Shown: positions 1-46,829 of the stretch, in pieces | How positions within the stretch are numbered: the first letter of the stretch is position 1 | Layout: every line of letters starts with the position of its first letter | Assembly (NCBI GenBank): GCA_024276745.1 | Contig: JAJRWN010000093.1 | Span: forward strand, 1 to 46,829 | DNA from: Bacteroidota bacterium | Lineage (GTDB): Bacteria > Bacteroidota > Bacteroidia > Chitinophagales > S012-47 | DNA length: 46,829 nucleotides | Direction of reading: 5' to 3' | Translations under genes and position numbers: made by a program | Notes under the pieces: model-generated | Databases searched by the model: none | The model's input: the letters and a program-made list of their open reading frames with translations, nothing else | What the model was told of the DNA's origin: nothing

Positions 1-5
1 TATTG

Positions 6-28
6 CTAAGCTATCCGTACTAGCTTAG
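6..28 (-). terminator. Hairpin overlapping the small-ORF stop (possible terminator)
   Basis: CTAAGCTA-tccgtac-TAGCTTAG perfect 8-bp inverted repeat; any U-tail cannot be judged at the window edge. Confidence 0.35.
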
Positions 29-141
29 TCACTCCTTTGGCCGGGTTCATTATTTTGTTTCTTTTTACCCATAAACAAACCTGCCAGGAATGCGGCTAAT
101 GCGCTGATAATCACAATCAGGAAGAATTTCTTGTTTCTCAT
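25..141 (-). CDS. Small 38-aa single-pass membrane protein (MRNKKFFLIVIISALAAFLAGLFMGKKKQNNEPGQRSD), below the ORF-track cutoff
   Basis: Hand-translated ATG(141) to TAA(25). Basic N-terminus, about 19 hydrophobic residues, then a basic stop-transfer segment. TACCTTTG -7 element at 159-166 upstream and a hairpin over the stop. Confidence 0.65.
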   Translation of the reverse strand: MRNKKFFLIVIISALAAFLAGLFMGKKKQNNEPGQRSD

Positions 142-158
142 AAGTGAACAAGTTTTCT

Positions 159-166
159 CAAAGGTA
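159..166 (-). promoter_or_regulatory. Bacteroidota sigma-A -7 element (TACCTTTG)
   Basis: Exact TAnnTTTG match about 18 nt upstream of the small-ORF ATG. Confidence 0.6.
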
Positions 167-269
167 CACATTTACCTATAGATTTCTTGTTTGAATACCA
201 GGGCTCATACAGCTCAAGCCGGTCCTGAGATGGGTAAAAATATAGTTCTTGGGCAAAGATGTTTTCCTA

Positions 270-1283
270 TTACAATTTCTGAAACTCAAATTGTGGATTG
301 CCTTTATTGCCATTCTGGTCGTAGAAATCGATGAAATGGAGTTTATAATAAAAGCCTTCATGGTCGCGGACAATATAAATTTTATCCGGATTCACGGCAT
401 ACTGGCCTAAATCAAAAGAATATTTTTTCCAATCGTAGCCAATCAGGTTTCTATCATCGGAGAATTGAAATTGATTGATAGCATTAAAATCCAGAGAAGC
501 AAAAGCAATGGAAGAATCGGCTGCTGCTTCTACCTTCCAGGGATTTAGCAACACACCGGTAACAAGATAAGGGATTGTATCGCCACTGACATTGAATATG
601 CGCAGGTATTGGGTAAAGACAATGTCCCAGCTAGTTTTTGGTGGTTCTATTTGTGCGATATCTCCCCCATTTTTAAAACTGAAGAAACTAAAATTATAGC
701 TGGTATCAATAGCCGGAATCTGCATACTGTCTTCGTTGGCATTATCCATATCGGCCCAGTGCAGGGTATAGTTTCCATTTTGATAATTTTCTATCCTGAT
801 TTTTTTAAAACCAATGGGTAATCCGGTGGTTTTTAATCCAAGATTCAGGATAAAAACATGATTAGTCAGCAGCGGTTGAGGGCCACTTAGATCGGCCCAG
901 GCCGATAAGGCTGTTGAATCAAGATTACCATTCTGTGCATCCCACCAAAAATGCATGCCGCTGGTATCTATTGGTGTATAAAAATCAATCGGTCCGGCAT
1001 CGGCAGCAAACATGGCTTTAGATGAATTGAGGATGATATGATGACCGCCATTAATACCATTCTCAAAGCCCAGATCCCAGTCCATTTTAAGGTTCTGACC
1101 TGACACCGATCCATTACTAAAATCGAAATATACCTGATATTTATAGTTTGATTCCATGGAGACATCAGCTTCTTTAATTTCGCCCCTTTGATGGGGTTTC
1201 AATGGAATTTCAGGTTTCAAACAAGAAGAAAATATCGCAGGCAGGATAAGAATAAAAGCATATTTCCGGGCTATGTTTTTCAT
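270..1283 (-). CDS. HmuY-family heme-binding lipoprotein with two tandem HmuY-like domains
   Basis: Lipobox-like FSSC; WDLGF and WDIVFTQY motifs; IGYDWK; C-terminal YIVRDHEGFYYKLHFIDFYDQNGNKGNPQFEFQKL typical of HmuY; directly downstream of a TonB receptor. Confidence 0.85.
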   Translation of the reverse strand: MKNIARKYAFILILPAIFSSCLKPEIPLKPHQRGEIKEADVSMESNYKYQVYFDFSNGSVSGQNLKMDWDLGFENGINGGHHIILNSSKAMFAADAGPIDFYTPIDTSGMHFWWDAQNGNLDSTALSAWADLSGPQPLLTNHVFILNLGLKTTGLPIGFKKIRIENYQNGNYTLHWADMDNANEDSMQIPAIDTSYNFSFFSFKNGGDIAQIEPPKTSWDIVFTQYLRIFNVSGDTIPYLVTGVLLNPWKVEAAADSSIAFASLDFNAINQFQFSDDRNLIGYDWKKYSFDLGQYAVNPDKIYIVRDHEGFYYKLHFIDFYDQNGNKGNPQFEFQKL

Positions 1284-1285
1284 CG

Positions 1286-3517
1286 CTATAGTTGAATTTT
1301 AAGTTTGGCAAAAACGGTTCTTCCCCATGCCATGGGTACCGATCCACCAGCCGATGAATGTGCTCCCCCACTCACCGAAGCTTGTACATCTTTCACATCA
1401 AAGAGGTTTTTTACACCTGTACTCAGTTGTATCCGGTTTAGCCAAAAATTACGTGTGAAGGTGATATCTGCCGATTGAAAAGCGGCAATATAATTTTCGC
1501 GCAACACTTCATTTTCATCGATATAAAAACTCGGAGCTTTGCCGGTATATTTGTAATAAACAGCTACTTTGATTCCTGCCGCTTTTATATTATAAGTCAG
1601 GTCAAATAATAGTTCGGGGGTAGTGCTGACAGCCGGTGCACTGCTCGAATCGGTGATATCATTATAACGGCCAATCATTGCTCCTCCTATTTTTAGTTGC
1701 AAATCTTCGGTAATAAATGAAAAGGAAGCTTCGCCACCAATACTTCTGAAACGCCCGATATTCACATAGCTGTAAAGGCTTCCACCTTGTTGAGCCAGCG
1801 TAATCATATTAAATATATCGTTATAATAGGTGGAGAGTTCTGCCTTGTAAACATGCGTTTCATCTGCTCGTTTATAACTGAAAGCGAGATTGTAATTATT
1901 AGATTTTTCGGCTTGTAAATCCGGATTGCCATGAATATTATGATTGATATCGACAAAAAGGAAATTTAATTCTTTGAGAGAAGGTGCTCTGAAACCTCTG
2001 GCATAGGAAGCTCTTATCGTCAGGTCAGGGTTTATAGCCAGGCGGAGGTTTAAAGAGGGAATCAGCGGTGTACTATAGCCGGTATTATAAGCATATCTCA
2101 AACCCGGCCTGATAGTAAGAAGCTCTGTGGGAATAATTTCCAATGAGCCATAAGCGGCATAATCTCCAATGGCTTGTTTGCCATCTGCAATTCGTTTGCC
2201 TATTGCATATTCCTTGTTTAAGTCAAATCCTATTTCGTAATGAAGCTTGGTCTCGGGATTTGTGTTTATATAGCTGCCTCTGGCCATCAGCAAAGAAAAG
2301 AAGCTGCTATCCTGATCACCCGGATTGGCGGTAAGCACTTCATTCAGGGTAGTCAAATCTTTGAAATAAGTGTTTTTAATTCTGTTATACCGGTTATAAG
2401 CCATCAATAAATTAAACTTTCCATTATCGTTTAGTTTATACTCAATGCCGGCTTGATTATCGAATCGTTGGGTAAAATAGAAATCATCGAAAGCAGTTTC
2501 GTAATATGGTTTTCTGCGCCACCCACGATTGGTAATTAATTCTTTAAAATAGCGACTACTAAACAAAATATTAAGCTTTTCGCTCGTGAATGTATAATCC
2601 AGATTTCCGAAATATTGTTCTTTCGGTTTCCAGTCTTTATGCCTGGAAGTATCGACCAGTGACCAACCATCAAAAAAATTACGACCACCCGCGAGAGATA
2701 TTCTGTTTTGTTTATGCTGATAAGCGGTACCGGCATCAAAATTATATTGTCCGGCCGATTCATAATAACTATTAGCATAGGACGACCAGGTATTTTGCTG
2801 ACTTTTTTTAGTAATTAAATTAATGGTTCCTGCCAGGGCATTTGTTCCATAGTTTACACTCAAAGGGCCTTTTATAATTTCAACTCTCTCTATGTTATTT
2901 AGGTTAATCTGACTGATATCAATATTCCCATTAAGTCTTCCGATAAGCGGAACACCATCAATAAGAATTTTAACATTTTGCCCACTGACTCCTTCAATGC
3001 TTAATGAAGAACCAAGCAGGTTATCCTGAGATAAACGGATATTACTTTGATTATTTAGCAAATCTTTGAGTGTAGTGGCAGCACGAAGGTCAATTTCATC
3101 CCGGCCAATAATTTCTACCCGATGAACCGATTTTTCAGGGCTATCGGGATTATACTGGGCGGTGATTACCACATCAGCAATTTTATAGGCCTTTTCATGA
3201 AGTTTATAGGTTTTATGTTCATCCGCTTTCAATTTATCGTCAACACTTTCGAAACCGGTATAACTGATATGAACAGCAACCTTACCGGTGAAAGGTGCAA
3301 CAGCAACACCATTTTCACCGGTAAGGACTGTTTCTTGTGAAAAACCGGGATGATCCAGGCTTGTAAAAGTAACATGAGCATAAGCCAGGGGATAAGCATC
3401 CTCAGCCGATATTACCCTTACTTCGCTTTCGGCAAATAATACGCTCTTGGATAAAAAGAACAACAAGCATAAACCGAACTGAATCTTTTTCAATAAAACC
3501 TGATTAATAAAAGTCAT
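1286..3517 (-). CDS. TonB-dependent receptor, HmuR-like heme/iron receptor
   Basis: Plug motifs (ILIDGVP, IERVEIIKGP, YGTNALAGTINLIT); FRAP (GFRAPSLKEL) and NPDL motifs with His residues between them (HNIH); C-terminal barrel strand. Confidence 0.9.
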   Translation of the reverse strand: MTFINQVLLKKIQFGLCLLFFLSKSVLFAESEVRVISAEDAYPLAYAHVTFTSLDHPGFSQETVLTGENGVAVAPFTGKVAVHISYTGFESVDDKLKADEHKTYKLHEKAYKIADVVITAQYNPDSPEKSVHRVEIIGRDEIDLRAATTLKDLLNNQSNIRLSQDNLLGSSLSIEGVSGQNVKILIDGVPLIGRLNGNIDISQINLNNIERVEIIKGPLSVNYGTNALAGTINLITKKSQQNTWSSYANSYYESAGQYNFDAGTAYQHKQNRISLAGGRNFFDGWSLVDTSRHKDWKPKEQYFGNLDYTFTSEKLNILFSSRYFKELITNRGWRRKPYYETAFDDFYFTQRFDNQAGIEYKLNDNGKFNLLMAYNRYNRIKNTYFKDLTTLNEVLTANPGDQDSSFFSLLMARGSYINTNPETKLHYEIGFDLNKEYAIGKRIADGKQAIGDYAAYGSLEIIPTELLTIRPGLRYAYNTGYSTPLIPSLNLRLAINPDLTIRASYARGFRAPSLKELNFLFVDINHNIHGNPDLQAEKSNNYNLAFSYKRADETHVYKAELSTYYNDIFNMITLAQQGGSLYSYVNIGRFRSIGGEASFSFITEDLQLKIGGAMIGRYNDITDSSSAPAVSTTPELLFDLTYNIKAAGIKVAVYYKYTGKAPSFYIDENEVLRENYIAAFQSADITFTRNFWLNRIQLSTGVKNLFDVKDVQASVSGGAHSSAGGSVPMAWGRTVFAKLKIQL

Positions 3518-3532
3518 GATTATTCAAATGCT

Positions 3533-4783
3533 TTAGTTCAGCAGAATCTTTTTAGTGATGACTTGTTTTCCTGCTTTGATTTGCAAAAAGTATATGCCTG
3601 CTGCATAGTTATTTCTTTGAAACGGAATAACATTCATACCTTTTGTAAGGTCAAACTGATTTTGATACATGATTCTCCCATCCATAGCAATCAGCTGCAT
3701 ACTTGCAGATTGAGCTTGTGAAAGCATCAACATAATAGTGGCATTCTGATTTACCGGATTAGGATACACATCCAGGGCATTGATATTTTGGTTAAAGGAA
3801 TTAATTCCGGTAGGGTTGACCACTGTAACATCAAAATCAAAATCACCACTGCTCGAACCGCTGAAGCTCGTAAATTCAATCCGGTAAATCACGCTATCGC
3901 GACCAAGCACCCAATATACAAGTGAATCTTCAATTTCATATTGAAAGGTTTGCATATTAAAGGTTTTCCAATCGTAGCCAATGGTAGCAATATCGGTTTG
4001 CATCGGATAATCGGAATAATTTACTGTGTTCACATCCACACCGGAAGCTTCGGCAACACTTACTTCAAAATTGGCTAATACTCCGGTAACAGGATAATAA
4101 ACTCCCGGAGCAACTTCGGCCGAGTATTTTGTAAATGTTAAATCCCAGTCATCAGCCGGTGGTTCAGGATCAACAACCTGCATATTGCGCAAGTCATAAT
4201 AGAAAAAACTTTTTCCTGCATAATCAGATTTTATCAATTGGAAAGTAGTATCGTTGCTTCCGTTAAGATTGGCCATGCGGATGGTATAGGTGTTGCCAAC
4301 AAGTAAACTTTTAATCCAGATTTTCTTATAAGTGCCATCAACAAGTTTAATCACAAATATTTTCTTACCGAAAAGATTACCTCCCCCGGTATAGTAGCCC
4401 CAACCATAATCAGGATGTCCGGTATTGCCATAATTAAAAGCAGATTCTTCCCAGGTGGTATCCCGGTCATAAATAGCCATCATACCCGAAGTATCAATAC
4501 TGTTCCAAGCAAGGGTATCAGCATTCAGAAGATCGAATAATTGAGCTCCTGCTCCTGAGTTTACCCGGATAGAAGCCGAAAAAGCATTGTCAGAGATTTG
4601 GATATCCCAACTATCTCGTGACTGGAATGTACTCACATTATTTTTCAGGCTATACCATACCTGATTAGCATATCCACTGCCCATCGAAACAGTAACGCTT
4701 GTTTGGGATTTTACCTGGCTCCCTGCCAATAAGAATAAACAAGTGTAAATTATTTTTTTCATTAGCTTATGTTTTAAATTCAT
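3533..4783 (-). CDS. T9SS type-A sorting-domain protein with tandem HmuY-like domains (candidate secreted hemophore); alternative start at 4762
   Basis: SPI signal ending before Gln; WDIQI, WDLTFTKY and IGYDWK motifs shared with the 270..1283 protein; CTD VYPNP...GIYFLQI...TKKILLN. Confidence 0.8.
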   Translation of the reverse strand: MNLKHKLMKKIIYTCLFLLAGSQVKSQTSVTVSMGSGYANQVWYSLKNNVSTFQSRDSWDIQISDNAFSASIRVNSGAGAQLFDLLNADTLAWNSIDTSGMMAIYDRDTTWEESAFNYGNTGHPDYGWGYYTGGGNLFGKKIFVIKLVDGTYKKIWIKSLLVGNTYTIRMANLNGSNDTTFQLIKSDYAGKSFFYYDLRNMQVVDPEPPADDWDLTFTKYSAEVAPGVYYPVTGVLANFEVSVAEASGVDVNTVNYSDYPMQTDIATIGYDWKTFNMQTFQYEIEDSLVYWVLGRDSVIYRIEFTSFSGSSSGDFDFDVTVVNPTGINSFNQNINALDVYPNPVNQNATIMLMLSQAQSASMQLIAMDGRIMYQNQFDLTKGMNVIPFQRNNYAAGIYFLQIKAGKQVITKKILLN

Positions 4784-4799
4784 TTAATTATTGTGTGGG

Positions 4800-4829
4800 C
4801 AAAGTTACAGGTGTATTATACCGGTCAAA
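4800..4829 (-). promoter_or_regulatory. Promoter of the hmuY-like operon (-7 TAACTTTG; candidate -33 TTTG)
   Basis: Plus-strand CAAAGTTA at 4800-4807 and CAAA at 4826-4829. Confidence 0.6.
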
Positions 4830-4950
4830 TACCCGCAAAAGGATAATAAATACCCAATGAGGGATACACCTATGGTGATTATTATCACCTCTGCAGTTAA
4901 CAGATATCATTATATTTATACTGTTTTTCAAGTCCTTATAAGCATATAAT

Positions 4951-5940
4951 ATGACAAACAGAAAAATAGACCTGGAAACAGGTCTGATAAAAAGTACCTT
5001 AATCGGGATAAAACATAATTTAGCAATAGCTTTTGATACAAAGCCTGCAGAAGCCGGAAAACTTCTGCAAAGTAATTTGATAGATGAAAACCTTGGCTTA
5101 TTGAATATCGGCCCTACTGAAAAGGCTATCAATGCTTTAGATTTAATAATACATCCTCAATTAGTAATATTACTTTTTACTTTACAAGGAAAAGTCAAAA
5201 TTCAGTTTCACGGAATAGATGCACCTGTTTTTTTGGAAAGGGGGAACAGTATTTTTATTTCTCATCCATACGCACCACTCAATGCCAAAATGAATATTAG
5301 TTGTCAAACTGAGGCAATAGTATTATTGACAACTATCGAACGAATGCACCATTTCTTTAATGCAAATCTTGACATGAGCACGATAACCCGGGAAGAACTA
5401 AGCCGGTATTACGATCCTAAAAAATTGTATATGTTAAAATCTATTCCGGGAAGTCTTAGTATTCCATTACACCAGATAATACAATATAATCTTGATGTTC
5501 ATTTTAAAAAAATGTATTTAAACGGAAAGATTCTGGAAATTTTTTCAATCTATTTTAGTCATGCCGCCATGGATGATGAAGCCGAATTAGACTGTCCTTT
5601 TCTGGATAATCCTGATGATATAAAATGCATCCGGAAAGCAAAGCAAATTTTATTGGATAATATGACTGATCCTCCAACTATAGCACAATTGGCAAAACAA
5701 TCAGGTATTAATGAATTTAAACTTAAAAACGGATTCAAAGACATTTATGGCAACACAATTTACGCTTATCTGAACGAGCACAGAATGCAACAAGCAATAT
5801 TAATGCTTGAACAAAAAAATCACACTATAAATGATATTGCATATTCTATCGGTTATTCAAAACCAAGTAATTTTATTGCTTCTTTTAAGAAGAAATATGG
5901 TATTACCCCAAAAAAGTATGAACTTGAACTGCGAGATTAG
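4951..5940 (+). CDS. AraC-family transcriptional regulator (PchR-like), divergent from the hmuY-like operon
   Basis: C-terminal double HTH: PPTIAQLAKQSGINEFKLKNGFKDIYG...INDIAYSIGYSKPSNFIASFKKKYGITPK. Confidence 0.93.
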   Translation: MTNRKIDLETGLIKSTLIGIKHNLAIAFDTKPAEAGKLLQSNLIDENLGLLNIGPTEKAINALDLIIHPQLVILLFTLQGKVKIQFHGIDAPVFLERGNSIFISHPYAPLNAKMNISCQTEAIVLLTTIERMHHFFNANLDMSTITREELSRYYDPKKLYMLKSIPGSLSIPLHQIIQYNLDVHFKKMYLNGKILEIFSIYFSHAAMDDEAELDCPFLDNPDDIKCIRKAKQILLDNMTDPPTIAQLAKQSGINEFKLKNGFKDIYGNTIYAYLNEHRMQQAILMLEQKNHTINDIAYSIGYSKPSNFIASFKKKYGITPKKYELELRD

Positions 5941-5984
5941 TATAATTGAACGCATAAAAAATTGGTAGTCTGCTCCCGGGCATT

Positions 5985-5992
5985 TATTTTTG
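5985..5992 (+). promoter_or_regulatory. -7 element (TATTTTTG) upstream of the pseudo-tRNA/tRNA-Val unit
   Basis: TAnnTTTG match about 30 nt before the degenerate tRNA copy; the AT-rich context makes chance matches possible. Confidence 0.45.
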
Positions 5993-6022
5993 TCCTGCTT
6001 TTTAATTAGCTATTAATAATAA

Positions 6023-6076
6023 GGGTGCTTAGCGCTTTGGTGTAGAGCATCCCGATTACATCGGGAGGGTCGTAGG
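6023..6076 (+). pseudogene. Degenerate truncated tRNA-Val copy with the anticodon arm replaced by TCCCGAT-TAC-ATCGGGA
   Basis: Shares GGGTGCTTAGC, TAGAGCAT, TAC and GGGTCGTAGG with the intact tRNA 80 nt downstream; lacks the T-loop and 3' acceptor strand. Confidence 0.85.
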
Positions 6077-6102
6077 GGCTATTTGATATTTGACTTATTT
6101 TA

Positions 6103-6180
6103 GGGTGCTTAGCTCAGTTGGTTTAGAGCATCTGCCTTACAAGCAGGGGGTCGTAGGTTCGAATCCTACAGTGCCCACCA
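6103..6180 (+). tRNA. tRNA-Val(TAC)
   Basis: Acceptor GGGTGCT/AGTGCCC, anticodon arm TCTGC-CT TAC AA-GCAGG, GTTCGAATC T-loop, encoded CCA. Confidence 0.97.
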
Positions 6181-6188
6181 CTTATAAT

Positions 6189-6214
6189 AAAAACCTCGCT
6201 TTTGCGAGGTTTTT
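6189..6214 (+). terminator. Intrinsic terminator after tRNA-Val (potentially bidirectional)
   Basis: AAAAACCTCGC-TTTT-GCGAGGTTTTT. Confidence 0.85.
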
Positions 6215-6445
6215 CTCGTTATGGCTTTTGGGTAGTATAAAGTATTAAAATCACAATATTCAAATTAACTCAATATTCAAAGAATGGGCCGTGTATTTGA
6301 CAAAATGCTTTAGATTTTGCGAATGTAAAATTTTGAGATTAGCGTTTTCTTTTGGAATAATCCGGACCTTAGAATTTCCGCTTTTATATTTGTTCCTTAA
6401 GTCATTAAGGAATGCACCGGGTTTTACCATTGAAAAAAATGGAGC

Positions 6446-7012
6446 TCAACAAAGTGTCAATGTATTGGTATCAGTATGTTCAAACACTTTGCCGTAAATA
6501 TCAAGCATTGTCGTTTCAGCATAAAATAATCGACCATTCCCTACTTCAACTTGATGCTTAAAAGAATTTGTTCGTGCTTTTTGCTGCATAAACGGAGATT
6601 GAAGGATACCCCAGCTCTGATTATCAATACTTGCAGATACTTTAATAATTAACTGACCTTCGGTATTTTTCTGCTCCCGGTAGTTTGCTCCCGCAAGCAC
6701 ACAAACGGCACGAGGGATAACAATACTTTGCATAATGATACTTTCTTTCGCATCCCAAAGCCAATAGCCCGTTTGATCATGAAAGATTTGTTGATCAGAT
6801 TTTCGTTGTACAATTTGCCGGTAATGTACTACCGACAATATTTGAGATTCAGCATTGGTAACATCACCGGCTGCGGTAAATGTGATGGTTTCGAAATAAG
6901 GATTTTCTTCAGAACCATCAGGTTCCGGAGCTACATCAAGTCCTTTATCTCCTGTCCAGGTACCAATTAGCGAAGCCAAGGGACCGTAATCAATTTTTGT
7001 TTGTTCTTGCAT
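6446..7012 (-). CDS. Nitrobindin/THAP4-like (DUF1794, FABP-like) heme-binding beta-barrel protein
   Basis: N-terminal GPLASLIGTWTG, YFETITF, HDQTGYWLW and C-terminal FEHTDTNTL. Confidence 0.8.
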   Translation of the reverse strand: MQEQTKIDYGPLASLIGTWTGDKGLDVAPEPDGSEENPYFETITFTAAGDVTNAESQILSVVHYRQIVQRKSDQQIFHDQTGYWLWDAKESIIMQSIVIPRAVCVLAGANYREQKNTEGQLIIKVSASIDNQSWGILQSPFMQQKARTNSFKHQVEVGNGRLFYAETTMLDIYGKVFEHTDTNTLTLC

Positions 7013-7177
7013 ATGCTTTTTACTAGATTTTATAAAATCCTAAAATACAAAAACAGGATGATTTTAATCACTGAAAATATTCCGCTATGCAAGCAGAAGT
7101 GAATCACTTAAACCGGCTTGGCGGAAGGAAGAAAAAAAATACCCGCAACTATCGAGTCATTACCTTCAAAGCTTCGT

Positions 7178-8302
7178 TTAGCGGTAAGTTCTGAAAAAAA
7201 AGAATCGGTCATTTAGGAGCAGGTTTACCCCATACGTGAAATCCAATCGCTGAGAAGGAATATCGAAATAGGCTTCGAAATAAATTTTAGCCTTGAGATA
7301 TGAGCTTAAATGTTTTAAAAGTTCGATTCGTCCGGTAATCAATTTCCGGTTGGGAATAGTAAAGGATGAATCAAGTTCAGAAATACTTTCTAATAAAAAT
7401 TCACCGTAAGGTGCAATAAACTGATGCCCTTGCTGATAAGCAATTTTCAGATTAATCCACTGAGCAGAAGCATTTACTCCCGCATACCACGCATAGCCTT
7501 TTTCAAAAGGCAATGCATTGTTTTGGCCAGGAGGAGGCATGGATAGCGCTTGATATATCAGATATTGACCATCTACACCAATATCAAATGCTTTTGAAGG
7601 ATTTGGTTTAAATGAAAACCCCAGGCCTGTCATACCATTAAACACGGTCAGTACTCCATCAGGTGAACGATCAATTTGTCCTCCTTTATGGGTAATAAGC
7701 AATTGCAATGGAATATGAATCGAACTGTGTTTCCCTAAATCATGTTCCCACCGGCTGCTGCTTCCGGCAATAATTTCTTCTTGAAAAGGATCTCCTTTTT
7801 GAATAAACCTTCTCCACTCCAACCAATTATCTGATCGAAAATGAGCTATATCCAATTCGCTTTGCAAGCCATATTCTACCGGATGCTGATAAAACCAATC
7901 TCTGCGATACAATGATTCTGATAAATCATGGAGTTTATCATTATTCAAATGCCCCATGCGCAGAAGAAATCCCGGTTTTGCTTCATACGTAATCGAAAAT
8001 AAAGGCAAGAATTCGCTAATACCTTTGCTACCATCATACATCAGCAGATGAAAACCTGCATCAATCGTAGTTTTTGGATCAGGTTTATATTCAATTTGAG
8101 GTTGTATAAAAAATCCAATACCTGTCCATCCTTCTGATAAGGGTGAGAAATATTCATTGTTTTTTAGAAAATTATTAGCTTTTACTAGCAAATAAACAGG
8201 TCTTTTTAGTGTATCTTCATTCAGCTTGGAAGCATAAAACTCCTGTGCATAAACAGATAAGCTGCATATACAAAACACCAACAGTATTTTTATACCTTTC
8301 AT
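7178..8302 (-). CDS. Conserved hypothetical outer-membrane beta-barrel protein (start probably MKGIK at 8302)
   Basis: SPI signal (SLSVYA-Q), amphipathic aromatic-rich strands, NNEYF and HKGGQID segments seen in Bacteroidota hypotheticals. Confidence 0.6.
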   Translation of the reverse strand: MKGIKILLVFCICSLSVYAQEFYASKLNEDTLKRPVYLLVKANNFLKNNEYFSPLSEGWTGIGFFIQPQIEYKPDPKTTIDAGFHLLMYDGSKGISEFLPLFSITYEAKPGFLLRMGHLNNDKLHDLSESLYRRDWFYQHPVEYGLQSELDIAHFRSDNWLEWRRFIQKGDPFQEEIIAGSSSRWEHDLGKHSSIHIPLQLLITHKGGQIDRSPDGVLTVFNGMTGLGFSFKPNPSKAFDIGVDGQYLIYQALSMPPPGQNNALPFEKGYAWYAGVNASAQWINLKIAYQQGHQFIAPYGEFLLESISELDSSFTIPNRKLITGRIELLKHLSSYLKAKIYFEAYFDIPSQRLDFTYGVNLLLNDRFFFFRTYR

Positions 8303-8398
8303 AATCTCTGTTCGCAAAAATACTAATAGCATTCATTAATTAATTGTTGAGCAATGATTGACGGGGCTGTATTATATTTGCATACAAATAAAAGTTGT

Positions 8399-9766
8399 AT
8401 GGAATCACTGCAAAAATATTTTGAGAAACATAAAGAAAGATTTCTGAAGGAACTCATTGAATGGCTCAGCATTCCTTCGGTGAGTGCCGACCAAAAATTT
8501 AAAGACGATGTTTTTGAAGCTGCAGAATTTGCTCAAAAAAAGCTTTTGGCAGCCGGTGTTGATCGTGCCGAAGTTTGTCCAACAAATGGTTATCCCATTG
8601 TTTACGCTGAAAAAATTATAGATAAAAATTTACCGACTGTATTAATTTACGGTCATTATGATGTTCAACCTGCCGATCCTTACGAATTATGGGATTCACC
8701 TCCATTTGACCCTATTATAAAAGATGAGATTATCTATGCACGTGGTTCAAGCGATGACAAAGGCCAGATATATATGCATATAAAAGCATTGGAATGTATG
8801 AATGCCGGAGGAAGTATTCCATGCAATTTAAAATTTATGATAGAAGGAGAAGAAGAAGTAGGCTCTGAAAATTTGGGAACCTTTATTAGCAATAATAAAA
8901 AAAAGCTGGCCGCTGATGTAGTACTAATCTCAGATACCAGTATGTTGTCAAATGATATCCCATCCATTACCACCGGATTGCGCGGATTAAGCTATATGCA
9001 AGTAGAAATAACCGGGCCTAATCGTGATTTGCATAGTGGTGTATATGGAGGCAGTGTAGCAAATCCTGTAAATGTTCTATGCAACATGATTGCTTCACTT
9101 GTTGATGGCAATGGCCGCATAACAATACCCGGATTTTATGATCATGTAAAGGAAGTATCTGCTGCAGAAAGAGCAGAGATGGCAAAAGCACCTTTTGATT
9201 TGGATGATTACAAACGTGAACTGGGTGTACAAGCGGTTTCAGGTGAAGCAGGATATTCTTCTGTTGAACGTACTTCCATCAGGCCATCTCTTGATGTAAA
9301 TGGTATTTGGGGAGGTTATACTGCCGAAGGTGCCAAAACGGTATTACCCTCAAAAGCTTATGCCAAAATCAGTATGAGATTGGTACCTGAGCAAAATAGT
9401 GAACGGATTGCACAGTTATTTACCGATCATATTCATAATATAGCACCGGAAACCGTTCAGGTTAAGGTGATTTCCATGCACGGAGGAGAGGCGGTTGTTA
9501 CCCCTATCGATTCGATAGCATATAAAGCGGCCAGTATGGCTTTCAAGCAAACTTTTGGCAAAGCTCCTGTTCCTGTACGTTCGGGCGGAAGTATCCCTAT
9601 TGTAGCTTTGTTTGAAAAAGAACTGGGACTGAAAACCATCTTAATGGGCTTCGGTCTCGATAGCGATAATATTCATTCGCCTAATGAACATTTTGGCGTA
9701 TTTAATTTTTATAAAGGTATCGAAACCATACCCTGGTTTTATAAGTTTTATGCAGAAATGAAGTAA
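8399..9766 (+). CDS. M20-family metallo-dipeptidase (start revised to the ATG at 8399)
   Basis: YGHYDVQP, ARGSSDDKG, EGEEEVGS, DLHSG and HSPNE motifs; the TATATTTG -7 element at 8373-8380 argues against the longer 8354 start. Confidence 0.93.
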   Translation: MESLQKYFEKHKERFLKELIEWLSIPSVSADQKFKDDVFEAAEFAQKKLLAAGVDRAEVCPTNGYPIVYAEKIIDKNLPTVLIYGHYDVQPADPYELWDSPPFDPIIKDEIIYARGSSDDKGQIYMHIKALECMNAGGSIPCNLKFMIEGEEEVGSENLGTFISNNKKKLAADVVLISDTSMLSNDIPSITTGLRGLSYMQVEITGPNRDLHSGVYGGSVANPVNVLCNMIASLVDGNGRITIPGFYDHVKEVSAAERAEMAKAPFDLDDYKRELGVQAVSGEAGYSSVERTSIRPSLDVNGIWGGYTAEGAKTVLPSKAYAKISMRLVPEQNSERIAQLFTDHIHNIAPETVQVKVISMHGGEAVVTPIDSIAYKAASMAFKQTFGKAPVPVRSGGSIPIVALFEKELGLKTILMGFGLDSDNIHSPNEHFGVFNFYKGIETIPWFYKFYAEMK

Positions 9767-9769
9767 CTA

Positions 9770-10315
9770 TCAGGGATAAATAAAACGACCCGAAATCATA
9801 AATTCTTCCTCTTTACCTATGCTTGTTTTTTCTTTGGTTTTGATGCGGTAATATTGTTTAGGATAATATTTAAGCACGCTTATGCTACGGTAAACCAAAT
9901 TCTCTTTTACAATATTTATTTCAAGACTAATAATTTTATTTCTTCTACTGATAATTTTCATAGATTTTACCGGAATATTATCATTTGTTGTGGTAAACAA
10001 AACCTTAACTCTTCCGTGATTTACATACTGCGAATCTACCCGATAATAGTTCAAACGGGAAGTATTGCTGATATCAGCCTCAATAAAAGCTTGCAATTCT
10101 TTTTTCCAATCGGGCTTTTCGATGAGCACCGAATCGCTGACTTGACCAACCGAACCTGTTTTTAATAATGGTATCTGTTCATATTCCAAACTGTCAATTT
10201 GATTTTCAATAAACTTCGTAATCGAAAAATTAAGTGTTTCCGGTTTATCAGATGATACCTTATAGTGGCAAGCACTAACAGATACAAAAAACAGCATTAA
10301 AAAATAAAACCTCAT
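9770..10315 (-). CDS. Hypothetical lipoprotein
   Basis: Lipobox VSAC; starts 2 nt after the gpmI stop. Confidence 0.65.
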   Translation of the reverse strand: MRFYFLMLFFVSVSACHYKVSSDKPETLNFSITKFIENQIDSLEYEQIPLLKTGSVGQVSDSVLIEKPDWKKELQAFIEADISNTSRLNYYRVDSQYVNHGRVKVLFTTTNDNIPVKSMKIISRRNKIISLEINIVKENLVYRSISVLKYYPKQYYRIKTKEKTSIGKEEEFMISGRFIYP

Positions 10316-10317
10316 CG

Positions 10318-11841
10318 TTAAAAAAGACTTTTCCCGGTCATTTCAGGGGCTTGTTCAATGTTCATCATCTTCAGCAATGTTGGAGCTACATCTGATAATA
10401 CACCCTTTTGCAGTTCAGGTTTTAAAGTTTGATCAATCAAAATCATTGGAACAGGATTCAAGGAATGAGCCGTATTGGGGCTTCCGTCAGGATTGATTAA
10501 ATAATCTGAATTCCCATGATCAGCAAGAATGATAATCGCATAATCTTTTTCCAGTGCTGCCGGTATGATCTCCTGCAAACAATGATCTACTGTTTCGCAG
10601 GCTTTCATGGCAGCCTTAAACACACCGGTATGCCCGACCATATCGGCATTGGCAAAGTTCAGACATATAAAGTCCGGTTCATTGGTTTTTATTTCTTTCA
10701 AAAGCGCATCTTTTACCTGAAAAGCACTCATTTCAGGTTGCAAATCATAAGTTGCTACTTTAGGTGAAGGTATCATGACCCTTTTTTCACCCTTGAAAGG
10801 TTTTTCTCTGCCTCCCGAAAAGAAAAAAGTAACATGAGGATATTTTTCCGTTTCGGCAATTCTGAGCTGTGTATATCCAAGATTTGATAAATATTCACCG
10901 ATTGTCATCGCTACATGTTCGTTGTCGTAAACAATATGCATGTTTTTGAATTGTTCATCATAATTAGTCATTATCACGGTATACAGATTTAGTTTCTTCA
11001 TATTGAATTCCGGAAAATCGTGTTGTGTCAATGCATCAATGATTTGTCTTGGACGGTCGGTTCTGAAATTAAAAAAGAAAATCACATCGTCTGCTTTAAC
11101 GGAGCCAAGGGCTTTGCCCGAATCATCAACCTTAATCATGGGTTGCAGAAATTCATCTGTGATACCGGCATCGTAAGCATCCTGAATGCCAGCCGTAAAA
11201 TCTTTTACCGGCCGGCCATTTCCTCTTACCATCATACGGTAAGCAGTAGAAGTTCGCTCCCAGCGTTTGTCCCTGTCCATGGCATAGTATCGCCCGACAA
11301 CAGAAGCAAGTTGTCCATGAGTATTTTCCAAATAGCTTTCTAATTGTTTGATAAACTGCAAACCACTTTTAGGATCGGTATCGCGACCATCTGTAAAAGC
11401 ATGTATAAAAAATTGTTGAATACCGGCCTTTTCTGCAATCTCAATCAATGCTTTCAAATGCAGTATATGCGAATGTACACCACCGTCAGAAACCAAACCC
11501 ATAAAGTGAACCGGTTTATGATTCTTCAATGCATAATCGAATGCGTCTATTACCACCGGATTGTGTTCCAACTGATGATTTTCCACTTCCCGGTTGATTC
11601 TTAGCAATTCCTGGTAAACAATGCGACCGGCCCCTAAATTAAGATGACCCACCTCTGAATTTCCCATTTGCCCCTTTGGTAATCCAACATTTTCGCCATC
11701 GGTTAGTAGTTCTGTATGCGGATATTTTTTTAACAAGGAATCAATATAAGGCGTATTGGCATTATAAATTGCATCGCTTTGATCTTCCTTTCCATGGCCC
11801 CAGCCATCGAGTATCATCAAAAAAGATTTTTTATTTTTCAT
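10318..11841 (-). CDS. gpmI: 2,3-bisphosphoglycerate-independent phosphoglycerate mutase
   Basis: ILDGWG, MGNSEVGH, GRYYAMDRD, AETEKYPHVTFFF, DMVGHTG and ADHGN motifs. Confidence 0.97.
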   Translation of the reverse strand: MKNKKSFLMILDGWGHGKEDQSDAIYNANTPYIDSLLKKYPHTELLTDGENVGLPKGQMGNSEVGHLNLGAGRIVYQELLRINREVENHQLEHNPVVIDAFDYALKNHKPVHFMGLVSDGGVHSHILHLKALIEIAEKAGIQQFFIHAFTDGRDTDPKSGLQFIKQLESYLENTHGQLASVVGRYYAMDRDKRWERTSTAYRMMVRGNGRPVKDFTAGIQDAYDAGITDEFLQPMIKVDDSGKALGSVKADDVIFFFNFRTDRPRQIIDALTQHDFPEFNMKKLNLYTVIMTNYDEQFKNMHIVYDNEHVAMTIGEYLSNLGYTQLRIAETEKYPHVTFFFSGGREKPFKGEKRVMIPSPKVATYDLQPEMSAFQVKDALLKEIKTNEPDFICLNFANADMVGHTGVFKAAMKACETVDHCLQEIIPAALEKDYAIIILADHGNSDYLINPDGSPNTAHSLNPVPMILIDQTLKPELQKGVLSDVAPTLLKMMNIEQAPEMTGKSLF

Positions 11842-11945
11842 TTTACAAAATTAGGTTTATGCGCGATAATACTTAAATTTGGTCTTTTCAATCTAATAGT
11901 TTGCTTTTGGCATAATATTCGTTATCTGTTATCAAACTGAATTGT

Positions 11946-12347
11946 ATGAAAACTATACTCAAACGAGTCATTTTTAGTTCATTTCTTCTTATCGGTAATT
12001 CATTATTTGGCCAACAAATACCGGCCTATATGAATCAAATAAAAGCAGCCATTCAAGCCGGAAATGCTACGGAACTGGCTCGTTATTTTGATAGTCAGGT
12101 TGAATTAACCATTCTGGATAACGAAAATGGATATAGCAAAGTACAAGCAGTGGAAGTTGTAAAAAACTTCTTCAATAAACATCCGGTCACCACATTCAGG
12201 ATTATGCATCATAGTACTACCGGAGGCAATGCAGAATATGCCATTGGAACTTTGCAAACGACAAAAGGAACATTCAGAACCTACATTTTATTAAAGAATG
12301 TTGACAAACAAATGCTTATACAGCAATTAAAATTTACCGAAGACTAA
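11946..12347 (+). CDS. DUF4783 family exported protein
   Basis: Signal peptide; GNATELARYFD...YSKVQA...FFNKHP...YAIGTL pattern; usual position upstream of nadC. Confidence 0.8.
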   Translation: MKTILKRVIFSSFLLIGNSLFGQQIPAYMNQIKAAIQAGNATELARYFDSQVELTILDNENGYSKVQAVEVVKNFFNKHPVTTFRIMHHSTTGGNAEYAIGTLQTTKGTFRTYILLKNVDKQMLIQQLKFTED

Positions 12348-12354
12348 AATTTAT

Positions 12355-13203
12355 ATGACTTTTAATTCTAAAGCTTTTATTAAAGCCGCATTGGCAGAAG
12401 ATATCGGTCAGGGCGATTTTACTTCATTGGCATGCATCGATGCTGAAGCACAGGGTACTGCTAAAATGCTAGCAAAAGATACCGGAATCATTGCCGGTAT
12501 CGAACTGGCCGCTATGATTTATAAACAAGTAGATCCCGATATATCTTTCGAGCCTCTTGCTCATGATGGTAAACATGTACGATATGGTAACATTATCTTC
12601 ATGGTAAGCGGTAAACAACAATCATTATTAATGGCCGAACGACTTGTATTAAATTTTATGCAAAGAATGAGTGGTATAGCCACAATGGCCAATTTAATGG
12701 TTAAAACTGTTGAAGATTATGATGTAAGCATTTTGGATACAAGAAAAACCACACCCACTTTAAGATGGTTTGAAAAATGGGCTGCACGTATAGGAGGTGC
12801 ACAAAACCACCGGATGGGTTTATACGATATGGTGATGATAAAAGATAACCATATTGACTATGCCGGTGGCATAGACATTGCCATAAAAAAAGTGCGTGAA
12901 TATTTGAAAAAAAATAAACTGCAGCTGAAAATTGAAATCGAAGCCCGAAGCATTTCCGATGTAAAAAGAATTGTACGCATCGGTTCGGTAGATCGAATCA
13001 TGCTTGATAATATGGACCCGGACCAAATAAAAAGTTGTGTTAAACTTATTAATGGTAAATTTGAAACAGAAGCTTCCGGAAATATTATCATCGAAAATGT
13101 AAAAGAATATGCGGCCAGTGGGGTAAATTATATTTCAAGCGGTTTTATTACACATTCGGCCGGTATTCTCGACCTGAGTATTAAAGCGGTAAAATATGGC
13201 TGA
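12355..13203 (+). CDS. nadC: Nicotinate-nucleotide pyrophosphorylase (carboxylating)
   Basis: EDIGQGD, LDTRKTTP, NHRMGLYD, IKDNH, IMLDN and EASG motifs. Confidence 0.97.
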   Translation: MTFNSKAFIKAALAEDIGQGDFTSLACIDAEAQGTAKMLAKDTGIIAGIELAAMIYKQVDPDISFEPLAHDGKHVRYGNIIFMVSGKQQSLLMAERLVLNFMQRMSGIATMANLMVKTVEDYDVSILDTRKTTPTLRWFEKWAARIGGAQNHRMGLYDMVMIKDNHIDYAGGIDIAIKKVREYLKKNKLQLKIEIEARSISDVKRIVRIGSVDRIMLDNMDPDQIKSCVKLINGKFETEASGNIIIENVKEYAASGVNYISSGFITHSAGILDLSIKAVKYG

Positions 13204-13302
13204 CCCTTTCATGCTTTCCAACATTATTCAATCTTTACTATATTCTTCCATTTTATTATTGCATAAATAGCATGAGAAGTACAATTTTTTAATTTTGCTC
13301 TA

Positions 13303-15216
13303 ATGCAGCTCTCACAATTCCGACATTATATCATTCTTCTAAAACGTTTAGGAATTGTAATGGGCTTATTTACCCTATGCCGGATTTTATTTTTTCTGTT
13401 TAACTATCATTTATTTTCCGATATTACTTTTTTGGAATTCCTGAAAGCAATGGTCTTTGGCTGGCGATTCGACCTCTCGGCCATATTTTATATCAATACC
13501 TTATTTATACTGCTGCATATCGTGCCCAATCCCTGGCGCGATAGAAAAACCTATCAATCGGTATTGAAATTTTTATTTTATGCTATCAACGGCTCTGCCC
13601 TCTTTTTCGAATCAAGCGATTTTATTTATTATGAATTTGCTCAACAACGAACTTCCTCTCATATACTTGGGCTGAAAAACGATATCCTGGGACTTATACC
13701 CCAATTTATATATGATTTCTGGTATGTCCTGTTGATTTGTGCAGCGATAGTTTATCTGATTAATAAACTTTACCGGATAACAGCGACATCAACAGTAATC
13801 GGACCTGCAAAGCAAAACTATTTTATCCAATCCCTGCTGGCCCTGCTTATTGCCGGCATTTGGCTGGTAGCCGGCAGAGGTGGTTTTCAACTAAAACCTA
13901 TTTCACCCATTACGGCTACCAAATATTTTAAGGTAAAAGATGTCTCTCTGATTACCAACACAAGCTTCACGATCATCTATTCTTTATTTCACCGGGAATT
14001 GGAAATACCTCAATATTTCCGGGAAGATCAATTAACTGATGAATTTAATCCCTTGCATCAGTTTGCCCATTCCAATGAATATAGCTGGGCAGATACCCTT
14101 AGAAAAACAGCACATCCGAATATTGTGATTTTGATTTTAGAAAGTTTTTCAAAAGAATATACCGGCTACTTTAATCATGGCAAGGGATATACACCGTTTC
14201 TCGATAGTTTGATGCAACAAAGCATGGTATTTACCCAAGCTTATGCCAATGGAAAACATAGTATTGATGTCTTACCGGCATTAAGCATCGGTCTGCCTGC
14301 TTTAATGAACGATGCTTATATTTCTTCAATCTATTCCACCAACCGGATAGAAGGTCTGGGCGATCAGCTAAAAAGCATTGGATATACTAGCTATTTTATG
14401 CATGGAGGAAATAACGGTACCATGACTTTCGATTATTATGCCGATGCCATTGGATTAGACCATTACCTGGGCAGAAACGAATATAATAATGATCAAGATT
14501 TTGATGGTAACTGGGGTATTTATGATGAGCCGTTTCTTCAATATGCCGCCCATGTGCTTGATACTAGCTCTACTCCTTTTTGCAGCCTGATATTTACCTT
14601 ATCTTCACATCATCCGTTTTCGATTCCCAAAAAATATAAGAATCGCTTTAAAGAAGGTCCTTTGCCCATTATAAAATCGGTAAGATATGCAGATTTTGCA
14701 TTAAAAAAATTCTTCCAAACGGCATCGAAAATGAAATGGTTTGATAATACTTTATTTCTGATAACCCCCGATCATACAGGGCCGTTGATGCGCAATGAAA
14801 ATAAAAACCGGGTAGGAAATTACCGGATTCCCATCATTGCCTATTTGCCCGGATCCTCACTAAAAGGCACCATCAATTATACCGTTCAGCAAACCGATAT
14901 CTACAACACAGTGCTTGAGTTCAGTGGTTATAAAGCCAAGTATCTAAGCTTCGGAAACTCCCTGTTCGATTCTACGGCCTACCGTTTCAGCGTGAGCCAA
15001 ATGGACGATATTTACCAGATAATTCACAATGATTACGCCTTACAATATGACGGGGAACATGTTATTGGGTTTTTCAATTGTGTTGAAGATCCTACACTAA
15101 GCCATAATCTGATGGAAAAACCAATGCCTGTTAAAACCGAAATGCTCCGTAAACTGGAAGCAATCATTCAAACTTACGATGAAATGCTGGTTAAGAATAA
15201 ATACTTTCCCGGATGA
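13303..15216 (+). CDS. LTA synthase/sulfatase-like membrane phosphoglycerol transferase
   Basis: Five N-terminal TM segments, RGG motif, ILILESF, TLSSHHPF, YAD and PDH motifs. Confidence 0.88.
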   Translation: MQLSQFRHYIILLKRLGIVMGLFTLCRILFFLFNYHLFSDITFLEFLKAMVFGWRFDLSAIFYINTLFILLHIVPNPWRDRKTYQSVLKFLFYAINGSALFFESSDFIYYEFAQQRTSSHILGLKNDILGLIPQFIYDFWYVLLICAAIVYLINKLYRITATSTVIGPAKQNYFIQSLLALLIAGIWLVAGRGGFQLKPISPITATKYFKVKDVSLITNTSFTIIYSLFHRELEIPQYFREDQLTDEFNPLHQFAHSNEYSWADTLRKTAHPNIVILILESFSKEYTGYFNHGKGYTPFLDSLMQQSMVFTQAYANGKHSIDVLPALSIGLPALMNDAYISSIYSTNRIEGLGDQLKSIGYTSYFMHGGNNGTMTFDYYADAIGLDHYLGRNEYNNDQDFDGNWGIYDEPFLQYAAHVLDTSSTPFCSLIFTLSSHHPFSIPKKYKNRFKEGPLPIIKSVRYADFALKKFFQTASKMKWFDNTLFLITPDHTGPLMRNENKNRVGNYRIPIIAYLPGSSLKGTINYTVQQTDIYNTVLEFSGYKAKYLSFGNSLFDSTAYRFSVSQMDDIYQIIHNDYALQYDGEHVIGFFNCVEDPTLSHNLMEKPMPVKTEMLRKLEAIIQTYDEMLVKNKYFPG

Positions 15217-16097
15217 GAAAACAAATGCTATTCATCATAAACCCTGTTTCAGGAACCCGGAAATTTCTGAAAAAAAGATTACCTCGCATAATCAAACGGA
15301 TTATTGATACAGAACGTTTTGAATACCAAATCAGATATACACAATATAAAGGTCATGCAGTTGTATTGGCCAAAACTGCTATAGAAGAAGGCATCGGGAT
15401 TATCGTAATGGCCGGTGGAGACGGATCAATCAACGAAGTAGCGAACGTGATAAGAGACTCAAATATCATACTTGGAATTATACCGGTTGGCTCAGGCAAC
15501 GGTTTGGCGCGGCATTTGGGATATACCATGAATGCCCCAAGAACCATAAAAGCCATCAATAAACTCAAAACCGGTAAAATTGATATCTGTAGCTATGACG
15601 AACGGATTTTTTGCTCCAATGCAGGGCTTGGTTTCGATGCTCTGGTCATTCGATTATTTGATACCTCCCGAAACCGGGGTTTCTTCGGCTATGCCTTTTC
15701 GGTACTCAAAGGATTAATTATGTTTCCGGGTATTCAGTACGAAATAAAAGTAAACGATCAGGTTTTGAAAGGTAAAGCTTTTCTGATATCGGCATGCAAC
15801 TCAAATCAGGTAGGATACAACGTAAAACTTGCACCCTATGCAAGTTTGCAAGACGGTTTAATGGATTTATGGATACTCGATAAATTCCCCCGTTGGAAAG
15901 CACCCTTTTTGTTTTTGCGCGTATTACGTAAAACTCATTTTAAAAGTCCTTATTTTAAAAATTATATCAGCAAACGTATAGAAATAAAAACCATAGAAAA
16001 ACAATATTTTCAGGTTGACGGAGAAGCCAGAAACCCTGTTGATTACCTGAATATCTGCGTAATACCAAAAGCATTACAAGTAATTATACCTTCATGA
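15213..16097 (+). CDS. Diacylglycerol kinase-family lipid kinase (YegS/DAGK)
   Basis: IINPVSG, GGDGSINEV, PVGSGNGLAR and QVDGE motifs. Confidence 0.92.
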   Translation: MRKQMLFIINPVSGTRKFLKKRLPRIIKRIIDTERFEYQIRYTQYKGHAVVLAKTAIEEGIGIIVMAGGDGSINEVANVIRDSNIILGIIPVGSGNGLARHLGYTMNAPRTIKAINKLKTGKIDICSYDERIFCSNAGLGFDALVIRLFDTSRNRGFFGYAFSVLKGLIMFPGIQYEIKVNDQVLKGKAFLISACNSNQVGYNVKLAPYASLQDGLMDLWILDKFPRWKAPFLFLRVLRKTHFKSPYFKNYISKRIEIKTIEKQYFQVDGEARNPVDYLNICVIPKALQVIIPS

Positions 16098-16456
16098 TGT
16101 CGAAAAAAAACAAAGGATCCGGAAGACTGCAAAAAGGTGGCTTTGTGTATTCCACCAATCCTGATTTTCAACCCGGAGATCAAGATATGGACCTGGAAGA
16201 AACATTATCTGCAGAGCAACAATTACTATATCTCTCGCTCGACCGGAAACAACGCAAAGGAAAAATAGTAACACTGATTGAAGGATTTATAGGACAAGCA
16301 GAAGACCTTAACTCTTTGGCTAAACAACTAAAAACAAAATGTGGTGTAGGAGGATCGGCAAAAGATTCTGTAATATTATTACAAGGAGATCAACGAAAAA
16401 AAATTGCCGAATGGCTTAGCAGTCAAGGTTTTAAAATAAAAATGAAAGGTGGATAA
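16094..16456 (+). CDS. yciH: SUI1/YciH translation initiation factor
   Basis: VYSTNP, RKGKIVT, LKTKCGVGGSAKD and QGD motifs. Confidence 0.9.
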   Translation: MMSKKNKGSGRLQKGGFVYSTNPDFQPGDQDMDLEETLSAEQQLLYLSLDRKQRKGKIVTLIEGFIGQAEDLNSLAKQLKTKCGVGGSAKDSVILLQGDQRKKIAEWLSSQGFKIKMKGG

Positions 16457-16537
16457 TCAGGTTTTCAACGACTTGTCAATAAATAATCAATTCTACATTT
16501 TTCTGCTAATCATATCCATTGTATATTTCCATCTCTT

Positions 16538-19500
16538 ATGCCAAAACCAACCCACGTTCCGGAATATTGTCATTTGCACAACCACACGCAATACTCACTG
16601 CTTGATGGAGCTGCGAATATCGATTTGCTAATGCAAAAAGCCGTGGAAGACAATATGCCGGCAGTAGCCATCACCGATCACGGCAACATGTTTGGTGCCA
16701 TGAATTTTTATAATTCGGCTATAAAAAATGGCATCAAACCCATTATCGGATGTGAATTTTATTTTGTTCCCGACCGGCATAAGAAAAAATTTGACCGTAT
16801 TAATCGCGATGAAAGATATCACCAGTTGATATTGGCCAAAAATGCAGTAGGCTATAAAAATATCAGTCGATTATCATCCCTCGGATTTATCGAAGGCATG
16901 TATGGCAAATATCCGCGTATAGATTTTGAATTACTTGAAAAATACAATGAAGGGCTTATTGGTACCACTTGCTGTGCAGCCGCAATCGTACCACGCACTT
17001 TTCTTCAAAAAGGACCGGAAGCTGCCGAACAAGCCTTTTTAAAAATGTGGGGCATATTTGGCGATGACTATTACATTGAATTGCAACGGCATGGATCAAA
17101 AACATTTGATGAAGACGGGCTTAATCTGTTTTTAATGAAAATGTCAGAGAAATATCATGTAAAAATGATTGCAACCAATGATGCTCATTATATCAATCAA
17201 GACGATTATCTGGCACATGATGTATTGCTATGTGTTGAAACAGGCTCTGATTTTGATGCACCCAATCGCTTCCGGTTCGAAAACGATCAATTTTATTTTA
17301 AGACCCGGGTGGAGATGTACGAAACATTTCGCGATATACCGGAAGCATTGGAAAACACTATGGAGATTGTAGAGAAGATTAATACTCCAAGCCTCAACCA
17401 TGATATTTTATTACCCAATTATACCCTTCCGGGCGAATTCGAATCTGAATCAAAATACCTGCGATATTTAAGCTATCAAGGAGCTAAAAAACGCTATGGT
17501 GAATTAACTACGGAAATAACAGAAAGGATAGACTACGAGCTTGGTGTGATTGATAAAATGGGCTTTGCAGGATATTTTTTAATTGTTCAAGACTTGATAC
17601 GGGCATCTAAAAAACTAAATGTATGGGTAGGTCCGGGAAGAGGATCGGCAGCCGGTTCGGTAGTAGCTTATTGCACCGGCATTACCAATCTTGATCCAAT
17701 AAAATATCAATTATTGTTTGAACGCTTCCTCAATCCGGAACGGGTAAACATGCCCGATATTGATATAGATTTTGATGATGAAGGTCGATCGAAAGTCATT
17801 GATTACGTGATTGATAAATACGGAAAAAACCAGGTAGCCCAAATCGTAACATTCGGAAGAATGGCAGCCCGCGGATCTATACGGGATGTAGGCCGTGTAT
17901 TGAAATATCCATTAAGCGAAACCGGAAAACTAGCTAAAATGGTGCCCGATGACGTAGGCATGACCTTGGAAAAGGCTGTAAAAGCTAATCCCGATTTACG
18001 AAAAATTAAAGAAGACGGTCATTCGGAAGCATCGAAAGTATTTAAACTGGCACAAAGGCTCGAAGGCAGTTTAAGACAACGGGGCATACATGCAGCAGGC
18101 GTAATCATAGCTCCCGGTGATATCATCAACAGCATACCCGTTTGTACGGCCAAAGATTCCGATCTGCTGGTTACCCAATTTGAAGGAAAACTGGTTGAAT
18201 CGGCCGGAATGCTAAAAATGGATTTTTTGGGATTAAAAACCTTATCGATTCTGAAAGATGCCATAGAAAACATCAAAAAAAGAAATACTAAAGCACCTGA
18301 TCTTGACCGGCTTCCCCTTGATGACAAAAAAACCCTTGAGCTTTTTCAAAAGGCACAAACCATTGGAATATTTCAGTTTGAATCAGATGGTATGCGCAAG
18401 TATCTGAAAGAATTAAAACCTTCAAATCTTGAAGATTTGATTGCCATGAATGCCTTATACCGGCCGGGCCCAATGAAATACATACCGCTCTATATAGAAC
18501 GGAAATCCGGCAAAGCAAAAATTGAATATCCCCATCCATTGCTTGAAGGGATACTCAAAAGTACTTATGGAATCATGGTTTTTCAAGAACAAATCATGCA
18601 AGCTGCTCAAATTATTGCCGGCTTTTCGCTCGGTTCAGCCGATATTCTGAGGAGAGCCATGGGTAAAAAGAAGCAATCCATTATGCAAGAACAAGAGCTT
18701 GTTTTTATCGAAGGAGCCAAAAAGAATGGCCTCGATGAAAAACAAGCCAAAGAAATTTTTGCCATTATGGCTCAGTTTGCAGAATATGGCTTCAATCGTT
18801 CGCACTCGGCCGCTTATGCCTATCTGGCCTATCAAGCCGCTTATTTAAAAGCCAATTATCCGGCAGAATATATGGCTTCGGTGCTTACCCACAACATGAA
18901 CGATACCGCTAAACTTAATTTTTTCCTGAATGAATGCCGGCAAATGGGCATTACTACACTCGGACCCGATATCAACGAAAGTGAAGGAAAATTTATCGTT
19001 AATCAAAAAGGAGAAATCCGTTACGGATTATCGGGTATAAAAGGTTTGGGAGAAGCTGCCGTTGAAAATATTATGCTGGAAAAAGCTGAAAACGGACGAT
19101 TTGAATCATACTATGATTTTGTAAGAAAAGTAAGTTCAAGAGCCTTAAATAAAAAATGTGTCGAAAGCCTGGCCAAAGCAGGTGCATTCGATGGTTTCAA
19201 CATACACAGAGCTCAATTCTTTTTCATTCCTCCGGGCTCAAAATATAATTTAATAGAATCAAGTCTTCAATACGCTCAAAATATCAGAAAACAACAAGAT
19301 AAACATACCCTTTCGTTGTTCGATAACAGCGAAGATGCCGCATTTCAAGACCCCTTGATACCCGATTGCGATGAATGGGATTCTTTTAAATTATTGCAAC
19401 TCGAAAAAGAAGTTACGGGTATCTATCTCTCCGGTGATCCGCTGGAAGCCTTTGAACTGGATATAAAATCTTTCTGCACCCATCCTATTGCTCAACTAAA

Positions 19501-20023
19501 ACCAAAAGAAAATCTAAAAGTCAGTTTTGCCGGTGTAGTCACCGAATTTAATGAAAGACTGGATAAAAGAGGTCGAAAATTTGGACGTTTCACGGTTGAA
19601 GATAATGGTGCCAGCATAAAACTGGGTATCTTTCGGGAAGATTTTCTAAAATACCGGCACTTACTCGAACCGGGTACACGTGTTTTTATTCAGGCCATTT
19701 ACAAAAAATGGGGCTACAATTCTGAAAATATTAATCTAGATATCAGAGAAGTGATGATGCTCGAAGATTTAAGAGAACGGAAAACCAAATCGGTATCATT
19801 AAGCATCAATCTGAACAGTATTGATGAAAATTTTGTAAATCAATGTGCTAAACTTTTTAAAAAATATAATGGAAAATATCCGGTAAAAATTTCAATATTT
19901 GATCCTGATGAAAGAAAAATTACTTTAAATATGCGTTCTTCCCAACTCACGGTAATGCCCGAAAATGAATTATTCGAACAATTTGATCAGTTTAATGGAG
20001 TGCACTATGAATTGCTATCTTAA
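16538..20023 (+). CDS. dnaE: DNA polymerase III alpha subunit
   Basis: PHP HLHNHTQYSLLDG, GPGRGSAAGS, FERFLNPER, PDIDIDFD, YGFNRSH and a C-terminal OB fold; no intein or fused exonuclease seen. Confidence 0.98.
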   Translation: MPKPTHVPEYCHLHNHTQYSLLDGAANIDLLMQKAVEDNMPAVAITDHGNMFGAMNFYNSAIKNGIKPIIGCEFYFVPDRHKKKFDRINRDERYHQLILAKNAVGYKNISRLSSLGFIEGMYGKYPRIDFELLEKYNEGLIGTTCCAAAIVPRTFLQKGPEAAEQAFLKMWGIFGDDYYIELQRHGSKTFDEDGLNLFLMKMSEKYHVKMIATNDAHYINQDDYLAHDVLLCVETGSDFDAPNRFRFENDQFYFKTRVEMYETFRDIPEALENTMEIVEKINTPSLNHDILLPNYTLPGEFESESKYLRYLSYQGAKKRYGELTTEITERIDYELGVIDKMGFAGYFLIVQDLIRASKKLNVWVGPGRGSAAGSVVAYCTGITNLDPIKYQLLFERFLNPERVNMPDIDIDFDDEGRSKVIDYVIDKYGKNQVAQIVTFGRMAARGSIRDVGRVLKYPLSETGKLAKMVPDDVGMTLEKAVKANPDLRKIKEDGHSEASKVFKLAQRLEGSLRQRGIHAAGVIIAPGDIINSIPVCTAKDSDLLVTQFEGKLVESAGMLKMDFLGLKTLSILKDAIENIKKRNTKAPDLDRLPLDDKKTLELFQKAQTIGIFQFESDGMRKYLKELKPSNLEDLIAMNALYRPGPMKYIPLYIERKSGKAKIEYPHPLLEGILKSTYGIMVFQEQIMQAAQIIAGFSLGSADILRRAMGKKKQSIMQEQELVFIEGAKKNGLDEKQAKEIFAIMAQFAEYGFNRSHSAAYAYLAYQAAYLKANYPAEYMASVLTHNMNDTAKLNFFLNECRQMGITTLGPDINESEGKFIVNQKGEIRYGLSGIKGLGEAAVENIMLEKAENGRFESYYDFVRKVSSRALNKKCVESLAKAGAFDGFNIHRAQFFFIPPGSKYNLIESSLQYAQNIRKQQDKHTLSLFDNSEDAAFQDPLIPDCDEWDSFKLLQLEKEVTGIYLSGDPLEAFELDIKSFCTHPIAQLKPKENLKVSFAGVVTEFNERLDKRGRKFGRFTVEDNGASIKLGIFREDFLKYRHLLEPGTRVFIQAIYKKWGYNSENINLDIREVMMLEDLRERKTKSVSLSINLNSIDENFVNQCAKLFKKYNGKYPVKISIFDPDERKITLNMRSSQLTVMPENELFEQFDQFNGVHYELLS

Positions 20024-20077
20024 ATTGGGAACTTTAAATTTGTATATTGAATTAAAACAAGCATAAAAATATAAATC

Positions 20078-20395
20078 ATGGCTTTAGAATTAACAGATGC
20101 AAACTTTGATCAGGAAGTAATACAATCCGATCAATTGGTAATGGTAGACTTTTGGGCAGTATGGTGTGGCCCCTGCAGAATTGTAGGCCCCATTGTAGAT
20201 GAACTGTCGAAAGATTTTGAAGGAAAAATAAAAGTCGGCAAATTAGATGTTGACCATAATCCAAAAACTGCTGTCAATTTTGGTATAAGAAATATACCTA
20301 CCATACTTTTTTTCAAAAACGGAAAAGTGGTTGACAAACAAGTAGGAGCAGTACCGAAATCAAACCTTGAAAAGAAAATCAATGCTTACTTGTAA
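20078..20395 (+). CDS. trxA: Thioredoxin
   Basis: WCGPC active site, 105 aa. Confidence 0.97.
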   Translation: MALELTDANFDQEVIQSDQLVMVDFWAVWCGPCRIVGPIVDELSKDFEGKIKVGKLDVDHNPKTAVNFGIRNIPTILFFKNGKVVDKQVGAVPKSNLEKKINAYL

Positions 20396-20427
20396 GCAAA
20401 TTTTATTGAACCACTAATATCATTATC

Positions 20428-20464
20428 CGGCCTCCTTACGTTTTAAGGACGGCCGTTTCTTTTT
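20428..20464 (+). terminator. Intrinsic terminator after trxA
   Basis: CGGCC-TCCTTA-cgttt-TAAGGA-c-GGCCG followed by TTTCTTTTT. Confidence 0.7.
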
Positions 20465-20471
20465 ATACACT

Positions 20472-21422
20472 ATGATTACTAATTATCCTGTCTCATTACA
20501 AGATCTTCATCAACTCGATAACCTCGATTTGATTGCCCGACAGGTAGTAGAAGGATTTATTATCGGTATTCATAAAAGCCCTTTTCATGGGTTTTCCGTA
20601 GAATTTGCAGAACATCGTTTGTATAATCCGGGTGAAAGTCTGAGAAGCATCGATTGGAAAGTGTATGCCCGAACCGACAGGATGTATGTAAAGAAATATG
20701 AAGAAGAAACAAACCTAAGATGCCAGCTTGTAATCGATACATCCGCTTCCATGTATTATCCGCTGAATGCCGGTTCAAAAGGACAGGTAGCAGTCAATAA
20801 GCTGAATTTCTCTATTTCATGTGCCGCTTCATTGGCCTATTTGTTCAGGAAACAACGCGATGCTTTCGGGCTTACCCTTTTTTCTGATGAGGTTCATGTT
20901 CATACCAATGCCCGCAGTACGGCCATTCAATACGAATTGCTGCTATCACATTTTAGAAGTATATTGCAAAAAAAACCGGAACAGAAAATTACCCGTCTGG
21001 CCGCTGCTTTGCATCAGGTAGCAGATCATATTCACAAACGTTCGCTGGTTATTATTTTAAGCGATATGTTTGAAAATGTGAGTGTGAATAAGAACAATAA
21101 AAACGAATTGTTTGAAGCCCTTCAACACCTGAAATACAATAAACATGAGGTGATTCTTTTTCACGTAGTTGACCGGAAAAAGGAATTAGCATTTAGCTTT
21201 GACAACCGGCCTTACTTGTTCATTGATATGGAAACGGGCGAAAAGGTAAAACTCAGTTCCAACGAAGTAAGAAAACAATACATCGAACAAGCTTCAGCTT
21301 TCGAAAAACAGCTAAAACTAAAATGCCAGCAATATAAAATTGACTTTATTGCAGCCGATATTAATCATCATTTTAAGCAGGTACTTTTACCCTATTTATT
21401 AAAACGAAGTAAATTAGGCTAA
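20472..21422 (+). CDS. DUF58 / vWA-like protein
   Basis: GIHKSPFHGFSVEFAEHR, IDWK, YEEETN and DTSASM motifs. Confidence 0.9.
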   Translation: MITNYPVSLQDLHQLDNLDLIARQVVEGFIIGIHKSPFHGFSVEFAEHRLYNPGESLRSIDWKVYARTDRMYVKKYEEETNLRCQLVIDTSASMYYPLNAGSKGQVAVNKLNFSISCAASLAYLFRKQRDAFGLTLFSDEVHVHTNARSTAIQYELLLSHFRSILQKKPEQKITRLAAALHQVADHIHKRSLVIILSDMFENVSVNKNNKNELFEALQHLKYNKHEVILFHVVDRKKELAFSFDNRPYLFIDMETGEKVKLSSNEVRKQYIEQASAFEKQLKLKCQQYKIDFIAADINHHFKQVLLPYLLKRSKLG

Positions 21423-21432
21423 TTTTGAAATA

Positions 21433-22257
21433 ATGATTTTCTTCGCTCCTGCCAAAATCAACCTTGGATTGCACGTTTTAAGAAAACGAAGCGATGCATA
21501 TCACGATATAGAAAGTATATTTTATCCTGTAAATTGGTGCGATGCAGTAGAATTGACTACTTCAAAACAAAATCATTTTTCGGTTTACGGAAGGCCGGTT
21601 GATGGAAACGAAAAGGATAATCTGTGTGTAAAAGCCTTTCGGCTGATACAACAAAAATATGACCTGGCAAATGCATCTATCAATCTGCTGAAGAATATAC
21701 CGAGTGGTGCCGGTCTTGGCGGTGCATCGAGCGATGCCGTTGCCATATTGCATCTTTGCAATCAGGTTTTTAATCTGGATTTAAGTCGCGACACCTTGCT
21801 GCATCTGGCCGCTCAGATTGGCTCCGATTGCCCTTTTTTCGTTCATCCCGAAGCAGCCATAATCAGCGGACGGGGCGATTGTATGAAACCCATCCATCTG
21901 CCATTAAAAGGCATGCACCTTCTTATTGTATGGCCCGGTTTTACCCTGTCAACAGCAAATGCCTATGCTCATATCCATCCTGTCGATCAACGAAAACCCA
22001 TTAGTCAAATACTGCAGCAACCCCTCGATCAATGGCAAAATTTATTGCATAATGATTTTGAAAAGACAGCCATTTCGATATGTCCGGAAATCAGCGATAT
22101 AAAAAATATCATGCTGCGTGAAAAAGCAATATTTGCTTCAATGAGTGGCAGTGGATCTTCGGTTTTCGGCCTCTGGAATGAAGCACCCGATATAGATGCC
22201 ATGATAGCCGGGATGAAGGTAAAAAAACAAAATATATTCTATACCAAAATAAGTTAA
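21433..22257 (+). CDS. ispE: 4-diphosphocytidyl-2-C-methyl-D-erythritol kinase
   Basis: APAKINLGL, GAGLGGASSDA, GSDCPFF, NDFE and MSGSGS motifs. Confidence 0.96.
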   Translation: MIFFAPAKINLGLHVLRKRSDAYHDIESIFYPVNWCDAVELTTSKQNHFSVYGRPVDGNEKDNLCVKAFRLIQQKYDLANASINLLKNIPSGAGLGGASSDAVAILHLCNQVFNLDLSRDTLLHLAAQIGSDCPFFVHPEAAIISGRGDCMKPIHLPLKGMHLLIVWPGFTLSTANAYAHIHPVDQRKPISQILQQPLDQWQNLLHNDFEKTAISICPEISDIKNIMLREKAIFASMSGSGSSVFGLWNEAPDIDAMIAGMKVKKQNIFYTKIS

Positions 22258-22279
22258 TATATTGATTTACTGTTGTTTT

Positions 22280-23410
22280 TTACTGTTTTTTGTTAATCAG
22301 GTTTTTGGGGTTTATTTTTTTCAATATTTCAGGGAAAGTAAGATTCTTTTTATCGCTGCCCAAAAGCAGCCCGATAGGCTTCAAAGCATCTACATGGTCA
22401 AAAATAACTTTCACCATGGCCGTAAAAGGAACAAACATAATCATACCACTAATGCCCCAAACTTCGGCTCCGGCCAACAAAGCTATAATGGCTACCAAAG
22501 GATTGATGCTAACCTTCGACCCCACAATATTAGGTGTAATAAAGTTACCTTCTAAAGACTGTATCAAAGTAAAACTTCCGATAACGGCAATAGGTACCCA
22601 AATAGAATCGTACATCGCTAAAGCATAAAGCGTGGGTAGCCACGATCCAATAAATACGCCTACATAAGGAATAATGGTGAGCAAGGCGGCAAAAATGCCA
22701 AAAAACAAAGCATGCTTAATACCGATAATCAGCAAAGCCGAACTATTCAATACTGCAATAATAACAATTACGGTAAGCAATCCGGATAAATAATTTTGAA
22801 TAACCTTTTGAATATGAAAAAGAATAGATGCCACTTTTGCATGTTGGTCATCAGGACTAATGCGGAAGAAAAACTCCTTAAACAAATCGCGATAGTACAA
22901 TATAAAAAACAAGTAAAAAGGCAGAATACCCAATTTGGTAAGGAAACTTGAAGTAGATTGCAAAAGGGAAGGAAAAAATCCTGCACTGGTTTGTAGTAAA
23001 TTATTTAAACCCTTGCTTAACCAATCAATCTGTAAATCTTTAGAGACCTCAAAATGTTGCTCAATAAATAATTGCAAAGCAGCAATACTATGCTGCAAAC
23101 GATTTGTGATTTCAGGAATTTCATCAGAGAATCCAATCAATTCATTGGTAAGCACAAAACCAATAGCACCTAATGCAATAATCACCAATACGATGGCAAT
23201 AATAATGGCAATAGCACGAGGAATTTGCTTTGATTCCAACCATTTTGCCAAAGGATAAAGCAGCAAAGCCAAAAGCAGGGAAAAGGCCAGAGGTACTAAT
23301 AAATTTCCGGCAACTTGAAGGGCATAAAAAAACAAAATCAAGCCTAAAAGGATTATTGTAAATTTGGCGTATGCAGGCCATTGATGACTATTGTAATCTT
23401 CTTTGCTCAT
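22280..23410 (-). CDS. AI-2E family transporter (start probably MSKED at 23410)
   Basis: Multiple TM segments; IPYVG, Q..EGNFITP.IVG and WGISGM..FVP motifs. Confidence 0.9.
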   Translation of the reverse strand: MSKEDYNSHQWPAYAKFTIILLGLILFFYALQVAGNLLVPLAFSLLLALLLYPLAKWLESKQIPRAIAIIIAIVLVIIALGAIGFVLTNELIGFSDEIPEITNRLQHSIAALQLFIEQHFEVSKDLQIDWLSKGLNNLLQTSAGFFPSLLQSTSSFLTKLGILPFYLFFILYYRDLFKEFFFRISPDDQHAKVASILFHIQKVIQNYLSGLLTVIVIIAVLNSSALLIIGIKHALFFGIFAALLTIIPYVGVFIGSWLPTLYALAMYDSIWVPIAVIGSFTLIQSLEGNFITPNIVGSKVSINPLVAIIALLAGAEVWGISGMIMFVPFTAMVKVIFDHVDALKPIGLLLGSDKKNLTFPEILKKINPKNLINKKQ

Positions 23411-23449
23411 GATGACCGGTAAAATTAGAAAAATAATTCGCACCCTGAG

Positions 23450-24232
23450 ATGAAATTAAATTATAAAGAATTTGGCAACCGTCATGAACATACTTTAGTG
23501 ATTCTTCACGGATTATTAGGCAGCCTCGACAATTGGCAAAGTTTAGCTAAAAGATTTTCGACACAGTATCATGTCATTACTGTTGATCAGCGCAACCACG
23601 GAAAATCACCTCATCATCCATCGATGAGTTACGAGATTTTAGCCCATGATTTGCTGGAGTTTCTTGATGATTTAAAATTGGATTCGGTTGTGCTCTTGGG
23701 GCATTCAATGGGCGGAAAAGTATGCATGCAATTTGCACTGCACCATCCCGGGCGGGTTGAAAAAATGATTATTGTTGATGTTGCACCAAAAGCTTATGCA
23801 CGGGGCCACGACCATATTTTTGCAGCTTTGTTTGCCGTTGATCTGGAGAAAATAAATGCCAGAAATGATGCTCGCAACATGATGAAAAAATATATCCCAC
23901 AGGAAGCTGTTATGCAGTTTTTATTAAAAAATCTGAAACGGTCTTCTAAAGGGACTTGGTCATGGAAAGCCAATATTACCATACTGCATCAATTCTATAA
24001 CGAAATCAGCGGACCGATTCAATGCGATTGGCCTTTCAACAATCCGGTATTATTCATCAAAGGTGCTCTTTCAAACTATATCAGCGATGAAGATGAAGCA
24101 AACATAGCCAACATCTTTCCCAAAAGTACATTAATCTCTATTCCTAATACGGGTCATTGGGTGCATGCCGAAGCACCCGATGAGGTTTTTAAACTGGTTT
24201 CGCAATTCATTAATTCAAATAATAATTGTTAA
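23450..24232 (+). CDS. Alpha/beta hydrolase (YbfF-like esterase)
   Basis: HGLLGS, DQRNHG.S, GHSMGG nucleophile elbow and GHWVHAE. Confidence 0.92.
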   Translation: MKLNYKEFGNRHEHTLVILHGLLGSLDNWQSLAKRFSTQYHVITVDQRNHGKSPHHPSMSYEILAHDLLEFLDDLKLDSVVLLGHSMGGKVCMQFALHHPGRVEKMIIVDVAPKAYARGHDHIFAALFAVDLEKINARNDARNMMKKYIPQEAVMQFLLKNLKRSSKGTWSWKANITILHQFYNEISGPIQCDWPFNNPVLFIKGALSNYISDEDEANIANIFPKSTLISIPNTGHWVHAEAPDEVFKLVSQFINSNNNC

Positions 24233-24284
24233 TCTTATTCAAAATTATTAACTTAATCTTTTCAAAATCAGGTGTTGAATAGCT

Positions 24285-25367
24285 ATGCTGATTCATTTTA
24301 TACAAATTGTCTTTTGGAACCTGGCTACTCTTCCTATGGCTTTTTTGCCCACACTAACACCTCATGTCACCCAACTCACTGATAATCTGTTTAACGATGA
24401 GCGCCCAGTGATTGCAAATCATACTATTTTTTGGCAACAAGCTGATGGAGTCATTATTTCCTACGATATAAACCGGGCTTATGCCCATGAATTCATACAA
24501 ATTCCTGCCTCTTCTTATTTTGCGATTGATGCCGAAACCATGGTATGGCAACAAAAAGAAAACAAACAAGATTTTATTTATTTTGCTTCTACTGAAAATG
24601 CCGGATTATACCGGATTGCTGCCGGTGGCGATTTGGTACAAAACCCTCAAATCAAACGGCAGAGGCTTACCTGGTGTGTAAGCCATAATGATGAATATAT
24701 CCTTTGCCTGCTCAATCTGAAAAATCAAAAAATCAGACGTATTCACTTAAACCAAAGCGATCAGCCCGCCACTTGTCTTGGCTCCAGATTTCTTGCCTAC
24801 AGTGCAATCGATCAGGGGCAACATCAGATAAAAATCATGGATATTCGCAACGGTAATATAAAAACTATCAGTAATCCCGGTTTTCGCAATGGCAAACCCT
24901 TCTGTCAAGGTATGCGTGTAAGCTGGGAAGCTTATGACGGGCACGACTATGAAATTTTCTGTTATGACGATTATACCGGTTGTACCTACCGGGTAACCGA
25001 CAATGAATTTGATGATTTGAACCCCCGTTTAAGCCATGATATGCTTAGTTGGATGCAGGTAAATAAGCACGAAAACAATATTGCATTGATGGAATTAGAA
25101 AACATGACATTAAAATTCCTGAAAGTAAATAAGCTTCAAGGAAAATATTTTACAATGGATGATGACTTTGTAGTATGGGTGAATGAATCCGGCAATAATA
25201 AGCGGTTGCAAATCTATGATATAACGGCTCAATCTTACCGTCAATTAGCCAATTACGATTGCTCTAATGCACATCCTTATTTACTCAATCACCTTATTGT
25301 ATGGCAAGGTTTCGATGGTACAGACGATGAAATATTTTGTTGCCGGCTTGAAACAACATCAGACTAA
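24285..25367 (+). CDS. Stand-alone beta-propeller repeat protein (TolB-like)
   Basis: About 38-40-aa repeats with P-x-I...V-W...DG-x-D-x-EIF (WEAYDGHDYEIF, WQGFDGTDDEIF, LTDN/VTDN). Confidence 0.65.
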   Translation: MLIHFIQIVFWNLATLPMAFLPTLTPHVTQLTDNLFNDERPVIANHTIFWQQADGVIISYDINRAYAHEFIQIPASSYFAIDAETMVWQQKENKQDFIYFASTENAGLYRIAAGGDLVQNPQIKRQRLTWCVSHNDEYILCLLNLKNQKIRRIHLNQSDQPATCLGSRFLAYSAIDQGQHQIKIMDIRNGNIKTISNPGFRNGKPFCQGMRVSWEAYDGHDYEIFCYDDYTGCTYRVTDNEFDDLNPRLSHDMLSWMQVNKHENNIALMELENMTLKFLKVNKLQGKYFTMDDDFVVWVNESGNNKRLQIYDITAQSYRQLANYDCSNAHPYLLNHLIVWQGFDGTDDEIFCCRLETTSD

Positions 25368-27791
25368 TATTCTGAAAGTCAGATTGAAATTACGGCCTGC
25401 TGCACTGATACCCGAAGAAAAGGGACGATAATGCAAATCGAACAAGTTTTCAGCATTAAACTGAACATTTATGCTTTGGTTGATTTGTAATGAATTGCGC
25501 CAGTTCAGGGTAATCCAGCGAGGTGTACCGTCTATGGTAGCTTCATCCAGATTATCTTCTGATGAAGGAGCATAATCTTTACGTTTTTTCCAAAAATTAT
25601 ATTGACTAAAAAGTTCAGATCTGAATTTTTTCCACGTATAAGTGAGGCTTAATCTTCCATAAACAGGAGGAATATGAGCCATAGGCTGAGCATCGCTTAC
25701 ATTAAATCCTTTGGTATAATTAATATTACCCATAAAGGAGATATATTTACTGATATCGGCTTCAAGATTGACAGAAAAGCCATAAATATGAGCCCGCTCG
25801 GCATTTACATTGGCCTGTATCGGATAATATTCACCATCATACCAAACCGTATCCGTGCCGTTGAGTGTAAAATCCTGTCTTACAATAGCATCGGTGAGCA
25901 GGGTATAGAAAAGACTTGAATTTATTGAAAGAAAACCATCAAATGATTTTCTCAGTCCTATTTCCGCATTATAGGCATACTCAGGTTTTAAATGATCGTT
26001 TGGAACTACAACAATTCCGTTTTTTTCAAATACTTTTCCAAAATCATCCACATTGGGAGATTTAAAACCGGAGGAAAGCAAGATATTGAGTTTCCAGTTT
26101 TCGTTTGGATTCCAAACCATATCTACACTACCGGTAAGTGCACCACTACCCAAAAAAACATCGGTAAACGGAAATTGATAGAAAGTAGTATCGGTAAATA
26201 CCGATTCCAGATCGATATAAGAATAACGGGTACCTCCTGAAACCACCAGGTTTTCGTTAAAGAAATGTTTGTATTTAAAGAAAAGCGATGCACCGTCCAT
26301 TTCGCTTCCACCATCGGGATAGCGGGTTGAAGCAGCAGCAATAGATTGATTCAATATATTTTTACGGTATGCTTTTGATGCCACTATATTGCTAAAAATT
26401 TCACCTCCGTAAATGATGCGGCCATTATGATACATTTTTTTATTAAAATCGAAATTCACCGATAACACCGATACATCTTCTTCGCGGTGAATTTCATCAG
26501 GCTTATCGAATTTTCTGCTAATCCGGTCTTCGTTTAAGCGCTGATAAGCAATGATGATGTTCGACTCATCGAACCATGCATTCCGGGGTGCATAGTTTAG
26601 TGTAAAAGAACTAATCAGCCATTTTTGAGGTCCATAGTGCCAATCGCCATATTTGGGCATATTGTTTTTAGTATCAGTCAGTTTATCATATCGATCAATG
26701 TTTGAAGTATTCGAATAGTAGAAGTTAAGACCAAAACGGATTTTATCATCCGGTTGAAATTTTAATCTTTCCATTAGATTCAATTGCCGGTATCCGCTAT
26801 ATCGCTGTATCCAATTCTTATTATTCAAGTACACCGAATCGATATGGCTGCCTTTTGAGGGACCGGCATACCAATTTCTTTTTCCAAAATCAGGATAATC
26901 CGGAAGATGATTTCTGCCTGATTTTATATTTCCAAAATCGGAATAAGATACCGAAGTGCGTGCAGCAAATTTTTTACCGGCCAGATTAAAATCAAAATGC
27001 GATGATTTTTCAGCATTAGCCGTACCGAAGCGGGTAAAAGCATTGGCACTTACTTTGGTTACTTTTTCTTGTTCGTCAAGCAATTTGGGTTTCAAGGTAA
27101 TAAAATGCATCACTCCTCCGAGTGCATCACTTCCATAGATTAAAGAACCGGGGCCATAAACCACTTCGGCTCTTTCGAGTGAAGCAGGATCGATGCTTAT
27201 GACATTTTGCAAATGGCCGCTACGGAATATTGCATTGTTCAGTCTGATGCCGTCCATTACCAATAATACTTTATTGGCTTCAAATCCCCGGATGACCGGA
27301 CTGCCTCCTCCACCCTGACTTTTTTGTACAAATACATCACCCGTATAAGAAAGCATATCGGCAGCGGTGCCCGGATTCTGAAAGGCTATTTCAGTGGCCG
27401 GTATCATGTCGATTTTATTAGACAGGTTTTTTACAGATTCAGGAATTTTTTCTGCACTGATTACCGTTTCTTCCAAATGAATTTTTTTCTCAACCAGAAA
27501 AATTTCAAAATTCAATCTTCTTAACATACTAAATGGCAAACGTTCGGAATGAAAGGCCGTATGCCGGATAATCAAGGTATCGTCAAGCCGCATACCGCTA
27601 ATATCGGCTTTACCGTTATCCCGGCTGAGTGTATTGACAATCCCACTTGTGCTTTGAATAGTAGCATGTGCTATAGGTTGTAAGGTACTTAAACTATATA
27701 CTCTGATATATTGAGCCTGAGCCGGAGAGGATAAGACAACAAGAAAATTGAGCCATATAAACCAAGCCAGAATAAGTTTTCCTACTTGCAC
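25359..27791 (-). CDS. TonB-dependent receptor (often annotated hemoglobin/transferrin/lactoferrin type)
   Basis: QKSQGGGGSPVIRGFEANKVLLVMDG plug, GPGSLIYGSDALGG, GFKSPN and ENLFD motifs. Confidence 0.92.
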   Translation of the reverse strand: MQVGKLILAWFIWLNFLVVLSSPAQAQYIRVYSLSTLQPIAHATIQSTSGIVNTLSRDNGKADISGMRLDDTLIIRHTAFHSERLPFSMLRRLNFEIFLVEKKIHLEETVISAEKIPESVKNLSNKIDMIPATEIAFQNPGTAADMLSYTGDVFVQKSQGGGGSPVIRGFEANKVLLVMDGIRLNNAIFRSGHLQNVISIDPASLERAEVVYGPGSLIYGSDALGGVMHFITLKPKLLDEQEKVTKVSANAFTRFGTANAEKSSHFDFNLAGKKFAARTSVSYSDFGNIKSGRNHLPDYPDFGKRNWYAGPSKGSHIDSVYLNNKNWIQRYSGYRQLNLMERLKFQPDDKIRFGLNFYYSNTSNIDRYDKLTDTKNNMPKYGDWHYGPQKWLISSFTLNYAPRNAWFDESNIIIAYQRLNEDRISRKFDKPDEIHREEDVSVLSVNFDFNKKMYHNGRIIYGGEIFSNIVASKAYRKNILNQSIAAASTRYPDGGSEMDGASLFFKYKHFFNENLVVSGGTRYSYIDLESVFTDTTFYQFPFTDVFLGSGALTGSVDMVWNPNENWKLNILLSSGFKSPNVDDFGKVFEKNGIVVVPNDHLKPEYAYNAEIGLRKSFDGFLSINSSLFYTLLTDAIVRQDFTLNGTDTVWYDGEYYPIQANVNAERAHIYGFSVNLEADISKYISFMGNINYTKGFNVSDAQPMAHIPPVYGRLSLTYTWKKFRSELFSQYNFWKKRKDYAPSSEDNLDEATIDGTPRWITLNWRNSLQINQSINVQFNAENLFDLHYRPFSSGISAAGRNFNLTFRILV

Positions 27792-27807
27792 AAAAATAAA
27801 TTTGGTT

Positions 27808-29325
27808 TCATATTATCTTCTGCTTCGATTTTGGCAGTAAAATCCGGATGATTGTACCTTTACCGGGGCTTGAGCTTTCTACAAAAATTTTGCCAGAATG
27901 ATATTCTCTTACAATTCTTTTTGTCAATGATAAACCCAGTCCCCAACCTCTTTGCTTGGTGCTAAATCCAGGCTGGAATATGGTTTTAAATTTAGACTTA
28001 CTAATTCCTTTCCCGGTATCCTGAACATCGATATAAATATGATTGCCTTTAATACCGGCAATTACAGTAATACTGCCTTTCCCTGACATGGCATCCAGAC
28101 TGTTTTTAATTAAATTTTCGAGTACCCACATAAATAGCGGAGGACTTACCGCAGCAGGCAACTGATTGCCATCGGGCAAATGGAGTGATAATTCAATATT
28201 ATTCGAAATTCTTTTGCTGAAATAGGCAATACTTTCCTTAATAAGCAATGATAGATTTTGGGTTTCAAGAATAGGTGCTGATCCGATTTTTGAAAAACGA
28301 TCGGTAATGACCTCCAATCGTAACATATCTTTTGCCATTTCATTAACCCATTCCTCATTCACCTGATGGTCTTTCATGATTTCCATCCAACCAGCTAGAG
28401 AAGATATAGGGGTTCCCAGTTGATGCGCTGTTTCTTTGGCCATGCCTACCCATACCTGATTTTGCTCGATTTTCCGGGAAGTACTGAAAGCATAGTAAGC
28501 AATTAAGAGAAAAAGACCAATAATGGCAAACTGTACAATTGGATAGAAACGGACCTGTTTTAATAAATAAGAATTTCTATAATAGGCATAGTTTACATTT
28601 CCATCGCCCAGGTCAATCTCGATTGGGTTGTTTTCAGATTCCATGCTCGAAAGCATATTTTCGAGATAATCCTTTTGTTTTACTTTCGCTGAATCAATAT
28701 TTCCCCAGGAAAGCACTTTTTTATTTTTATCGGTAAATATGACCGGCACCGATGCTGAATTAATCACAATTTCAGAAATAAATGAATTAATCAATTCATC
28801 GAGTGTGGAACGAAGGTCGGTGAAGAGTCGTGAATCACGATAGTATATTTCATTTTTCCAACCTTTGCTTTCTACCTCTATCGGTTCGTATTGTGTGAAT
28901 TGCTTTTTCAATTTTTCGGTTAAGGTATCGGCATCGTTCAGCCATTGTTCATCTACATTTCTGGATGCAATGATATGGGCTTTATCATCGGTTAAAATAA
29001 CCGGTACGGTTTCATTATCCTGTACCACGGCAAAGGCAAAATAATCAATTTCTTCGCTTTCTATGAGTCTGCGGGTAGCATTGGCCCAAAGGATTACCTT
29101 ATTTTTTTCTTCTCTTCTGAGCCGGTCGAACAATTGGGAGGTGATACGCAATAAGCGGGCTTTATTTTGAGTGGCTTCGGCCCAAATCCGTACTTTTTGT
29201 TTTTCTTCAGAACCTATCCGTTTAGCCAGCAAGCTGGTGTACCAAAGCGAACCACCAACTATGACGGCTGCCACAGCAATCAGCCAAAGTTTCCAGCGAT
29301 ATTTTCTTGTATAATTATCAGCCAT
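27808..29325 (-). CDS. Orphan membrane sensor histidine kinase (PorY-like family)
   Basis: Two TM segments; H-box KETAHQLGTP; N-box ENLIKNSLDA; DTGKG; FQPGFSTK; GWGLGL. Confidence 0.9.
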   Translation of the reverse strand: MADNYTRKYRWKLWLIAVAAVIVGGSLWYTSLLAKRIGSEEKQKVRIWAEATQNKARLLRITSQLFDRLRREEKNKVILWANATRRLIESEEIDYFAFAVVQDNETVPVILTDDKAHIIASRNVDEQWLNDADTLTEKLKKQFTQYEPIEVESKGWKNEIYYRDSRLFTDLRSTLDELINSFISEIVINSASVPVIFTDKNKKVLSWGNIDSAKVKQKDYLENMLSSMESENNPIEIDLGDGNVNYAYYRNSYLLKQVRFYPIVQFAIIGLFLLIAYYAFSTSRKIEQNQVWVGMAKETAHQLGTPISSLAGWMEIMKDHQVNEEWVNEMAKDMLRLEVITDRFSKIGSAPILETQNLSLLIKESIAYFSKRISNNIELSLHLPDGNQLPAAVSPPLFMWVLENLIKNSLDAMSGKGSITVIAGIKGNHIYIDVQDTGKGISKSKFKTIFQPGFSTKQRGWGLGLSLTKRIVREYHSGKIFVESSSPGKGTIIRILLPKSKQKII

Positions 29326-29369
29326 CTATTGTTTCAAAGATAATCAATTGAATATTTGTTAAAGGCTAC

Positions 29370-31907
29370 TTACCAGTTGATGTATTCTAACGTATCATTA
29401 ACACCTTGATTATCCCAATCAATGCGTTCACTTTCGATATTGTATTGTTTTATTTTTTCACGGATATCACTGGGTCCGTAATAATTGCTATATAATCGTT
29501 GTTTTACCAGTTTTTTATTGGTTTCTATATCCGGATCAATGGCATCGCCCGTCATGCTGACAAACAAGTTGATTAATCCATCCCGTACTTGTTCCGATTC
29601 ATTGATGCTGATTTTGCCAAAATGAAATTTACGGGCAATTACATCAAGCATATTGATTTTGAAATAATAAGCAATTTGATTATCGAAATGATGTTCACCG
29701 CAAAGCAGTAAATTAAGGGCTGTTGAACGAAGAATCATAGACGGTATAATGACCGTACTGTTTTCAATCCGGATCGTATTTTCAATCACGTTGAATTGAA
29801 TATCTTTCAGTTCTTTCACTTTCACAAAAGAAGAAAGTTGTTCGAGTGTTTCGCAATTTCTAAGCCGGCCGTTTTGCAATTTTATATCGGCCAATGCCTT
29901 TAATTTGTCTTGCAATAAATTAAGTGATTTATCAAACCATAAGTCGATATCAAGCCCTGTTTTTAAATCGCCACTCAGCATTTCATCCGTAAGATAATCT
30001 TGCCCAAAATTGTGCAATTGTGTAAATAATTCCGAAACATCCAAGTGTTTGAAATCTCCATGCAAGCGGCCAAGTAACAAACTATCCTCTTTCACCGAAA
30101 ACAATCCATCAATATTTGCCAAACCTTCGGCTACTTTTCCCGTGAGTGGATGAAAAGCAATGCTTCCGGGGATTAATTCCATATTGGTTTTAAGGTTTTC
30201 GGCTTTAAAATCTTCATAACTTAAAGTATTAATATTCACACTGAGAGTTCCATTGAAAAGATAAAAATCAGATAAATAATCAGGTGCTTCAATGGCTTCC
30301 TGATCTAAAGGTTTATCGCTTGCCCCATAATAGGTTAATAGTTTATCAATCTCCAGTTCATCGGTACTCATATTGCCCGTAATATCCATGGCTATATCAC
30401 CTGAGGGAACAAAAAACTGATCCATCCAGCGATCAAGCGTTCCAGTCCAATGAATTTCAGAACCGTTTATTTCGGCACTGATATCCTGGCCATTCAATAT
30501 TGAACCGTCAAGCGTGCAGGAACCACTAAGGTTTTTTATTTTTCTTCCGGCATACAATACATCCACATCATCAAATTGAATATGACCACCTGCCGCTATC
30601 AGTACAGATTTAGAATCAGATTCAGATATATTATCCGGTTTCAGGGTAAAAGCAAGATCCTTGAATTGAATTTGTCCATCGGCCTGATACAAACCGGTTT
30701 CTGCCAGAAAATCTTCAAGTGCATCGAGTTTAATATTGGCATTTACCAGGCCTTTAATCAAGGGATGATTCAGGTTTCTAATATCAAGACTTAAGCTAAA
30801 GGGTTCATCATCGAGCCGGGCTTTCATTTGTTTTATAATGAGTTGCGATGCTGCCGGGCTATGCGATGAACCGTTGTTGAATGACGCTTCAAGTTCAACA
30901 TCTGTAAACTCCTGATCATAGGCATAATTATAAATAGTCGCATTGCTGAGTGCCAGTGTAGCCGATATACGGGGCAAGTGGCCATTAGTGGCAGCCCCTT
31001 TGATGTTTGCCTGCAAGTCGAGCTGTCCTTTACTGTCCCAGGCAGCAATATCGCTGTGAATAGATTCAGGCATCAGGGCCATCACTGATCTTACATTCAG
31101 ATGACTGCCTTTAATACTGATATCAAGCATGTTTTCATGGCCTCTATGTTCTATCGATCCGGCAAACACATACGCTCCATCTTGCATTTCCAACTGAAAT
31201 CTTTCGCTGCTAAACCGATTATTTTTTAAATCGGCCAGTAAATGTCCGCTAAGAATTAGCGATTCATTTTCAAGGTATTTTGTATTGGCCAGTTGCATGC
31301 TCTTCGAACTGATTTTTATATCCGTATTTAAATCAAGATTTTGAGCAGAAAATAATCCGGTTAATAAAGCTTCATCAATGGTAAAATCGGCCAAATCATC
31401 ACTAAGTCTGTCGATATAGCGAATATGCAATGCTTTTATATCGGCTTCATGCAGTTGAAAAGCCAGTTTGTGATTGGTATCGCTTTCGTTTGAAACCATT
31501 GATTTAAAAATATCAAAATTGTTCTCTCCCTGCTTATTGATTAGCATATTCATTTCACTGTCTTCCAGTTTAACTTTATGAATACTAAAATCTTTACGAA
31601 TTAGCTTTAACACATTCATAGTGAACGATAATTTGGCGGCTTTCATCAGCAGACTATCTGAAGATAATGAACCTTCGAGTTCGAGACCTTCGAAGTTTAC
31701 GGTAGCATTTGGGAAATGGCGAAATAGCGAGATATTAACATTACCGGTAATACGAAACTCCGTTTTGATTTGCTTATTCACTTCTTTTTCGACCATCGCT
31801 TTCAGATCATTGCCAAAAAATCGTGTGAGCACGATGCCCGCCAGAAAAATAAGGAGAATTAAAACTCCGAAAATGATAGCAAAATATTTTAATAGTTTTT
31901 TTGTCAT
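29370..31907 (-). CDS. AsmA-family (bridge-like lipid transfer) protein
   Basis: N-terminal TM, SLFRHFP, beta-taco-type repeats, and an AsmA-like C-terminal region (FGQDYLT, LKDIQF, GEHHFDN). Confidence 0.85.
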   Translation of the reverse strand: MTKKLLKYFAIIFGVLILLIFLAGIVLTRFFGNDLKAMVEKEVNKQIKTEFRITGNVNISLFRHFPNATVNFEGLELEGSLSSDSLLMKAAKLSFTMNVLKLIRKDFSIHKVKLEDSEMNMLINKQGENNFDIFKSMVSNESDTNHKLAFQLHEADIKALHIRYIDRLSDDLADFTIDEALLTGLFSAQNLDLNTDIKISSKSMQLANTKYLENESLILSGHLLADLKNNRFSSERFQLEMQDGAYVFAGSIEHRGHENMLDISIKGSHLNVRSVMALMPESIHSDIAAWDSKGQLDLQANIKGAATNGHLPRISATLALSNATIYNYAYDQEFTDVELEASFNNGSSHSPAASQLIIKQMKARLDDEPFSLSLDIRNLNHPLIKGLVNANIKLDALEDFLAETGLYQADGQIQFKDLAFTLKPDNISESDSKSVLIAAGGHIQFDDVDVLYAGRKIKNLSGSCTLDGSILNGQDISAEINGSEIHWTGTLDRWMDQFFVPSGDIAMDITGNMSTDELEIDKLLTYYGASDKPLDQEAIEAPDYLSDFYLFNGTLSVNINTLSYEDFKAENLKTNMELIPGSIAFHPLTGKVAEGLANIDGLFSVKEDSLLLGRLHGDFKHLDVSELFTQLHNFGQDYLTDEMLSGDLKTGLDIDLWFDKSLNLLQDKLKALADIKLQNGRLRNCETLEQLSSFVKVKELKDIQFNVIENTIRIENSTVIIPSMILRSTALNLLLCGEHHFDNQIAYYFKINMLDVIARKFHFGKISINESEQVRDGLINLFVSMTGDAIDPDIETNKKLVKQRLYSNYYGPSDIREKIKQYNIESERIDWDNQGVNDTLEYINW

Positions 31908-32082
31908 GATTTAATGAAATGATGCTAACAAGTAAAAATAGGCTAAGCATTCAGCACTATAAGCGCTTTCACCCACAAGCATGATGTTGAAACGTCTATT
32001 CTATTGGTTTATGGCGGTAAGGAGGAAAAAAGATATCAGGCTGTGCAGCTTGATAAGAGGAAAACACTATTGGTGTAAGAAA

Positions 32083-32117
32083 AAAAGCTTACAATACAAA
32101 TGGTATCGTAAGCTTTT
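32083..32117 (-). terminator. Intrinsic terminator after tRNA-Ala
   Basis: AAAAGCTTAC...GTAAGCTTTT inverted repeat with an A-run on the plus strand (U-tail on minus). Confidence 0.65.
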
Positions 32118-32131
32118 AATCCATAACAAGG

Positions 32132-32205
32132 TGGAGCTAGTGGGAGTCGAACCCACGACCTCTTGACTGCCAGTCAAGCACTCTAGCCAACTGAGCTATA
32201 GCCCC
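32132..32205 (-). tRNA. tRNA-Ala(GGC)
   Basis: Reverse complement GGGGCTATAGCTCAGTTGGCTAGAGTG CTTGA-CT GGC AG-TCAAG AGGTCGTGGGTTCGACTCCCACTAGCTCCA; G3:U70 Ala identity pair; followed by CCT, so CCA is not fully encoded. Confidence 0.97.
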
Positions 32206-32215
32206 ATACATTTCA

Positions 32216-32272
32216 GGGCTATGGCGAAGTGCCTGTCCCGGTGAAAACATATCATCGGGAAGCTATAGCCCC
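32216..32272 (-). repeat. tRNA-Ala 5'-end duplicate fused to a TCCCGATGA...TCACCGGGA palindrome (nested hairpin)
   Basis: GGGGCTATAGCT (12 nt identical to the tRNA-Ala 5' end), then a 9-bp inverted repeat with 1 mismatch, closed by GCCATAGCCC. Confidence 0.8.
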
Positions 32273-32284
32273 AAAAACAGGGAG

Positions 32285-32292
32285 CAAAGATA
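32285..32292 (-). promoter_or_regulatory. -7 element (TATCTTTG) for the tRNA-Ala unit
   Basis: Plus-strand CAAAGATA about 13 nt upstream of the duplicated 5' end. Confidence 0.7.
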
Positions 32293-32381
32293 AAATTTTT
32301 TAAAACTTTTCCGGTCTATCATGAGGTATTATTCATGCGCTTGCAAGCCGGCAAGGAAAAGATGCATGCAGGAAGAAGAGA

Positions 32382-33563
32382 TTAGCGGTTTTGACTTTCA
32401 GAATGCCAGGCTTTTTGTCCGTTCCTGATGGCTTGAATGGAGGCAGAATCGTTAAAAATTTGCCAGTTAAGGCTTTTATAGGTTGTAGTTTGGTCATCGG
32501 ATGAATGAAAAAACATAATACCTTTAATGTCAGGATATATATCGGGCAAACTATCGAGGGCAGCACTAAACCATTGACTACGTTCGCCCCCCACGGCAAG
32601 ACTGGCAAATTCAGATAATATGATTGGTTTACGAAACGATGCCAAATCCTCGTAGTATTTTCCAAATATGGAAGCAAAGCTCGACCATTGGGACCAGGAA
32701 GCCACGTTACCGTAGTTTAATACCGGAATACCAATCCAATCCACATAATCATCACCGGGATAATAAGTAGCAAATTGGCCATAGGCCGGATGAGGCGACC
32801 AAACCCAAATCACATTATCGGCACCAATCAATCGAAAGCGTTCTACAACATGACGCCAGGCATCAATATAGCTTTGCGGGTCATTATTTTGCGGTCCCCA
32901 GGGATAGCGGTAAGGGTCGTTCATTTCGTGTCCGAAGCGAACAAAAACCGGAATATCTATTTTTTTTGCTTTAGCCGCCCATTCGTCAATATAGCTATCG
33001 TACATACCCTTGGCAATGGAATCCAAACCATGAATATCGCGTTGATCAATGGAAGGGATACCGGGGATATCATCGTTTGAAAAATCGGATAACCAGGGTT
33101 CCCAGGTGATAAAAGGTATAGAGCCTAAATTATAAATAGCTCTTACCATTCTGCGTGGAAATTCTTCATTTGTTTTGCTTCCCCAGGCGCTGTAAAAATG
33201 CATTAAGGGGAAAGGAATTTCTATGGAATCTTCAAGATCCAATAATTTGCGAAAGCTTTCGTCCATAGTATTATCAAAAGCCCCCCAAAGCATGGTATCT
33301 GGATTGCGCAGCAAAGCAACATTATGTCGATAAGGCTGAAACCAATTTAGTTTATCGCTTCTCAATTTCTTCCTTACTTTTATGGCCATATTATTTTCGA
33401 TGGTATTAATTTGATCGCCAAGGCCACTGAATAAATCTTCAAGCGGGCCTTTAGATTGGTTTCCGGTAAAGGTTAACAAAAACACCAGCAAGACGCCAAG
33501 AGCAAGAGCACTTAATAGTATTGCAATTCTGACAGCTGAATATTTGATACGGGATCCAATCAT
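32382..33563 (-). CDS. Membrane-anchored glycoside hydrolase family 26
   Basis: N-terminal TM; ITWEPW, RFGHEMN (acid/base Glu), WVWSP, YYPGDDYVDWIG and IILSEFA (nucleophile Glu). Confidence 0.9.
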   Translation of the reverse strand: MIGSRIKYSAVRIAILLSALALGVLLVFLLTFTGNQSKGPLEDLFSGLGDQINTIENNMAIKVRKKLRSDKLNWFQPYRHNVALLRNPDTMLWGAFDNTMDESFRKLLDLEDSIEIPFPLMHFYSAWGSKTNEEFPRRMVRAIYNLGSIPFITWEPWLSDFSNDDIPGIPSIDQRDIHGLDSIAKGMYDSYIDEWAAKAKKIDIPVFVRFGHEMNDPYRYPWGPQNNDPQSYIDAWRHVVERFRLIGADNVIWVWSPHPAYGQFATYYPGDDYVDWIGIPVLNYGNVASWSQWSSFASIFGKYYEDLASFRKPIILSEFASLAVGGERSQWFSAALDSLPDIYPDIKGIMFFHSSDDQTTTYKSLNWQIFNDSASIQAIRNGQKAWHSESQNR

Positions 33564-33585
33564 ATTCCTATTTTTTCCGGATATA

Positions 33586-33593
33586 CAAAGGTA
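33586..33593 (-). promoter_or_regulatory. Possible internal -7 element (TACCTTTG) ahead of the GH26 gene
   Basis: Exact TAnnTTTG in the 37-nt GT2-GH26 gap. Confidence 0.45.
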
Positions 33594-33600
33594 TATATAA

Positions 33601-35184
33601 TCATAAATCGTTTACATTTATTTTTTGCCAGGGTTCAGCGGCATCCAGGCGGCTCGATTCGAAAGCAGCAAACAAAGCCCCCACAGCCATCACAAAAGCA
33701 ATGCTAGCAAAACCAATCATCCCCCAGGTTTGTTCGCTAGTCAGTGATAAAACCGATTCGGGGGTATAAAACAAGCGATAAATAACCACGAAACAAACCG
33801 TAATTAAAAAAATCAGTATATGCAGCATCATCGGCCGGGCAAAAGGACTTAGACCGCGGGCTGCTTTTTTTGCCGTAGGTATATAAGGAATTTTTTTATT
33901 AATCAAGGATAATAAGAATCCAAGCAAATAAACCGGCCAATTGGCAAATTTCAATATCATACCGCGCCAGTGCAATCCTTTTTCAGTAGCGGGGTCGCAC
34001 ATCCATCGCTGAACAAAAAGGTAAATAGCAGTACCAAAACCGGCCAGTGGTAACCAACGGATCAGAAAATTGACCAAATACATATTGGCAGGCAAAACAT
34101 TAAACCAGAAAAATAAAAATGGAATAATAAGAAAAGTAAATAAACTCAGTCCGTTTATATAATAGGTTCCGATAGCGATATAAGATAATTTTTGCCAAAA
34201 ACTAAGGGTAGAAAATAAAGCAGGAACTTCGGCAAACAAAACCTCATGAACCCCTCTGGACCATTTCAGTTGCTGTTTGCAGAAAGACCCAAAATCTTCG
34301 GGCACCAAACCACGGCTTACGATAACCGGATTATACACCGTTTTCCATTTTTTTCCGTGAATACGGATAGCTGTTACCAGATCTTCGGCCAAACCAATAC
34401 CGTGGCCTCCAATGCTTTCAAGGGCTTTTCGCCTGAAAGTACAATTGGCACCAATAGCAACAGCAGCATTAAAACCATGCATACCCATTTGAGTAGGTCC
34501 GTAAAAAGTATAGGTTTGCTCAGCGGCAGCACGTGCCGTAAACGAACGGTACTGATTATAATAAGCTTGTGAGACCTGCACATAGCCCACGTTTTCATCT
34601 TTAAAATAGCCCAATGTATGATGGAGAAATTCAGGAAAAGGAATATGATCAGGATCCAGGATAAGAATAAAATCTTCTGATGTTATTTTTAAAGCTGCAT
34701 TTACTTTACCGGCTTTGGCACCCGGCAAACCGACCAATTCGAGCCAAACGGCTCCGTGTTTTTCGGCTACTTTTCTAAAGCGTTCATCTTCGGTATCATC
34801 GAGCAAATAAGTAGTATGCGGATATTGTATATTAGCACAGGCTTCGAGGGTCTTTTCAAACATCGACAGTGGCTCACCGGGCGAACTGGTTGTAAATATG
34901 GCAACACTCATACCTTCGGGAGCCGGTATGGCTTTGGGTTTGCTGATACGCAAATAGCCGATCCAACTAATCAGCATGCGTAAGATTCCCCACCAAAAGA
35001 TTAGCGTTAATAAAATATACAATATCAAATTGTTTACATGCTCTTCTCTGAACCACCAATCGGCCAGGTTTATCATACTGAGAAAACCGGCAATCATCAA
35101 GGTAAGCAGTATAAATTTATCGCGAAAACGGGGTGCTTTAGCTTCCTTAAATGTCCATAAACCGCCTGCTCTTCGTTTGTTCAT
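33601..35184 (-). CDS. Processive GT2 glycosyltransferase, cellulose-synthase (BcsA)-like, no PilZ
   Basis: LLDD, GAKAGKVN, DPDHIP, VQVSQ, LAED, QQLKW and gating-loop-like YIPTAK motifs; two N-terminal and several C-terminal TMs. Confidence 0.9.
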   Translation of the reverse strand: MNKRRAGGLWTFKEAKAPRFRDKFILLTLMIAGFLSMINLADWWFREEHVNNLILYILLTLIFWWGILRMLISWIGYLRISKPKAIPAPEGMSVAIFTTSSPGEPLSMFEKTLEACANIQYPHTTYLLDDTEDERFRKVAEKHGAVWLELVGLPGAKAGKVNAALKITSEDFILILDPDHIPFPEFLHHTLGYFKDENVGYVQVSQAYYNQYRSFTARAAAEQTYTFYGPTQMGMHGFNAAVAIGANCTFRRKALESIGGHGIGLAEDLVTAIRIHGKKWKTVYNPVIVSRGLVPEDFGSFCKQQLKWSRGVHEVLFAEVPALFSTLSFWQKLSYIAIGTYYINGLSLFTFLIIPFLFFWFNVLPANMYLVNFLIRWLPLAGFGTAIYLFVQRWMCDPATEKGLHWRGMILKFANWPVYLLGFLLSLINKKIPYIPTAKKAARGLSPFARPMMLHILIFLITVCFVVIYRLFYTPESVLSLTSEQTWGMIGFASIAFVMAVGALFAAFESSRLDAAEPWQKINVNDL

Positions 35185-36698
35185 TTGATCAACCGGTATT
35201 TTAATTGTATTCCGGCCCGGTTTCCAGTATAATAATGATTTAATTCGTAGCGATACCAGGCATGCAACTGCACAACATCATTAATATAATACGAAACATT
35301 TGCCCTGATATCGTAAGTTTTAAAACGATTTAGTGCCCAATTGGTTTGCAGCAACCATGTTCCGTTCTGGCTTGCTGAAAAGTATAACGCAGGATATTGG
35401 GATAAGGCAAACAATCCGGCATTTACTTTTACAGCAAATTCCCATTGCTCAACAGGTTTATAAGCTATATTCAGCAATAAGGAATGAATCTGCTGCCTGA
35501 AAGGAGTAAAATACGGATAATAATATCCGGCAGGATAGGCATTGGCAGCCGTATCTTTCAATAATTCGGACACCGGTAATACGGATACAAAGCGACCGGC
35601 TGCAGCATGACTATAGTTGGCTCCATAACCGGCCCGTATTTTCCATCTTGACGATTGAATCAATGGCCATAAACCCCAGGCATAATAGGATTGAACCTGA
35701 TTTTGATCTTCAAAGAAATCGCCTTGATAGCCCAACGAAAACCAAAAATGCCCGGGACGATACCACTTTAGCGAGCCATGCAAATAATAGCGCATAGTCA
35801 AGGTATCCAAAGCACTGAGATTATCCATATAAACCGAGCGTCCAAATGATGCCGATAAAACTAATTGTTTAAATAAGTTTCTATCGGCCGATAAACCATA
35901 AATTATTTTTGAACCCGAACCATTTTTATTTTGAAAATGATAAATACCTAACCAAGGTATTGTTCCAAGCCTGATTTTATTCCACCGGATAACATTCGAA
36001 ACCACTGCAGAGTAATGTCCAAAACAGGTAGTACCGGAGCCGGGTTGATCGAATTGCAAGCTTAAGTGAGGAGCCAGTAATGAAGATTTTCTTATTCCTC
36101 CTTCCATCTGCACGGTTTTTATACTATATGGTTGATTGTCGGCCTGCCATGAACCCGATAAGGAGAAATTTGCAGCAGAAGCCAAGTTTATTTCATGGAG
36201 CAGTTTTATTGCATTTTCATCGTCAGGATATGACAAAAGAAGTTTTTGCAAAATAATATTGGCTTTAACCATATTGCCCATCCAGTAGTTATTTTTTGCT
36301 TTGAGATAGAGCAATTCGATTTCAAGCGAATCGTTAATCAATAAACTGTCAATCAGCATTTCCGCTTCGTTGAGCTTTCCTGTATTTTGTAAAAAACGGG
36401 TATAATCTATGCTTAATTCACGCAGGTCAGGTTTAAGATGAATGGCTTTTTTAAAACTATTACGGGCAAATGCTGTTTTATTCAAAGCATAATTAACCTG
36501 TGCATACTTCCACCAGGCATAAACATCATCAGGATGAGCATCTAGATATCCGATGAGTAAAGTATTAGCCTCTTTAAGATGATTTTGTTGCCTCAGGCCA
36601 TTAACTTGCACCAGGGTATCGGGCGATTCATTGGTTTGTGCAAACAAAAATATATGAGCGGTAAGAAGAGTGGAAAACAGCAGGAGATATCTCAACAT
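35181..36698 (-). CDS. TPR plus outer-membrane beta-barrel protein (BcsC/PgaA-like export porin candidate)
   Basis: Signal peptide, about four TPR-like helical repeats, then aromatic amphipathic strands with YYYPYFTP; ends AGIQLKYRLIK; 4-nt overlap with the GT2 gene. Confidence 0.75.
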   Translation of the reverse strand: MLRYLLLFSTLLTAHIFLFAQTNESPDTLVQVNGLRQQNHLKEANTLLIGYLDAHPDDVYAWWKYAQVNYALNKTAFARNSFKKAIHLKPDLRELSIDYTRFLQNTGKLNEAEMLIDSLLINDSLEIELLYLKAKNNYWMGNMVKANIILQKLLLSYPDDENAIKLLHEINLASAANFSLSGSWQADNQPYSIKTVQMEGGIRKSSLLAPHLSLQFDQPGSGTTCFGHYSAVVSNVIRWNKIRLGTIPWLGIYHFQNKNGSGSKIIYGLSADRNLFKQLVLSASFGRSVYMDNLSALDTLTMRYYLHGSLKWYRPGHFWFSLGYQGDFFEDQNQVQSYYAWGLWPLIQSSRWKIRAGYGANYSHAAAGRFVSVLPVSELLKDTAANAYPAGYYYPYFTPFRQQIHSLLLNIAYKPVEQWEFAVKVNAGLFALSQYPALYFSASQNGTWLLQTNWALNRFKTYDIRANVSYYINDVVQLHAWYRYELNHYYTGNRAGIQLKYRLIK

Positions 36699-36726
36699 TA
36701 TATTTGTTCAGCATCATTAAGTGCTG

Positions 36727-36734
36727 CAAAAATA
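36727..36734 (-). promoter_or_regulatory. -7 element (TATTTTTG) for the TPR-GT2-GH26 cluster
   Basis: Plus-strand CAAAAATA about 29 nt upstream of the ATG. Confidence 0.55.
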
Positions 36735-36812
36735 ATCAGTATCTGATTTGAAAACAATCTGATGGCAGAAAAAGATTTTTGTTCAGATACACGTGTCAAA
36801 ATAAAATAAGTT

Positions 36813-37913
36813 TTATTCCTTATAAGATTGGGACACATTAAGTTGTTCGATTAAGGATGCAGCTCTTTCAGAAGCACCTGGTTTTCCCAGTTTTATACGC
36901 AGCGATTCATATTTTTTAAATATTTGTTTTCGCTTGTCATCATTCAACAAAAGTTTAAGCTCTTCAAGCATATTATCAACTGTCATTTCCTTTTGAATGA
37001 ATTCGCATAAAACAGCTTCATTCATCACCAGATTGACCAAAGAGATATAATTTACTTTTACCAGTCTTTTACCAATTAAGTAAGAGATTAAACTGCCTTT
37101 ATAGCAAACCAATTGGGGAACATTCAACAAAGCTGCTTCGAGGGTAGCTGTACCGGAAGCGACCAAAGCAGCTTTTGATTTTTTTAATATTTGAATGCTA
37201 TCGTCAAAAACAATATGCAGATTAGGCTTGTTTGAAAAACGGGCATAATATTCAGTGCCGATATGCTTCATAGCGGCAATCACAAAAGATTGTTCCGGAA
37301 CACGGCCGGCTACTTCAGCCATTAAAGGTAAATGTCGTTTAATTTCCTGCTTACGGCTACCGGGCAACAAAGCTATGATATTGCGGTTTTGATGCTCTGA
37401 TGTGTTCGAAAAAGCCGGGTCATCAAGCAGCGGATGTCCCACATAATGAGCTTCGATATTAAATTTTTTATAAAACGCTACTTCAAAAGGCAGAATGCAC
37501 AGCATTAAATCTACATCACGCTTAATATTTTTTACTCTTGATTGATGCCATGCCCATAATTGCGGAGAAATATACCAAACTACTTTGAAACCTTGTTGAT
37601 GTGCCCATTTTGCAATTTTCAGATTAAATCCGGGATAGTCAACCAGAATCAAAATATCAGTATGTTCTGTAAGAATATCATGTTTGCATTGTTTTAAAGC
37701 TTTCAAGATAGCAGGCAGGTTTTTAGCCACTTCCCAAAAACCCATAAAAGCAAGGTCTTGATAATGATGCAATAGTTTAGCCCCGGCCTTTTGCATTTTA
37801 TCGCCTCCCCAGCAAATAAAATTTGCATGTTTATCATGCTGCATTAAGGCTTTCATTAAGCGGGCCGCATGCAAATCACCGGAAGCTTCACCGGCCAGCA
37901 AGAAATAATTCAT
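36813..37913 (-). CDS. lpxB: Lipid-A-disaccharide synthase
   Basis: AGEASGD, VDYPGFN, YISPQLWAW, VGHPL, LPGSR and SGTATLE motifs. Confidence 0.97.
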   Translation of the reverse strand: MNYFLLAGEASGDLHAARLMKALMQHDKHANFICWGGDKMQKAGAKLLHHYQDLAFMGFWEVAKNLPAILKALKQCKHDILTEHTDILILVDYPGFNLKIAKWAHQQGFKVVWYISPQLWAWHQSRVKNIKRDVDLMLCILPFEVAFYKKFNIEAHYVGHPLLDDPAFSNTSEHQNRNIIALLPGSRKQEIKRHLPLMAEVAGRVPEQSFVIAAMKHIGTEYYARFSNKPNLHIVFDDSIQILKKSKAALVASGTATLEAALLNVPQLVCYKGSLISYLIGKRLVKVNYISLVNLVMNEAVLCEFIQKEMTVDNMLEELKLLLNDDKRKQIFKKYESLRIKLGKPGASERAASLIEQLNVSQSYKE

Positions 37914-38236
37914 AAAACAAATTTAATAAGCACAAAAGGAATGATGAAGAATACAGTAGCGAGCAAAACCCCACGTGCCGAACGCAACCAATCCAGTTTT
38001 ATAAAAAGAAAAAACAAGGCAATATTCAGTAAACTGCCTATGGTCAGCACCTGTATCAGCAAATGATGATGATAAGAATATTGAAGAAATCCCACTAAGC
38101 TCAACGGGTGATCGACACCGGTATAGTGCGCCTCATTGAGATAATAGAGGTAATACAAACAACTACCGATAAAAGGTCCGATAAAACCGCTTAGCAAGCC
38201 AAGCCACCGGGTATTTTTGAAGTTAATCTTGTTCAT
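37910..38236 (-). CDS. Small membrane protein (3 TM)
   Basis: Hydrophobic ORF overlapping both surE and lpxB; ARGVLLAT motif. Confidence 0.75.
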   Translation of the reverse strand: MNKINFKNTRWLGLLSGFIGPFIGSCLYYLYYLNEAHYTGVDHPLSLVGFLQYSYHHHLLIQVLTIGSLLNIALFFLFIKLDWLRSARGVLLATVFFIIPFVLIKFVL

Positions 38237-38999
38237 GTAAATGCCATTTGTTTTTCAAAAATTCAATCGCTTTATGTGCGGTAAAATCAAATTGTACCGG
38301 CACTACGGACACAAATCCATTGGCCAGGGCCCATTCATCGCTATCATGCCCCAGATCATGATTTTCAAATTTTCCGGTAAGCCAATAATATTTCCTGCCA
38401 CGAGGATCGGTTCTTTCATCAAATTCTTCTTCCCATTTGGCAACAGCCTGCCGGCATATTCTCATACCTTTTATACCGGATTCGGGTAAAGCCGGGATAT
38501 TTACATTAAGCAGAACATCATCGGGAATACCCTCTGATAATATTTTTTCAGCAATTAAGCGGCTATATTTTTTAGCAACAGTCATATTGCCCGAGAAAGA
38601 ATAATCAAGCAAAGAAAAACCGGCTGCGGGGATACCTTCAATAGCTGCCTCCATAGCAGCAGACATGGTACCCGAATAGATGACATTGATGGAAGAGTTA
38701 GAACCGTGATTAATGCCCGAAACACAGAGGTCAGGCTTTTTTCCAATAATTTTATCTACCGCCAGTTTCACACAATCCACCGGAGTACCACTGCACTGAA
38801 ACGCTTCCACATCACCAAATTCGTCAACTGCTTCAAGCCTCAAAGGGTCGCCAATGGTAATGGCATGCCCCATAGCCGACATGGGCCTGTCCGGTGCAAC
38901 TACTACAATATTTCCCAAAGATTTAAGAGCATCGACCAATGCATGAATACCCGGAGCGGTTACTCCATCATCATTGGTTACAAGAATAGTCGGCTTCAT
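38223..38999 (-). CDS. surE: 5'/3'-nucleotidase SurE (start revised to MKPTIL at 38999)
   Basis: ILVTNDDG, GTPVDCVK, SGINHG and YSGT motifs; the ORF-track TTG at 39023 lies inside a TAAATTTG -7 element. Confidence 0.96.
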   Translation of the reverse strand: MKPTILVTNDDGVTAPGIHALVDALKSLGNIVVVAPDRPMSAMGHAITIGDPLRLEAVDEFGDVEAFQCSGTPVDCVKLAVDKIIGKKPDLCVSGINHGSNSSINVIYSGTMSAAMEAAIEGIPAAGFSLLDYSFSGNMTVAKKYSRLIAEKILSEGIPDDVLLNVNIPALPESGIKGMRICRQAVAKWEEEFDERTDPRGRKYYWLTGKFENHDLGHDSDEWALANGFVSVVPVQFDFTAHKAIEFLKNKWHLHEQD

Positions 39000-39101
39000 G
39001 ATAAACAATTTGATAAACAGCAAATTTAGAATTATTCAAACGATTTAATTTATTCATAAGATGCCTTAAATTCTCTACTTTTGATTTAAATATATAGATA
39101 T

Positions 39102-41081
39102 ATGCAGCAAAACCCTTCAGAAGGCAAATTATTGTGGACACCGGATTCAAAATGGATTGAGGCTACAAACCTTCATCAATATTGCGAATGGTTGAAACAT
39201 AAACACAAATTAAGTTTTGCCAATTACGATGAACTTTGGCAATGGTCGATAGATTTTCCTGAAAAATTTTGGGAAAGTATTTGGCAATATTTTGAGATTA
39301 AATCATACCGGCCTTATAACCATGTAGTAAGCAGCCAAGAAATGCCCGGTATTCATTGGTTTGAAGGGGCCACATTGAACTATGCAGAACATATTTTCAG
39401 AAAGAAATCTGATGAACGGCCGGCATTTTTGTATGAATCGGAAACGCATCCGCTCGAAGCCATTAGCTGGGATGAGTTGGAAGAAAAAACGGCAGCATTA
39501 GCATCGTGGTTGATGGCTGCCGGTATCCGTAAAGGTGATCGCATTGCAGCTTTTCTACCCAATACTCCTTATGCCGCTATCGGTTTTTTTGCTGCTGCCA
39601 GTATCGGAGCCATTTGGTCGAGCTGTTCGCCCGATTTTGGTTTTGATAGTGTGATAGACCGTTTCAAACAAATTGAACCCACCGTATTGCTGACCGTTGA
39701 CGGCTATACCTACAATGGAAAGGCTTTTGATAAAACAGAAGAAGTCAGGCGTATTTGCAAAGCATTAAACAGCCTGCAAGAAGTTATCGGAATCCCTTAT
39801 CTTTCCGATAAACCTGAATTTAATATTTCCGGATTAAGCCTATGGGAAGAGGTGATGAACAGTGCCCACGAACCCTTACAATTTGAAGCACTTCCTTTTG
39901 ATCATCCGATATGGATTTTATATTCATCGGGTACTACCGGCATTCCAAAAGCGATTACGCATAGCCACGGAGGGGTTTTAATTGAGCATTTGAAATTAAT
40001 GACATTACAAAATGATTGTCGAGAAGGAGATCGTTTTTTCTGGTACAGCACCACCGGATGGATGATGTGGAATATTGTGATGGCATCATTACTTAGCGGA
40101 AGCACCGGAATTTTGTATGACGGCAGTTTGGCCTATCCCGATATCAATAAACTATGGGCATTGGCCGAGCAGACAAAAATGAACTCTATGGGTATCAGTG
40201 CCGGATTTGTGACGGCCTGCATGAAACAAGGGGCCAATCCCGGGCAGTATGATTTATCGGCTCTCAGAATGATCGGATCAACGGGATCGCCTCTGGCTCC
40301 CGAAGGGTTCGACTGGCTATACGATAAAGTAAAAAAAGATCTTTGGTTGGTATCGCTCAGTGGTGGTACCGATGTATGCAGTGCCTTTGTGGGAGGTGCT
40401 CCTACCCTGCCCGTTTACAGCGGAGAAATTCAATGCCGTGCTTTGGGTTGTAAAATTGAAGCTTATGATTCGATGGGTGAACCCGTAATCAATGAAGTAG
40501 GTGAACTGGTCCTTTCGGCTCCTATGCCTTCCATGCCGGTTTTTTTCTGGAACGACCCGGGCAATGAACGCTACCTCAACAGCTATTTCGATATGTTTCC
40601 CGGCATTTGGCGTCATGGCGACTGGGTGAAAATAACACCTCGGGGAAGTTTGATTATTTATGGGCGCAGCGATGCAACGTTGAACCGGCAAGGCATTCGT
40701 ATCGGAAGCAGCGAAATATACCGGGCCTTGGATGATCTGGAAGAAATAAAAGACAGCCTAATCATTGGGATTGAATTGCCCGGAGGGGACTATTATATGC
40801 CACTTTTTGTCATGCTCAGTAAAAAGCAAAAGCTTGATGAACAACTCAAAAAAAAGATAAAAACAAGGATCCGGCAAAAATTCAGCCCAAGACATATACC
40901 GGATGAAATTATGGAGATACCCGATATACCCTATACGTTAAGCGGGAAAAAAATGGAAACACCGGTAAAACGTTTTCTGCAGGGTATGCCACTCGAAAAA
41001 GCTGTGAATCTGGGCTCATTGCGCAATCCGGATGCTTTTAATTATTTTGAAGAAATCCGGAATAAATTATTAGAAAAATAA
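39102..41081 (+). CDS. Acetoacetate-CoA ligase
   Basis: YSSGTTGIPK, WSSCSPDFG, TGWMMWN, SGGTD, GRSDATLN and SGKK motifs. Confidence 0.93.
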   Translation: MQQNPSEGKLLWTPDSKWIEATNLHQYCEWLKHKHKLSFANYDELWQWSIDFPEKFWESIWQYFEIKSYRPYNHVVSSQEMPGIHWFEGATLNYAEHIFRKKSDERPAFLYESETHPLEAISWDELEEKTAALASWLMAAGIRKGDRIAAFLPNTPYAAIGFFAAASIGAIWSSCSPDFGFDSVIDRFKQIEPTVLLTVDGYTYNGKAFDKTEEVRRICKALNSLQEVIGIPYLSDKPEFNISGLSLWEEVMNSAHEPLQFEALPFDHPIWILYSSGTTGIPKAITHSHGGVLIEHLKLMTLQNDCREGDRFFWYSTTGWMMWNIVMASLLSGSTGILYDGSLAYPDINKLWALAEQTKMNSMGISAGFVTACMKQGANPGQYDLSALRMIGSTGSPLAPEGFDWLYDKVKKDLWLVSLSGGTDVCSAFVGGAPTLPVYSGEIQCRALGCKIEAYDSMGEPVINEVGELVLSAPMPSMPVFFWNDPGNERYLNSYFDMFPGIWRHGDWVKITPRGSLIIYGRSDATLNRQGIRIGSSEIYRALDDLEEIKDSLIIGIELPGGDYYMPLFVMLSKKQKLDEQLKKKIKTRIRQKFSPRHIPDEIMEIPDIPYTLSGKKMETPVKRFLQGMPLEKAVNLGSLRNPDAFNYFEEIRNKLLEK

Positions 41082-41149
41082 ATTGAGCCTGACTTTGTGC
41101 CTATAGTTTCAGATGTGTCTTTCGAAGAGGACTCTGATGAGACAGCAAA

Positions 41150-42061
41150 TCAATTTTTTTTCTTCCGGTACATCGGATGAAATTGAATCAAGGTATCGCG
41201 CAAATATTGCCGGTCGAGATGGGTATAAATTTCTGTTGTAGTAATGGATTCGTGTCCCAGCATTTCCTGAACCGCTCTCAGGTCGGCACCCCCTTCCACC
41301 AAATGGGTGGCAAAACTATGCCGGAAAGTATGGGGGCTAATATTTTTGCTAATACCGGCTTTTTTTGCCAGTGCTTTAACGCATGTAAAAACAGTAATCC
41401 GGCTTAAAGGACGACCAAATTTATTCAAAAAAATCAAATCTTCTGCTTTGGGGTCGATCTTGAGCTGCCGTCTGGCACCATCAATATAAATCCTGATATA
41501 TTTCATGGCCTGATTGCCCATAGGAACCAGTCGTTCCTTACTACCTTTACCCATTACCCTCAGAAATCCTATATCGGGATAATAATCTGAAATCTTTAGA
41601 TGGCAGAGTTCGGATACACGCAATCCGCAACCATACAAGGTTTCGAGTATAGCCCGGCTCCGCTGTCCTTCCGGTGTCGAGTGATTGATAACAGAAAAAA
41701 TACTTTCTATCTCTGCAAGACTTAATACCTGTGGTAATTTCCGGCCCAGTTTAGGCCCTTCTATTATTTCAGTAGGGTTGGCATCAATCAGGTCTTCCAT
41801 CAGTAGGTATTTATAAAATGCTTTCAATCCCGAAAGCGCCCTGGCTCTACTGCGAGCTGACAAGCCTTCATCTTCAAGCCACGCCAGAAAATTGTCCAAC
41901 TCATTGGTGCTAATCTGCTCTGCTCCCTCTACATGATGATCTATTGCCCAGGTTTTAAATTTCTGGATATCACACATGTAAGCTTCAACTGAATTTGCAG
42001 CCAATGATTTTTCGAGCCTTAAATAAGTATTAAATCCATTAATAAGTGAGGTCCATTCCAT
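41150..42061 (-). CDS. xerD: Site-specific tyrosine recombinase XerD
   Basis: LYGCGLRVSEL, GKGSKER, SPHTFRHSFATH and LGHESITTTEIYTH; housekeeping XerD-type N-terminus. Confidence 0.93.
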   Translation of the reverse strand: MEWTSLINGFNTYLRLEKSLAANSVEAYMCDIQKFKTWAIDHHVEGAEQISTNELDNFLAWLEDEGLSARSRARALSGLKAFYKYLLMEDLIDANPTEIIEGPKLGRKLPQVLSLAEIESIFSVINHSTPEGQRSRAILETLYGCGLRVSELCHLKISDYYPDIGFLRVMGKGSKERLVPMGNQAMKYIRIYIDGARRQLKIDPKAEDLIFLNKFGRPLSRITVFTCVKALAKKAGISKNISPHTFRHSFATHLVEGGADLRAVQEMLGHESITTTEIYTHLDRQYLRDTLIQFHPMYRKKKN

Positions 42062-42261
42062 AGCGGCTTGAACGAAATATTATGTTAAGTTGTTGCATCC
42101 GTTTTTTGCTGGTCTTACCCGTTTCAGAAAAATAAAAATGATTGATAAATAAAAGATTAACTTTAAGCAAACGAAATACCTTCGTTTATCAATTTGGAAC
42201 TATCATCGCGCTTTTTGTGCTTATTCAAAGCCGGCTTGATAAATAAATTAAAATTTCGATT

Positions 42262-43119
42262 ATGGAAATCAGTTTTGAATTTTGGTATTTGTTGCCCATT
42301 TCAATATTAATCGCCACCATTGCTATGAGCAGTGGTATTGGAGGAGCCGTCTTTTTTTCACCCCTGTTTATGCTGGCATTAAAGCTTGATCCGAAGATTG
42401 CTATTGGCTCTGCTTTGATTGCAGAATTATTTGGATTTTCATCCGGATTGGTGGCTTATTATCGCGCAAAATTAATCGACTATACATTGGCCAAAAGTCT
42501 TTTATTGTTCTCTATTCCTGCCGCTATTATTGGTAGTATTTATGCCGACTATATTCCTGCGGTAATCCTAAAAACCATTTTTGCTGCCGGACTCCTTTTT
42601 ATTGGTTATCAGCTTTTTGCAGCATGGCGGGAAGAAGAAAGAGAAAAAAGAGAAGCTGAGTTTAGTAAGGAATTTGAAATCATGCACGAAAATGAACTAA
42701 TCGACAGCGAAGGAAGAGTATTTAAATATACGGTTTGTAATAAAAGTATGGGACGATTCTTTGCTGCTATTGGTGGTGTTTTTTTAGGGATGATTTCAGT
42801 GGGTTTAGCCGAATTGCAGGAATATCAATTGGTGGCACGCTGTAAAGTACCCACTCCGGTAGCAGTAGCTACATCCGTATTTGTAGTTGTGATTTCCGTT
42901 CTCGTAGCTTCAATAGGTCATATGATTTCCTTTGCCAACGAAGGGAATGAAATGATGAATCAGGTATTGAATGTAGTAATTTTTACGGTTCCCGGAGTGG
43001 TAATAGGAGGACAAATCGGACCTAAATTGCAAAAAAATATTCCTGCCGATATTATGAAAATATCCATTTCAATAGCCTTTGTCCTGGTAGGTGCTTTCAT
43101 GCTTTATACTTTAATCTAA
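42262..43119 (+). CDS. TauE/SafE (TSUP) family transporter
   Basis: SGIGGAVFFSP, AVATS and GGQIG motifs; about 8 TMs in two repeats. Confidence 0.88.
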   Translation: MEISFEFWYLLPISILIATIAMSSGIGGAVFFSPLFMLALKLDPKIAIGSALIAELFGFSSGLVAYYRAKLIDYTLAKSLLLFSIPAAIIGSIYADYIPAVILKTIFAAGLLFIGYQLFAAWREEEREKREAEFSKEFEIMHENELIDSEGRVFKYTVCNKSMGRFFAAIGGVFLGMISVGLAELQEYQLVARCKVPTPVAVATSVFVVVISVLVASIGHMISFANEGNEMMNQVLNVVIFTVPGVVIGGQIGPKLQKNIPADIMKISISIAFVLVGAFMLYTLI

Positions 43120-43131
43120 GAAAAACGAAAA

Positions 43132-44511
43132 ATGGATACTCAACATTTTGATGCCATCATCATTGGCTCAGGTCAGGCCGGTACACCTTTGGTGTTTAAA
43201 ATGGCCGGATTAGGCAAAAAAGTTGCTTTTATCGAAAAACAACATTTCGGAGGAACCTGCCTGAACGTGGGCTGTACACCCACTAAAACTTATGTAGCAA
43301 GTGCTCGCAGAATGTTTGATGCTACCCATGGCGAGGCTTTGGGTATTCATATTCCGGCCGGAGCAACAGCCGATATGAAAAAAATAAAACAGAGAAAAGA
43401 TGCATTGATAGCGGCTTCCGTCAATGGCATTGAAGGAGCACTGAAAAGCAATAAAAATATTCATGTTTTTGAAGGAGAAGCCCGTTTTACCGGTCAAAAA
43501 AATATTACTGTAAACGGACAGATTTTAGAAGCCGGACAGATTTTTATTAATGTAGGAACGCGTGCCCGGGTTCCTAAAGGCTTTGAGAACCTTGATTACC
43601 TCACCAATGAGGAAATGCTGCAATTGGAAGAAATCCCTAAACATCTCATTATTGTGGGAGGCAGCTATATCGGATTGGAATTTGGCCAAATTTTCAGGCG
43701 TTTGGGTAGCGAAGTTAGCATTATAGAAATGGGTGACCGGCTAATAAGCAGGGAAGACGAGAATGTTTCGGAAGCGGTAAAAAACATACTCGAAGCGGAA
43801 GGGATTCATATCCGCCTGAATGCACGATGCCTGCATGGCCAACAAGATGAGCCGGGAAATATAACGGTGAATGTAGATTGCCAAACAGAGCCTAGCGAAA
43901 TCAATGGTAGTCATCTGCTGCTGGCCACCGGAAGGATTCCAAATACCGATACACTACATCTCGAATCTACCGGAATTGAAACGAATGAAAGAGGCTATAT
44001 TGAGGTGAATGATACCCTCGAAACCAATGTGCCGGGCATCTATGCTTTAGGCGATTGCAATGGGAAAGGTGCTTTTACGCATACGGCATACAATGATTAT
44101 GAAATTGTAGCTGCCAATCTTTTTGAGGGCGGAAATCGCAAAGTTTCTGACCGGATTCTCACTTATGCTTTGTTTATCGACCCACCGCTTGGACGTGCCG
44201 GTATGACCATGAAAGAAGTGAAAGCTAAAGATATAAAAGCCCTTTATGGCTATCGCGATATGAGCCGTATTGCCAGGGCTAAAGAAAAAGGCGAAACACA
44301 AGGCTTTATGAGCATTATTGTAGAAGAAGAAAGTGGTAAAATCCTGGGAGCAGCCGTCCTGGGTATTGGCGGAGACGAAATCATCAGCTCCATCCTGAAC
44401 ATAATGTACACAGGCCAATCTTTTACCGTCATTCGCGATTCGGTGCAAGCCCATCCTACGGTGTCGGAACTAATTCCTACCATGCTCGAAGGCTTGAAAC
44501 CCCTGGATTGA
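43132..44511 (+). CDS. Class-I pyridine nucleotide-disulfide oxidoreductase (mercuric-reductase-like, no C-terminal Cys pair)
   Basis: GSGQAG, GGTCLNVGCTPTK, GGSYIGLE, GDCNG and HPTVSE motifs. Confidence 0.9.
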   Translation: MDTQHFDAIIIGSGQAGTPLVFKMAGLGKKVAFIEKQHFGGTCLNVGCTPTKTYVASARRMFDATHGEALGIHIPAGATADMKKIKQRKDALIAASVNGIEGALKSNKNIHVFEGEARFTGQKNITVNGQILEAGQIFINVGTRARVPKGFENLDYLTNEEMLQLEEIPKHLIIVGGSYIGLEFGQIFRRLGSEVSIIEMGDRLISREDENVSEAVKNILEAEGIHIRLNARCLHGQQDEPGNITVNVDCQTEPSEINGSHLLLATGRIPNTDTLHLESTGIETNERGYIEVNDTLETNVPGIYALGDCNGKGAFTHTAYNDYEIVAANLFEGGNRKVSDRILTYALFIDPPLGRAGMTMKEVKAKDIKALYGYRDMSRIARAKEKGETQGFMSIIVEEESGKILGAAVLGIGGDEIISSILNIMYTGQSFTVIRDSVQAHPTVSELIPTMLEGLKPLD

Positions 44512-44514
44512 AAC

Positions 44515-45600
44515 TTATCGAACAAATAATATCTTAGCCCGGTAATCAGCATCCCGACTGCTAATCCGGTACATAAATATTTGACTTGGAGCTTTTGATA
44601 CATCCATGTGAACAGGGAAAGTCTGAAAATTCTTTTGAGCGTAAAGCTGTCCATCAGCCAGCATAAGTTCTATCCGGTAGTTTCCCAACCGGCAATCAGG
44701 ACATGAAAAAACCAGTGATTGGTTTTCCTGATGTGCTTGCATTAAAACCAATGCCCGATACATAGACTTTATTCCGATGCTATTATCAGGCCATTGAAAA
44801 CGGTATAAGTTACCGGCTTCATTCGAATAGTATAAAGTATCCTGATTAGCAAAAGCTATACCTTCCGATTGACTGAGCGACAATAAAAAATCCTGCTTAG
44901 CTCCTGATAAAAAATCCCGGTTTTGAAATCCACTGATAAGGATAATTTTTCCATAACAAAGCACGACCAACCGGTTTTGCTGAGGCGATAAATCGGCACC
45001 GGTGACAATAAAAAGCCCTAAATCAATACTATCAATCAAGGTAGCTTGATAAGTACCTGCATAAGCCGGAAGGCGGTAGAGTTTGCTGATTCCATTGCCT
45101 CCCAATAAATAATTTTTACTCAGCAAATACAGCGAATCATGAGCATAAAACATGGCTTCACAATCAAAGCTTACTACACCGGGAAATTGATGTTGATCGG
45201 GATAAGAAAATGAAATGACTTCGGGTATGGCCGTATCAAGGCTCGTATCGGGCCAAAGCTTGAGTATCTGTAAATCGGTTCGATTGTTCAGATTATTGCC
45301 AATATCACCGATATACAAATAACCGCTGCTATCGCTGGCCAAAGTTTCCCAATCGATATTGGGAGCAGCCACAATAATTGAATCCAGCAAAACCCCAAGG
45401 GTATCGAAGGCATACAATACCGGCCTCGTATCGCTATCGCCATGGGTCCACAAAATGCCATTACCTGCATAAAGCAATCCCGATGATTCTGCAATAGGAT
45501 CAGGCAGATTGCACAACCAATGCGTTTGCAAAAGCGGCTGAGCCGATAAGAAACGCAGCATACAAATAAATAAAACGACAAGCGAAATTTTCCTTTTCAT
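44515..45600 (-). CDS. Secreted beta-propeller (SdiA-regulated/YjiK-like) protein with a probable degenerate T9SS CTD (start MKRKI at 45600)
   Basis: Signal peptide; ESSGL, WTHGDS, DWE, YIGDIGNN, DCEA and EGI motifs; CTD-like tail. Confidence 0.75.
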   Translation of the reverse strand: MKRKISLVVLFICMLRFLSAQPLLQTHWLCNLPDPIAESSGLLYAGNGILWTHGDSDTRPVLYAFDTLGVLLDSIIVAAPNIDWETLASDSSGYLYIGDIGNNLNNRTDLQILKLWPDTSLDTAIPEVISFSYPDQHQFPGVVSFDCEAMFYAHDSLYLLSKNYLLGGNGISKLYRLPAYAGTYQATLIDSIDLGLFIVTGADLSPQQNRLVVLCYGKIILISGFQNRDFLSGAKQDFLLSLSQSEGIAFANQDTLYYSNEAGNLYRFQWPDNSIGIKSMYRALVLMQAHQENQSLVFSCPDCRLGNYRIELMLADGQLYAQKNFQTFPVHMDVSKAPSQIFMYRISSRDADYRAKILFVR

Positions 45601-46002
45601 ATTCCTGAACGAAAATAAACAGAAATCAGAAGCTCTTTGTCCCGGAGCAATATATACCAAAGCCATTCCCCCTTTTTCCTACTCCAGACTTCCCGGGAAA
45701 AGCAAAATGCCTGTAGATCCGGCTTCAATGATTCAAAATAAAATAGCAACTGCACCGGCTACCTTGTGCAAATTTTATTTTCCCAATCTCGTATTGCTTA
45801 CATTGTATTTTTTTATTAGATTTGGATTTATGTTTGGAGGTTTTAAGGATAAAGGCGATAAATCTCTGTACAAAATGATAAGCCCCTTAGAGGCAAGAAT
45901 TGCAGATAAATATTTAATTAACAAGCCTTTAAAAACAGATACAGATAAGGTGTATAAAATGCATTGTGGTTTATACAGACGTTGGCAACAACTGAGGTAC
46001 GG

Positions 46003-46044
46003 TAAAGGGACATAGTTTACAAAGTTAAAGGGACATAGTATACA
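46003..46044 (+). repeat. Two 19-bp direct repeats TAAAGGGACATAGT(T/A)TACA (putative transposase-binding sites)
   Basis: 46003-46021 and 46026-46044, one mismatch, 23-bp period. Confidence 0.85.
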
Positions 46045-46082
46045 CTTTTTAGGTTGTAATTTGAGATAAAAATCAAATTGCT

Positions 46083-46829
46083 ATGCCTTGGAAAGAAAGA
46101 ACAGCTATGGAACAAAAAATTGAATTTATCTGTGAATGGAGAACAGGAAAATATACCATCACAGAATTATGTAAAAACTTTGAGATTTCCCGTCCAACAG
46201 CCTATAAATTAATTAATAGGTTCGAAAAACAAGGTTATGAAGGCTTGCGTGAACAATCAAGAACACCCGGAAAACATCCAAATGAAACAAAGGATAATAT
46301 CGTTGAAGGTATTCTTAAATTAAAGAGAAAATACCCTCGATGGGGAGCCAAAAAAATCAAAAAACTGTTGTTTAACGATTTTACAGAAGACCAAGTTCCT
46401 TCGGTGCTTACCATTCACAATATATTAAAGAGAAACGGTTTTGTATGCGCTCAAAAGAGGCTCAGAAAAGTCAAGCCCATATACCCTATTTTTGATCCAA
46501 AAGAGTGTAATCAGGTATGGAGTGCTGACTATAAAGGAAAGTTTTTAATGGGCAATAAAATTTATTGTCACCCGCTAACCATTGCAGACTCAAAGAGCCG
46601 GTTTTTATTCACTGCAAAAGGACATTATCACGAAAACCTAAAGTCAGCTAAAGCAGAGTTTACAAAGGTTTTTAGAAAATATGGCATTCCTGGACAGATG
46701 CATACAGACAACGGAAGCCCATTTGGTTCAGTACGAGCCATTCAACGATTTACACAACTCTCTTACTGGTTTATTGAGCTTGGAATTACGCCCGTTTTTT
46801 CGGATCCAGCACACCCAGAACAAAACGGA
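46083..46829 (+). CDS. IS481-family DDE transposase, 3'-truncated by the window edge (absent from the ORF track)
   Basis: Hand translation MPWKERTAMEQKIEFI...ISRPTAYK...PRWGAKK...WSADYKG...PLTIAD...TDNGSPF...PAHPEQNG. Confidence 0.93.
   Translation, partial: MPWKERTAMEQKIEFICEWRTGKYTITELCKNFEISRPTAYKLINRFEKQGYEGLREQSRTPGKHPNETKDNIVEGILKLKRKYPRWGAKKIKKLLFNDFTEDQVPSVLTIHNILKRNGFVCAQKRLRKVKPIYPIFDPKECNQVWSADYKGKFLMGNKIYCHPLTIADSKSRFLFTAKGHYHENLKSAKAEFTKVFRKYGIPGQMHTDNGSPFGSVRAIQRFTQLSYWFIELGITPVFSDPAHPEQNG

Follow-up and report, generated by a model that had tools for sequence, protein, structure and literature searches.

Three co-oriented genes, designated A, B and C here, lie on the minus strand of a contig of an uncultured Bacteroidota bacterium, with A and C flanking B, the gene for a TonB-dependent transporter (Table 1). 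(The window referred to below is the whole stretch of DNA that was analyzed, 46,829 nucleotides in length; the contig ends 269 bases beyond C.) The outer two genes are paralogues (26% identity over ~325 aligned residues, E 8e-22), each of which appears to specify two HmuY-like units; one product is predicted to be exported through the T9SS and the other to be a lipoprotein. The cluster is a probable heme-scavenging locus and, on balance, we think it likely that it represents an outer-membrane module for heme acquisition that is conserved in environmental Bacteroidota. The underlying observation, which goes back to a preliminary description of the sequence, is real and confirmed; the interpretation that accompanied it, a relay in which a released or T9SS-displayed scavenger hands heme to a surface partner and then to the receptor, is partly supported.

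Table 1. Features of the A-B-C locus and of the region upstream of A (positions in the window)
Feature	Position	Strand	Basis or remark
Gene A, predicted T9SS-exported double HmuY-like protein	3533..4783	-	ORF of 416 aa; Pfam HmuY and Por_Secre_tail
A, N-terminal HmuY-like unit, aa 27-190, with GHPDYGWG	4214..4705	-	Pfam on half; hhalign
A, C-terminal HmuY-like unit, aa 191-325, with WDLTFTKY, YPVTGVL and IGYDWK	3809..4213	-	hhalign, E 1.4e-32
A, type-A T9SS C-terminal sorting domain (CTD), aa 339-416	3536..3769	-	PF18962, TIGR04183
Gene B, TonB-dependent transporter of heme-receptor type, 743 aa	1286..3517	-	Pfam Plug and barrel matches
B, loop with FRAP (aa 509-512), His526 and NPDL (aa 531-534)	1916..1993	-	Sequence; orthologue conservation
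Gene C, predicted lipoprotein, 337 aa, two HmuY-like units	270..1283	-	Pfam HmuY; AlphaFold model
C, lipobox cysteine, Cys21 in AIFSSC	1221..1223	-	Conserved in 117/117 family members
C, N-terminal HmuY-like unit, aa 36-192	708..1178	-	Pfam on half; hhalign, E 8.9e-7
C, C-terminal HmuY-like unit, aa 193-337, with predicted docking motif FIDFYDQNGNKG	273..707	-	Pfam on half
Divergent AraC-family regulator, 329 aa	4951..5940	+	HTH_18, 70 bits
Control region upstream of A	4800..4889	-	Elements conserved in L054/L055 alignment
Palindrome GGTGATAATAATCACC	4874-4889	-	Control region of A
Direct repeats GGGTATTT, 21 bp apart	4848-4855 and 4827-4834	-	Control region of A
Element TAACTTTG	4800-4807	-	Control region of A

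The motifs that A and C had been said to share are there in the translations: WDLTFTKY, YPVTGVL and IGYDWK in A are matched by WDIVFTQY, YLVTGVL and IGYDWK in C. The further claim, that both proteins hold two HmuY-like units, is upheld by Pfam matches to the separated halves and by hhalign comparison of N half with C half. The HMM scan that had been suggested as a check puts the Pfam HmuY profile, PF14064, above its gathering cut-off (27 bits, whole-protein score) on A (33.6 bits) and on C (67.4 bits), in two stretches of each, and CTD profiles on A. The isolated N half of A falls just below the cut-off (26.7 bits) and the N and C halves of C score 30.5 and 46.6 bits; the C half of A, taken alone, gives no Pfam HmuY match. 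In hhalign, the N half matches the C half in the A family with 90.8% probability (E 1.2e-6) and in the C family with 91.4% probability (E 8.9e-7), while comparison between the families gives E 2.1e-22 for N with N and E 1.4e-32 for C with C. Since these last matches are closer than those between the N and C units of one protein, the duplication of the unit is, as judged by such profiles, older than the divergence of A and C, with the N units having diverged further than the C-terminal ones. The putative assignment of two HmuY folds to each protein comes from the profiles rather than from superposition of single units.

The preliminary description had staked its case on an HmuY fold in the CTD-bearing protein, and one is found: the AlphaFold models (pLDDT 88.3 for A and 88.7 for C) are aligned by VIA-align with 3h8t, 6r2h, 8b6a, 4gbs and 6eu8 at Z 11.6-12.8 (A) and 12.5-14.2 (C), with rmsd of 2.2-5.1 Å over 127-157 residues in aligned ranges that span both units; for A, the alignments with HmuY, PinO and BfrB stand at Z 12.6-12.8. 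The top ten Foldseek matches of the C model are all HmuY-family structures. (Foldseek with the whole A model returns mostly spurious multi-domain beta-proteins, viral fusion proteins for example, and was set aside; the likeness to HmuY is clear by VIA-align.) The nearest Atlas cluster of the N-terminal unit of C is the HmuY family (0.91) and the nearest clusters of the C-terminal unit of A are likewise HmuY (score 0.83, to be taken as a lead only). Sequence searches of solved structures find no match for A and only BfrB, weakly, for C; the corresponding profile search yields partial alignments, too short for exact mapping of heme ligands.

The suggested structural check stands as regards HmuY-like models for A and C, but not as regards a conserved ligand pair of the HmuY/Tfo type. 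Neither the A family (99 sequences) nor the C family (117 sequences) has a conserved His/His or Met/Met pair; conservation is limited to Tyr columns, a single Met column and scattered His columns. Every one of the 99 A-family members has a His close to GWG in its N unit, at either of two positions; the ligand-loop columns of C, unlike those of A, are Met91 and Tyr. Missing axial ligands do not decide membership of the HmuY family, since ligands vary within it and HfpY, which is without them, binds heme (PMC9331221, excerpt).

As first described, A begins with a type I signal peptide, ends in a T9SS CTD and has no lipobox, and C has the lipobox AIFSSC, the cysteine of which is followed by x-K-E-E in the family consensus. 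The likely start of A is Met8, at 4762, for a protein of 409 aa; in 92% of 99 family members the start aligns with this residue. The CTD scores 42.9 bits with PF18962 (cut-off 27) and 49.3 bits with TIGR04183 (cut-off 23), and in the model it resembles the CTDs of mirolase (Z 10.2) and PorZ (Z 9.3); all 66 A-family ORFs at related loci match the CTD profile. Parts of a T9SS are encoded in the same genome (SprA_N at 514.7 bits in a 2429-aa frame, GldM at 117.6 bits), the PorU model giving partial matches only, below its cut-off. A is, on these grounds, predicted to be T9SS cargo. The premise that made this seem new, that characterized HmuY is a single-domain lipoprotein, is tempered by Flavobacterium columnare HmuY (C6N29_01035), which has an HmuY domain and Por_Secre_tail as A does and is secreted by the T9SS, so that a T9SS-secreted HmuY as such is already known; its deletion left growth and virulence unimpaired (PMC9618737, excerpt). 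It is not among the close relatives that our sequence searches retrieved.

In B, which matches the Pfam Plug and barrel profiles at 79.8 and 105.1 bits, the FRAP and NPDL boxes named in the preliminary description are present, with His526 between them, and R510, P512, F521, D523, N525, H526 and L534 are invariant in 39/39 orthologues. FRAP and NxxL boxes with a His between them are the mark of heme/hemoglobin receptors (PMC9331221, excerpt). Against NCBIfam models, B scores far below the cut-offs of the heme models TIGR01786 (126.1 bits; cut-off 323.75) and TIGR01785 (115.4 bits; cut-off 316.85), and similarly with the B12-receptor model TIGR01779 (123.3 bits; cut-off 599.7), its best partial matches being to heme/hemoglobin/transferrin, B12 and hemin receptors.

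That the B12-receptor model scores B much as the heme models do, and that the canonical ligand pair of HmuY is not conserved, would suit a different tetrapyrrole or metal complex as cargo, such as protoporphyrin, a corrinoid or a chlorophyll breakdown product, with HmuY-like folds serving as general porphyrin binders. One of the three HmuY homologues of Bacteroides fragilis is reportedly without heme binding, which we also count in favor of this alternative, as we do a CbiX-type chelatase-like gene, which in 23 of 80 related loci (picked by likeness to C in the C-family alignment) separates A from the receptor gene. A chelatase-like enzyme is, however, also compatible with heme use, by removal of iron; the FRAP-His-NxxL loop is invariant, and the window holds no cobalamin riboswitch or other regulatory RNA, only two tRNAs. 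Moreover, genes for heme-specific HemS/ChuX are linked in several relatives: together with genes for a periplasmic binding protein, a FecCD permease and an ABC ATPase they are found at 7-9 of 20 loci chosen by A and 4 of the 80 chosen by C. One carrier of the triad is the culturable Taibaiella soli (L129), where HemS and the ABC genes are present too. We regard a cargo other than heme as improbable; HemS/ChuX and a FecCD-type ABC transporter in some relatives point to heme. The assembly itself (90% complete) has no match to HemS, FecCD, CbiX or PepSY_TM_like_2. Counted against the heme-module reading are this lack of HemS and FecCD, the missing ligand pair, the NCBIfam scores below cut-off, the occurrence of A without C in two genomes described below, and the F. 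columnare hmuY deletion, which is without phenotype.

How C might serve B is suggested by a predicted B-C complex with ipSAE of 0.62 (0.61-0.63 in three runs), the best of three controls reaching 0.01; at least 84% of contacts agree among the runs and the pLDDT of the partner is at least 85. In the calibration of the method, 116 of 157 solved complexes attained this ipSAE mark, as did 2 of 215 mismatched pairs, counts that hold only roughly for B-C because our own alignments were used as input, and resemblance to solved transporter-lipoprotein pairs may account for part of the score. The predicted interface takes in residues 239-240, 292-299 and 318-327 of C and, among others, 522-525 and 527 of B. 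Contact residues that are among the most conserved of their proteins are P337, Y338, D344, D387, L388, L391, D523 and N525 in B and Y239, L240, Y321, G325 and K327 in C. The docking motif of C, FIDFYxxxGxKG, has a different but family-conserved equivalent in A, FTGFGGSSxGN; A is therefore probably absent from the predicted seat of C on B. Mutagenesis could be aimed directly at the predicted docking surface and at the Tyr, His and Met columns that are conserved.

The triad layout is, judging from assembled sequences, widespread among environmental relatives. A search of genome contigs finds relatives of C encoded in 392 stretches, from MAGs of Chitinophagales, Flavobacteriales, Cytophagales and Bacteroidales. 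Of the 80 C-like loci, 77 have the transporter and 66 a CTD-bearing A; 12 of the 14 loci without A are cut upstream by a contig end. In 12 of 20 further genomes that encode A in full length, B and C are both found no more than 10 kb away. Retention of A and C around one receptor in so many loci is what would be expected of a strict two-tier relay, in which released A takes up heme far from the cell and passes it obligatorily to C, the sole feeder of the receptor. The predicted position of C, covering receptor loops that include the His526 loop, would hinder access by A, and the exchange of the docking motif in A fits as well. Nevertheless, in two complete genomes (G331 and G327, listed as 100% complete) A adjoins a related receptor, and no C-family gene is found anywhere in either of them; we consider an obligatory relay somewhat unlikely.

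A with a receptor but without C in two complete genomes implies that direct delivery by A is also possible, and A may indeed deliver in that way. In its extreme form, A and C would be independent binders suited to different sources or concentration ranges of heme, each delivering directly to the receptor. The ligand-loop residues do differ in the manner already described (His near GWG in A; Met91 and Tyr columns in C), and the F. psychrophilum receptor functions, more slowly, without its HmuY-like partner (PMC9331221, excerpt). On the other hand, C is predicted to sit on the receptor by way of a motif that is missing from A, and the tight pairing of the A and C genes suggests mutual dependence. 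We find fully parallel delivery rather doubtful.

For the heme-acquisition module that we favor, the analysis itself shows how the proteins are built from domains, that A and C are paralogues, that the triad is conserved and that an interface of B with C is predicted; that heme is the ligand, that C lies at the cell surface, what becomes of A once exported and which way the ligand moves are inferred. B would be a TonB-dependent transporter of heme type. C would be a surface lipoprotein, its C-terminal unit seated on the extracellular loops of B beside the His526 loop, and would hand its ligand to B, an arrangement that parallels, by analogy, HmuY/HmuR and HfpY/HfpR. A would be exported by Sec and then, by way of its type-A CTD, through the T9SS to act as the scavenging arm of the system, outside the cell or at its surface, delivering to C as in a relay or, where C is missing or open, to B. 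If A and C do pass heme between them, they would make a tractable Gram-negative model of a diffusible hemophore and a receptor-bound partner that share the work, and would show as well that heme is scavenged by free-living Bacteroidota of soil and water.

In Isd/NEAT systems, secreted and anchored proteins made of one heme-binding domain, sometimes in tandem, relay heme to a membrane transporter; HasA is a secreted hemophore that docks onto the TonB-dependent receptor HasR. The folds of A and C are unrelated to these and the secretion routes differ; any likeness would be functional only and, for this locus, hypothetical. Extending it, one can imagine a Gram-negative counterpart of NEAT relays made from one duplicated fold, with heme passing from T9SS-released A to receptor-docked C and on to the invariant His loop, the two units of each protein providing an internal transfer step, and common among lineages of soil and water other than heme auxotrophs; we think such a scheme unlikely. 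For the predicted placement of C there is a likeness in Bacteroides, where BtuG and SusD are surface lipoproteins on the extracellular faces of the TonB-dependent transporters BtuB and SusC, although the lipoprotein folds (beta-propeller, TPR-like) and cargos are different.

The Hmu system of Porphyromonas gingivalis (hmuYRSTUV) has the same fold in HmuY (3h8t, with which A aligns at Z 12.6 and C at Z 13.9) and, likewise, a lipoprotein gene beside a TonB-dependent receptor with a His-containing NPDL-type loop. In contrast, P. gingivalis HmuY is a single unit of ~190 residues with ligands His134 and His166, whereas A and C have two units and lack the pair; here there is, in addition, a T9SS-exported paralogue, and hmuSTUV (hmuS being CobN-like) are missing from the locus. 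(That no hmuSTUV or ABC genes follow the triad in the window had been stated in the preliminary description and is borne out by a domain scan.) The HfpR-HfpY system of F. psychrophilum shares other features: an aerobic Bacteroidota receptor with an HmuY-like lipoprotein that has a lipobox like that of C, is required with HfpR for growth on heme and binds heme 1:1 without His/Met ligands, again with no hmuSTUV genes (PMC9331221, excerpt). HfpY differs in being a single unit of ~200 residues; a DoxX-family gene separates hfpY from the receptor gene and, within the same excerpt of PMC9331221, no T9SS paralogue is described.

What is new is the build: a binder duplicated internally and then again as a secreted/anchored pair of genes around one receptor, an architecture of two units in both A and C that is unlike the characterized single-domain HmuY lipoproteins. 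To our knowledge, work on heme capture of the HmuY type has dealt almost exclusively with host-associated anaerobes and with two fish pathogens, the proteins being single-domain in every case. Our literature search found no description of tandem HmuY units or of an HmuY pair, one T9SS-secreted and the other a lipoprotein, that flanks a single receptor; what comes closest is the legend of a figure in PMC12106395 (excerpt), where genes with T9SS sorting domains and PepSY genes are indicated for some hmu clusters of Porphyromonas.

Scans for sigma-70 promoters and terminators perform no better than on shuffled sequence. A nitrobindin-like heme-binding gene at 6446-7012 was considered as a member of the module and rejected: it is missing from the closest relative, L055, which places it outside the conserved module. 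In L055, housekeeping genes lie downstream of C. The divergently oriented gene for an AraC-family regulator, which adjoins A also in the closest relatives (L054, L055 and L034), probably controls the operon together with the conserved repeats that precede A; the same upstream region has TAnnTTTG, which may be a Bacteroidota -7 box.

The double-HmuY cluster is real and conserved. Its three genes, A (a predicted T9SS-exported protein with two HmuY-like units), B (the TonB-dependent receptor) and C (a lipoprotein with two such units), are packed closely on one strand between positions 270 and 4783, and 269 bases past C the contig ends; the window is one entire contig out of the 164 that make up a 2.3 Mb, 90% complete assembly. 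Every motif quoted in the preliminary description is found in the translations, and the kinship of A and C that it proposed extends across their entire HmuY parts: they are paralogues, with 26% identity over ~325 residues (E 8e-22). By score and by fold, A and C are members of the HmuY family. The Pfam HmuY profile matches two stretches in each (33.6 bits for A and 67.4 bits for C, against a cut-off of 27), and AlphaFold models made with 40-sequence alignments (pLDDT 88.3 for A, 88.7 for C) match the solved structures of HmuY (3h8t), PinO (6r2h), BfrB (8b6a), BF2707 (4gbs) and Tfo (6eu8) with Z values of 11.6-14.2; the top ten Foldseek matches of C are all HmuY-family structures. Structure alignments of the whole models span both units; the evidence that each protein has two folds therefore comes from profiles, and a language-model atlas adds weak support. 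Profile-profile comparison of the N half with the C half gives E 1.2e-6 within the A family and 8.9e-7 within the C family. Like halves match far more closely across the two families (N-N, E 2.1e-22; C-C, E 1.4e-32), so that the internal duplication predates the split between A and C.

Features of the HmuY-like cluster and of its surroundings
Feature	Position	Strand	Remarks
A	4783..3533	minus	ORF of 416 aa; 409 aa from the family-common start, Met8
A, N half			Pfam HmuY alone, 26.7 bits
A, C half			Pfam HmuY alone, no hit
B	3517..1286	minus	743 aa; plug and barrel domains found
C	1283..270	minus	337 aa
C, N half			Pfam HmuY alone, 30.5 bits
C, C half			Pfam HmuY alone, 46.6 bits
AraC-family gene	4951-5940		divergent from the triad
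tRNA gene	6103-6177	plus	between AraC and nitrobindin-like genes; first of two in the window
Nitrobindin/THAP4-like gene	6446-7012	minus	heme-binding beta-barrel protein, two genes from the locus
Palindrome	7058-7071		GTGATTAAAATCAT
Gene for 384-aa protein	7178-8332	minus	no Pfam match; partial NCBIfam LpxZ match, 147 bits, below the cut-off of 460
Second TonB-dependent transporter and neighbour	25359-29325	minus	810 aa; adjoins histidine-kinase-like protein (505 aa)
Second tRNA gene	32132-32205		
Short ORF	28-141	minus	downstream of C; ~38 codons with a hydrophobic stretch, read by eye only

The different targeting signals described for the two paralogues are also present. A ends in a type-A sorting domain (PF18962, 42.9 bits; TIGR04183, 49.3 bits), and the Cys of C's lipobox, AIFSSC, is kept in 117 of 117 relatives. 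The signal peptide of A is followed by a Gln that is retained in 89% of its family; signal peptidase I cleavage tends to leave Gln at the exposed N terminus of Bacteroidota proteins, and this residue fits.

The A-receptor-C layout is more than the accident of one genome. At least 258 members of the A family and at least 1052 of the C family are present in the protein collection, nearly all from environmental Bacteroidota and either unnamed or labelled "T9SS type A sorting domain-containing protein" or "HmuY family protein"; the nearest relatives of C (80% and 58% identity) come from uncultured Chitinophagales MAGs. Full-length A occurs in 21 of 401 sampled genomes of the phylum, the window's own included. 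Twelve of the other 20 have both receptor and C within 10 kb, five have the receptor alone and three have neither (one of these being cut by a contig end). A scan of genome contigs yielded 392 stretches with a C relative; in the best 80 of these the receptor is found in 77 and a CTD-bearing A in 66, and in 12 of the 14 A-less loci a contig end cuts off the upstream side. The commonest order is A, receptor, C, on the same strand.

What these proteins might use to hold a ligand can be read only in part from known relatives. HmuY is described as coordinating heme through His134 and His166 and Tfo through two Met, with the second ligand placed 5-6 residues past a conserved Trp (PMC9331221 and, for the spacing, its supplement F9). 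Alignment with Tfo and HmuY equates that Trp with the one in the IGYDWK motif of the C-terminal units of A and C. Neither family alignment has a conserved His or Met pair. Conserved candidate residues are Tyr47, Tyr239, Tyr283, Tyr321 and Met91 in C (91-100%), and Tyr131 (100%) with Tyr38, Tyr44, Tyr220 and Tyr230 (92-94%) in A. In the N-terminal unit of A (4214-4705), a His stands seven residues past the Trp of a GWG motif in 89 of 99 sequences; it has been lost from the remaining 10, which form the window's clade, and each of these 10 has a His just before the Trp, in GHP(D/N)YGWG (GHPDYGWG in the window's A). The presence of a His near this loop in every member, at a shifted position, suggests a working ligand site. 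HfpY, which also lacks the classical ligands, is reported to bind heme at 1:1 stoichiometry all the same, its Soret band lying at 398 nm (PMC9331221).

The receptor carries the loop GFRAPSLKELNFLFVDINHNIHGNPDL, in which all 39 orthologues compared share R510, P512, F521, D523, N525, H526 and L534; FRAP/NxxL with a His in between is given as a heme/hemoglobin receptor signature (PMC9331221). (The second transporter in the window is unrelated to the HmuY locus.) Binding of C to B is supported by a structural model. Co-folding of B 111-743 with C 22-337, with 39-row alignments drawn for both proteins from the same loci, gave an ipSAE of 0.62 (0.61-0.63 in three runs), whereas the best of three controls reached 0.01; at least 84% of contacts were common to the runs, and partner pLDDT was at least 85. 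In the calibration of the method, 116 of 157 solved complexes reached this mark, as did 2 of 215 mismatched pairs, counts that hold only roughly here because custom alignments were used; the prediction may also have profited from solved transporter-lipoprotein pairs. The predicted interface involves 333-343 (RKPYYETAFDD), 385-399 and 522-527 (the His526 loop) of B, and the linker 22-31, 150-155, Y239-L240, 292-299 (the loop past IGYDWK) and 318-327 (IDFYDQNGNK) of C, positions that are among the most conserved of both families. Where C has its predicted docking motif, A has another conserved one, FTGFGGSSxGN, so that A probably does not dock on B as C is predicted to.

Genes accompanying the cluster elsewhere bear on its cargo. 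HemS/ChuX (265 bits), a periplasmic binding protein, a FecCD permease and an ABC ATPase, which form a classical heme import and handling set, are present in 7-9 of 20 A-bearing loci and in 4 of the best 80 C-relative loci; they are attached to the triad in L036:10167-13978, L109, L112, L076 and L129, lying between A and the receptor in L076 and L129 (Taibaiella soli). In 23 of the best 80 loci, and in L034:8035-9591, a gene for a CbiX-type chelatase-like protein is located between A and the receptor, followed in 16 of the 23 by one for a PepSY_TM-like membrane protein; on one plausible reading, this pair may take iron out of porphyrin in the periplasm. Both sets are missing from the window's lineage: HemS, FecCD, CbiX and PepSY_TM_like_2 have no match in its 90% complete assembly, and in the closest relative locus, L055, AraC, A, B and C are followed by housekeeping genes. 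Given the heme genes of the relatives, and with no cobalamin riboswitch in the window, heme is, on indirect evidence, the best-supported candidate cargo.

The cluster is classed as an already known type of heme uptake in a new form. By analogy it would work in the same manner as HmuY-HmuR and HfpY-HfpR; it differs from them in having two units per protein and two differently targeted paralogues, and in lacking the known ligand pairs and hmuSTUV genes. A T9SS-tailed HmuY protein of F. columnare has already been reported as secreted, its deletion being described as without phenotype (PMC9618737), and a figure legend marks T9SS-domain and PepSY genes in Porphyromonas hmu clusters (PMC12106395). 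Full-text literature searches turned up no account of tandem HmuY units, nor of a secreted/anchored HmuY pair.

Conserved sites upstream of A comprise the repeat GGGTATTT, which occurs twice at a distance of 21 bp, the palindrome GGTGATAATAATCACC and a box, TAACTTTG. The palindrome, GTGAT-N4-ATCAY, recurs upstream of the nitrobindin-like gene (PF08768, 73.4 bits; NF040572, 107 bits) and at no other site in the 46.8 kb (3 matches against 0.25 expected, one palindromic site being counted on both strands), which hints at a regulator shared with A. The nitrobindin-like gene is absent from L055.

In the mechanism that we propose, the operon would be switched on, probably by iron or heme limitation, with the AraC-type regulator and the sites upstream of A as likely controllers. 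A would leave the cell through the T9SS, which is present in this genome; C, lipidated and seated on B, would pass ligand from its C-terminal unit to the His526 loop, and TonB-dependent import would follow. That A feeds C, the relay put forward in the preliminary description, is a reasonable hypothesis, favoured by the tight pairing of their genes and by a receptor face that C covers in the model. The alternative is that A delivers directly to B. In G331 and G327, two complete genomes of the same taxonomic order (loci L042 and L043), a full-length A adjoins a more distant receptor (276-299 bits), but there is no C-family gene anywhere, and the F. psychrophilum receptor is reported to work, less well, without its partner (PMC9331221). 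The relay, therefore, is not obligatory, and these two genomes provide a natural test case for A working without C.

Follow-up and report, generated by a model that had tools for sequence, protein, structure and literature searches.

A partial copy of tRNA-Val(UAC), carrying a hairpin in place of its anticodon arm, was found directly upstream of the intact gene in a Bacteroidota genome, and this copy (hereafter, the twin) is probably the ORF-less footprint of a selfish GIY-YIG element that invades tRNA genes. Judged by its letters, the twin is a defunct 5′ copy of the functional tRNA-Val(UAC) gene next to it, with a GC-rich palindromic cassette (core TCCCGA...TCGGGA) standing in for the anticodon stem and closing the anticodon loop. 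Across Bacteroidota and Ignavibacteriota, the same cassette marks partial tRNA copies that flank a GIY-YIG gene inserted at a tRNA. The observations that bear on this reading are the anatomy of the locus, the wide distribution of its parts, a physical link between ORF, tRNA and hairpin, an empty site in a genome of the same genus, and a single locus at which the ORF is intact in some members of a genus and broken or lost in others.

The window, that is, the whole stretch of 46,829 nt that was analysed, is contig C74 of a 2.3-Mb metagenome-assembled genome (MAG) of 164 contigs and 38.6% G+C, labelled G000; G001 and G002 denote a genome of the same genus and one of the same family, respectively. 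Among named relatives, a Chitinophagales MAG comes closest, with 81% amino-acid identity in one protein. The features around tRNA-Val in the window are as follows.

5985..5992, + strand: likely −7 element of a promoter, TATTTTTG, ahead of the twin, read by eye, in a block conserved in the alignment with G001
6023..6076, + strand: the twin, a 5′ partial pseudo-tRNA-Val with blocks identical to the gene and no ARAGORN or Rfam call
6050..6066, + strand: hairpin cassette TCCCGAT-TAC-ATCGGGA replacing the anticodon arm, unique in G000; with its flanks, a 23-nt stretch that recurs elsewhere
6077..6102, + strand: spacer, the 3′ part of which aligns with the native leader of G001
6103..6180, + strand: intact tRNA-Val(UAC) with encoded CCA and an ordinary anticodon arm (ARAGORN, tRNA-Val(TAC); Rfam tRNA, 70.3 bits)
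6194..6214, + strand: intrinsic terminator CCTCGC-TTTT-GCGAGG with a T run, read by eye; the computed scan lists a shifted version
6446..7012, − strand: THAP4-like heme-binding domain protein (Pfam)
7178..8332, − strand: 383-aa protein with no Pfam match

The twin was shown to consist of the acceptor 5′ strand, a decayed D arm that is one base short, the hairpin cassette, the variable loop and the 5′ strand of the T stem. Three of its blocks are identical to the gene (6023–6033 to gene positions 1–11, 6043–6051 to 22–30, and 6067–6076 to 46–55), and the homology ends at 6076, gene position 55, leaving the twin without the 3′ half of the T arm and without the acceptor 3′ strand. At 6050–6066, the twin reads TCCCGATTACATCGGGA where the gene reads TCTGCCTTACAAGCAGG, 17 nt each with TAC in register; on the two sides of the swapped arm, TAGAGCA and GGGTCGTAGG remain as flanks. 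The cassette is predicted to fold into a stem of 7 bp with a loop of 3 nt, and the chance of seven complementary pairs is, by arithmetic, 4^-7, or approximately 6e-5. The arm swap, with its equal length, register and kept flanks, was thus found just as the sequence-only reading had described it, whereas the notion of a tRNA-Val "twin" held good only as far as a 5′ copy of the gene: the copy is partial, its D arm has decayed, and neither ARAGORN nor Rfam at E ≤ 10 called it. In other words, the twin lacks the complete cloverleaf by which tRNA finders recognise a functional tRNA. The anticodon arm of the gene itself (6103–6180) belongs to the type seen in relatives that lack the element. In the acceptor stem of the gene (6103–6109/6168–6174), GGGTGCT pairs with AGTGCCC, including adjacent G-T pairs at 4–69 and 5–68, positions that are Watson–Crick in G001.

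The promoter consensus of Bacteroidota is TAnnTTTG, a type that the sigma-70 promoter scan does not cover; that scan is not applicable to this phylum. The box at 5985–5992 would likely place the twin and tRNA-Val in one transcript, and the twin is probably co-transcribed with the gene as part of its leader. In the predicted minimum free energy fold of the precursor 6010–6185, the 3′ acceptor strand of the gene pairs with the 5′ acceptor strand of the twin and not with that of the gene itself; the z-score of the precursor fold was only −1.41. At 39859–39869, 11 nt agree with the 3′ end of the tRNA, which is no more than chance would give (approximately 1.5 expected, by arithmetic).

That an assembly or binning artefact made the twin is scarcely credible. 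The fragmented state of the MAG would allow it, as would the outcome of a search with two junction patterns, in which no other metagenome contig was found to carry the exact twin. Against it, a separately assembled Logan contig of 1737 nt (run X1) matches 5700–6136 with one letter different and spans the twin, the spacer and 34 nt of tRNA-Val, although run X1 is probably the sample of origin and the contig is thus not independent of G000. In addition, the same architecture occurs in isolate genomes, e.g., those of Algoriphagus namhaensis and Christiangramia bathymodioli.

Comparison with the relatives revealed an empty site. G001 has the same promoter, leader, tRNA-Val and terminator with no twin, and relative to it the window carries a leader insertion of approximately 65–75 nt; in G002, a 5′ partial, tRNA-Val and an ORF of the GIY-YIG type lie together. 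In the window, no GIY-YIG remnant was detected near 6180–6450 by tblastn with 11 ORF queries or by HMM search, and the best tblastn matches of the GIY-YIG ORFs (E ≥ 0.05) lay away from tRNA-Val. That the locus holds neither ORF nor remnant counts against the footprint reading. Further downstream, approximately 2.1 kb between the tRNA-Val terminator and an M20 peptidase gene (6215–8350) are missing in G001, where the peptidase gene directly follows the terminator. The ORFs near tRNA-Val gave Pfam matches to an AraC-type HTH, the THAP4-like heme-binding domain and the M20 peptidase, or no match, and none to a recombinase domain.

Related structures lie at further tRNA loci of G000, where an exact-block scan of tRNA flanks was used for pseudo-tRNA pieces, blastn-short being too insensitive (2 matches).

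Window, 32236..32272, − strand: second twin, upstream of tRNA-Ala(GGC); 32272–32261 equal tRNA positions 1–12, and 32260–32236 read TCCCG...CGGGA
Window, 32130..32205, − strand: intact tRNA-Ala(GGC) downstream of the second twin (ARAGORN)
C103:4055–4426: hairpinned 5′ partial joined to the beginning of an intact GIY-YIG ORF, which reads into an intact tRNA-Asp
C79:10690–10896: ORF start directly after tRNA-Leu, at the contig end
C49:10072–10380: two 3′ partials of tRNA-Pro that lack an ORF and carry two types of hairpin
C146:10–158: 18-nt 3′ fragment of tRNA-Gly(CCC), 58 nt downstream of the gene

The hairpin of the second twin has a stem of 5 bp and a loop of 15 nt. The ATAGCCC that follows it can pair with the copied acceptor strand, and a TAnnTTTG-like box lies upstream at 32292–32285. 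The exact cassette motif occurs once in G000, and the relaxed motif TCCCGA-N2-14-TCGGGA occurs four times, against 0.55 in shuffled sequences. All four hairpins lie inside pseudo-tRNA pieces, namely the Val twin, the 5′ partial tRNA-Asp on C103 and the two 3′ partials of tRNA-Pro on C49.

Six stretches of other genomes contain a 29-mer spanning the cassette, and 31 contain the 23-mer, mostly from Bacteroidota; the taxa comprised Cytophagia, Flavobacteriia, Sphingobacteriia, Bacteroidia, Saprospiria-like genomes and Ignavibacteria, together with single MAG contigs of Dehalococcoidales and Bacteriovoracales. An intact same-strand tRNA-Val(TAC) was located within 3 kb in 24 of the 31, while six had no tRNA in view and one had only Val-GAC. 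The cassette resides in partial tRNA copies and not in the called tRNA gene, and the acceptor letters flanking it agree with the local host tRNA, not with each other. In a check for co-conversion, the cassette was identical across classes and its outer flanks were host-specific, while the loops often keep the host anticodon. Cassette-like matches were also seen on contigs labelled Dehalococcoidia, Chloroflexota, Bacteriovoracales, Arenicella, Ectothiorhodospira, Fimbriimonas, Actinomycetes, Paraburkholderia and a Firmicutes-like MAG; the matches on non-Bacteroidota contigs may be transfers, mis-binning or chance.

The usual layout, observed with many tRNA types, was a run of 5′ partials, the tRNA, a terminator, the ORF, a 3′ partial and a further terminator. 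The 5′ partials lie upstream of the gene, often in tandem with a period of approximately 78–182 nt and in arrays of 2 to 4 or more, and the 3′ partials lie downstream of the small ORF. Their ends are concentrated, with 55 of 64 distinct 5′ copies ending at gene positions 50–57 and 49 of 71 distinct 3′ copies starting at positions 15–22. Among 159 cassette sites with a 5-nt inner loop, the loops TTACA (39), TGCAA (18), TTTTA (15) and TTTCA (8) were recorded, and the host anticodon was often kept, as TAC at Val and as TTT of Lys in 11 of the 15 TTTTA sites. Such retention is easier to reconcile with rewriting of the stem in place than with import of a cassette. ARAGORN called a tRNA around the hairpin at 10 of the 159 sites, which was counted against the footprint reading. 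The functional tRNA-Val genes beside elements have the same anticodon arms as those of element-free genomes, and because they keep ordinary arms, an account in which a recoded target confers immunity leaves the escape of the host gene unexplained. In imperfect copies, stem mismatches, which might distinguish selection on RNA from that on DNA, amounted to only 11 variants, with 3 A-C against 2 to 4 G-T. No viral contig with the cassette was found, and no Rfam family besides tRNA was detected at E ≤ 0.01 in eight related loci, apart from two chance-level matches.

Of the 31 stretches, 15 contain a GIY-YIG ORF next to the cassette, as identified by profile match. Its product has 81–88 aa, with PF01541 as the sole Pfam match (E 1e-14 to 9e-20) and no second Pfam domain that could serve as a separate DNA-binding domain. 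The residues Y, Y, G, R, H and E are invariant in 11 ORF sequences, which come from related loci and C103 of G000 and not from the window locus. Judging from profile matches to UPF0213 structures 1zg2 (E 3.7e-13) and 1ywl (5.8e-9) and to SLX1 7cq2 (1.7e-5), the product is a free-standing GIY-YIG protein of the SLX1/UPF0213 type consisting of the catalytic domain only. The 3′ end of the ORF commonly runs into tRNA-derived sequence, where its stop codon lies.

Of 41 relatives, 33 possess the ORF, as do 135 of the 201 Bacteroidota sampled, with up to 22 copies. Its association with tRNA genes was also evident in samples ascertained by protein: an intact same-strand tRNA lay within 400 nt at 18 of 30 loci in one sample, and in the other, a tRNA lay within 260 nt of 52 of 74 ORFs and a perfect hairpin of the TCCCG type near 35 of them. 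The isotypes beside the ORFs were Val, Asp, Ala, Asn, Lys, Pro, Arg, Met, Leu, Glu, Phe and Ser, and the ORFs cluster by isotype across host families, albeit in short, weakly resolved trees. Eleven ORFs are accompanied by other C-rich hairpins, three of which are CCTGCC..GGCAGG, all three in one ORF clade; the hairpins of other lineages comprise TGGCGCC.., TCCGCC.. and CCTGCC... Five ORFs of a well-supported basal clade (L080–L084, L112) adjoin neither tRNA nor hairpin. Tandem arrays of ORF and partial tRNA were found at L240 (G110:C2), with 13 units of 298-nt period and the hairpin TGGCGCC..GGCGCCA, and at L241 (G162:C1), with eight units of about 423 nt after tRNA-Asn. Across genomes, the number of hairpins correlated with those of GIY (rho 0.51) and Y1_Tnp (rho 0.48) genes, kin genomes not being independent. 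A specificity of the hairpin for the nuclease, as read from such genome counts, was not counted as evidence of recognition, the correlation being equally strong for Y1_Tnp.

Presence/absence polymorphism and decaying copies were both observed. Besides the empty site in G001, one locus in six Algoriphagus species carries the ORF intact in four, frameshifted in one and nearly lost in one, and pseudogene copies of the ORF occur at locus L038. Taken together, the association of ORF, tRNA and partial copies, the empty site and the decay series in Algoriphagus bear the hallmarks of a selfish nuclease gene that invades tRNA genes and later degenerates.

These results bear on further proposals of the sequence-only reading. 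Its argument that the swapped stem is not a product of random decay was borne out by the recurrence of the identical cassette beside tRNA-Val genes in many genomes, and the tRNA association for which it proposed a genome-wide search was found for all four relaxed copies. Its REP-like element proved to be a repeat in many Bacteroidota, although G000, with one exact and four relaxed copies, contains no REP family. Likewise, the proposed link of the hairpin with tRNAs and small nuclease genes was found for GIY-YIG but not for HUH nucleases: no hairpin was present in the flanks of nine Y1_Tnp genes in four hairpin-rich genomes, and no Y1_Tnp match was obtained in G000. The retention of TAC turned out to be no rule, TTACA accounting for the minority of loops given above.

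For the origin of such loci by invasion, the following course seems most likely. The nuclease would introduce a break at a tRNA gene or close to it. Repair templated by an element-bearing copy would then insert the ORF, with part of the tRNA duplicated to either side and the cassette being carried along by co-conversion while the outer flanks remained host-specific. The twin would be the remnant left after loss of the ORF, or a repair product that never included it. The cassette would then persist because it kills the pseudo-tRNA and interrupts direct repeats through which the copy or the element might otherwise be lost by recombination, or else because it is the cis site of the structure-specific SLX1-like nuclease itself; both roles are compatible with the data. 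A more specific proposal, possible but on the doubtful side, is that this minimal SLX1-like GIY-YIG nuclease recognises or cuts TCCCG...CGGGA as a cruciform or hairpin, the two forming a REP/RAYT-like pair that lives in tRNA genes, writes stable hairpins in place of arms while the loop is kept, and seeds repeats throughout the phylum.

The hairpin might instead be independent of the nuclease gene, a REP- or MITE-like palindrome that colonises, or is tolerated in, dead DNA such as partial tRNAs, with the GIY-YIG genes merely sharing the neighbourhood and the twin being a local duplication later overwritten. We consider this unlikely. It would account for the abundance and dispersal of the hairpin family, which is a multi-copy palindrome in many relatives (3544 copies in 201 genomes vs. 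550 for a control pattern), and for copies away from tRNAs, which form the apex of longer palindromes (CCCCTCC-hairpin-GGAGGGG) or belong to a repeated element of approximately 200 nt or to satellite-like GTGAAGG/CCCTTTT tracts (seen at L085–L091 of G021, L096–L100 of G028 and L234–L239 of G023). It is also in keeping with the equal correlation with Y1_Tnp, with the ORF-less window locus and with genomes such as G115, which has 245 hairpin copies and no ORF; conversely, G207 has 12 ORFs and no hairpin. However, it leaves unexplained why the hairpin lies within at most a few hundred nucleotides of nearly half of the 74 protein-ascertained ORFs, when the genomes hold only tens of copies, and why it is absent from the Y1_Tnp flanks. 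The confinement of all G000 copies to pseudo-tRNAs and of the CCTGCC-type hairpins to a single ORF clade likewise speaks against it, and a same-length, in-register replacement of a stem is unlike the product of simple insertion.

A selected role of the twin as a co-transcribed tRNA-like RNA, be it a decoy for a tRNA-binding enzyme or nuclease in the manner of a type III antitoxin or a processing signal, appears quite improbable. Its position between the conserved promoter box and tRNA-Val would suit such a role, as would the tandem 5′ partials that elsewhere precede the tRNA, terminator and ORF, and the cognate anticodon often kept in the loops. On the other hand, the nuclease ORF is missing at the window locus, the 3′ half of the T arm and acceptor is absent from the twin, the fold z-score is modest, and the same hairpins are also seen in 3′ partials that follow ORFs and in repeats with no relation to tRNAs; the only PADLOC matches, to PDC-S14 and UzuA (E 2e-5 to 3e-3), were weak and partial. 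The comparison with a close relative, proposed earlier as a check, went against conservation of the twin, and its absence from G001 together with the decayed D arm disfavours a selected mimic or decoy. Even less probable, and indeed very much so, is an att-site scar left by an element with a tyrosine or serine recombinase (phage, ICE or island) integrated in tRNA-Val. Such integration classically yields partial tRNA copies as a by-product, as described in a preprint (10.1101/2022.07.05.498093), and the segment downstream of tRNA-Val that is missing in G001 would be in keeping with it; however, the neighbouring ORFs lack a recombinase domain, the copy is a 5′ part placed 26 nt from the gene and not a 3′ direct repeat across an island, and its arm is rewritten and not identical.

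Returning to the footprint of an invading GIY-YIG element, we compared it with known systems. In I-TevI and the Seg proteins, a separate DNA-binding domain gives site specificity. The proteins of the elements described here differ in that they consist of the catalytic domain alone, of the SLX1/UPF0213 lineage, and the elements differ further in that they reside on bacterial chromosomes and not in phages, are known from sequence alone, and are flanked by partial tRNA copies with hairpin-replaced arms. They resemble T4 SegB in the placement of a GIY-YIG gene among or beside tRNA genes, and for SegB in the T4 tRNA cluster, two reports describe that the tRNA region is inherited preferentially and that the nuclease drives the amplification of segments (PMC2330249, PMC13096335), to which the present arrays of up to 13 units of ORF and pseudo-tRNA may be likened. 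Prokaryotic SLX1-like/UPF0213 proteins are described, in the relevant part of one study, as minimal GIY-YIG domains with no auxiliary domains (PMC1564403); the ORF belongs to the same family by profile (PDB 1zg2, 1ywl), whereas its tRNA-gene neighbourhoods, partial tRNAs and hairpins are no part of that portion of the account. The elements share partial tRNA duplicates with the copies made by integrases at the ends of islands and prophages, as documented in the above preprint, but have no recombinase, a spacing of 26 nt or one small ORF instead of kilobases, both 5′ and 3′ partials, and a rewritten arm.

The likeness to REP/RAYT systems lies in a short GC-rich palindrome present in tens to hundreds of copies per genome, whose number rises with that of a small nuclease gene. 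REP palindromes go with RAYT (HUH) transposases, whereas the adjoining gene here is GIY-YIG and the gene-side copies of the hairpin lie inside tRNA-derived sequence. Small palindromes also spread through non-coding DNA in organelles. In Allomyces, double-hairpin elements occur, as does a mobile endonuclease ORF with a duplicated atp6 end, and mitochondrial tRNA genes of Neurospora are flanked by GC-rich palindromes; the displacement of a duplicated gene end by an endonuclease ORF is common to these cases and to ours. Mobile GC-rich hairpins are further described as GC clusters in yeast (PMC4478555) and as repetitive hairpin-forming elements in sponges (PMC2800124). The present case differs from the organellar hairpins in its bacterial setting and in the in-register replacement of a tRNA arm. 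In some relatives, the layout of repeats, terminator and nuclease gene is comparable to that of ToxIN-like type III toxin-antitoxin systems, from which the elements differ in that the ORF is GIY-YIG and not of a known endoribonuclease toxin family, the PADLOC matches are weak and partial, and the window has no ORF. T4 SegB, att duplications, REP/RAYT and organellar hairpins thus each have one feature in common with the elements, and none has the combination. No description of GIY-YIG genes with hairpin-bearing partial tRNAs in Bacteroidota was found in open-access and bioRxiv full texts.

The copy in the window is itself a relic with no evident function. If the reading is true, however, tRNA genes of Bacteroidota, including those of many cultured genera, would commonly be colonised by a tiny selfish element made up of an 85-aa nuclease gene and hairpin-marked partial tRNAs. 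This would account for a large class of genes annotated as "GIY-YIG nuclease family protein" and for pseudo-tRNA calls in annotations, and would provide a source for an abundant, phylum-wide palindromic repeat. Furthermore, it would give the bacterial SLX1/UPF0213 proteins a biological context and offer a tractable case of site-finding by a nuclease with no DNA-binding domain.

Follow-up and report, generated by a model that had tools for sequence, protein, structure and literature searches.

Directly ahead of the tRNA-Ala(GGC) gene in a genome of the Bacteroidota (G000; 164 contigs, 2.31 Mb, 37 tRNAs, 90% complete) lies what is now confirmed to be a real partial copy of that same gene, interrupted by a hairpin. 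This copy (hereafter, the Ala twin) is located in the window, by which is meant the whole stretch of 46,829 nucleotides that was analysed, and a second such copy, the Val twin, precedes the gene for tRNA-Val(TAC) in the same stretch (Table 1). The arms of the twins follow the sequence of the tRNA downstream of them, and hairpins of this kind are associated with genes for small GIY-YIG nucleases at tRNA loci. The chances appear to be about even that the Ala and Val twins are relatives, devoid of the nuclease gene, of a tRNA-colonizing element of the Bacteroidota that is composed of a GIY-YIG gene and hairpins.

Table 1. Coordinates of the features at the Val and Ala loci of the window and of two nuclease frames on other contigs of G000 ("read" denotes a feature read from the sequence)
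Feature	Position	Strand	Description or basis
Val twin	6023-6076	+	tRNA-Val(TAC) bases 1-11, altered D loop, bases 20-26, hairpin, bases 44-53
11-mer copy of tRNA-Val 5' end in Val twin	6023-6033	+	Exact match
Hairpin of Val twin, TCCCGATTACATCGGGA	6050-6066	+	Perfect palindrome replacing anticodon arm; 37 nt before tRNA-Val(TAC)
Intact tRNA-Val(TAC)	6103-6180	+	ARAGORN; Rfam
Hairpin and T run after tRNA-Ala, terminator-like	32079-32116	-	Read
Intact tRNA-Ala(GGC)	32130-32205	-	ARAGORN; Rfam tRNA, 69.5 bits
A/T-rich spacer between twin and tRNA	32206-32214	-	~10 nt; read
Ala twin, whole	32206-32272 including spacer	-	Read
3' arm of Ala twin, GCCATAGCCC(T)	32215-32225 (GCCATAGCCC, 32216-32225)	-	Copy of tRNA 3' acceptor strand, one base missing
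Conserved linker, CAGGCACTTC	32226-32235	-	Family consensus CARGCACTTC; invariant or near-invariant in 9/9 aligned twins
P2 hairpin, TCCCGATGA-tatgttt-TCACCGGGA	32236-32260	-	9 bp, one A.C mismatch; sequence, folding, alignment of twins, pair counts
5' arm of Ala twin, GGGGCTATAGCT	32261-32272	-	Identical to tRNA-Ala(GGC) bases 1-12; exact 11-mer match at -67
TAtcTTTG box, promoter-like (-7 type)	32285-32292	-	12 nt upstream of Ala twin; read
Three extra genes (GH26-like, GT2 cellulose-synthase-like, TPR)	32382-36698	-	Between lpxB and Ala twin
Small GIY-YIG frame at tRNA-Asp	C103 4074-4426, outside window		73.2 bits to PF01541, 78-aa match, 109-aa open frame
Small GIY-YIG frame at tRNA-Leu	C79 10690-10896, outside window		Starts 2 nt after tRNA-Leu

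All of the elements that an earlier, sequence-only reading had listed for the Ala twin are present on the minus strand, base for base. The twin represents a truncated copy of tRNA-Ala, in which bases 1-12 are followed by a GC-rich palindrome, a short linker that is conserved, and a copy of the acceptor strand from the 3' side; it would sit in the leader of the tRNA, to be transcribed along with it. Its first base occupies the position at which a tRNA usually starts relative to the promoter-like box, which we take to be a -7 element of Bacteroidota promoters; a TAnnTTTG box was also observed 10-25 nt before tRNA-Ala and tRNA-Val in relatives. The 3' arm pairs with the 5' arm (helix 1, with 87.9% of cells paired among the aligned twins), the TCCCG/CGGGA base of the hairpin is common to all twins, and the free energy of the predicted fold is -57.9 kcal/mol (z -3.0). 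Positions 32177-32700 were reproduced with 0 differences by a Logan contig of run X1, which covers the tRNA side for 29 nt only, and hence the Ala twin is no artefact of this assembly alone; X1 may be the source sample of the assembly. Contigs of two further runs, guessed to be RNA, covered only the tRNA. A search of Rfam 15 (E≤10) returned no curated RNA family for 32206-32272, and its tRNA model, RF00005 (cloverleaf cut-off 29 bits), reported neither the Ala nor the Val twin at E≤10. As a separate observation, the 9-mer TCCCGATGA with up to one mismatch occurs at 27 sites in the window compared to 9 expected (0/100 shuffles reach 27), and these sites lie mostly inside coding sequence.

The Val locus has the same layout as its Ala counterpart, as had been claimed, with an 11-mer copy, a hairpin and an intact tRNA. 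By simple arithmetic, an exact 11-12-mer within 200 nt is expected approximately 1e-5 times per tRNA; exact copies of a tRNA's own first 11 bases within 200 nt upstream were found for two of the 37 tRNAs of G000, those for Ala and Val only. As a correction to the earlier reading, further tRNAs have twins as well, since a wider look at G000 revealed hairpin twins at tRNA-Asp (C103) and tRNA-Pro(TGG) (C49) too. With regard to placement of the palindrome, five of the 23 TCCCG.{3,30}CGGGA sites in G000 are found less than 300 nt from a tRNA, where approximately 0.26 would be expected, consistent with the suggested tie to tRNA loci. All five reside in twins (one each of Val, Ala and Asp, and two of Pro(TGG)), and thus four of the 37 tRNA loci of this genome carry hairpin twins. 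At C49 (approximately 10040-10300, minus strand, outside the window), two tandem units of 142 nt follow tRNA-Pro(TGG), each composed of a terminator and the 3' part of this tRNA, in which TCCCGATAGCTCGGGA substitutes for the anticodon arm and the T loop holds a second hairpin. Given these duplicates of a 3' end with the same hairpin, a bias to the 5' end is no rule. With the two leaders as queries, blastn-short gave no further copy of the Ala or Val twin in G000, the best other match being 18 nt (E 0.44), and the anticodon stem of the Val-twin hairpin type was found in no genuine tRNA of G000. The distribution also differs from that of a MITE; there are no near-identical copies in G000, the carriers hold one tRNA-linked copy or a local array, and the direct repeats are of variable length (12 to 55 nt), unlike fixed target duplications.

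The window holds the housekeeping genes dnaE, iPGM, nadC, lpxB and surE. The block of three extra genes on the lpxB side of the Ala twin (Table 1) was found in G000 only; in both a genome of the same genus (G001) and one of a sister genus (G002), lpxB is directly upstream of tRNA-Ala. The Ala twin may have arrived together with this 4.5-kb block, on the lpxB side of which no tRNA fragment was found. Gene order is kept in G001 while both the Ala and Val twins are absent, and relative to this genome the Val leader of G000 carries a clean insertion of approximately 62 nt. G002 has a different twin before tRNA-Val, in which a 20-nt copy of the 5' end of this tRNA precedes two hairpins and then the acceptor strand of the 3' side.

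A nuclease family that co-occurs with the twins, as had been envisaged, was indeed identified in the form of small, single-domain GIY-YIG genes that are flanked by hairpins and wedged into tRNA loci. At many loci, the hairpins flank a gene encoding 80-110 aa that is situated between the twin and the tRNA. G000 has four matches to PF01541, one within a frame of 471 aa, another within a frame of 600 aa that is taken to be UvrC, and two in small frames that touch tRNAs (Table 1). The order at C103 is a twin (tRNA-Asp bases 1-21, TCCCGAGTGCTCGGGA, bases 27-41), the GIY-YIG frame, 12 nt, and the intact tRNA-Asp; with no stop codon ahead of the tRNA, the frame runs on as far as the D loop of tRNA-Asp. 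With the C103 protein as query, matches were obtained in 23 of 31 related genomes. Of the 30 homologous ORF loci that were fetched, 16 lie no more than 400 nt from a tRNA encoded on the same strand. Nine have a strict hairpin within 450 nt (~0.3 expected); such hairpins usually precede the start codon by 30-40 nt and closely follow the stop codon. Hairpins are found on both sides of the ORF in L192, L206 and L215, and on one side only in, for example, L188 (G000), L190 and L202; L199 has strict hairpins only after the ORF, together with an upstream twin that bears a looser TCCCGCC stretch.

The arrangement of hairpin, ORF and hairpin was found inside tRNA copies in four genomes (G004, G779, G002, and G023). 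A GIY-YIG ORF of 97 aa lies between tRNA copies in G004. With G779 (L182, C1:165000-172500), a 366-nt unit is repeated eight times in tandem, each unit comprising a terminator, a 3' part that resembles a tRNA, and a GIY-YIG frame of approximately 88 aa, the end of which falls within the loop of the hairpin; the array follows a truncated 3' part of tRNA-Val and adjoins an integrase gene. The tRNA-Pro(GGG) locus of G002 is ordered as twin, nuclease gene, twin, spacer and tRNA, and it shares the TAGCT-TCCCG junction and the acceptor-strand end CCATCCCG with twins that have no ORF. Within the family, the small GIY-YIG protein is absent from one of seven genomes, G001, which is also without both twins. 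A tblastn search with 21 queries found no GIY-YIG ORF in 17 loci that are of the Ala/Pro type or orphans, and none in the window, and a covariance model of the Ala/Pro type matched the ORF-flanking twins at the hairpin only (12-14 bits), with no whole-twin match. The GIY-YIG protein gave a weak match to a group-I-intron endonuclease in NCBIfam, and its best relatives in the PDB are UPF0213 proteins (E 8e-9).

The closest precedent is found in Neisseria meningitidis, where SsnA, a single-domain GIY-YIG protein of 94 aa, is reported to cut only ssDNA, adjacent to the hairpin repeat CGTCATTCCCGCGMAVGCGGGAATCYRG (NTS; core TCCCGCG..CGCGGGA); its gene is flanked by such repeats (Chenal, 2025; PMC11893778). 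The authors liken this layout to that of an insertion sequence and to REP/RAYT, and leave the role of Ssn outside Neisseria open (PMC11893778). Compared to the main text of that report, the loci described here share a single-domain GIY-YIG protein of approximately 90-100 aa (encoded at the neighbouring loci, not the Ala locus), hairpin repeats on both sides of the gene, and a hairpin core, TCCC..N8-9..GGGA or TCCCGC..GCGGGA, that resembles NTS. They differ in that the hairpins lie inside partial tRNA copies and number a handful per genome, not hundreds, and in their non-palindromic flanks. The published degenerate SRM motif matched none of the three G000 twins that were scanned as regions (those of Ala, Val and Asp), and it had one match in the whole of this genome (C128). 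The main text of PMC11893778, supplements aside, contains both "tRNA" and "Bacteroid" 0 times, and our search of the literature found no earlier account, either of twins linked to tRNAs or of GIY-YIG genes residing at tRNA loci in the Bacteroidota, although the supplements of that paper may list such loci. The sequence-only reading had proposed a general, undescribed hairpin system linked to tRNAs; the system is general and not a product of chance, but "undescribed" is too strong a word given that GIY-YIG genes with flanking hairpin repeats are known as Ssn/SRM (PMC11893778, main text).

Other known systems share separate features with these loci. SegB of phage T4, a free-standing GIY-YIG homing endonuclease encoded within the T4 tRNA gene cluster, drives the inheritance of tRNA regions and, according to an abstract of 2026, segmental amplification too (PMC2330249; PMC13096335). 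It is likewise the product of a GIY-YIG gene among tRNA genes, but it belongs to a phage and not a chromosome, and the abstracts mention neither hairpin repeats nor tRNA copies broken by hairpins. Matches to the Y1 (HUH) transposase family, PF01797, numbered 0 in G000 (90% complete). The REP/RAYT and IS200/IS605 systems (discussed in part in PMC11893778) likewise combine short palindromes with a small nuclease of their own, one that recognises hairpins in ssDNA; the nuclease here is of the GIY-YIG type, however, and the copies are tied to tRNA genes.

The proposed element would consist of a gene that encodes a GIY-YIG protein with a single domain (80-110 aa) and that has TCCCG...CGGGA hairpins on either side, and it would lodge within or beside tRNA genes. 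By partial tandem duplication, one intact copy of the tRNA would remain while the other, the twin, bears the hairpin or hairpins; the locus would survive because an intact copy is left. By analogy to the Ssn nucleases, the encoded enzyme may recognise the hairpin as ssDNA, and the cloverleaf-prone strand of tRNA genes would then serve as its entry point. Twins with no ORF may have lost a gene that lay between two repeats, or they may stem from recombination with DNA that already bore a twin, the conserved tRNA serving as the anchor, and the nuclease encoded at C103 could act on them in trans. In its broadest form, which we propose only tentatively and at somewhat less than an even chance, this would be a new class of selfish element whereby Ssn-like GIY-YIG genes with hairpin ends colonize tRNA genes, probably via the cloverleaf strand, and leave twins behind, with some of the Ala/Pro twins perhaps kept as tRNA-like leader RNAs that influence expression of the tRNA.

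The first description of Ssn nucleases dates from 2025 (PMC11893778). If true, the tie between GIY-YIG genes, hairpins and tRNAs would provide this family of small nucleases with a target in nature and with a life cycle that is open to testing. The same tie would account for the puzzling "tRNA-like" genes, their anticodon arms broken, that are called by gene finders in the Bacteroidota, and point to a source of rearrangement and tandem amplification at tRNA loci. Should the twins be made as RNA, they would constitute a new kind of tRNA-mimicking leader.

The core of the Ala twin, with arms that match the downstream tRNA, was found in at least 10 other genomes or contigs, preceding tRNA-Ala(GGC) (L049, an Ekhidna MAG, and G073, G106 and G254), tRNA-Pro(GGG) (metagenome contig L054, and G163, G144 and G180) or tRNA-Met(CAT) (G302). 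In every Ala, Pro and Met case, the arms are those of the acceptor stem of the tRNA downstream. When each species was represented by one genome, a scan for two tRNA-Ala 5'-end copies 35-65 nt apart provided 11 loci. The core found in the window recurs in L049 (12-mer, TCCCG..CGGGA, CAGGCACTTCGC, AGCCCT), L045 (a Melioribacteraceae MAG) has a variant core, two loci have another type of hairpin, and the remaining seven consist of simple fragments or tandem duplicates of the tRNA-Ala 5' end, unrelated and sporadic in other phyla. L046 and L050 (Saprospiraceae and Bacteroidia MAGs) were observed to have a different type of twin before tRNA-Ala(GGC), in which a 15-16-nt copy of its own 5' end is followed by a TGCTGAC..GTCAGCA hairpin and then CTGAG. 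A metagenome scan for the core gave three matches, of which one, L054, is true, its arms CGGGATGTAGCT and CATCCCG-A corresponding to the acceptor stem of the downstream tRNA-Pro(GGG); the other two were rejected, having no tRNA near and resembling coding sequence.

Among 151 relatives of the Ekhidna genome, six carriers were identified, three at tRNA-Ala(GGC) (G041, G073, and G106) and three at tRNA-Pro(GGG) (G163, G144, and G180), in a scan for which the reversed control pattern matched five times; a second count of Ala/Pro-type carriers gave three of 151. A covariance model, the use of which had been suggested earlier, was built from nine twins and led to further tRNA-linked members. These comprise a copy in G254 before tRNA-Ala(GGC), where the repeat includes the promoter, a degenerate copy in G302 before tRNA-Met(CAT), and a second copy in G073, which lies downstream of tRNA-Gln in antisense orientation and is accompanied by a repeat (20-22 nt) of the tRNA 3' end; the model also found one orphan each in G129 and G012. 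A sample of 401 genomes from the phylum added G335 (Ala) and G674, with only matches that have both the hairpin and a tRNA being counted because the control pattern was commoner than the pattern itself. Among viral contigs, the Ala/Pro-type pattern had 0 matches and the Val palindrome five, none of them near a tRNA.

The Val type of hairpin is likewise a feature of tRNA copies. A search of 301 genomes from the order retrieved the junction GAGCA-TCCCG..CGGGA-GGGTC in 30 of them, compared to 0 matches for the control, and 19 of the 20 loci that were fetched are tRNA-like copies beside their cognate tRNA-Val, Ala(TGC), Lys or Gly. In these copies, a GC stem of 6-7 bp with a short and often palindromic loop replaces the anticodon arm. 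Some are full-length with a terminator of their own, scoring as high as 60.9 bits (L164) or 38 bits (L156) with the Rfam tRNA model, and ARAGORN labels such genes with broken anticodon arms as tRNA-??? or Ile(tat). Stems of the form TCCCGCC..GGCGGGA followed by a T run, much like the twin hairpins, were also observed as terminators at L215 (G002) and at tRNA loci of other relatives, and hence part of the likeness among hairpins may be generic.

Descent of the Ala and Val twins from a GIY-YIG element is favoured by the existence of a family whose arms invariably copy the acceptor stem downstream, by the wide occurrence of the hairpin base as a mark of tRNA copies, by the link to GIY-YIG genes and the junction shared with the G002 Pro locus, by the lack of both twins in G001, and by the Ssn precedent. 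It is opposed by the lack of a GIY-YIG ORF at Ala/Pro-type loci, the restriction of model matches to the hairpin, the unmatched SRM motif, the lack of a second copy, and synteny. With no nuclease at the Ala/Pro loci, a model match confined to the hairpin, synteny, and a conserved linker that the scheme accommodates only as an asymmetric flank required by nucleases of this kind, a functional leader RNA stays a serious rival, albeit one that we consider rather doubtful. The Ala/Pro-type twin would then be a structured RNA, a tRNA-like minihelix with no D arm, that is co-transcribed with the tRNA and freed by RNase P and RNase Z, and that acts either in cis on processing or expression of the precursor or as a small tRNA mimic; its link to the nuclease would be historical only. 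Consistent with this, the nine aligned twins have 26 invariant columns, with the core kept across at least two classes, and all nine fold as predicted (z -2.4 to -5.2). Pairing amounts to 88.9% of cells compared to 74.9% in shuffles (0/500 reach the observed value) and 28-46% with the partners slid, and the arms in G180 have drifted from the tRNA yet still pair, pair 2-71 having changed from G-C to C-G. The twins start where a tRNA normally would relative to the promoter box, and flanking genes are conserved within clades (NlpC/P60 before Ala twins and a BCD-family gene after Pro twins), which fits stable inheritance as well as mobility. However, pairing of the arms is automatic once both acceptor strands are copied, and the arms of a palindrome can stay matched by template switching at the level of DNA. 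The rarity of the twins (6/151 or 3/151 genomes), their absence from the same-genus G001, the tandem arrays (four copies in G106 and at least three in G144), the antisense copy downstream of tRNA-Gln, and the lack of an Rfam family match also argue against a functional RNA. The two readings are, moreover, mutually compatible. Among more specific RNA candidates, hammerhead or C/D-box motifs were dropped because neither L049 nor L054 conserves them, a leader of the T-box type was likewise dropped on sequence, and a minihelix charged by AlaRS was rejected, as all Ala twins have G3-C70 or no 3-70 pair.

Two further explanations fit the data poorly. Integrative elements that target tRNA genes have att repeats of tRNA 3' ends, and they have in common with the present loci a partial tRNA copy beside an intact tRNA. 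It is nonetheless unlikely that the twins are scars or secondary attachment sites of such tyrosine-integrase elements, with the palindrome serving as the recombinase core site. Integrase N-terminal domains (Arm-DNA-bind_5 and Phage_int_SAM_5) were detected beside three of 19 tRNA-like Val-type loci (L156, L161, and L165; 25/36 ORFs scanned), and the downstream twins with 3' parts do resemble att repeats, but no integrase was found in 15 Ala/Pro-type loci (37/62 ORFs of at least 130 aa scanned). At the Ala locus it is the 5' end that is copied, the copies are 55 nt apart, and an integrase is absent; the only gene of the window with a Phage_integrase domain (41150-42061) is 9 kb away. Furthermore, the twins are separated from their tRNAs by 10-120 nt with no element between, both strands of the stem are changed, unlike a hybrid att site, and no far att repeat was found in G629. 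Neutral decay of a partial tandem tRNA duplication, with neither a dedicated element nor a function, is very unlikely. Such copies would originate from slippage or unequal crossing-over, their hairpins being perfected by quasi-palindrome template switching, as a counterpart to the plastid trnF pseudogene arrays, in which tandem partial tRNA copies accompany the functional gene and whose abstract mentions neither a shared foreign hairpin nor a nuclease gene (PMC3786074). The direct repeats around the twins, which vary from 12 to 55 nt, the tandem arrays, the palindromic nature of many hairpin loops, and the sporadic, unrelated tRNA-Ala 5' fragments of other phyla (7/11 loci) are in accord with decay. 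It is disfavoured because the same core, a TCCCG/CGGGA stem with the linker CARGCACTTCGC, is shared at different tRNAs and in different classes, and it leaves the excess of GIY-YIG genes at twin loci unexplained.

A number of matches encountered during the searches were set aside. The search for a donor copy in G335 gave only a further tandem copy beside an N gap, a match in G624 lies inside a regularly spaced repeat array, presumably a CRISPR array as judged by eye, and a repeat in G135 with CAGGCACTTCGCC proved to be a different element. G135 also has a separate family of repeats, CTTCGCTTCGCTCAGGCACTTCGCC in a hairpin with 12-bp arms, away from tRNAs (L084, L089, L100, and L115); by eye, CTTCGCTTCGCTCAGGCACTTCGCC repeats are present at five loci of this genome, with paired motifs at C15, C23, C27 and C67 and one motif at C53.

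Follow-up and report, generated by a model that had tools for sequence, protein, structure and literature searches.

Processive GT2 enzymes carry a set of canonical motifs: D, DxD, (T)ED, QxxRW and a gating loop, FxVTxK. In the Bcs system of E. coli and Cereibacter sphaeroides (BcsA-BcsB-BcsZ-BcsC), a multi-pass GT2 synthase is encoded in one operon with a periplasmic glycanase and a TPR/barrel porin; BcsA ends in a c-di-GMP-binding PilZ domain and has BcsB as its obligate partner. The cassette described here, from a Bacteroidota genome, has the same three components but lacks BcsB (at the 80 loci surveyed) and PilZ, and no c-di-GMP machinery was found in its genome. Moreover, its glycanase is a membrane-anchored GH26 protein, whereas that of Bcs is a soluble GH8 enzyme, and its 505-residue porin has about four TPR repeats compared with roughly nineteen in BcsC. 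The synthase itself shows QQxKW instead of QxxRW and scores far under the CelA cut-off.

Among known systems, the rhizobial APS operon comes nearest; it is the only described operon we found that pairs a PilZ-less BcsA-like GT2 with a GH26. According to the available text of the reports on it, its product is an arabinose-containing polymer and not a glucan (PMC7902896, PMC12560781). Its synthase, ApsS, aligns to the cassette GT2 over 427 residues with 26% identity. In contrast to the cassette, APS includes UDP-xylose synthase and epimerase genes as well as two DUF995 genes, and it has no TPR-porin; uxs1/uxe and DUF995 (ApsH) genes were not found among the conserved cassette neighbours at the 80 loci. 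Its glycanase, ApsE, is 24% identical to the cassette GH26 (62 bits) and falls outside the lichenase branch.

The BgsBA system of Sinorhizobium meliloti likewise has a PilZ-less BcsA-like GT2, and it makes a non-cellulosic mixed-linkage beta-glucan, the class to which a lichenase-like GH26 points. However, BgsA is partnered with a membrane-fusion protein (BgsB), a kind of gene absent from the cassette, and has neither a TPR-porin nor a GH26; in the available text of one report it is also paired with TolC (PMC13438883). The GH26 domain of Clostridium thermocellum CelH, the beta-1,3-1,4-glucanase Lic26A, has the HE acid/base and EF nucleophile that are kept in the cassette GH26. Lic26A is secreted and acts as a degradative enzyme of the cellulosome, whereas the cassette protein is encoded together with a synthase, is anchored in the membrane at its N-terminus and has an additional conserved stretch of about 85 residues. 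Finally, the porins of the PNAG and Pel systems, PgaA and PelB, have a TPR domain adjoining a barrel and can be superposed on the cassette porin, but the latter is not a member of their families at the sequence level (19 vs 367 bits for TIGR03939), its partner enzymes differ and no deacetylase accompanies it. In the literature searched, we found no description of a three-gene GT2/GH26/porin system.

Organization, conservation and origin of the cassette

The window analysed is a stretch of 46,829 nucleotides from a Bacteroidota bacterium. As the preliminary description had stated, it contains three co-oriented, tightly linked genes between lpxB and tRNA-Ala (Table 1). According to the ORF list, the TPR and GT2 genes overlap by 4 nt (35181-35184), and a gap of 37 nt (33564-33600) separates GT2 from GH26. 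The end coordinate given earlier, 36734, is slightly off: it lies 36 nt past 36698, where the TPR gene has its first ATG, and so within the 114-nt spacer. This spacer (36699-36812) yielded no Rfam family matches; at 36727-36734 it holds TATTTTTG, a candidate -7 element that fits the Bacteroidota consensus TAnnTTTG. At the opposite end, a 12-nt copy of the tRNA-Ala 5′ end is found at 32261-32272, inside the GH26/tRNA-Ala spacer.

Table 1. Features of the cassette and its immediate surroundings (positions in the window)
Feature	Coordinates	Strand	Description
lpxB	36813-37913		Directly upstream of cassette; Pfam LpxB 317.5 bits; TIGR00215 286.5 bits (cut-off 190)
Spacer lpxB/cassette	36699-36812	(-)	114 nt; likely promoter region
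TPR/beta-barrel protein gene	35181-36698	(-)	ORF, 505 aa; Pfam TPR families
GT2 synthase gene	33601-35184	(-)	ORF, 527 aa; Pfam GT2/Cellulose_synt
GH26 gene	32382-33563	(-)	ORF, 393 aa; Pfam GH26
Spacer GH26 stop/tRNA-Ala	32206-32381	(-)	Terminator-like hairpin 32255-32274
tRNA-Ala(ggc)	32130-32205	(-)	Downstream of GH26

A neighbourhood survey of 80 related loci recovered GH26 in all 80, GT2 in 78 and the TPR-barrel gene in 75, with identical order and strand; in these 75 loci the TPR-barrel gene lies upstream of GT2. All the misses come from contigs that end within about 1 kb upstream of GH26 (L007, L033, L046, L064, L078), and the three-gene order is kept at every related locus with enough upstream DNA. 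The three genes are thus real and not chance ORFs, and the expectation that they co-occur elsewhere was borne out. Their co-linearity is strict across at least three labelled phyla. We observed no fourth conserved gene at the 80 loci, where every other real gene family occurs in at most 11. None of the three conserved families is BcsB-like, which agrees with the earlier remark that the cluster lacks such a copolymerase.

When 400 other genomes of the phylum were sampled, an orthologue was found in 4. A genome of the same genus and those of two other relatives have tRNA-Ala(ggc) immediately after lpxB with no cassette in between, and the same-genus genome also shows synteny of the flanking genes. 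As judged from this comparison, the cassette is an insertion relative to the same-genus genome, and the 4.6-kb segment would have been acquired by insertion between lpxB and tRNA-Ala.

The GT2 synthase

Among solved structures, BcsA matches the GT2 protein best (2.8e-31, residues 60-370). Hydropathy analysis revealed seven hydrophobic segments, with the C-terminus only about 20 residues past the last of the transmembrane segments, and Pfam gave no match to a PilZ domain in this protein. In an alignment of 30 rows (mean column identity 69%), the motifs LLDD (127-130), DPDH (177-180), AED (266-268), QQxKW (304-308) and IPYIPTAK (432-439) are invariant in 30 of 30 homologues. The last of these resembles a gating loop, and the replacement of the QxxRW arginine by lysine extends to all 74 family members examined. 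Taken together, the sequence features point to a probable inner-membrane processive synthase that is BcsA-like and PilZ-less. The preliminary description had noted that the cluster has no c-di-GMP receptor; in the whole genome (90% complete), neither PilZ nor GGDEF domains were found.

In the GT2 tree, the cassette family stands as a separate clade with 98% support, apart from BcsA, BgsA and ApsS. It sits on a long branch equidistant from ApsS, which has a separate long branch of its own, and from BcsA and BgsA, which group together. The tree is therefore uninformative on linkage.

With BcsA as the top solved structure for the synthase, CelA (TIGR03030) as its top NCBIfam match and BcsC as the top fold match of the porin, one could read the cassette as a minimal Bcs-type system for plain cellulose, in which GH26 stands in for the GH8 BcsZ and the short TPR-porin for BcsC. 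Yet the CelA score amounts to 155.2 bits against a cut-off of 699.1 (for NF008558, 130 against 992), and at the position of the BcsA acceptor motif, FFCGS, the cassette protein has AIGANC. The distance of its clade from BcsA, the lack of BcsB and PilZ and the presence of a lichenase-branch GH26 in place of GH8 also speak against this reading, and we consider cellulose quite improbable.

The GH26 glycanase and its predicted contact with the synthase

In the GH26 protein, an N-terminal transmembrane anchor (13-31) is followed by a conserved linker (about 35-118), which leads to the catalytic domain at about 119-360. Its identity, proposed earlier, is upheld by a Pfam score above the cut-off (PF02156, 54.2 vs 20.2 bits) and by both catalytic glutamates: all 23 homologues in the alignment share H212 and E213, which make up the HE motif, as well as E318, the nucleophile.

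The closest solved relative turned out to be Lic26A (Endoglucanase H), with E-values of 1.9e-33 for the single sequence and 1.1e-45 for the family profile. E213 and E318 coincide with the catalytic residues of its HE and EF motifs, and the two proteins are roughly one-third identical, as counted by eye in the printed alignment. The match reaches 119 bits as a single sequence and 159 bits as a profile, compared with at most 45 for mannanases and at most 34 for 1,3-xylanases. The APS operon GH26, used as a control, gave no Lic26A match (its best match scored 22 bits). These comparisons place the cassette enzyme in the lichenase branch, and it may have beta-1,3-1,4-glucanase activity.

The modelled GT2-GH26 complex scored 0.69 (0.69, 0.63 and 0.70 in individual runs), with the best control at 0.08; the mark applied to this score was reached by 116 of 157 solved complexes and by 2 of 215 mismatched pairs. 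Contacts agreed between the runs by at least 83%, and the partner pLDDT was at least 84. In the model, GH26 residues 44-68, 101-108 and 130-146 contact GT2, and by hydropathy all interface residues are on the periplasmic side. At the level of a structural model, this supports the view that GH26 docks onto the synthase at the latter's periplasmic loops.

The TPR/beta-barrel protein

The third protein has a signal peptide (about 1-20); approximately four TPR repeats follow (helices 28-174), and residues 176-503 form a C-terminal beta-barrel. Its AlphaFold2 model, built from a 34-row alignment, reached a pLDDT of 90.8 and a pTM of 0.79. The top five Foldseek matches were BcsC (9b8a, 2.3e-17), 9b8h, 6tzk, PgaA (4y25) and PelB (9h80_M). 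In VIA-align, too, the top five matches were to these three proteins (BcsC, Z 26.3; PgaA, Z 25.9; PelB, Z 25.2), followed by TPR-only matches (Z at most 19.5) and other barrels (Z at most 17.5). The barrel superposes on that of PgaA with an rmsd of 2.5 Å over 275 residues. In this way, structure prediction supported the barrel that had been suggested for this protein. At the sequence level, it scored 19.1 bits against the PgaA family TIGR03939 (cut-off 366.65), and the BcsC C-terminal Pfam family was not detected in it at E ≤0.01. From the modelled fold, which is of the BcsC/PgaA/PelB type, we infer an outer-membrane porin with a putative role in export.

This fold bears on the question of whether the cassette is an export system at all. 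The GT2 might instead make a lipid-linked oligosaccharide or a glucan that is cyclic or stays in the periplasm, or the GH26 might serve nutrient acquisition and merely adjoin it; in the available text of one report, PilZ-less orphan BcsA-like proteins of pseudomonads are proposed as cyclic-glucan synthases (PMC10237404). Such an arrangement is hard to match with a porin fold specific to exopolysaccharide exporters and with strict three-gene co-linearity in at least three labelled phyla. In addition, the GH26 is membrane-anchored and lacks the lipoprotein or T9SS signals typical of degradative Bacteroidota enzymes, and SusC/SusD genes are not among the recurrent neighbours at the 80 loci. We regard the absence of export as extremely unlikely.

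Candidate polymers

The preliminary description had proposed a non-cellulose beta-glycan, for instance a beta-mannan/glucomannan or a mixed-linkage polymer. Since the GH26 is much nearer to Lic26A than to mannanases (159 bits vs at most 45), a gluco-configured, possibly mixed-linkage beta-glucan is favoured over mannan; the mixed-linkage option thus gained ground, while beta-mannan/glucomannan is argued against. The most likely product would be a lichenan-type beta-glucan, gluco-configured and 1,3/1,4-linked. We give it close to an even chance, a choice drawn solely from the closest relative of the GH26 that has been characterised.

The polymer may also be a non-glucan beta-glycan, for example an arabinose-containing APS-like pentosan, a xylan or a 6-deoxyhexan, with a GH26 matched to it. 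The best-covered plasmid matches of the GT2 are ApsS, encoded, in the available text of the reports, in an operon that reads uxs1-uxe-apsS-apsH1-apsE(GH26)-apsH2 (PMC7902896, PMC12560781), and family GH26 includes 1,3-xylanases and mixed-linkage xylanases, again as far as the available text of the source goes (PMC10470212). Furthermore, in a subclade of 11 of the 80 loci the cassette is linked to CDP-6-deoxyhexose genes (rfbF, rfbG and an SDR reductase/epimerase), and the nucleotide-binding motifs are altered. It follows from the APS operon and from this subclade that GT2+GH26 pairs are not confined to glucans. The genome under study encodes a UDP-xylose-synthase (UXS) homologue (54% identity), and none of its proteins was found to score above the GalU family cut-off; pentose donors are therefore possible.

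On the other hand, the cassette GH26 matches Lic26A, which is specific for glucan, at 119 bits, far better than it matches ApsE (62) or xylanases (at most 34). No sugar-nucleotide gene is linked to the cassette in 69 of the 80 loci. Of 75 cassette genomes, just 25 have an rfbF match above the cut-off, and the genome under study is not one of them. On balance, a non-glucan product seems somewhat unlikely, and we retain the lichenan-type glucan as the leading candidate.

Model of synthesis and secretion

We think it probable that the three proteins form a synthase-dependent exopolysaccharide system that makes and exports a beta-glycan in the following manner. Drawing on a nucleotide sugar in the cytosol, the GT2 would build up a beta-linked glycan and, like BcsA, thread the growing chain through its own transmembrane channel. 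The GH26, anchored by one N-terminal helix, would hold its linker and catalytic domain on the periplasmic loops of the synthase, as in the complex model. There it may cut the emerging chain, which could serve release, length control or the clearing of stalled polymer, as with BcsZ, PgaB and PelA. The short-TPR/beta-barrel protein would then take up the chain and pass it across the outer membrane, with the whole system running in this host without BcsB and without c-di-GMP control.

A bolder version, which we hold to be unlikely, makes the GH26 an integral subunit at the periplasmic exit of the synthase, replacing BcsB. Being of the retaining type, it would cleave the chain as it forms, or even act on it by transglycosylation, and in doing so determine how long the chain becomes or how it is linked; the synthases of the subclade would have switched from a UDP-sugar to a CDP-6-deoxyhexose donor. 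We know of no CDP-dependent processive polysaccharide synthase of such a type. If this version were true, the subclade would represent one, with a 6-deoxy-beta-glycan as its product. Overall, this widespread machine most likely produces a beta-glucan-type slime polymer and secretes it.

Layout and conservation of the cassette

The cassette is a real, conserved three-gene synthase-dependent exopolysaccharide system. ORF prediction and Pfam searches agreed with the preliminary description, which had placed three linked, co-oriented genes between lpxB and a tRNA-Ala gene. The porin and GT2 ORFs overlap by 4 nt, and a gap of 37 nt separates GT2 from GH26. All three genes lie within the proposed span of 32382..36734, whose end overshoots the first ATG of the porin gene by 36 nt on the upstream side. 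Within the spacer 5′ of that gene, TATTTTTG (36727-36734) matches what we take to be the Bacteroidota -7 promoter element. An Rfam search found no element or riboswitch in the cassette spacers, the tRNA being the sole match.

Features of the cassette and its flanks
Feature	Position	Strand	Size or place	Supporting match
TPR-barrel porin gene	35181-36698	-	505 aa	Pfam TPR families
GT2 gene	33601-35184	-	527 aa	Pfam GT2/Cellulose_synt
GH26 gene	32382-33563	-	393 aa	Pfam GH26 54.2 bits (cut-off 20.2)
lpxB	36813-37913		upstream of cassette	Pfam LpxB 317.5 bits; TIGR00215 286.5 bits (cut-off 190)
tRNA-Ala(ggc)	32130-32205		downstream of cassette

Of 6049 candidates scored against GH26, 2041 were relatives at E ≤0.001; the top 120 of these share 50–91% identity with it and are nearly all unnamed. 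When one genome per species (185,579 species) was scanned with two motifs, we obtained 403 stretches, 391 of which encode a relative, and the best 80 of the 391 loci were compared. The co-occurrence predicted for the three genes was borne out by tblastn: GT2 lies upstream of GH26 in 78 of the 80 loci (49–72% identity) and a TPR-barrel gene upstream of GT2 in 75 (22–30% identity), with no change of strand in any locus. The loci missing GT2 or the porin (L007, L033, L046, L064 and L078) contain at most about 1 kb of DNA upstream of GH26.

We also clustered 1024 ATG-started ORFs of at least 90 aa, all from the 80 loci. The porin, GT2 and GH26 were the only conserved gene families; further clusters were antisense or alternative-frame ORFs within these genes, or lineage-specific neighbours confined to 11 loci or fewer. 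A hidden fourth component was rejected, since the sub-lineage neighbours are unrelated housekeeping genes (Na/H exchanger, flavodoxin-like, M43 peptidase with a T9SS tail, RodA, PBP2, BNR-repeat and metallo-beta-lactamase fold proteins). No BcsB-like partner was found among the 80 loci and Pfam detected no PilZ domain in GT2, so the earlier statement that the cassette has neither a BcsB-like copolymerase nor a c-di-GMP receptor stands.

Labelled hosts are mainly Bacteroidota (Algoriphagus, Aquiflexum, Chitinophagaceae, Saprospiraceae and Prolixibacteraceae), together with Ignavibacteriota and Calditrichota (one MAG). Surface glycans of Bacteroidota are usually ascribed to Wzx/Wzy loci. The cassettes of four loci labelled Saccharibacteria, Limnohabitans or Janthinobacterium (L002, L022, L045 and L046) nest among Bacteroidota sequences, and that of L022 adjoins Algoriphagus. 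These contigs are probably mis-binned rather than transfers.

The porin

A PDB sequence search with the porin returned TPR designs and TPR proteins only. Folded without an alignment, the protein reached a pLDDT of 43.4, with the barrel region below 50. With an alignment of 34 homologues from the related loci, AlphaFold2 gave a model with a pLDDT of 90.8 and a pTM of 0.79. In this model, helices at 28-174 form about four TPRs and are followed by an all-beta domain at 176-503, so that structure prediction supports the barrel anticipated in the preliminary description.

The five best Foldseek matches in the PDB were BcsC (9b8a at 2.3e-17, 9b8h, 6tzk), PgaA (4y25) and PelB (9h80_M), with generic porins next, starting at 5e-9. 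VIA-align placed the same three proteins on top, namely BcsC (Z 26.3), PgaA (Z 25.9, rmsd 2.5 A over 275 residues, model 168-504) and PelB (Z 25.2). Below a gap came TPR-only structures (Z at most 19.5) and the barrels BamA (17.5), CymA (16.2) and OmpG (16.0). Because BcsC, PgaA and PelB lead the fold matches and hydropathy reveals a hydrophobic, signal-like segment at the N-terminus, the model assigns the porin to the structural class of synthase-dependent exopolysaccharide porins, as a short-TPR member. At the sequence level it falls outside the PgaA family (TIGR03939, 19 bits against a cut-off of 367).

The GT2 synthase

GT2 matches BcsA structures over residues 60-370 (2.8e-31), and hydropathy places two hydrophobic segments ahead of the cytosolic GT domain and five behind it, seven in all. 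In an alignment of 30 rows (mean column identity 69%), LLDD (127-130), DPDH (177-180), AED (266-268), QQxKW (304-308) and IPYIPTAK (432-439) are invariant. The first four correspond to DDG, DxD, TED and QxxRW in the alignment to E. coli BcsA; the fifth, which lies beyond the printed BcsA alignment, is presumably the FxVTxK gating loop. The arginine of QxxRW is replaced by lysine in all 74 GT2 family members examined.

In a tree with BcsA, BgsA, ApsS and a cyanobacterial BcsA-like enzyme, the cassette synthases form a clade with 98% support. Its branch exceeds 3 changes per column and is long to both BcsA/BgsA and ApsS, which makes the tree uninformative as a guide to linkage. A second, distant GT2 is encoded elsewhere in the genome holding the window (G000:C156:11750-12727); it is 26% identical to the cassette enzyme across residues 105-422.

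The GH26 hydrolase and the candidate polymer

GH26 begins with one strongly hydrophobic segment (13-31, by hydropathy). After this anchor comes a conserved stretch of about 85 residues, in which G39, P40, E56, R68, W74, G94, D97, E111 and D112 are invariant, and then the catalytic domain. According to PMC10470212, GH26 comprises beta-1,4-mannanases, beta-1,3-xylanases, mixed-linkage xylanases and one beta-1,3/1,4-glucanase; lichenases form their own branch within the family (PMC6556568).

The closest solved relative by far is Lic26A, the GH26 domain of C. thermocellum CelH (1.9e-33, 119 bits), with a Bacteroides mannanase second at 35 bits. Scored with a family profile, Lic26A reached 159 bits, the best mannanase 45 and xylanases 32–34. 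In the alignment, H212-E213 coincides with the HE acid/base of Lic26A and E318 with its EF nucleophile, and all three residues are invariant in 23 of 23 homologues. The GH26 ORF is shortened in L038:5721-6122 (133 aa) and L042:5983-6339 (118 aa), where tblastn covers nearly the whole protein, and a TGA lies within the match of one genome of the phylum sample (G099:C58:53075-54220). These copies may represent frameshifts, broken copies or assembly errors.

The preliminary description had proposed a non-cellulose beta-glycan. Its mixed-linkage option gains from the nearness of GH26 to Lic26A, while its beta-mannan option does not fit a best mannanase score so much lower, and mannan is disfavoured. 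The cassette enzyme is strongly and specifically close to Lic26A. As a control, the GH26 of the rhizobial APS operon (ApsE) gave no match to Lic26A; its best matches, a mannanase and a 1,3-xylanase, reached 22 bits. Judged from sequence comparison, a lichenan-type beta-glucan with 1,3/1,4 linkages would be the leading candidate for the product, at a little under an even chance. Plain cellulose seems quite improbable; CelA is the top NCBIfam match of GT2, at 155 bits and below the cut-off of 699.

A different beta-glycan is a less likely product than the lichenan-type glucan, though one to be taken seriously. It would fit the best-covered plasmid matches of GT2, which are to the rhizobial synthase ApsS (26% identity over 427 residues), and the presence in this genome of a UXS homologue with 54% identity to S. 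meliloti Uxs1. The rhizobial genes are ordered uxs1-uxe-apsS-DUF995-GH26-DUF995 with an adjoining AraC regulator, and PMC7902896 and PMC12560781 attribute to the operon an arabinose-containing polysaccharide. The UXS homologue lies at G000:C92:1927-2859, amid several SDR sugar-nucleotide genes, and probably belongs to a separate surface-polysaccharide locus. No GalU scored above the cut-off in the genome.

Predicted contact between synthase and hydrolase

We predicted the complex of GT2 (30-row alignment) and GH26 (23-row alignment) in three runs, with three controls. The runs scored 0.69, 0.63 and 0.70, and the controls 0.00, 0.08 and 0.00. The mark used for this score is passed by 116 of 157 solved complexes against 2 of 215 mismatched pairs, a calibration that is only roughly valid for predictions with our own alignments. 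Contacts agreed between runs to at least 83%, and the partner had a pLDDT of at least 84.

The modelled interface joins GT2 residues 48, 369-375 and 470-488 to GH26 residues 44-68, 101-108 and 130-146. By hydropathy, the GT2 residues all fall in loops opposite the GT domain, that is, on the periplasmic side, and those of GH26 come after the membrane anchor. The PDB entries matching GH26 are isolated enzymes or receptor fusion constructs and hold no synthase complex; it therefore seems unlikely that the score derives from a memorised structure. The model supports binding of GH26 to the GT2 synthase.

A subclade linked to CDP-sugar genes

Three additional genes are linked to the cassette in 11 of the 80 loci: glucose-1-phosphate cytidylyltransferase (rfbF; TIGR02623, 424 bits, cut-off 300), CDP-glucose 4,6-dehydratase (TIGR02622, 502 bits, cut-off 278) and an SDR epimerase/reductase. 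This trio lies between GT2 and GH26 in L012 (3179-5954), L026, L041, L071, L074 and L079, and the cut locus L033 shows its last gene. In L023, L068 and L069 it precedes the porin gene, and in L036 it lies downstream on the other strand.

A quick maximum-likelihood tree was built from 74 GT2s, omitting seven loci whose ORFs were cut, short or without a defined start. The 10 trio-linked synthases form one group (SH-aLRT 88), and 500 label shuffles never produced clustering this tight; the GT2 of the window belongs to the other main clade. In 10 of 10 trio-linked synthases, another residue stands in place of S101 of TTSSPGEP and the DD pair (129-130) is no longer intact, whereas both are kept in all 64 others. 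These motifs align with PTYNE and DDG of BcsA, which presumably bind the nucleotide. The trio-linked hydrolases differ consistently at one position only (A260 to S, 8 of 11).

This suggests that the synthase of the subclade has switched its donor nucleotide, giving a CDP-6-deoxyhexose variant. As 25 of 75 cassette genomes have an rfbF above the cut-off and none was found in the genome holding the window, the CDP-glucose pathway was rejected as a general requirement and is taken as a trait of the subclade, not of the whole family.

Insertion and regulation in this genome

Of 400 other genomes sampled evenly across the phylum, 4 carry an orthologue at E ≤1e-60; none of these 4 is among the same-order genomes listed. 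In a relative from the same genus (G476, locus L112), tRNA-Ala(ggc) begins 47 nt after lpxB and the flanking genes are syntenic on both sides (63–86% identity). The same tRNA lies directly 3′ of lpxB in two further relatives (G485, locus L113; G479, locus L114). From these cassette-free junctions we infer that the 4.6 kb at 32206-36812 are an insertion in this lineage. The G+C content is 0.40–0.43 in bins 32001-35000 against 0.36–0.39 in most adjoining bins, with 0.399 at 30001-31000.

No integrase was seen at the cassette and no long direct repeats around it, and alignment of the spacers to the relative's lpxB-tRNA spacer gave no clear insertion junction. Integration at the tRNA was rejected, since no tRNA-Ala lies near any of 60 further cassette loci. 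The 12-nt stretch GGGGCTATAGCT at 32261-32272 (minus strand) copies the 5′ end of tRNA-Ala and sits 55 nt ahead of the genuine gene. This stretch follows TATCTTTG, which is similar to the TATATTTG that precedes the tRNA in the same-genus relative. The copy could be a rearrangement remnant or a small duplication.

Neither GGDEF nor PilZ domains were found genome-wide (2.3 Mb, 164 contigs), in searches that detected them in 8 and 5, respectively, of 14 control genomes. With neither domain found at 90% completeness, c-di-GMP signalling appears to be missing from this organism.

Relation to known systems

Synthase-dependent exopolysaccharide secretion is described for four or five proteobacterial systems (cellulose, PNAG, alginate, Pel and NfrB-type). 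Like Bcs, Pga and Pel, the cassette combines a synthase, a periplasmic glycanase and a TPR-porin; in contrast to the described systems it is much smaller, with three genes and neither a co-polymerase nor a c-di-GMP receptor, and it falls outside Bcs, Pga and Pel alike in membership tests.

In the searchable literature, which lacks about 1.7 million PMC articles and most subscription journals, no paper on a TPR-porin/GT2/GH26 cassette was found, and the system is apparently unstudied. The operon survey of Bundalovic-Torma 2020 names neither "Bacteroidetes" nor "GH26" (PMC7112194), and a GH26 of Actinoplanes is part of a Wzx/Wzy cluster (PMC13390465). The only printed GT2 and GH26 precedent found was the APS operon, which differs in having no porin and a divergent GH26.

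If the product is a mixed-linkage beta-glucan, the cassette would offer, in three genes, a self-contained route to a commercially interesting polymer. The predicted contact between synthase and hydrolase suggests a way, open to testing, in which a BcsA-like enzyme may work without BcsB, and the CDP-linked subclade provides a natural experiment on the donor specificity of processive GT2 enzymes.
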